Assembly (NCBI GenBank): GCA_000004985.1
Contig: GG739080.1
Length of the DNA stretch: 8,206 bases
Reading direction: 5' to 3' (one strand)
DNA from: Naegleria gruberi
Lineage: Eukaryota
Under the pieces are notes generated by a model. That model had not been told where the DNA came from. It was given only the letters and a program-made list of their open reading frames with translations, and ran no database searches. Of the stretch, positions 1 through 8,206 are shown one piece after another; the first letter of the stretch is position 1, and each line of letters opens with the position of its first letter. A program made the position numbers and the translations under genes.

Positions 1-189
1 AAAACTGAAAAATAGATTGAGGGATGGTGTATTTACTGATACGATGATTCAAGTAATTTCCTCATCCATCAATCAATGATATCTTTGTAATAATAGTACT
101 ATATAGTTTATGATCCCACCACTCAAATATAGAGTGTCTTTAACTTCCTTCAATAATTAGATCACTTTGTTATGCAGTAGTGCTTTCCA

Positions 190-1104
190 ATGCCGATTGT
201 TAAAATATCAGACAATTTCTCTAAATCATTCAAATTTAAAAAAATGGGTCAACGAAACAGTCAAGATTTTGAAAATCATCATACGAATAATTCGGAGGAA
301 ATATTCACAATTCACCATAATAATATGGTGAAAGCAAAACAGAAGAAAAAATTTGTGAAACTCCAACGACAAGAAATATTTTCAGATGATATTTGTTTTG
401 AAATAATTTCAATGATTGATGATTCGTGGTTTATTTTAAATAATTGCGCTTTAATTTCAAAACAATTCTTTAATGTGATCAAGGAACGTTCAAAACTTGT
501 TATTCAATTTAAAAACAAATTTACAAAGAAAAGAATTAAATTATTCAAGAAAAGTCAATTTAGGAATAGTATTGTTAATGTTGAATTTTCTGGATATTTG
601 CTTGGCTCGAGAGAAAGAGTCAAATTCATTAGTGAAATGAAACAATTGACATCACTTGATATTTCTCACAATCTAATTGGTTATGAAGGAGCCAAATATA
701 TAAGTGAAATGAAACAACTAACATCACTTAATATATATTACAATCAAATTAGTGATAAAGGAGCCAAATATATAAGTGAAATGAAACAATTAATATTACT
801 TAATATTGGTAGCAATCGAATTGGTGATGAAGGAGCCAAATACATCAGTGAAATGAAACAATTAACATCACTTAATGTTTCTAACAATGAAATTCGTGAT
901 GAAGGAGCTAAATTCATCAGTGAAATGAAACAATTGACATCACTTAATGTTTATAAGAATCGAATTAGTGTAGAGGGAGCCAAATATATAAGTGAAATGA
1001 AACAATTAATATTACTTAATATTGGTAGCAATCGAATTAGTGATGAAGGAGCCAAATACATCAGTGAAATGAAACAATTAACATCGCTTCACACAACAAA
1101 TTAG
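190..1104 (+). CDS. F-box-like plus leucine-rich repeat (LRR, 24-aa unit) protein. The 3' end is truncated or altered by transposon insertion at about 1090, and the last codons HTTN-stop are read from the transposon terminus.
   Basis: Long ORF. The N-terminal segment IFSDDICFEIISMIDDSWFILNNCALISKQFFNVI fits the F-box pattern of hydrophobic residues. It is followed by 7 near-identical units of the form LTSLNIxxNxIxDEGAKYISEMKQ. LRR homology stops abruptly at 1090, where the transposon TIR begins. A possible alternative start is MGQRNSQ at 244. Confidence 0.7.
   Translation: MPIVKISDNFSKSFKFKKMGQRNSQDFENHHTNNSEEIFTIHHNNMVKAKQKKKFVKLQRQEIFSDDICFEIISMIDDSWFILNNCALISKQFFNVIKERSKLVIQFKNKFTKKRIKLFKKSQFRNSIVNVEFSGYLLGSRERVKFISEMKQLTSLDISHNLIGYEGAKYISEMKQLTSLNIYYNQISDKGAKYISEMKQLILLNIGSNRIGDEGAKYISEMKQLTSLNVSNNEIRDEGAKFISEMKQLTSLNVYKNRISVEGAKYISEMKQLILLNIGSNRISDEGAKYISEMKQLTSLHTTN
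631..1089 (+). repeat. Tandem array of 72-bp repeats, about 6.4 units, encoding the LRR units. Copies are near-identical at the nucleotide level.
   Basis: The motif agtgaaatgaaacaa recurs at 631, 703, 775, 847, 919, 991 and 1063, an exact 72-nt period. Units differ by only a few substitutions. Confidence 0.9.
1088..1090. repeat. Putative 3-bp target site duplication (TTC), left copy.
   Basis: TTC lies immediately outside the left TIR (1091). An identical TTC lies immediately outside the right TIR (7594-7596). TIR similarity ends exactly at these points. Confidence 0.4.
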
Positions 1105-1107
1105 CGG
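1091..1107 (+). repeat. Left terminal inverted repeat (ACACAACAAATTAGCGG).
   Basis: Matches the reverse complement of 7577-7593 at 16 of 17 positions. The terminus begins with a (A)CACAAC motif, loosely similar to CACTA-type ends. Confidence 0.75.
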
Positions 1108-1334
1108 TACGAATTGTGTTTGCGACCCCAGTATCGCATACTTGGGTCCCAATTTGGTATTTTAAAAAATACGCTTGCCACCAAGAGTAAGAACCACAAG
1201 TTATTCGCAGCCAACAAGCCGTTCCAAACACCATCACATCATCACAGAAATAATAATTATTTTCATCAACAAACAATCATTTATTAACTACAAATATTAA
1301 TAATTTTATATATTCTAGTATTATTAATAATCAA

Positions 1335-2354
1335 ATGATATCATTCCCTCCCAGACAGGTTGATCTTTTTGATAGTAATGTAATTGATGTTGATAAAACC
1401 ATATTTAATGAACAATTAATTAGAAGAATTAAAAACATCATCAAAATGGATATCGGAATAGATTGGAGAGGAACACATTTTAGACACAAAAATCACCTAG
1501 TTAAAGAGGAAGTATGTGATAGAACAAATTGGATTGTGTTATGTCCTAATGGACAGGTAGACATTGCTTTTTTTCCAAATGCTATTCCTGAAGAATTATG
1601 CTTGGAAATGGAGACTGTAGTTGCGAATAGTGATGTTGATATTTTAAGTTGTAAAAAGGCAATTATAGATGGATCATGGACAAGATATGGAAATGGAATT
1701 TATCCAGTTAAAACAATTACTACTAACCAAAGTATTCTATTACATGAATTGAATGATAAGTGTGGACCATTTGTTTTGGATAAGTTAAAACATATTAATA
1801 AGAATATGTTTAATAAGTTGGATAATATTAATGAGGATATTAAAAATTATAAAATTTTTGCTAAATACCCAACTTTAGCATTAAATGTATCTCATAATGA
1901 AAATTACAATATAAGTAAGAAACCATATCGCAAACACACTGATGGTAATGATATTGGATTAGGAGTATTAACATATTTCGGAAGTGAAATAATTGAAGGT
2001 GGCAATCTTATTATTCATATTGAGAACTTGAAAGTATTCAACTTTCCAATTCAAAGAAGGGATTTGGTATTTTTAAATTCTAAATTTTATGCTCACCAAG
2101 TTACTAAAGTGACCTCTGGAATAAGGTTTGGTTTAGTATATTTTGCTGGAGAAGCTCATTTCAGAGTTAGAAATAATGATGATTTTTTACCTGCTTTACC
2201 ATTTAATGCTAATGACAAAGAACTACGAGAAGAAAGATCCAAAAAAGGTAGAAAAAGTATGAATGAATACAAAAAAAGATTTTTAAAAAAGTACTTACGA
2301 GAAAAGAAAAAAATTAACAAAAAGAGAGTTAAATGTAAAAATAAATTGAAATAA
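1335..2354 (+). CDS. 2-oxoglutarate/Fe(II)-dependent dioxygenase, TET/JBP-like (putative nucleic-acid base oxygenase), with a lysine-rich C-terminal tail. Cargo gene of the transposon.
   Basis: 339-aa ORF. H201-T-D203 (RKHTDGND), then H254 (FYAHQV) 53 residues later, then R264 (GIRFGLVYF) 10 residues after that. This is the canonical HxD...H...R spacing of the double-stranded beta-helix 2OGFeDO fold. The last about 45 residues are highly basic (KKGRKSMNEYKKRFLKKYLREKKKINKKRVKCKNKLK), which suggests nucleic-acid binding or an NLS. The family assignment to TET/JBP rests on the motif pattern plus the transposon context. Confidence 0.6.
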   Translation: MISFPPRQVDLFDSNVIDVDKTIFNEQLIRRIKNIIKMDIGIDWRGTHFRHKNHLVKEEVCDRTNWIVLCPNGQVDIAFFPNAIPEELCLEMETVVANSDVDILSCKKAIIDGSWTRYGNGIYPVKTITTNQSILLHELNDKCGPFVLDKLKHINKNMFNKLDNINEDIKNYKIFAKYPTLALNVSHNENYNISKKPYRKHTDGNDIGLGVLTYFGSEIIEGGNLIIHIENLKVFNFPIQRRDLVFLNSKFYAHQVTKVTSGIRFGLVYFAGEAHFRVRNNDDFLPALPFNANDKELREERSKKGRKSMNEYKKRFLKKYLREKKKINKKRVKCKNKLK

Positions 2355-3468
2355 ATGTATAATAATTACAACATTGTTGTTGTTTCATACAGTGGTCAGC
2401 ACTGTTATTGGTAACAACACCATCTCCACCAAAGATGATGTTGTTGATGTTTCATACTTACAGATTGATTTCTCTTGTCAAACATTTGATATTATTCGCT
2501 TTCAAGAATCATAATTTCCTTAAAAAATAATATTCAATAATTGATTCGAGTCATTTGAATTCTCACACACTTTCTCCCTCTTCACCAAACTTGATTTCAA
2601 CAACAGTAACATCAGTGACATAATCATAGTTCCATAAACTGGAATACCATTTGTGCAATAGCAGCACGATTGTTAATTGCGTCTAAAAGAATGGTTGTAC
2701 AAATGTCAAATGTTAAATGGCTTAATTAACTAAAATACTTACCCTCTCTTTGGATGATTGAACTGGGTCGTCTCTAATCAGTGGTTTCTTGTTTTGGATA
2801 AGCATCGATAAGAGTTGGAGTATTATCATCAACTTGAGGATTATACAATAATTTCAAATTTAAATTACCTTTCACTTGTTGACCTTCGAATGGCTAGAGA
2901 AATATAAAAACCAAAAATGTCGTTTTACCTGATTCACTTGATGCTGTTGAAGTGCTGTTATTATCTTGTGGAACGATAGTTGTTGGTGTAATTGTGACTT
3001 GCTCTGTTTTAACAACAAGAGTTGTGACAGAAGTTGCTGGGGTCTTTGATAATATTATCTTTAGGATCAGTGGTTGAGTTCCAAAAACAAATACTGTTGT
3101 TGGTGTTGAGTGTAATGTCACTGAATGATGCTTCATGAAGCCATTTTAGGTGGTTCGGATGTTGTTGATATTTTGGCCACAACTTGATGGTGTTTCATGC
3201 TGTTGAGTAGAAGATTTTGATGTTGTAGCAGGTGTATATTTGATCAACAAAAGGAATCAATAATGGAGGGTTCGAAAATATTCTGATTGGCTGTACAATC
3301 AGAGTGTAAACGACTCAACAAAGGCTAAAACAACCACCAAGAACTTTAGAAGTATCTAACACCCATGTGATGGTGAGATACTCCACCTAGTTTTCTTGGC
3401 AAAAATTTTTAACCGCATTTTTTTTCTTTCAAATTTTTATTTCTTTTTACAACAGTTATGTAATACAT

Positions 3469-6400
3469 TCAATCATCAAAGTAGAAGTCTGCACACCCAA
3501 GTAAATCCTGCCAATCATATTGTTCGTCAACATAAGCATTTTGATTATATTGTTTAAAGAAGGAGGTGTCTAATAAAACATCATCTTCATCAGATTGTTC
3601 GTTCCGATTTATAATCGTATCGGAATAAGGAGGATGTGAATTAATGCTGTTTTGATAGGCTACCATTAGATTCAAAGTTTCAGTCATTAATAATTGGTTC
3701 TCAGGATAGTTTCTTTCAATGGAATTATTTGAATCAAATGAATTATTTTGGGTCATGAATGTGGGAGATGGAGCACTGGTAGTAAATGTAAAAGCAAGTT
3801 GTCGAGCCTCTTCATTCGTTAATGATTGATAACTTGATGGACTGTGGGAACCTATATTACAAACGGCAATAGGTGATTCGTATGAACCAGAATCAAATTG
3901 TAAAGGTGGTCTACTAATTTCAATGTTTCTTTCCCAGAAAGATTTAATGACACTACCAACCCTTAGTTCTAATCTTTTGAAGACCACATCTTCAGCAGTG
4001 AATGAAAGATATAAAATTCTAAATTTCTTAAACATAATTTGAGCTATTTGGTACAAATCATTCCAAGATGTTTCATTCGTTTTTTGAATTAGATTACTAT
4101 ATGTAAAATCAAGAAGCGTATCATTTCTAACATGGTCAATCAATGTGGAACTATCTTCAATCACATATTCATGAGGTTTGGATGTCTTTTTGGTCCCTAT
4201 ATTCATCTTTCCTCTACTCACACATCTTTCCATCAACCACCGATCATACTTATGACTGTGTTCAACAGCTTGATTGGAGAAGGGAACCAAGCTTCCAATT
4301 GTTGTCAATAATTCGAATAAATGGTTAACAACAATGTGAATGTAATCACCAACGGTTCCAGCTGATCTTCTTATTTCAGCAATTAAACCTCCCCATTCAC
4401 TAATTAAATTCTTCAGTTGGAAGAATTCATCACTTGATTTTGAATCAAGTTGTTCATTTGTGTAATATATCCATCTTCTAATTGTTCTCCATCCTTCCCA
4501 AATTTTCCAAATCTTTGGATGATCCTTTTTCACAAAGTCCAAAATTGAATCAATATGCCCAAATATTTTAGAACAATGACTCCCTGTGAACATAAATGAA
4601 TATTCTGAAATATTGAGTGCCTGCTCTTCTCTTTCCTTAACTGAGAAGGAAAATGAACCAAATCCATGAATCTTTTTAAGATTTCCCAATATTTGTGATT
4701 CGGATTTTGTGGATATTAGTGTCATCTTCATAATATATTCAGTGATTCTCTCATCCAAGTGAAGGATGCAAAAATAAATATTCTTAATTCCAAACTTATG
4801 ACCAATATCTCGATGTGAACAAACATCGCCATGTTCTAATGACATCACTGAATTTTCCCTTTCACAATCACAAAAAGCACAAAATTGACAATCATCTCTT
4901 AATATTGAAACGTAAGACAGTGATTTTAAGTCACTGACCCAATAGAATTCACAAGGAATTGTTACAGAATTTTTGATACCACTTTCGTTCAACTTTGGGA
5001 AACCAAGACTTGCATCATTTTTCTCATATTCAATACATAATCCTTGATTTGCAATTTCTTGCAATTCCTTCTCAAAGTCTTTCATATGATCCATAACCTC
5101 CGATTCCTCGCCAACAAACATGCAAATAGGAATTACAGATTTAGGATCCTGAGTTGCAAATGTTAACAAATTCAAAACTTGTAAAGTAACAACCACAGTT
5201 CTCAAGTTTCCAAATTCTCTACCGTCCATTGAAATCTTCCATTTCAAGTCTTCAGGTAAACAAACACCTTCCTTAATTGATTCAGTATGATGTACAACAT
5301 CATTCACAGGGAGGTTATGTTCTTTTCGAACACTAACTTGATGAAGGTGAGCTTTCGATATTGCCGTCATTAATGGAAGTAGGTTTGCTTTGAAACCATT
5401 TTTAACCTGATTTACATTAAAGTATTCCTGTACAATCTTGTTATACTTTTTGGTCTCTTCAGTTAAAGAAGCCTTCATATTGCCCTCTGATAACAAAACA
5501 ATTTCTTTGAAAGAGTAATCTGACAACCCCACCTCGTCTTTTGTTTTCAATTGCTTTTCTAAAGATGGGGTTTTTTTAGACAGATTCATTCGTTGTAACT
5601 CATTATAAGTCTTCTCATCAGCCACTGGATGTCTCTTACATGCCAAAAGAGCATTTAGTATACTCATTGCATGTGTCACATTTTTCCTAAAATAGGAAAG
5701 AAATATATGTGACAATTCAATGTTACATAAATTGGCTATTCCAGCAAATATTTCCATAAAATCCTCACATTTAGTTTTGGATTGTTCGAAACTATTATCT
5801 AAATCCGATCTCTTAACGCTATTATGAATTACTAAAGGTGTACGTTCACTATCATCTGAAACTAAGTTAATTTTTGCTAAATTAACTTTAGTATATTTCT
5901 TTTCATCAATTTTTCTAAAGCCCCCCAATTTTTCATTGATTACCTTAATAACTTGTTGTCTTCTTTCTTTTTTCCTTATTGTTTGATCATTTGGTTTGAA
6001 TTGTTTCGTTTTTTTTCGTTTCTTTTTTACCTCCTTTTCTTGAAGAATATTTCTTTCTGGTATCTTCAAATTCAGTGCCTTCTTCAAGTTTTCCTTATCA
6101 ATAACACTCACAGAGGTACTCTTTGATGTCGTTGTTCTTTTTCTCTTTTGCTTATTAGATGAATCATTATTTTGAGATTCGGTTGGTTGAATATTTTGGT
6201 CATTTAAATCAAGAGAATGTTGATCAGTTGTTTGGGATTCAGATGGTGGAATTTGGGTTGTTTGTTCAGATTGTTCATTTGTTTGAGACATAACTGGTCC
6301 ACAAGAAGAAATATGTTGAATATTATTTGAACTCATGTTTATTTCTACAAGTCTAAACAAAAGTTTCAAAATATTATCCTTGCGTTCAGGTTGTCTAAAC

Positions 6401-6612
6401 AACATCTCTACAGCCCATTGGAAATCAACATACAAACATTTCCGAGAGCATTCAATAAATCTTAAAGATCTTTCCAATTTATAGTTTGGGAATAACTTTG
6501 TGAAATTTCCTTTACAAATTTCGTTGAATTTAAAGAATTCCACATTATCTCTACAGATACAAGAAATTTCCTTCCCAATAATCTCTGCCAAGATCGATTT
6601 ATGGGAACTCAT
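3469..6612 (-). CDS. DDE-type (RNase H-fold) transposase-like protein with a Cys/His-rich insert, CACTA/Plavaka/KDZ-like. It has N-terminal CxC-containing and low-complexity regions, NLS-like basic tracts and an acidic C-terminus.
   Basis: 1047-aa uninterrupted ORF inside the TIR-bounded element. Candidate catalytic residues are D in WKISMDGREF, D in YWVSDLKSL and E in ILHLDERITEY. A metal-chelating cluster CQFCAFCDC...H..C.H...H lies between the second D and the E. Basic tracts KQKRKRTTTSK and KKKRKKTKQFK are present, with a Gln/Ser-rich region upstream and an acidic tail (SDEDDVLLD...FYFDD). Confidence 0.6.
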   Translation of the reverse strand: MSSHKSILAEIIGKEISCICRDNVEFFKFNEICKGNFTKLFPNYKLERSLRFIECSRKCLYVDFQWAVEMLFRQPERKDNILKLLFRLVEINMSSNNIQHISSCGPVMSQTNEQSEQTTQIPPSESQTTDQHSLDLNDQNIQPTESQNNDSSNKQKRKRTTTSKSTSVSVIDKENLKKALNLKIPERNILQEKEVKKKRKKTKQFKPNDQTIRKKERRQQVIKVINEKLGGFRKIDEKKYTKVNLAKINLVSDDSERTPLVIHNSVKRSDLDNSFEQSKTKCEDFMEIFAGIANLCNIELSHIFLSYFRKNVTHAMSILNALLACKRHPVADEKTYNELQRMNLSKKTPSLEKQLKTKDEVGLSDYSFKEIVLLSEGNMKASLTEETKKYNKIVQEYFNVNQVKNGFKANLLPLMTAISKAHLHQVSVRKEHNLPVNDVVHHTESIKEGVCLPEDLKWKISMDGREFGNLRTVVVTLQVLNLLTFATQDPKSVIPICMFVGEESEVMDHMKDFEKELQEIANQGLCIEYEKNDASLGFPKLNESGIKNSVTIPCEFYWVSDLKSLSYVSILRDDCQFCAFCDCERENSVMSLEHGDVCSHRDIGHKFGIKNIYFCILHLDERITEYIMKMTLISTKSESQILGNLKKIHGFGSFSFSVKEREEQALNISEYSFMFTGSHCSKIFGHIDSILDFVKKDHPKIWKIWEGWRTIRRWIYYTNEQLDSKSSDEFFQLKNLISEWGGLIAEIRRSAGTVGDYIHIVVNHLFELLTTIGSLVPFSNQAVEHSHKYDRWLMERCVSRGKMNIGTKKTSKPHEYVIEDSSTLIDHVRNDTLLDFTYSNLIQKTNETSWNDLYQIAQIMFKKFRILYLSFTAEDVVFKRLELRVGSVIKSFWERNIEISRPPLQFDSGSYESPIAVCNIGSHSPSSYQSLTNEEARQLAFTFTTSAPSPTFMTQNNSFDSNNSIERNYPENQLLMTETLNLMVAYQNSINSHPPYSDTIINRNEQSDEDDVLLDTSFFKQYNQNAYVDEQYDWQDLLGCADFYFDD

Positions 6613-6745
6613 GTATTGAGTTTTTTTTTTAAATTTTGAAACGTAACGGTAATTAATTTAATATAAAATAATCAGTGAGTTATTGACATGAAATATTATT
6701 AAAGAGATTATATAAAATTTAAAAAGAAATAATTTATTGATATTA

Positions 6746-7384
6746 TTAAATCAATTCCCAACAATTATTTAGATAATTAAAATGTTCTTTGACAATCTCG
6801 TACTTTGCAAAAACTAGGTTGGTAACTGGATTACAAAAGAATTCCAAATAAACAAATCTAACTCTGTAAACATCACATCTAGGTTCATACTGATACATAT
6901 TTCGGGTGTTATTGTATACTCTTTGGTTAGTGTACACATTCCAAGTAACTCCATGATATGCTTTCTTATTACCCAAACTAGGAAGATTATCGAATCCTAT
7001 GAAACTAAAAGAAGGACAATTCACAGTTATTATTTGGCCATTGAAATGCATAAATTGTTTTCTAGGATCGTTCACAACATGATTTTCTACTCTACTGAAG
7101 TAGGAAACAAAGTATTCAACTGTCAACCCACCAATGAATATCTTATCTTGGTATCTCTTGTGAATGGAAGGATTAAGACAAAAACCAAGTAGAATAGAAG
7201 CATTCTCACAAAACATTTCCAAACAACAAGCTTGTTTCATACGATACACTGGAGTCTTCATTACTGGCTCCTCTAATGGAACAAACTCTGCTGTAAACTT
7301 GGTGTTCTTGTTCTTTGATGCTTCATAAATAAACCACTTGGCTTCTGTTTTGGCATTAATTACTTTACGGTCTGTATTTTGCAA
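6746..7384 (-). CDS. Hypothetical protein (212 aa), third gene inside the transposon, upstream of and co-oriented with the transposase.
   Basis: Clean ORF of 639 nt between the right subterminal region and the transposase gene. Several Cys/His residues are present but no motif I can assign. An overlapping antisense ORF (6923-7192) is shorter and considered spurious. Confidence 0.4.
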   Translation of the reverse strand: MQNTDRKVINAKTEAKWFIYEASKNKNTKFTAEFVPLEEPVMKTPVYRMKQACCLEMFCENASILLGFCLNPSIHKRYQDKIFIGGLTVEYFVSYFSRVENHVVNDPRKQFMHFNGQIITVNCPSFSFIGFDNLPSLGNKKAYHGVTWNVYTNQRVYNNTRNMYQYEPRCDVYRVRFVYLEFFCNPVTNLVFAKYEIVKEHFNYLNNCWELI

Positions 7385-7576
7385 GTTAGAGGATAAATAA
7401 ATAATAGTAACTTACTAGGTTTGTTATTATTGTTGTTTGTTGAACGTTTAGTCATTGTGTATTTGTTTTTGATTGTTGTGTATTATCCTACCAAGTCTAC
7501 CTGCGTGGGATGAGTTAGCTTCATAGTGTATTTTCATTTTTTTTTGCGTCTAAAACACAAAACGTGCCACTAGCCT

Positions 7577-7593
7577 CCGTTAATTTGTTGTGT
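7577..7593 (-). repeat. Right terminal inverted repeat (reverse complement ACACAACAAATTAACGG).
   Basis: 16/17 match to the left TIR. It is immediately followed by TTC and then by resumption of LRR-unit homology (gtttctcacaatcgaattagtgatgaagg). Confidence 0.75.
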
Positions 7594-7596
7594 TTC
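7594..7596. repeat. Putative 3-bp target site duplication (TTC), right copy.
   Basis: Identical to 1088-1090, directly abutting the right TIR. Confidence 0.4.
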
Positions 7597-7597
7597 T

Positions 7598-8091
7598 CAC
7601 AATCGAATTAGTGATGAAGGGGCCAAATATATAAATGAAATGAAACAACTAACATCACTTAATATTGGTTACAATGAAATTACTGTTGAAGGAGCTAAAT
7701 TCATCAGTGAAATGAAACAATTGACATCACTTTGTATTTATAACAATGAAATTAGTGATAAAGGAGCCAAATATTTAAGTGAAATGAAACAATTAACATC
7801 ACTTAATGTTTCTAACAATGAAACTAGTGATGAAGGAGCCAAACACATCAGTGAAATGAAACAATTAACATCGCTTTATATTTATGACAATCAAATTGGT
7901 GATAAAGGAGCTAAATATATAAGTGAAATGAAACAACTAACATCACTTAATATTGGTTACAATGAAATTAGTGATGAAGGGGCCAAATACATAAGTGAAA
8001 TGAAACAACTGACATTACTTTATATTTATAACAATGAAATTAGTGATAAAGGAGCCAAATATTTAAGTGAAATGAAACAATTAACATCACT
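7598..8091 (+). repeat. Second tandem array of the 72-bp LRR-coding repeat, about 6.9 units.
   Basis: The repeat-unit landmark agtgaaatgaaacaa (aatgaaatgaaacaa in the first unit) recurs at 7634, 7706, 7778, 7850, 7922, 7994 and 8066, a 72-nt period. It is near-identical to the units at 631-1089. Confidence 0.9.
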
Positions 8092-8206
8092 AAGAAAATA
8101 AGCTGATTGTACAGTAACACATCAGCAAACTTTTAACCATATCACGATGAGCGCCTCAAAGAATCATCGGGCCACATCAGTATGGTTCAGTATGGCTTGG
8201 TGTTTA

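Follow-up and report, generated by a model that had tools for sequence, protein, structure and literature searches.

A predicted autonomous cut-and-paste transposon with a RAG1-like transposase and a TET/JBP passenger gene interrupts an LRR gene of Naegleria gruberi

The window analysed in this study is an entire scaffold of 8,206 nt from Naegleria gruberi NEG-M, in which about 6.5 kb of DNA, bounded by inverted copies of CACAACAAATTA(G/A)CGG, splits a gene built of 72-nt LRR units. The locus raises the question of what the interrupting DNA is, whether it moved recently, and to which group of mobile elements it belongs. A first-pass annotation had described an intact, TIR-bounded DNA transposon inside the LRR gene, a description that our analysis supports, and we consider it highly probable that 1092-7592 is an autonomous cut-and-paste DNA transposon of N. 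gruberi that truncated the gene by its insertion (Table 1).

Table 1 Features of the interrupted LRR gene and of the inserted element
Feature	Position	Strand	Remarks
LRR gene, 5' part	190..1091	+	N-terminal region, then 72-nt (24-aa) LRR_6 units; ORF 190-1104; Pfam LRR_6 E 2e-30
Whole transposon, 6,501 bp	1092..7592	.	limits set where likeness among three copies stops
Left TIR CACAACAAATTAGCGG	1092..1107	+	
Subterminal inverted block, left copy GGTACGAATTGTGTTT	1106..1121	+	element position +15
Cargo: predicted TET/JBP-family 2OG-Fe(II) dioxygenase, 339 aa	1335..2354	+	NAEGRDRAFT_76676 (302 aa)
Internal spacer without long ORF	2355..3468	.	most variable region between copies; from ORF list
Transposase, 1,047 aa	3469..6612	-	predicted RAG1-fold DDE core; NCBI model NAEGRDRAFT_76677, 955 aa
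ORF-A, conserved accessory gene, 221 aa	6746..7455	-	NAEGRDRAFT_76678; ORF 6746-7384
ORF-A structure	exon 1 7455-7416, intron 7415-7372, exon 2 7371-6746	-	splice read from sequence
Subterminal inverted block, right copy, reverse complement GGCACGTTTTGTGTTT	7553..7568	-	+25 from end
Right TIR, reverse complement CACAACAAATTAACGG	7577..7592	-	
LRR gene, 3' part	7593..8101	+	ORF 7640-8101, LRR_6 E 4e-28; stop codon 8099-8101

Arrays of 72-nt LRR units were located by TRF at 613-1089 and 7599-8091, and unit-level alignment carried the LRR homology up to 1091 and again from 7593, with the phase resuming 2 nt short. The 5' part of the gene, whose closest relatives are predicted LRR proteins of N. 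gruberi (66-73% identity), now runs on into the element and meets a stop codon at 1102-1104 (..LHTTN*). Removal of 1092-7592 leaves 47 + 23 = 70 nt of a 72-nt unit; the first-pass annotation was right in stating that the LRR frame is not regained on excision, and the deficit of 2 nt implies either integration without a clean staggered cut or damage at a later time. No near-identical uninterrupted allele was found in the LRR similarity search. An assembly artefact, in which LRR reads and a repeated element not inserted there were merged into one small scaffold, could be suspected because the window is a complete scaffold, LRR arrays and the element are both repeats of the kind that break assemblies, and the related sequences L010 and L001 stop at or near the element ends; but both flanks belong to one LRR family in the same orientation, with the unit phase kept within 2 nt, and both junctions are clean and fall where a separate data set independently places the ends, and we regard such an artefact as very improbable.

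The ends had originally been placed at 1091 and 7593, with TIRs of 17 bp: 1091-1107 reads ACACAACAAATTAGCGG, and the reverse complement of 7577-7593 reads ACACAACAAATTAACGG, a match at 16 of 17 positions. Homology of two further copies, L003 and L001, to the window copy ends at CACAAC (1092) and GTTGTG (7592); in L003 CACAAC is preceded by C and GTTGTG followed by A, and in L001 GTTGTG is followed by T. Since the copies at other loci diverge exactly at CAC...GTG, the element extends from 1092 to 7592, 1 nt inside the earlier ends on each side, and the outermost A/T pair of the 17-mer is flank, so that the TIRs are 16 nt long and agree at 15 positions. The inverted termini and their initial CAC, now defined by three copies, accordingly hold, and the first-pass limits were off by 1 nt per side, within the 1-2 nt that had been allowed for. 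An inverted match of 15/16 alone is not rare by chance in this AT-rich window (it holds 3 such pairs, whereas mononucleotide shuffles give 4.2 on average); beyond chance are the position of the TIR pair exactly on both LRR breakpoints and the sharing of its ends with other copies. The suspicion that the termini might belong to the LRR family is contradicted by L003 and by other genera, in which the same termini adjoin non-LRR DNA. A second pair of inverted blocks lies further in, identical at 13 of 16 positions by local alignment of the two ends (p 0.043 against shuffles), the right block sitting 10 nt deeper than the left.

Evidence of recent movement, which had been proposed together with possible present mobility, comes from comparison of the copies: the window is 99.39% identical to L003 over 1088-7592 and 99.47% identical to L001 over 1348-7593, and three different right flanks give at least three insertion sites for copies that are 99.4-99.5% identical. 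L003 retains all three ORFs at full length, and recent mobility is supported by several near-identical copies (at least 99.4%) with intact ORFs at different loci. Between the window and L003, about 13 changes (substitutions or indels) fall in the 1,114 nt of the spacer and 13 in 4,803 coding nt, the coding sequence differing about 4-5 times less for its length. The insertion in L003 adjoins orthologues of NAEGRDRAFT_51485 and NAEGRDRAFT_71270, both on a 348-kb NEG-M scaffold, and the sole NEG-M transposase of this cluster, in the one annotated copy, is on the 8,206-nt scaffold, which suggests an insertion polymorphism between strains, L003 being a short-read metagenome contig that may join the flanks of two different copies.

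Related elements in Willaertia magna and N. lovaniensis share this gene order and have near-identical termini; each was found as a single copy whose ends were set from the TIRs alone. Homologous termini read CACTACAATTTAGC in W. magna, CACAACAATTTAA in N. lovaniensis and CACAACAAATTAACG in L010, all of the CA..TG type; the W. magna element begins CACTACAA, i.e., CACTA. Across transposases down to about 25% identity, the terminus CACAACAA(A/T)TTA is almost invariant, and the passenger genes differ: a TET/JBP gene in N. gruberi, a TET/JBP-like gene of what may be a different lineage in W. magna, and, in N. lovaniensis and one environmental relative, a histone H3-like gene that may encode an H3 variant. 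The N. gruberi cargo protein matched the Naegleria Tet-like dioxygenase of PDB 5cg8/4lt5 (phmmer, E 3.4e-12, query residues 62-273), NgTet1 being its closest solved relative, and its HxD motif (..KHTDGND..), distal His (..YAHQV..) and Arg (..SGIRFGLVYF..) align with those of NgTet1. By these fold ligands and this similarity the cargo reads as a TET/JBP dioxygenase; it did not reach the Pfam Tet_JBP model, matching 2OG-FeII_Oxy_3 only (E 0.034), and its homologue in W. magna is 40% identical, that in a Logan contig 36%. This gene had not been described in the first-pass annotation and is, in our view, the most interesting feature of the element. ORF-A adjoins the transposase in all relatives examined, its homologues in L002, L005, L006 and L007 could be aligned, and its spliced length equals that of the NCBI model; neither Pfam nor PDB gave a match for it, even with a profile query.

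The transposase carries the candidate core residues D463, D561, C578xxC581, C615xxH618, H759x4H764 and E784. Of these, D463, D561, C578xxC581, H759x4H764 and E784 are invariant in four close homologues, and D463, D561, C578, C581, H759, H764 and E784 are kept in 94-100% of the relatives covering each position (up to 63). An AF2 model of the core (pLDDT 87, pTM 0.88) was submitted to Foldseek, and the best 40 PDB matches were all RAG1. No Pfam transposase model was matched by the window protein, which for Transposase_21 (PF02992, the TnpD family) had no match at E<1; among the 63 relatives a few matched RAG1, Transposase_21 and Transposase_23 weakly, Transposase_21 being reached by 1 of 63 at E 0.008, under the gathering score. 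The CACTA/Mirage/Chapaev/Transib-RAG1 (CMCT) clade is characterised by a C(2)C / H(3-4)H layout together with CA..TG termini (PMC12730594). The element has the C2C/HxxxxH layout, the RAG1-like three-dimensional core and 5'-CA..TG-3' termini, and its predicted motifs and modelled fold support placement of the transposase in this clade. Transib membership was considered and rejected, as neither a 5-bp duplication nor recognisable RAG1/Transib sequence similarity was found.

The first-pass annotation had also pointed to KDZ (Kyakuja/Dileera/Zisupton) and Plavaka, groups that carry TET/JBP genes in basidiomycetes. The Pfam KDZ, CxC and Plavaka models, of which those for the KDZ transposase and CxC cluster are presumably PF18758 and PF18802-3, were matched by neither the window protein nor any of the 63 relatives. 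A TET/JBP gene likewise lies beside a large transposase in both groups, and Plavaka is now placed within the CMCT clade (PMC12730594); but the RAG1-like fold speaks against either membership, KDZ elements differ in transposase family and duplicate 7-8 bp, Kyakuja lacks TIRs, and Plavaka termini are TGT..ACA or CATCA..TGATG rather than CAC..GTG (PMC12730594). We therefore hold such an affinity to be most unlikely.

Within the CMCT clade, the earlier assignment to CACTA/En-Spm drew on the CAC-initiated terminus and on the trinucleotide TTC at 1088-1090 and 7594-7596, read as a 3-bp target-site duplication. The flanks of the other evaluable insertions are ...TTTTTC and ACATG in L003, ...GACTT and AAAAA in W. 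magna, and ...ACTGG and AATTA in N. lovaniensis. The TTC duplication is absent at all three, and a comparison of direct repeats of 2-9 nt over every common offset up to +/-4 nt gave none that recurs in two or more of the four evaluable insertions; the window alone offers a possible repeat, TTC, provided that 1 nt of flank per side is counted as element. We estimate that, in DNA of this composition and with the offset free to vary, the prior for a 3-nt match is roughly 5-15%, and the TTC is most likely coincidental. A CACTA/En-Spm-type element at 1091-7593 that ends in TIRs of 17 nt (ACAC...GTGT) and has truly duplicated TTC would account for the TTC directly bordering the 16/17 inverted 17-mer and for the T that follows GTTGTG in L001, and EnSpm, including the fungal TET-carrying families, fits in its 3-bp duplication and CAC termini (PMC12730594); the termini read CACAA in N. 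gruberi and CACTA in W. magna. Against this, the bases flanking the element in L003 put the outer A/T pair outside it, a 3-bp repeat occurs at one of four insertions and at no offset in the other three, and removal of the element so defined with one TTC leaves an LRR unit of 65 nt; an empty allele reading CTTCATGTTTCT at the interrupted unit would contradict the model. We judge it unlikely. The transposase upholds the wider placement in the CMCT clade; by sequence, without a Transposase_21 match, it falls outside the TnpD family of CACTA/En-Spm proper.

Every described CMCT lineage duplicates 2-5 bp of its target, but no consistent duplication was seen here, in a small sample in which L003 is perhaps chimeric. 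The family may instead integrate without duplication or with small target deletions, either because the target is cut blunt or nearly so, or because the excised element is end-joined at sites of microhomology. Across three genera, none of four insertions shows a duplication, the window target unit lacks exactly 2 nt (TG/TA, unit positions 47-48), identical to the terminal TG of the element, and eukaryotic DNA transposons without duplication are known, as in Spy (PMC12730594). The insertions are few, though, one contig being possibly chimeric and two elements possibly old, and matching duplications are also lost by recombination between copies. The RAG1-fold enzymes studied to date (RAG, Transib and ProtoRAG) insert with a stagger of 3-5 bp. 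Duplication-free integration is on balance a serious possibility that falls somewhat short of being probable.

For the autonomous cut-and-paste transposon that we favour, the transposase would bind the CAC-initiated ends and the subterminal block, nick at CAC and then free the element, whose 3'-OH ends would be joined into a new site as by RAG1-fold enzymes. The TET/JBP enzyme may oxidise methylated bases on and around the element, by which methylation-based silencing by the host would be blunted. More tentatively, and with rather less than even confidence, the family could be the first described heterolobosean RAG1-fold lineage, one that swaps chromatin-directed passengers and combines an almost invariant terminus with an unequally spaced second block and no regular duplication; by analogy, the unequal distance of that block from the two ends may be reminiscent of the 12/23 asymmetry. 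If so, at least one Naegleria Tet paralogue is transposon cargo, and the capture of TET genes by transposons is no fungal peculiarity.

Compared with known systems, the Naegleria transposase is only about 11-15% identical to RAG1, ProtoRAG RAG1L and Transib. The element lacks a RAG2-like kelch partner, ORF-A (221 aa) being unrelated by sequence, as well as a 5-bp duplication, and no nonamer-like element was identified. With plant CACTA/En-Spm elements it shares CAC(TA) termini and a large TnpD-like transposase accompanied by a second protein, and Ulp1 protease domains, known from these and from Mutator, are also present in some of its relatives; it differs in having no Transposase_21 match, no confirmed 3-bp duplication, and a single subterminal block instead of subterminal repeat arrays. 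NgTet1 (PDB 4lt5 / 5cg8) comes from the same species and enzyme family, with HxD, distal His and Arg aligned; the cargo is a distant paralogue, missed by word-based search, and unlike NgTet1 its gene lies inside a mobile element. TET/JBP-carrying transposons were reportedly first described, in fungi, by Iyer and colleagues in 2014, and our literature search turned up no description of a TET-carrying transposon from any other group. The fungal TET/JBP-carrying DNA transposons belong to the EnSpm, ESTA and Plavaka lineages of the CMCT clade (Kojima 2025, PMC12730594). They are alike in being TIR-bounded cut-and-paste elements with a TET/JBP passenger and a DDE transposase bearing C2C and H(3-4)H, in their CA..TG or CAC..GTG termini, and in often having a third gene; the Naegleria element differs in that its host is a heterolobosean amoeba and not a fungus, its transposase has no Pfam EnSpm or Plavaka match, its TET belongs to the NgTet1 type, a duplication of 2-3 bp is not seen, and in its sister elements the place of TET is taken by a histone H3-like gene.

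The element that interrupts the LRR gene is very probably a recently active DNA transposon with a transposase of RAG1 fold and a TET/JBP-family dioxygenase as cargo. The first-pass annotation had placed it at 1091-7593 with 17-nt terminal inverted repeats (TIRs): ACACAACAAATTAGCGG occupies 1091-1107, an inverted copy with one mismatch lies at 7577-7593, and TTC stands on both sides. Inverted matches of 15/16 are expected by chance in an AT-rich 8-kb window (3 were seen, where shuffles average 4.2); the pair is meaningful because it is located on both LRR breakpoints and, decisively, because other copies exist. Two contigs assembled from read set ERR1078381, L001 and L003, encode an accessory protein ORF-A identical to that of the window; both are 99.4-99.5% identical to the window element, and they differ from one another at four positions and in their right flanks. 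The similarity of both to the window runs out at a left-hand CACAAC and a right-hand GTTGTG, so the element spans 1092-7592 (6,501 bp) with TIRs of 16 nt, and the outer A/T pair of the 17-mer is flank. The inverted pair was therefore real and its ends had been set one base too far out on each side; with copies at different sites sharing the same termini, defined ends and intact genes, the reading as a DNA transposon stands. L001 carries the adapter sequence AGATCGGAAGAGCGTCGTGTAG and its complement at 1-22 and 6374-6395; because it is capped by Illumina adapter, its contig ends are library artefacts and not biological.

The window element and L003 differ at 13 of 4,803 coding nucleotides (7 synonymous, 6 not, with ORF-A identical) versus about 13 events in 1,114 nt of spacer, and all ORFs of L003 are full length, which together give the appearance of a young, functional element. 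A degenerate two-end pattern scan of JGI metagenome contigs returned a single match (L004, GOS AACY023738088.1), a chance hit in a bacterial IF-2 gene. No tRNA gene was detected when the window, L001 and L003 were scanned. On its left side the L003 insertion is flanked by sequence (L003 11300-11369) that ends in a tRNA-like T-arm fragment (GGTTCGATCCCTGG), at which ARAGORN calls no gene because the contig end cuts it.

Features of the element, its host gene, its copies and its relatives
Feature	Sequence	Position	Strand	Description
Interrupted host gene	window	190 to stop at 8101		N-terminal region, then 72-nt LRR_6 units; array broken, then resumes
TET/JBP dioxygenase	window	1335-2354	+	339 aa
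Transposase	window	3469-6612	-	1,047 aa
ORF-A	window	6746-7455	-	221 aa once 44-nt intron (7372-7415) removed
Terminus motif				CACAACAAATTA
Element copy	L001 (Logan contig)			6,395 nt; Illumina adapter caps at both ends
Element copy	L003 (ENA ERZ929261 contig k127_40821)			11,369 nt
Willaertia magna element	L002 (JBEGDK010000099.1)	9177-17238		8,062 bp; ORF-A, transposase, TET/JBP-like gene
Naegleria lovaniensis element	L007 (PYSW02000012.1)	8104-13014		Termini CACAACAATTTA; ORF-A, histone H3-fold gene, transposase
Histone H3-fold gene, N. lovaniensis	L007	9434-9997		Between ORF-A and transposase; PF00125, E 7.5e-33
Histone H3-fold gene, environmental contig	L006	1528-1914		Between ORF-A and transposase; PF00125, E 7.8e-39
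Divergent relative, organism of L003	L010 (ENA ERZ929261 k127_72844)	1-5084		Transposase of 980 aa; ORF-A-like 229-aa gene
Subterminal block, N. gruberi	window	1106-1121 and 7553-7568		+15 vs +25; p 0.043
Subterminal block, N. lovaniensis	L007	8168-8181 and 12974-12987		+65 vs +28; p<0.0005
Subterminal block, W. magna	L002	around 9244 and 17208		+68 vs +21; p 0.068
Flanks, corrected ends	window			Left ...CTTCA; right TTTCT...
Flanks, corrected ends	L003			Left ...TTTTC; right ACATG...
Flanks, W. magna element	L002			Left ...GACTT; right AAAAA...
Flanks, N. lovaniensis element	L007			Left ...ACTGG; right AATTA...

The flanking TTC had been read as a target-site duplication, for which the insertions in L003, W. 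magna and N. lovaniensis provide no support. Direct repeats of 2-9 nt, imperfect or offset ones included, were sought in four elements, allowing shifts of as much as +/-4 nt at either boundary, and none was common to even two of them, a comparison in which L003 is possibly a chimeric short-read contig, the W. magna and N. lovaniensis elements are single copies, and recombination between copies can also uncouple flanks. Among the four, the TTC repeat occurs in the window only. Removal of 1092-7592 leaves a broken LRR unit of 47+23 = 70 nt, of 72, versus 65 nt under the first-pass model; taken with the lack of a common repeat and the confinement of TTC to the window, this sequence evidence makes the TTC probably coincidental. 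The bases absent from the broken unit are positions 47-48 (TA or TG), identical to the element's terminal TG. An uninterrupted allele of the LRR gene was sought via its protein and none was found, the closest relatives being N. gruberi LRR paralogues of only 66-73% identity. Absent target-site duplications, if confirmed, would be unusual within the RAG1/CACTA clade, and atypical integration is possibly among the novel traits of this element.

The right flank of the L001 copy (L001 1-123, reverse strand) is also LRR-like (p 0.006) and starts at LRR-unit position 47, as does the window insertion at 1091/7593 (TGTTTCT...); that two independent insertions fall at one phase of the repeat hints at a preferred target. 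The LRR sequence outside the right end of the window element (7597-7610, CACAATCGAATTAG) resembles the left TIR (1092-1104, CACAACAAATTAG). The idea that the TIR derives from or targets LRR sequence was rejected, as this likeness (p 0.0135) arose in one of 18 flank tests and is non-significant after correction, and the idea is contradicted by the non-LRR flanks of L003.

The transposase matches no Pfam model; 5.8 billion proteins yielded only four close homologues, and 206 relatives came from an exhaustive profile search; a profile of the four close homologues returned nothing relevant among PDB sequences. Residues conserved across the family (D463, D561, C578xxC581, C615xxH618, H759x4H764 and E784) match the D-D-C2C-H(3-4)H-E layout that is the hallmark of the CACTA/EnSpm-Mirage-Chapaev-Transib/RAG1 (CMCT) clade (PMC12730594). 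An AF2 model of the full 1,047-aa protein from 4 sequences was unusable (pLDDT 37) and was replaced by a core model of residues 380-900 built with 63 relatives (pLDDT 87, pTM 0.88), for which the top 40 Foldseek matches in the PDB were all RAG1 (E about 1e-10), with Hermes next at 5e-4. The enzyme has a DDE core of RAG1 fold with a zinc site, and this fold and the residue layout bear out the CACTA-clade affinity proposed in the first-pass annotation. Pfam matches among the 63 relatives were to RAG1 (3, best E 6e-6), Transposase_23 (1), Transposase_21 (1), Ulp1 protease (2) and DUF1280 (2); KDZ or Plavaka matches numbered 0/63, and the suggested link to those elements finds no support. Two distant relatives on Logan contigs, P0050 and P0051, bear a C-terminal Ulp1 (Peptidase_C48) domain, as is known from plant CACTA and Mutator elements, and the NEG-M genome encodes further distant paralogues, NAEGRDRAFT_76258 and NAEGRDRAFT_70118 (P0057, P0203; E 2e-23 to profile). 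The comparative set for reconstructing RAG1 evolution gains a protist member that branches deeply and whose RAG1-like core is modelled with confidence.

The cargo gene is a TET: among solved structures it is closest to 5cg8 and 4lt5, both of the Naegleria Tet-like dioxygenase (E 3e-12), and its HxD motif, distal His and Arg align with theirs. ORF-A adjoins the transposase in every relative examined; it belongs to no detectable family and has no Pfam or PDB match, profile search included. The TET, the transposase and ORF-A are 90%-identity cluster mates of EFC35665.1, EFC35667.1 and EFC35668.1, so that the N. gruberi 'predicted proteins' NAEGRDRAFT_76676, 76677 and 76678, respectively, can be labelled.

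Related elements carry different cargo. The W. magna element, with termini CACTACAATTTAGC and its inverse (also written CACTACAATTTA(G/A)C), bears a TET/JBP-like gene that matches CcTet and NgTet1 (E 1.7e-5), the latter a member of the Naegleria Tet family and a structural and biotechnological model. This gene shows no BLAST similarity to the window TET, so the probable history of TET cargo is either repeated acquisition or strong divergence. Near a contig end lies another W. magna TET, which shares 40% identity with that of the window. The N. lovaniensis element has no TET and carries the histone H3-fold gene in its place, in a gene order (ORF-A, H3-like, transposase) found also on the environmental contig; a transposon-borne H3 variant is unusual in itself. 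No remnant of a W. magna-type TET or of an H3-like gene was found by tblastn in the window spacer 2355-3468. Two tandem Zn(2)Cys(6) (PF00172) genes occupy L007 13066-17386, from 52 nt outside the right TIR, and in the distant relative P0088 the transposase is joined to a Zn_clus domain; this connection may be coincidental. In the organism of ERR1078381, the contig L010 encodes a transposase of a second, strongly diverged family (P0056, E 1e-25 to profile) and begins with T followed by CACAACAAATTAACG, its terminal 15 nt being the same as in the right TIR of the window; a candidate for the opposite end, at 5073-5084, matches no better than expected by chance, and 350 nt past it there is an LRR gene.

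By analogy with RAG1, ProtoRAG and Transib, the transposase would pair both CAC-initiated ends and nick at CAC, the element would be freed, probably via a hairpin on the flank as for the RAG1 fold, and its 3'-OH ends would be inserted into target DNA. On fungal precedent (PMC12730594), the TET may counter silencing by oxidising methylated bases within the element or close to it; the histone H3 variant that other elements carry fits this theme too, as cargo directed at the chromatin of the element itself. That sister elements carry it instead suggests that transposons may repeatedly acquire proteins, whether enzymes or chromatin components, through which they influence their own epigenetic state.

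Each of three elements has a second inverted block at unequal distances from its two ends, an asymmetry of bipartite ends that is reminiscent of the 12/23 layout in RAG signals. Fungi are established hosts of DNA transposons that carry TET/JBP genes, in several superfamilies that include the EnSpm, ESTA and Plavaka lineages of CMCT (PMC12730594), and as far as the searchable literature shows such elements have so far been documented in fungi only; no report that connects a Tet gene of Naegleria, or a TET of any other organism outside the fungi, with a transposon was found in a search outside which lay Iyer et al. 2014, Hashimoto et al. 2014 and Repbase. The present arrangement, in an excavate amoeba and in a different, unclassified part of the RAG1/CACTA clade, suggests that the strategy recurs, and is relevant to how the Naegleria Tet gene family arose. 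The fungal and Naegleria cases share the same concept; new here are the host lineage, a RAG1-fold transposase family without a class, the accessory gene and the interchangeable chromatin cargo.

Follow-up and report, generated by a model that had tools for sequence, protein, structure and literature searches.

The DNA analysed here (the window, 8,206 nucleotides) is an 8.2-kb scaffold of Naegleria gruberi (Heterolobosea), and not, as the original prediction had it, of a glomeromycete-like host. It holds a 339-codon reading frame, ORF339, that resembles TET/JBP dioxygenases, and the locus raises the question of whether this gene travels with a transposon, what kind of transposon that would be, and what the encoded enzyme might do for it.

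Boundaries, insertion site and copies of the element

The features of the window, given in order, are:

190-1091, plus strand: 5' part of a host LRR (LRR_6-type) gene, split by the element
1092-7592, no strand, 6,501 bp: whole transposon; identity with copies L008 (196-6707) and L006 begins and ends exactly here, and the flanks are unrelated
1092-1107, plus strand: left TIR, CACAACAAATTAGCGG, complementary to 7577-7592 at 15/16 positions
1335-2354, plus strand: ORF339, predicted TET/JBP-family 2OG/Fe(II) dioxygenase gene, 339 aa, open throughout
2355-3468, no strand: probably non-coding spacer separating the TET and transposase genes, whose 3' ends face each other
2894-3136, minus strand: non-conserved 80-aa ORF in the spacer
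3469-6612, minus strand: ORF1047, putative RAG1/Transib/CACTA-like DDE transposase gene, 1047 aa
6746-7371, minus strand: ORF212 exon 2, with homologs directly upstream of a transposase homolog in loci L003, L004, L005, L007 and L011
7372-7415, minus strand: predicted ORF212 intron, 44 nt, GTAAGT...ACAG, read from the sequence; its splicing joins an ATG-initiated exon in frame
7416-7455, minus strand: predicted ORF212 exon 1, MTKRSTNNNNNKP..., with an N-rich stretch at the N-terminus that can be aligned to the homolog from N. lovaniensis
7577-7592, minus strand: right TIR, reverse complement CACAACAAATTAACGG
7593-8101, plus strand: continuation of the LRR array, same strand

Within the transposon (1092-7592), the left TIR is followed by the TET gene, the spacer, the transposase and ORF212 genes, both reversed, and the right TIR; the 16-bp inverted ends read CACAAC...GTTGTG. 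It interrupts a host gene whose left part matches Pfam LRR_6 (E=2e-30). The 72-nt LRR tandem array of this gene breaks at 1089 and resumes at 7599, with the TIRs sitting exactly there, and over the insertion the LRR period comes out 2 nt short. An inverted match of the score of the TIR pair, as first scored on a 17-nt version with 16/17 matching, was reached by about 0.05% of random 150-nt segment pairs from the window.

Two more copies of the element, L008 and L006, about 99.4% identical and from another sequencing run, diverge from the window at these same positions, so that the boundaries are fixed to the base, and the TIR-bounded element that had been predicted was confirmed. A TIR of 17-18 bp with a possible TTC duplication was ruled out, as the extra copies place the true ends at 1092 and 7592. 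L008 is complete (99.4% identical), and identity inside the element among the window, L008 and L006 is 99.4-99.9%. The flanks, in turn, comprise three different right sides (the third supplied by L006) and two different left sides, none of which match one another; because L008 and L006 are short-read assemblies from one run, their left and right flanks may be separate loci. Near-identical copies with different flanks indicate that the element moved recently. The copy number of the TET-bearing element appears low. Five elements of the family were checked for a direct repeat of 2-8 bp, as expected of a target-site duplication (TSD), and none showed one.

The shortness of the TIRs (16 bp), together with the lack of a TSD confirming a single insertion, would suit a chance adjacency, in which TET belongs to the host and happens to lie beside a transposon, the left TIR being spurious. 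Such an arrangement is very improbable, since the left TIR falls precisely at the break of an array that resumes past the right one, L008 holds the TET and transposase genes within the same TIRs between flanks that differ on both sides, and related elements of N. lovaniensis, Willaertia magna and a metagenome keep a terminal CAC[A/T]ACA motif. The best explanation overall is that 1092-7592 is an autonomous, recently mobile N. gruberi TIR transposon with a captured TET gene, and this reading is held with considerable confidence.

The dioxygenase encoded by ORF339

Direct indexing of ORF339 gave the motif H201-T-D203-G-N-D206 (HTDGND), with H254 located 51 residues past D203 and R264 10 past H254. 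The HxD(~50)H(~10)R arrangement first noticed in this ORF was therefore found at the spacings given for it, as was the strongly basic C-terminal tail (23 K/R in the last 50 residues). The corresponding NCBI protein, XP_002668409.1, is an N-terminally shortened model, and is presumably one of the eight published NgTet proteins, the Naegleria Tet-like enzyme family having eight members.

When ORF339 was compared with all PDB sequences (phmmer), the only match was the Naegleria Tet-like dioxygenase NgTet1 (5cg8/4lt5, E=3.4e-12 and 7e-12), and a profile of the three-sequence ORF339 family matched NgTet1 at E=2.3e-19. None of the PDB matches fell in AlkB, PhyH, prolyl hydroxylase or other 2OG-oxygenase families, the first three of which had been named as placements that would speak against a TET/JBP assignment. 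The Pfam search proposed for the same purpose did not bear the assignment out: ORF339 has no match to Tet_JBP (PF12851) at E<=1 and matches only 2OG-FeII_Oxy_3 at 15.5 bits, and the W. magna ortholog reaches 13.3 bits against Tet_JBP, below the cut-off of 34.9. The word-indexed search for homologs, run a second time with the TET alignment, added nothing new. An AlphaFold2 model built on the three-sequence alignment had a pLDDT of 35; a DSBH fold is suggested by the homology to NgTet1. At the level of sequence, then, ORF339 was shown to be a TET/JBP-family dioxygenase, in agreement with the original prediction.

Alignment with NgTet1, whose native numbering was obtained by counting along the phmmer alignment, places H201, D203, H254 and R264 of ORF339 opposite H229, D231, H279 and R289, so that the first three are the putative iron ligands and R264 the putative 2OG arginine. 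In NgTet1, R289 contacts the 2OG C5-carboxylate and R224 lies at the C1-carboxylate (PMC7854593), the latter being one of two arginines described as strictly conserved. The counterpart of R224 in ORF339 is K196 by gapless local alignment and N192/S in HMMER alignments, and in neither case Arg. In the 5mC pocket of NgTet1, D234, A212, V293 and F295 have identical counterparts in D206, A182, V268 and F270 (residue roles in PMC4678852, PMC7854593), G272 aligns with H297, and the region of N147 aligns poorly. Conservation of the catalytic residues, which the original prediction had singled out for examination, was found throughout: they are kept in all three element copies, and H201, D203, D206, H254 and R264 are invariant in both homologs found (W. 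magna and a Logan contig, 36-40% identity), as are A182, V268 and F270 among the three family members.

These pocket residues also bear on the likely substrate. An active ORF339 could act on thymine (yielding 5hmU, in the manner of JBP) or on RNA instead of 5mC in DNA, and the replacement by Gly of H297, which in NgTet1 reads cytosine N3 while F295 stacks (PMC4678852, PMC7854593), would be in keeping with this. D206, however, corresponds to D234, which recognises the N4 amino group of cytosine and determines the cytosine preference, thymine being favoured by D234N and not by Asp (PMC4678852), and A182, V268 and F270 fit a 5mC pocket as well. A thymine or RNA substrate is accordingly regarded as improbable, and DNA 5mC is retained as the candidate substrate in what follows.

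The transposase, its partner and related elements

The large DDE transposase with a Cys cluster that had been predicted beside the TET gene was found as ORF1047, in which the cluster reads CQFCAFCDC (575-583). Its candidate key residues are D463, (E503), D561, C578xxC581, C615xxH618, H759x4H764 and E784. D463, D561, C578, C581 and H618 are nearly invariant among 54 relatives, and H759, H764 and E784 among the 21 closest. A 54-sequence transposase profile matches RAG1L (6b40, E=7e-10) and RAG1 (E=1e-9) across the H(4)H...E segment, and hhalign of the four closest transposases against a RAG1L fragment gave a probability of 76% (E=2e-5). The RAG1 signal surfaces only in these two comparisons, as hmmsearch of PDB with profiles of the 4 closest and 21 closest transposases gave no match. 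Pfam assigned no family to ORF1047, ORF212 or close homologs of both; among the 54 relatives, the RAG1 family was matched by three (best E=1.9e-7) and Transposase_21 by one. The AlphaFold2 model of ORF1047 (4-sequence alignment) had a pLDDT of 37. Relatives available for deeper alignments of ORF1047 and ORF212 number 206.

The CMCT clade (CACTA/EnSpm, Mirage, Chapaev and Transib/RAG1) has a signature that includes C(2)C and H(3-4)H (PMC12730594), and ORF1047 carries it as D463, D561, C578xxC581, H759x4H764 and E784. Termini of the CMCT type (5'-CA...TG-3') are also present, as CACAAC...GTTGTG in this element and CACTACAA or CACAACAA in relatives. A TSD of the CMCT type (2-5 bp) was not seen at the five elements of the family, which is atypical for RAG1/CACTA-like transposases. 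Judged by residues and profiles, ORF1047 is RAG1/Transib/CACTA-like, and the TET gene is very probably the cargo of a mobile element of this type.

The locus had first been likened to the partnership of KDZ transposons and TET genes in basidiomycetes. Of this comparison, TET cargo on a DDE transposon stood, but the class of the transposase did not. Two distant transposase relatives do bear an Ulp1 protease domain, a domain described for Zisupton, and a cysteine cluster with a TET partnership is a property of KDZ (Kyakuja/Dileera/Zisupton) elements (Iyer 2014, as cited in PMC12730594). Given KDZ and CxC models in the Pfam copy used, however, ORF1047 (searched at E<=1) and 53 relatives (at E<=0.01) gave no KDZ/CxC match, RAG1 (3 members) and Transposase_21 (1) being matched instead. 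Moreover, the PDB matches of the profile are RAG1L and RAG1, H(4)H is part of the CMCT signature (PMC12730594), and there is no 8-bp TSD. A KDZ element is thus extremely improbable, and the RAG1/CACTA-like assignment is preferred.

The partner protein ORF212 (a 212-aa ORF in the family, 221 aa here) is conserved, and no match to it was found in Pfam or PDB, including by an ORF212 family profile against PDB. An Rfam search of the window likewise gave no match. The pair of ORF212 and transposase genes, with CAC[A/T]ACAA ends, recurs in W. magna, in metagenomes and in N. lovaniensis. In the last of these the relative, 4.9 kb long, is complete with no cargo at all, and the gene to the left of it is not TET-like. 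The W. magna element bears a second, divergent TET-like gene in the same position (NgTet1 E=5.7e-5, CcTet E=6e-3; hhalign against the ORF339 family 94.8%), and one metagenomic element bears a histone H3-like gene. Orthologs of the ORF339 TET gene in two other organisms follow a motif like the CACTACAA terminus. In L009, L010 and L011, which hold distant transposase relatives, the ORFs lying convergent to these showed no TET resemblance, one of them being an F-box/LRR gene, and metagenome contigs scanned with the transposase and TET profiles yielded no relatives.

A wider proposal is offered tentatively and at low confidence, namely that heterolobosean amoebae harbour an undescribed RAG1/CACTA-like lineage that has repeatedly captured chromatin and epigenetic genes, with most NgTets being transposon-borne anti-silencing cargo. 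The traits given for that lineage are CAC[A/T]ACAA ends, an obligatory 212-aa partner and insertion without TSD; its captures comprise two different TET/JBP paralogs and one histone H3 variant.

Selection, proposed role and comparison with known systems

Substitutions were pooled over the three copies (window, L008 and L006). ORF1047 differs by seven synonymous and three non-synonymous changes (dN/dS about 0.10, P=8e-4), with two to three amino acid differences in L006 by tblastn and codon analysis, and the transposase is under purifying selection. The spacer diverges by about 1%, with indels. The ORF212 coding sequence shows one difference against 6.9 expected (P=0.008), and the TET ORF four where the neutral rate predicts 10.6 (P=0.02). 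Of these four TET changes, three are non-synonymous and one is synonymous (dN/dS about 0.7, n=4), so that at such a time scale constraint on TET is weakly supported.

N. gruberi has 0.28% 5mC, enriched on repeats and young TEs, and 5hmC was not detected (PMC12344493). Since 5mC lies preferentially on repeats and young transposons, ORF339 would remove or convert the silencing mark of the element. In the proposed mechanism, the transposon encodes ORF1047 and its family-specific partner ORF212 and carries the captured NgTet1-like gene in the stretch from the 3' end of the transposase gene to one of the TIRs. An active ORF339 would use Fe(II) and 2-oxoglutarate to oxidise DNA 5-methylcytosine to 5hmC/5fC/5caC, by which the element, and possibly further copies in trans, would have the mark erased or converted, and transposase expression would thereby be kept up. 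This anti-silencing function is plausible, at somewhat less than even confidence.

Alternatively, the TET gene could be a neutral passenger, or could now serve the host, having been captured by chance and giving no anti-silencing gain; its spread would then account for part of the expansion of NgTet paralogs. Such a history is consistent with the preponderance of non-synonymous TET changes, with the cargo-free N. lovaniensis relative, and with the failure to detect 5hmC in N. gruberi (PMC12344493). Against it, every copy retains an intact ORF that has changed less than neutrality would predict, the catalytic residues do not vary from genus to genus, a different TET-like gene occupies the same position in the W. 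magna element, and the orthologs in two other organisms follow a terminus-like motif. Recurrence of TET cargo argues for selection, and the passenger explanation is considered unlikely, although the least so of the alternatives to an anti-silencing cargo on DNA 5mC.

The anti-silencing reading offers a hypothesis for the puzzle of why N. gruberi has several Tet-like enzymes yet little 5mC and no detectable 5hmC (PMC12344493). It is directly testable, as methylomes, axenic cultures and recombinant NgTet protocols exist. The transposase is of note in itself: it is RAG1-like, has an invariably associated partner protein and apparently leaves no TSD.

Of the systems available for comparison, NgTet1 (PDB 4LT5/5CG8/5CG9) is closest to ORF339, from the same organism and family, and is its sole significant solved relative; one N. 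gruberi Tet-like enzyme is in wide use as a model in structural work and biotechnology. At about 320-340 aa, both proteins are small, have a single domain and share the HxD...H triad and the aligned arginine, Asp, Phe, Ala and Val residues described above. NgTet1 is nevertheless a distant paralog, with a weak alignable core (residues 62-273, about 49 bits), and unlike it ORF339 has Gly in place of H297, Lys at best in place of R224, a long Lys/Arg-rich C-terminal tail, and a location inside a transposon.

For the transposase, RAG1, ProtoRAG RAG1L and Transib are comparable in the order and spacing of residues. In RAG1 these are D708-x18-C727xxC730...H937x4H942-x19-E962, and in ORF1047 D...D-x16-CxxC...HxxxxH-x19-E. 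The CAC start of the termini is shared with the RSS heptamer and Transib TIRs. The resemblance is detectable at the profile level only, and ORF1047 differs in having a conserved extra CxxH (C615/H618), no 5-bp TSD and no RAG2-like partner, ORF212 being unrelated by sequence. A likeness to CACTA/EnSpm is seen in the CACTA-like ends of related copies (CACTACAA) and the weak match of one relative to Transposase_21, and the presence of two element-encoded proteins invites comparison with TnpA/TnpD. Unlike CACTA/EnSpm, ORF1047 lacks a Transposase_21 match, there is no 3-bp TSD, and subterminal repeat arrays were not found.

TET-carrying DNA transposons are on record from three fungal lineages only (Kojima 2025, PMC12730594), and the searchable literature gave no report of one in Naegleria or another protist; the element described here is a new, non-fungal TET-carrying transposon. 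It departs from the fungal ones in its host (a heterolobosean amoeba of the Discoba), in its TET type (NgTet1 type, the fungal TETs being of PU/AG/PE types), in a transposase family without a Pfam model that always occurs with ORF212, and in the TSD, which in fungal elements is 2-3 bp or TA and here was not seen. If the reading is correct, this occurrence in Discoba, with another TET type and transposase lineage, would be a second, independent case, and theft of a 5mC oxidase would be a recurrent transposon counter-defence wherever 5mC silences repeats; if the reading of the lineage also holds, that lineage would have converged with transposons of basidiomycetes, rusts and truffles in another eukaryotic supergroup. 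In overall plan the two are alike, each being a TIR element with a DDE transposase and an intact TET/JBP gene as an extra ORF, and the presumed role in both is to counter 5mC-based silencing. The CA...TG termini and C(2)C with H(3-4)H are shared with fungal EnSpm, Plavaka and ESTA, the last also tied to RAG1 by profiles. As these three are TET carriers of the CMCT clade (PMC12730594), a RAG1/CACTA-like TET carrier is still of a known kind.

A TET gene carried by a mobile RAG1/CACTA-like transposon

The window is AT-rich (G+C about 30%) and contains five relevant ORFs:

190-1104 (+), LRR piece
1335-2354 (+), TET ORF of 339 aa (ORF339)
6612-3469 (-), transposase ORF of 1047 aa (ORF1047)
7384-6746 (-), ORF of 212 aa (ORF212)
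7640-8101 (+), LRR piece

Residues 38-339 of ORF339 match exactly XP_002668409.1 (NAEGRDRAFT_76676, 'predicted protein [Naegleria gruberi]'), which makes the host an amoeba of the Heterolobosea rather than the glomeromycete-like organism of the original prediction. That gene model begins at Met38 (window 1335-1445 region), yet residues 26-37 are kept in homologs. The NCBI protein set for the scaffold has neither the transposase nor ORF212 (window 3469-7455).

A tandem LRR array with a 72-nt period breaks off at 1089 and picks up again at 7599 on the same strand, with inverted repeats at both breaks; the repeat pair scores above 99.95% of window segments paired at random. Two further copies make the ends base-exact: the element covers 1092-7592, 6,501 bp, and its TIRs, CACAACAAATTAGCGG and CACAACAAATTAACGG, match at 15/16 positions. 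One copy, a whole unit with 99.4% identity and different flanks, lies on L008, an 11.4-kb ENA contig of run ERR1078381, and the other, on the Logan contig L006 of the same run, has a third right flank; no flank of the three copies matches another. The start of the TET gene is 243 bp inside the left TIR, and the copies of the element retain the gene intact. It had been placed from the outset inside a TIR-bounded element beside a transposase, and these ends, together with the recurrence of the unit in L008, uphold that placement. Adjacency of gene and transposon by chance, the alternative to be weighed against this recurrence, is very unlikely. The data show a mobile element with TET cargo.

Homology of the oxygenase and the transposase

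Direct indexing of ORF339 bears out the predicted HxD...H...R arrangement and basic C-terminal tail: HTDGND provides H201, D203 and D206, H254 and R264 follow, and 23 of the last 50 residues are K/R. A phmmer search against all PDB sequences gave NgTet1, the crystallised Naegleria Tet-like dioxygenase (5cg8/4lt5), as sole match (E=3.4e-12), and a profile of ORF339 with two homologs of 36-40% identity (Willaertia magna KAL9651215.1 and one Logan contig) matched NgTet1 at E=2.3e-19, in line with the proposed TET/JBP-like identity. By residue counts in the alignment, H201/D203/H254 coincide with the HxD...H triad of NgTet1, and R264 aligns with Arg289, which holds the 2OG C5-carboxylate (PMC7854593). 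D206 aligns with Asp234, which recognises the N4 amino group of cytosine and determines the 5mC-over-T preference, and A182, V268 and F270 are the counterparts of A212, V293 and F295 in the pocket (PMC4678852). These ORF339 residues are all invariant in three of three family members, including the catalytic H201, D203, H254 and R264 whose conservation had been proposed as a check. The proposed Pfam search turned out otherwise, ORF339 not reaching the Tet_JBP threshold; in addition, NgTet1 H297 is replaced by G272, the second 2OG arginine (R224) is at best K196, and the AlphaFold model (pLDDT 35) is unusable. ORF339 is for these reasons filed as a TET/JBP family member by sequence homology, with a predicted activity. 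Its substrate would be 5mC; thymine or RNA, the less likely rival substrate, is to be judged by the D206 correspondence on one side and the replacement at H297 on the other. Hashimoto et al. 2014 and NEB reportedly list eight Naegleria Tet-like proteins; XP_002668409.1 is presumably among them, in which case the TET nature of ORF339 is not new.

ORF1047 and its close homologs alone matched nothing in Pfam or the PDB, and an exhaustive profile search collected 206 relatives. When 21 or 54 of these are aligned, D463, E503, D561, C578, C581, C615 and H618, as well as R622, Y757, H759, H764, E784 and H787, are nearly invariant. The resulting order, D ... D-x16-CxxC ... HxxxxH-x19-E, is that which defines RAG1 and the CACTA/Mirage/Chapaev/Transib (CMCT) clade (PMC12730594). 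With the 54-sequence profile, amphioxus RAG1L (6b40) is matched at E=7e-10 and RAG1 of vertebrates at about 1e-9; the matched region is precisely the H(4)H...E segment, and a second, weak one spans D...CxxC; the 21-sequence profile alone had no PDB match. As a guard against profile drift, only the four closest sequences were compared by hhalign with the RAG1L fragment (probability 76%, E=2e-5, 119 columns), and H759, H764 and E784 landed on its zinc histidines and catalytic Glu. Membership in KDZ, the parallel originally drawn, is very unlikely on the Pfam results, in which neither ORF1047 nor any of 53 relatives matches a KDZ or CxC family, three relatives match RAG1 (best 1.9e-7) and one matches Transposase_21. 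Assignment of ORF1047 to the RAG1/CMCT-type transposases, with which the CAC...GTG termini agree, is good, if not beyond doubt.

Some distant relatives of ORF1047 (P0015, P0016, P0053) are fusions that carry a Ulp1 (Peptidase_C48) protease domain at the C-terminus or a fungal Zn2Cys6 domain. More distant paralogs occur in N. gruberi (P0022, P0156, P0034) and N. lovaniensis (P0050), and another, P0026, is transcribed in Pharyngomonas kirbyi (transcriptome).

Related elements in Heterolobosea

In N. lovaniensis and W. magna, as on metagenomic/Logan contigs, the transposase homolog has an ORF212 homolog directly upstream. ORF212, kept as a partner gene of the transposase in all relatives, has no Pfam or PDB relative; its gene (6746-7455, -) probably starts in an upstream ATG exon (7455-7416) spliced across a 44-nt GTAAGT...ACAG intron. 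The delimited complete elements have short TIRs, all beginning CAC[A/T]ACA.

Related delimited elements
L007 8104-13014 (N. lovaniensis): 4.9 kb, no cargo, TIR beginning CACAACAATTTA
L005 9177-17238 (W. magna): 8.1 kb, TET-like gene as cargo, TIR beginning CACTACAATTTA
L004 159-6064 (ENA metagenome): 5.9 kb, histone H3-like gene as cargo, TIR beginning CACTACAAACCA

The W. magna cargo (JBEGDK010000099.1, 16029-17077 (+), 336 aa, 38-nt intron) lies 161 bp from the distal TIR, in orientation opposite to the N. gruberi TET cargo, and has the motif HLDSCD...H...R. Matches to NgTet1 (E=5.7e-5), CcTet (6e-3) and, by hhalign, the ORF339 family (94.8%) mark it as a second, divergent TET/JBP-like protein, different from ORF339. 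The metagenome cargo (ENA ERZ27254845, 1528-1914 (+)), flanked by the ORF212 homolog on one side and the transposase on the other, matches Pfam Histone (7.8e-39) and is by homology a core-histone gene with an H3-like fold and divergent N-terminal tail, another chromatin-related cargo. ORF339 orthologs on L001 (W. magna) and L002 (Logan SRR28981358) are preceded, in window-like orientation, by the terminus-like 8-mer CACTACAA, 118 bp (position 9883) and 172 bp (position 29) upstream of the ATG, respectively, with a chance probability of roughly 0.03 each, which suggests that these genes, too, mark the ends of elements; their contigs are short or truncated, L001 stopping 0.9 kb past the gene, and show no transposase. 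Contig L011 (905-3847, ERR1078381, as L008) has an ORF212-like gene and transposase adjoining an F-box/LRR gene, with no TET.

Constraint, possible role and comparison with fungal elements

Divergence among the copies
Transposase: dN/dS about 0.10 (P=8e-4), from 3 non-synonymous and 7 synonymous changes
ORF212 coding sequence: 1 change where 6.9 are expected (P=0.008)
TET ORF: 4 changes where 10.6 are expected (P=0.02), 3 of them non-synonymous (P124L, H153Y, V185I)
Spacer 2355-3468: 11 substitutions and, in addition, indels; a rate of about 1%

The element is recently active, with a constrained transposase, and there is modest indication of constraint on the TET cargo at the between-copy time scale. 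Substitutions among window, L008 and L006 are strongly biased to transitions (21, against 5 transversions; unpolarised, with no outgroup), a bias to which 5mC deamination may be linked. The spacer between the convergent genes has raised G+C (about 0.35) and a Thr/Ser-rich ORF of 80 aa (2894-3136, -), probably non-coding because it tolerates indels and has no conservation outside the N. gruberi copies.

The transposase would cut at the CAC ends, perhaps with ORF212 as DNA-binding or regulatory partner, while the TET protein, whose basic tail could serve as nuclear localisation signal or DNA-binding tail, would oxidise 5mC. Cytosine methylation in N. gruberi is sparse (0.28%), occurs in every sequence context and prefers repeats and young TEs, and its intermediate levels have been read as a sign of turnover (PMC12344493). 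A 5mC oxidase encoded by a transposon could plausibly keep the element unsilenced, the role proposed, as hypothesis, for fungal TET+ transposons (PMC12730594). The TET gene may instead be a neutral passenger or serve the host; the shortfall of changes in the TET ORF and the non-synonymous character of three of the four bear on this rival to an anti-silencing role.

No target-site duplication is present at the five delimited elements (junctions inspected: window 1085-1095/7588-7600, L008 196/6707, L007 8104/13014, L005 9177/17238, L004 159/6064), and the 72-nt LRR period that the window insertion interrupts comes up 2 nt short instead of being duplicated. The L008 flanks may be chimeric, but L005 and L007 are from genome assemblies. 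Known CMCT lineages make 2-5 bp target-site duplications, and beside RAG1/CACTA-like transposases the window family is in this respect atypical.

The searchable literature describes TET-carrying transposons from fungi only, where they fall into eleven lineages, among them EnSpm, Plavaka and ESTA of the CMCT clade (PMC12730594); it has no report of one in Naegleria. The fungal-style partnership of oxygenase and transposon, as originally envisaged, is present here and extends to another eukaryotic supergroup, in an element set apart from the fungal TET+ transposons by a TET type that is new and a transposase lineage not described before.

Follow-up and report, generated by a model that had tools for sequence, protein, structure and literature searches.

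The uninterrupted open reading frame of 1047 codons on the minus strand of the analysed stretch of Naegleria gruberi DNA (positions 3469–6612; the whole stretch, 8,206 nucleotides, is referred to as the window) very probably encodes the transposase of an autonomous cut-and-paste transposon of approximately 6.5 kb. This transposon belongs, in our interpretation, to the CACTA-Mirage-Chapaev-Transib (CMCT) clade, its transposase has the architecture of the RAG1 core, and it carries a Tet gene and a partner gene. Among the sequences compared, the element forms a new heterolobosean lineage of this clade with Tet cargo.

Boundaries and copies of the element

The complete element, with the Tet, transposase and small partner genes, occupies positions 1090–7592 from one terminal inverted repeat (TIR) to the other. 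The left TIR, CACAACAAATTAGCGG, lies at 1092–1107 on the plus strand and is preceded in the window copy by an extra CA (1090–1091), while the right TIR (reverse complement CACAACAAATTAACGG) lies at 7577–7592 on the minus strand, where the element ends in ...GTTGTG. When the right TIR is reverse-complemented, 15 of 16 positions are identical to the left one. The termini read 5'-CACAAC...GTTGTG-3', and the element runs from CACAACAAATTAGCGG to CCGTTAATTTGTTGTG in both the window and the contig L005. An imperfect inverted repeat reaches approximately 45 bp; the two ends share CAC and differ by a 10-bp indel, with the extra bases located after the terminus and before a conserved subterminal block.

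Comparison of window positions 1092–7592 with positions 11174–4663 of L005 gave 99.4% identity between unrelated flanks on both sides, and the homology between the copies stops exactly at the inverted termini. In L004 the same right end is followed by a third, different right flank. Taken over the window, L005 and L004, the copies are 99.4–99.9% identical and their flanks are unrelated, L004 and L005 being short-read metagenome assemblies in which flanks of different copies could be joined. In the window, the element interrupts a host gene with leucine-rich repeats (LRR): the 5' part of this gene, with 72-nt repeats, occupies 190–1089 on the plus strand, and the repeat array of its 3' part resumes directly past the right terminus (7593–8101, plus strand).

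All three reading frames are intact in each copy observed. The transposase genes of the copies differ by 6 synonymous and 3 non-synonymous substitutions (P = 0.003 under neutrality), and this purifying selection suggests function, in agreement with the view of an earlier note on this DNA that the frame is intact and the product potentially functional. Several near-identical copies in unrelated contexts, with intact reading frames, are what is expected of a recently active autonomous transposon, thus the element has apparently been active recently. The most diverged part between the copies (10 substitutions and indels) is the 1.1-kb spacer at 2355–3468, on which the Tet and transposase genes converge and where no RNA family, tRNA or convincing reading frame was found.

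A scan of JGI metagenomes with the terminal sequences gave no extra copies, the two DNA matches being due to chance, and exact-protein look-ups with the window proteins and the N. gruberi paralogues gave no further contigs. TIRs were also sought in the Willaertia magna, Naegleria lovaniensis and metagenomic loci, where nothing convincing was found. Matches to CACAACAAATT in the loci L001 and L003 were dismissed as TIRs, as they lie within coding or low-complexity sequence.

Conserved residues and predicted fold of the transposase

At the base composition of the window, a stop-free run of 1047 codons would arise by chance with P ~1e-37. In the N. gruberi annotation the gene is present as the 'predicted protein' NAEGRDRAFT_76677, with a model of 955 aa. 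Conserved versions of the protein occur in N. lovaniensis, W. magna and metagenomic sequences, and further relatives were found among N. gruberi paralogues and in Pharyngomonas; the family comprises more than 200 clustered relatives, which are without annotation and covered by no Pfam model. That the protein is eukaryotic, as the earlier note had proposed, is upheld.

Conservation of individual residues was counted across 42 relatives. The first catalytic aspartate, D463 (5224–5226, minus strand), lies in an SMDGR motif on beta-1 (strand 232–243 of the model) and is present in 41/42 sequences. D561, the second one, is invariant (42/42); it ends beta-4 within a W(V/I)SDL motif (4930–4932, minus strand) and aligns with RAG1 D708, the aspartate of the GYDEK motif. 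Shortly after it comes the C(2)C half of a zinc module, C578-x2-C581 (4870–4881, minus strand; 42/42 and 41/42), aligned with C727/C730 of the RAG1 CTLC motif, although the offset from the second aspartate is 17 residues here and 19 in RAG1. The H(4)H half, H759-x4-H764 (4321–4338, minus strand; each 42/42), aligns with RAG1 H937/H942 (YIHIVVNH vs YLHKTLAH). The catalytic glutamate, E784, in the SNQAVEHSH motif (4261–4263, minus strand; 42/42; model helix 557–573), aligns with E962 of RAG1 (EGNES) and stands exactly 20 residues past H764, the same spacing as from H942 to E962.

The strings on which the earlier note had relied are all present: ISMDGREF (aa 460), WVSDLKS (aa 558), HLDERITEY (aa 618), the Cys/His stretch (aa 575–607) and, near the N-terminus, ISCICRDN (aa 16), CKGN (aa 33) and CSRKC (aa 55). 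Its assignment of a DDE transposase with the aspartates of the first two strings agrees with the conservation of D463 and D561. The glutamate, however, had been placed in HLDERITEY, and the invariant one is E784, 160 residues downstream. HLDERITEY belongs to a C615-x2-H618...R622 motif (4738–4770, minus strand) in which the cysteine, histidine and arginine are conserved (39/42, 42/42 and 39/42) and the acidic residues are not (D620 5/42, E621 11/42, E625 26/42). The dense metal-binding cluster is in part a family trait: C578 and C581 are retained, whereas C583 (19/42) and H605 (8/42) are not family-wide and C575 is unconserved even in four close homologues.

An AlphaFold model was built from the 42-sequence alignment, as a four-sequence input gave a pLDDT of only 40. 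The RAG1-core-like region, aa 271–874 (3991–5802, minus strand), is modelled with confidence. The predicted structure has the topology beta1-D, beta4-D, helix-E for which the earlier note had suggested to look, with E784 as the glutamate; in this model, the DDE triad lies on an RNase H-like fold, and the three-dimensional architecture of the RAG1 core is present.

Relationship to RAG1, RAG1L and Transib

Searches with the window protein alone against Pfam, PHROGs and the PDB gave nothing meaningful, and a four-sequence profile searched against the PDB fared no better; neither query matched RAG1 or any Pfam model of a transposase. The link to RAG1 depends on the wider family and on the predicted structure. 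The 42-sequence profile matches RAG1 at E 1.1e-9, amphioxus RAG1L at E 1.5e-9 and HzTransib at E 0.012, and its alignment to RAG1 spans D708, C727/C730, H937/H942 and E962. The Pfam RAG1 model, PF12940, matches five of the 42 relatives, one of them above the curated cut-off (E 1.9e-7, 30.1 bits vs a cut-off of 25). By sequence and structure, the nearest relatives of the transposase are RAG1, RAG1L and Transib, which places it in the CMCT clade.

This clade unites EnSpm/CACTA, Mirage, Chapaev and Transib, and its members have 5'-CA..TG-3' termini (often CAC..GTG), TIRs and a target-site duplication (TSD) of 2–5 bp (PMC12730594). Both the C2/H2 zinc module characteristic of the clade (C578-x2-C581 with H759-x4-H764) and CAC..GTG termini with inverted repeats, the latter in the window and L005, were found. 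With RAG1 and RAG1L, the Naegleria protein shares an equivalent DDE triad, and the element termini start with CAC, as does the RSS heptamer. However, sequence identity is just 10–14% and the host is a heterolobosean amoeba; no RING and no N-terminal RAG1 domains were detected, the element has the unrelated 221-aa protein in place of a RAG2-like kelch partner, and the RAG1 Pfam model has no direct match in the window protein. With Transib of Helicoverpa zea (PDB 6pqn) it has in common the DDE residues, the C2/H2 zinc module, a long insertion domain and TIRs that start with CAC, but the Naegleria protein has double the length and comes closer to RAG1 than to Transib in structure searches, and its element has two extra genes and no visible 5-bp TSD.

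EnSpm/CACTA, Mirage and Chapaev (CMC) elements resemble the Naegleria one in their 5'-CAC...GTG-3' termini, and En/Spm also in its multi-gene organisation (cf. TnpA and TnpD). A weak match to Transposase_21, one of the models proposed for checking in the earlier note, was found in a single close relative, from N. lovaniensis (E 0.0079, 15.9 bits vs a cut-off of 28.6). Nevertheless, Transposase_21 is below threshold in every member, and the 2–3 bp TSD expected of CMC elements is not clearly present. Two distant relatives carry Ulp1 protease domains. A word-index search with the 42-sequence profile added next to nothing, a protein-pattern scan of JGI metagenomes found no relatives, and no match came from a viral structure library.

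The Tet cargo gene and the partner gene

The plus-strand reading frame at 1335–2354 (339 aa), inside the TIRs, encodes a protein of the Tet/JBP family of Fe(II)/2OG dioxygenases. It corresponds to N. gruberi NAEGRDRAFT_76676 (XP_002668409.1), for which the annotated model has 302 aa. The protein matches the NgTet1 structures 5cg8 and 4lt5 (E 3e-12) with the HxD, H and R residues aligned, and H201, D203, H254 and R264 do not vary between it and its homologues from W. magna and metagenomes. The NgTet1 row of our active-site alignment is taken to represent that protein, and the structure match used the deposited sequence. The gene lies inside the 99.4%-identical block of L005, and in both L005 and L004 it has the same position and orientation; in the W. 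magna and N. lovaniensis loci, Tet is unlinked to the transposase. Judged from its sequence, the Tet protein is a cargo dioxygenase of NgTet homology with a predicted intact active site.

In a recent survey, TET/JBP cargo is described only for fungal transposons (Kojima 2025, PMC12730594), namely Plavaka, ESTA, EnSpm, KDZ and others, several of which belong to the CMCT clade; ESTA transposases are tied to RAG1 only via profile methods (PMC12730594). The Naegleria element resembles these in being a DNA transposon with a dioxygenase gene inside its termini, in the CMCT membership of several of them and, as for ESTA, in a profile-based link to RAG1. It differs in its heterolobosean host and in a Tet protein of the Naegleria NgTet type. 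Its termini and flanks fit neither ESTA (TA TSD) nor Plavaka (TGT..ACA or CATCA..TGATG), and the Plavaka Pfam model has no match. In the literature searched, nothing links Naegleria Tet genes or these accessions to transposons.

The partner gene (SMALL; 6746–7455, minus strand) consists of exon 1 (7455–7416), a predicted 44-nt intron (7415–7372; GTAAGT...ACAG) and exon 2 (7371–6746), and encodes 221 aa when spliced. The spliced product, starting with MTKRSTNNNNNKPNRKVINAK, agrees with the N-termini of homologues. SMALL lies upstream of the transposase gene, on the same strand, also in W. magna, N. lovaniensis and two metagenomic contigs. Searches that included a five-sequence profile gave no Pfam or PDB relative.

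Alternative explanations

The earlier note had suggested a Mutator/CACTA/KDZ-type transposase with an N-terminal CxC zinc domain of the KDZ-associated kind. The D-D-Cys/His-E order is superficially compatible with a KDZ or Plavaka/MULE-type enzyme whose catalytic glutamate is E621 or E625, KDZ transposases are likewise large eukaryotic DDE enzymes often linked to TET/JBP genes, and fungal KDZ and Plavaka elements typically have, as here, a TET/JBP gene adjoining the transposase (PMC12730594). Yet no match to the KDZ, CxC, Plavaka or MULE models was found, either in the window protein or among the 42 relatives. For KDZ and CxC this extends to E values of up to 1 for the window protein and 0.1 for the relatives. 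The Pfam copy searched presumably contains the KDZ transposase and CxC models. No N-terminal cysteine is conserved, even in four close homologues, and E621 and E625 are variable where E784 is invariant. Such an enzyme is exceedingly improbable, and of the arrangement that had been proposed, what stands is an architecture common to CACTA-type elements.

Two further readings concern mobility and cargo. SMALL and the transposase gene could be a domesticated, immobile pair of RAG1-like host genes, the block shared with L005 and L004 being a segmental duplication. Intact reading frames under purifying selection and the lack of a clear TSD would suit this, as would the synteny of the pair in N. lovaniensis and W. 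magna, where TIRs were not detected. However, the ends of the shared block coincide exactly with 16-nt inverted termini (CAC...GTG type), its surroundings are unrelated in at least two or three cases, it breaks up an LRR repeat array, and its copies are 99.4–99.9% identical; we consider domestication improbable. That Tet is a host gene, brought next to the transposase by chance or by mis-assembly, is very improbable. W. magna and a Logan contig have Tet homologues that do not adjoin a related transposase, and the related transposase loci lack Tet within 10 kb, but here the gene sits between both TIRs and within a block recovered in the independent assemblies L005 and L004.

Proposed mechanism and significance

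For the autonomous CMCT transposon, we propose a mechanism by analogy with RAG1 and Transib. The enzyme, whose catalytic domain has an RNase H fold and the triad D463/D561/E784 and whose zinc module is formed by C578-x2-C581 just past the second aspartate and H759-x4-H764 20 residues before the glutamate, would bind the two slightly different ends and nick at the CAC termini. The element would be released, probably via hairpin formation on the DNA that flanks it, and its 3'-OH ends would be inserted into a new target. The 221-aa partner may be an accessory or DNA-binding subunit. Tet may oxidise 5-methylcytosine and in this way shield the element from methylation-based silencing, in line with a proposal for TET-carrying transposons of fungi (PMC12730594).

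A bolder version of this model would make the element a protist counterpart of RAG/ProtoRAG, with the partner as a required cofactor, analogous in function but unrelated to RAG2, the 10-bp difference in spacing from the terminal CACAAC to a subterminal binding block as the basis of a pairing rule of the 12/23 kind, and Tet erasing host methylation of the element. We regard this version as unlikely. If it were true, asymmetric-end synapsis and a two-subunit organisation would predate, or recur outside, Metazoa, and at least one well-known Naegleria Tet paralogue would be a transposon passenger.

The assignment to the CMCT clade supplies a function and a structural model for what the N. gruberi reference genome lists as a 'predicted protein', and for its unannotated family. 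The clade gains a heterolobosean lineage with the full RAG1-core architecture, a help in rooting RAG1 and Transib history beyond the animals. A TET/JBP dioxygenase inside a DNA transposon outside fungi argues for recurrent anti-silencing capture of TET, and some members of the Naegleria Tet gene family may be carried by transposons as cargo. Since the copies are nearly identical, with intact reading frames under purifying selection, the element could serve as a genetic tool in Naegleria.

Insertion site

At the junctions examined (window, L004 and L005), no clean TSD of 2–5 bp is visible. The flanks in L005, ..TTTTC| and |ACATG, do not match, and a short-read assembly may join the flanks of different copies. 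The readings TT, TTC, TCAC and no duplication were weighed, and none was established. In the window, the flanks are ..GCTT(CA)| and |TTTCTCAC; a 2-bp TT fits as the duplication provided that the extra CA is counted as part of the element, in which case the reading frame of the LRR gene is restored.

The transposase is related to RAG1

The transposase ORF (1047 codons, minus strand, 3469-6612) is a real coding sequence, since a stop-free run of this length would arise by chance with a probability of about 1e-37 at the window's composition (31% G+C). It clusters with NAEGRDRAFT_76677, which is annotated on the same contig as a 955-aa model; the 339-aa Tet ORF (1335-2354) is 100% identical to the N. 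gruberi 'predicted protein' NAEGRDRAFT_76676. For both genes the public N. gruberi model falls short of the uninterrupted ORF (955 vs 1047 aa for the transposase, 302 vs 339 aa for Tet), which points to false introns or misplaced start codons in the annotation. Close homologues of the transposase are few, namely in Willaertia magna, Naegleria lovaniensis and two ENA metagenome contigs (32-39% identity). An exhaustive profile search yielded 215 cluster representatives at E <= 1e-3, among them N. gruberi paralogues and one Pharyngomonas kirbyi transcript. Two distant relatives on Logan contigs (P0012 and P0013) carry a C-terminal Ulp1 (Peptidase_C48) protease domain, another (P0048) a fungal Zn2Cys6 domain, and two more (P0031 and P0089) match the nematode family DUF1280; the wider transposase family therefore spans several eukaryotic groups with varied fusions.

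On its own, the window transposase had no significant match in Pfam, PHROGs or PDB sequences. The earlier note had proposed a DDE transposase of Mutator/CACTA/KDZ type with a possible KDZ-associated CxC zinc domain at the N-terminus and an internal metal-binding motif, and all strings quoted there were found in the protein (at aa 16, 33, 55, 460, 558, 575 and 618). The Pfam models for KDZ, CxC, Plavaka and MULE matched neither this protein nor any of 42 relatives, and the one Transposase_21 match, to the N. lovaniensis relative (E 0.0079), stayed below threshold. Within the first 100 residues only M1, Y61 and K78 are invariant among the four closest homologues. With no model match and with N-terminal cysteines that vary, the KDZ/CxC reading is without support and we rejected it. 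The kind of enzyme was nevertheless recognized correctly, as were two catalytic residues: in the 42-sequence alignment of the family, D463 (in ISMDGREF) is conserved in 41/42 and D561 (in WVSDLKS) in 42/42 members. The third, sought in HLDERITEY, lies elsewhere, as E621 and E625 are kept in 11/42 and 26/42 sequences, respectively, and E784 in all 42; the HLDERITEY region instead holds conserved C615 (39/42), H618 (42/42) and R622. From the dense Cys/His cluster described as metal-binding, C578 (42/42) and C581 (41/42) are family-wide and the other Cys and His residues are not. Y757, H759 and H764 are likewise found in all 42 sequences.

The 42-sequence profile shows homology to RAG1, matching zebrafish RAG1 (E 1.1e-9), amphioxus RAG1L (1.5e-9) and many mouse RAG1 chains, with HzTransib at E 0.012. 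In the profile alignment W(V/I)SDL...FCxxC stands opposite RAG1 GYDEK...CTLC, and YIHIVVNH...GSL...SNQAVEHSHK opposite YLHKTLAH...GSI...SEGNESGNK. By established numbering, the RAG1 residues in these motifs are D708, C727/C730, H937/H942 and E962. The H-to-E spacing is identical in RAG1 and the Naegleria transposase, 20 residues in both, and five of the 42 relatives are matched here by the RAG1 Pfam model, one with a score above the curated cut-off. AlphaFold2 modelled aa 225-900 confidently from the 42-sequence alignment (pLDDT 82, pTM 0.80), and a Foldseek search with this model put RAG1 chains in each of the first 40 places (E down to 1.6e-11, about 580-670 aligned columns), ahead of HzTransib (E 3e-5). 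In the predicted structure D463 lies in beta-1, D561 directly after beta-4 and E784 in a helix, the canonical DDE topology that the earlier note had named as a check. Such an enzyme would be expected to bind zinc and to act by cut-and-paste chemistry with hairpin formation. In PMC12730594 the CACTA/EnSpm-Mirage-Chapaev-Transib (CMCT) clade is defined by C(2)C and H(3-4)H together with CA...TG termini. At the level of the clade, the element is best placed among the CMCT/RAG1-like transposons, as a new heterolobosean form that also encodes a conserved partner protein and carries a Tet gene.

The element has inverted termini and several copies

The left terminus CACAACAAATTAGCGG (1092-1107) and the right terminus CCGTTAATTTGTTGTG (7577-7592) match in inverted orientation at 15/16 positions, and weaker similarity reaches about 45 bp if the right end is given a 10-bp insertion. 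An 11.4-kb ENA contig (L005, run ERR1078381) is 99.4% identical to the window over exactly 1092-7592 and nowhere else, with the same CACAAC...GTTGTG ends and unrelated flanks. The same run also gave a Logan contig (L004) with a third right flank and a set of coding differences unlike that of L005. The window copy splits a 72-nt-periodic LRR array into a part that ends at 1089 and one that starts at 7593. Every copy seen keeps the three ORFs intact. The changes that separate the L005 transposase from that of the window are synonymous in 6 cases and non-synonymous in 3 (P = 0.003 under neutrality), and the most diverged region between copies is the non-coding spacer. Taken together, the termini, the multiple copies and flanks, the split array, the intact ORFs and the selection are characteristic of an autonomous element that has moved recently.

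The interrupted host gene (190-1089, 7593-8101) codes for 24-residue LRRs (GAKYISEMKQLTSLNI...). For the target-site duplication we compared the readings TT, TTC, TCAC and none. The window flanks are ...GCTT(CA)| and |TTTCTCAC, and the host sequence lacks 2 nt of a perfect repeat even assuming no duplication, so there is no clean reconstruction of the insertion site; a 2-bp TT duplication would restore the LRR reading frame only if the extra CA is part of the element. The L005 flanks (...TTTTC| and |ACATG) share nothing, though flanks from different copies may have been fused by the short-read assembler.

Terminal CA/TG units differ in number from copy to copy, with CACACAAC at the window left end (1090-1091) vs CACAAC in L005, and GTTGTGTG at the L004 right end (117-124) vs GTTGTG in the window. 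Illumina adapter sequence occupies both ends of L004 (1-22, 6374-6395), whose extreme ends are thus not genomic. Besides the terminal CACAAC, the two element ends (1092-1135, 7548-7592) have a subterminal block in common, TAGYGGYACG..TTGTGTTT, which is set back from the terminus by 4 nt at the left end and by 14 nt at the right; this 10-bp difference, about one helical turn, recalls, purely speculatively, the 12/23 asymmetry of RAG/Transib ends. Residue Q488 (5149-5151), Q in the window, in L004 and in 40/42 family members, is K in L005; this copy may be slightly impaired, or K may be a sequencing variant.

A Tet-like gene is carried as cargo

The Tet-like dioxygenase gene (1335-2354) is convergent with the transposase gene and lies 245 bp from the left end. 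Its product aligns with the sequences of the NgTet1 crystal structures (E 3e-12), including the HxD, H and R residues, which are invariant among its homologues. Its position inside the TIRs and inside the block shared by L004 and L005 establishes it as cargo. No Tet gene was found within 10 kb of the related transposase loci, and Tet homologues elsewhere have no such transposase alongside; the capture is thus peculiar to the element of N. gruberi. In W. magna the Tet homologue (JBEGDK010000074.1, 10001-11056) is 40% identical and lies about 0.9 kb from a contig end, where there may be a repeat; the 10 kb of sequence available there showed no related transposase. TET/JBP genes inside DNA transposons are documented for eleven lineages, all fungal and several of them CMCT members, with escape from methylation-based silencing as the proposed role (PMC12730594). 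The Tet of this element would plausibly have such an anti-silencing role. In the literature that we could search, no paper connects a transposon with Naegleria Tet genes or with these accession numbers; a Repbase entry may exist.

The partner gene is conserved beside the transposase

The partner gene lies directly upstream of the transposase gene on the same (minus) strand and codes for 221 aa after intron removal. The mechanically called ORF begins at TTG, and a 44-nt GTAAGT...ACAG intron links it to an ATG exon (7455-7416); the spliced N-terminus matches that of the homologues. The pair is kept in W. magna, N. lovaniensis and both metagenomic contigs, where the partner homologues have an intron at another position. 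The partner protein, with no relative in Pfam or PDB, is probably an accessory or DNA-binding subunit. At the metagenomic locus L003 (ENA ERZ27254845) the partner gene (371-993) and the transposase gene (1925-5137) are separated by a divergent H3-like core histone gene (1528-1914; Pfam Histone, E 8e-39), which may be another chromatin-related cargo.
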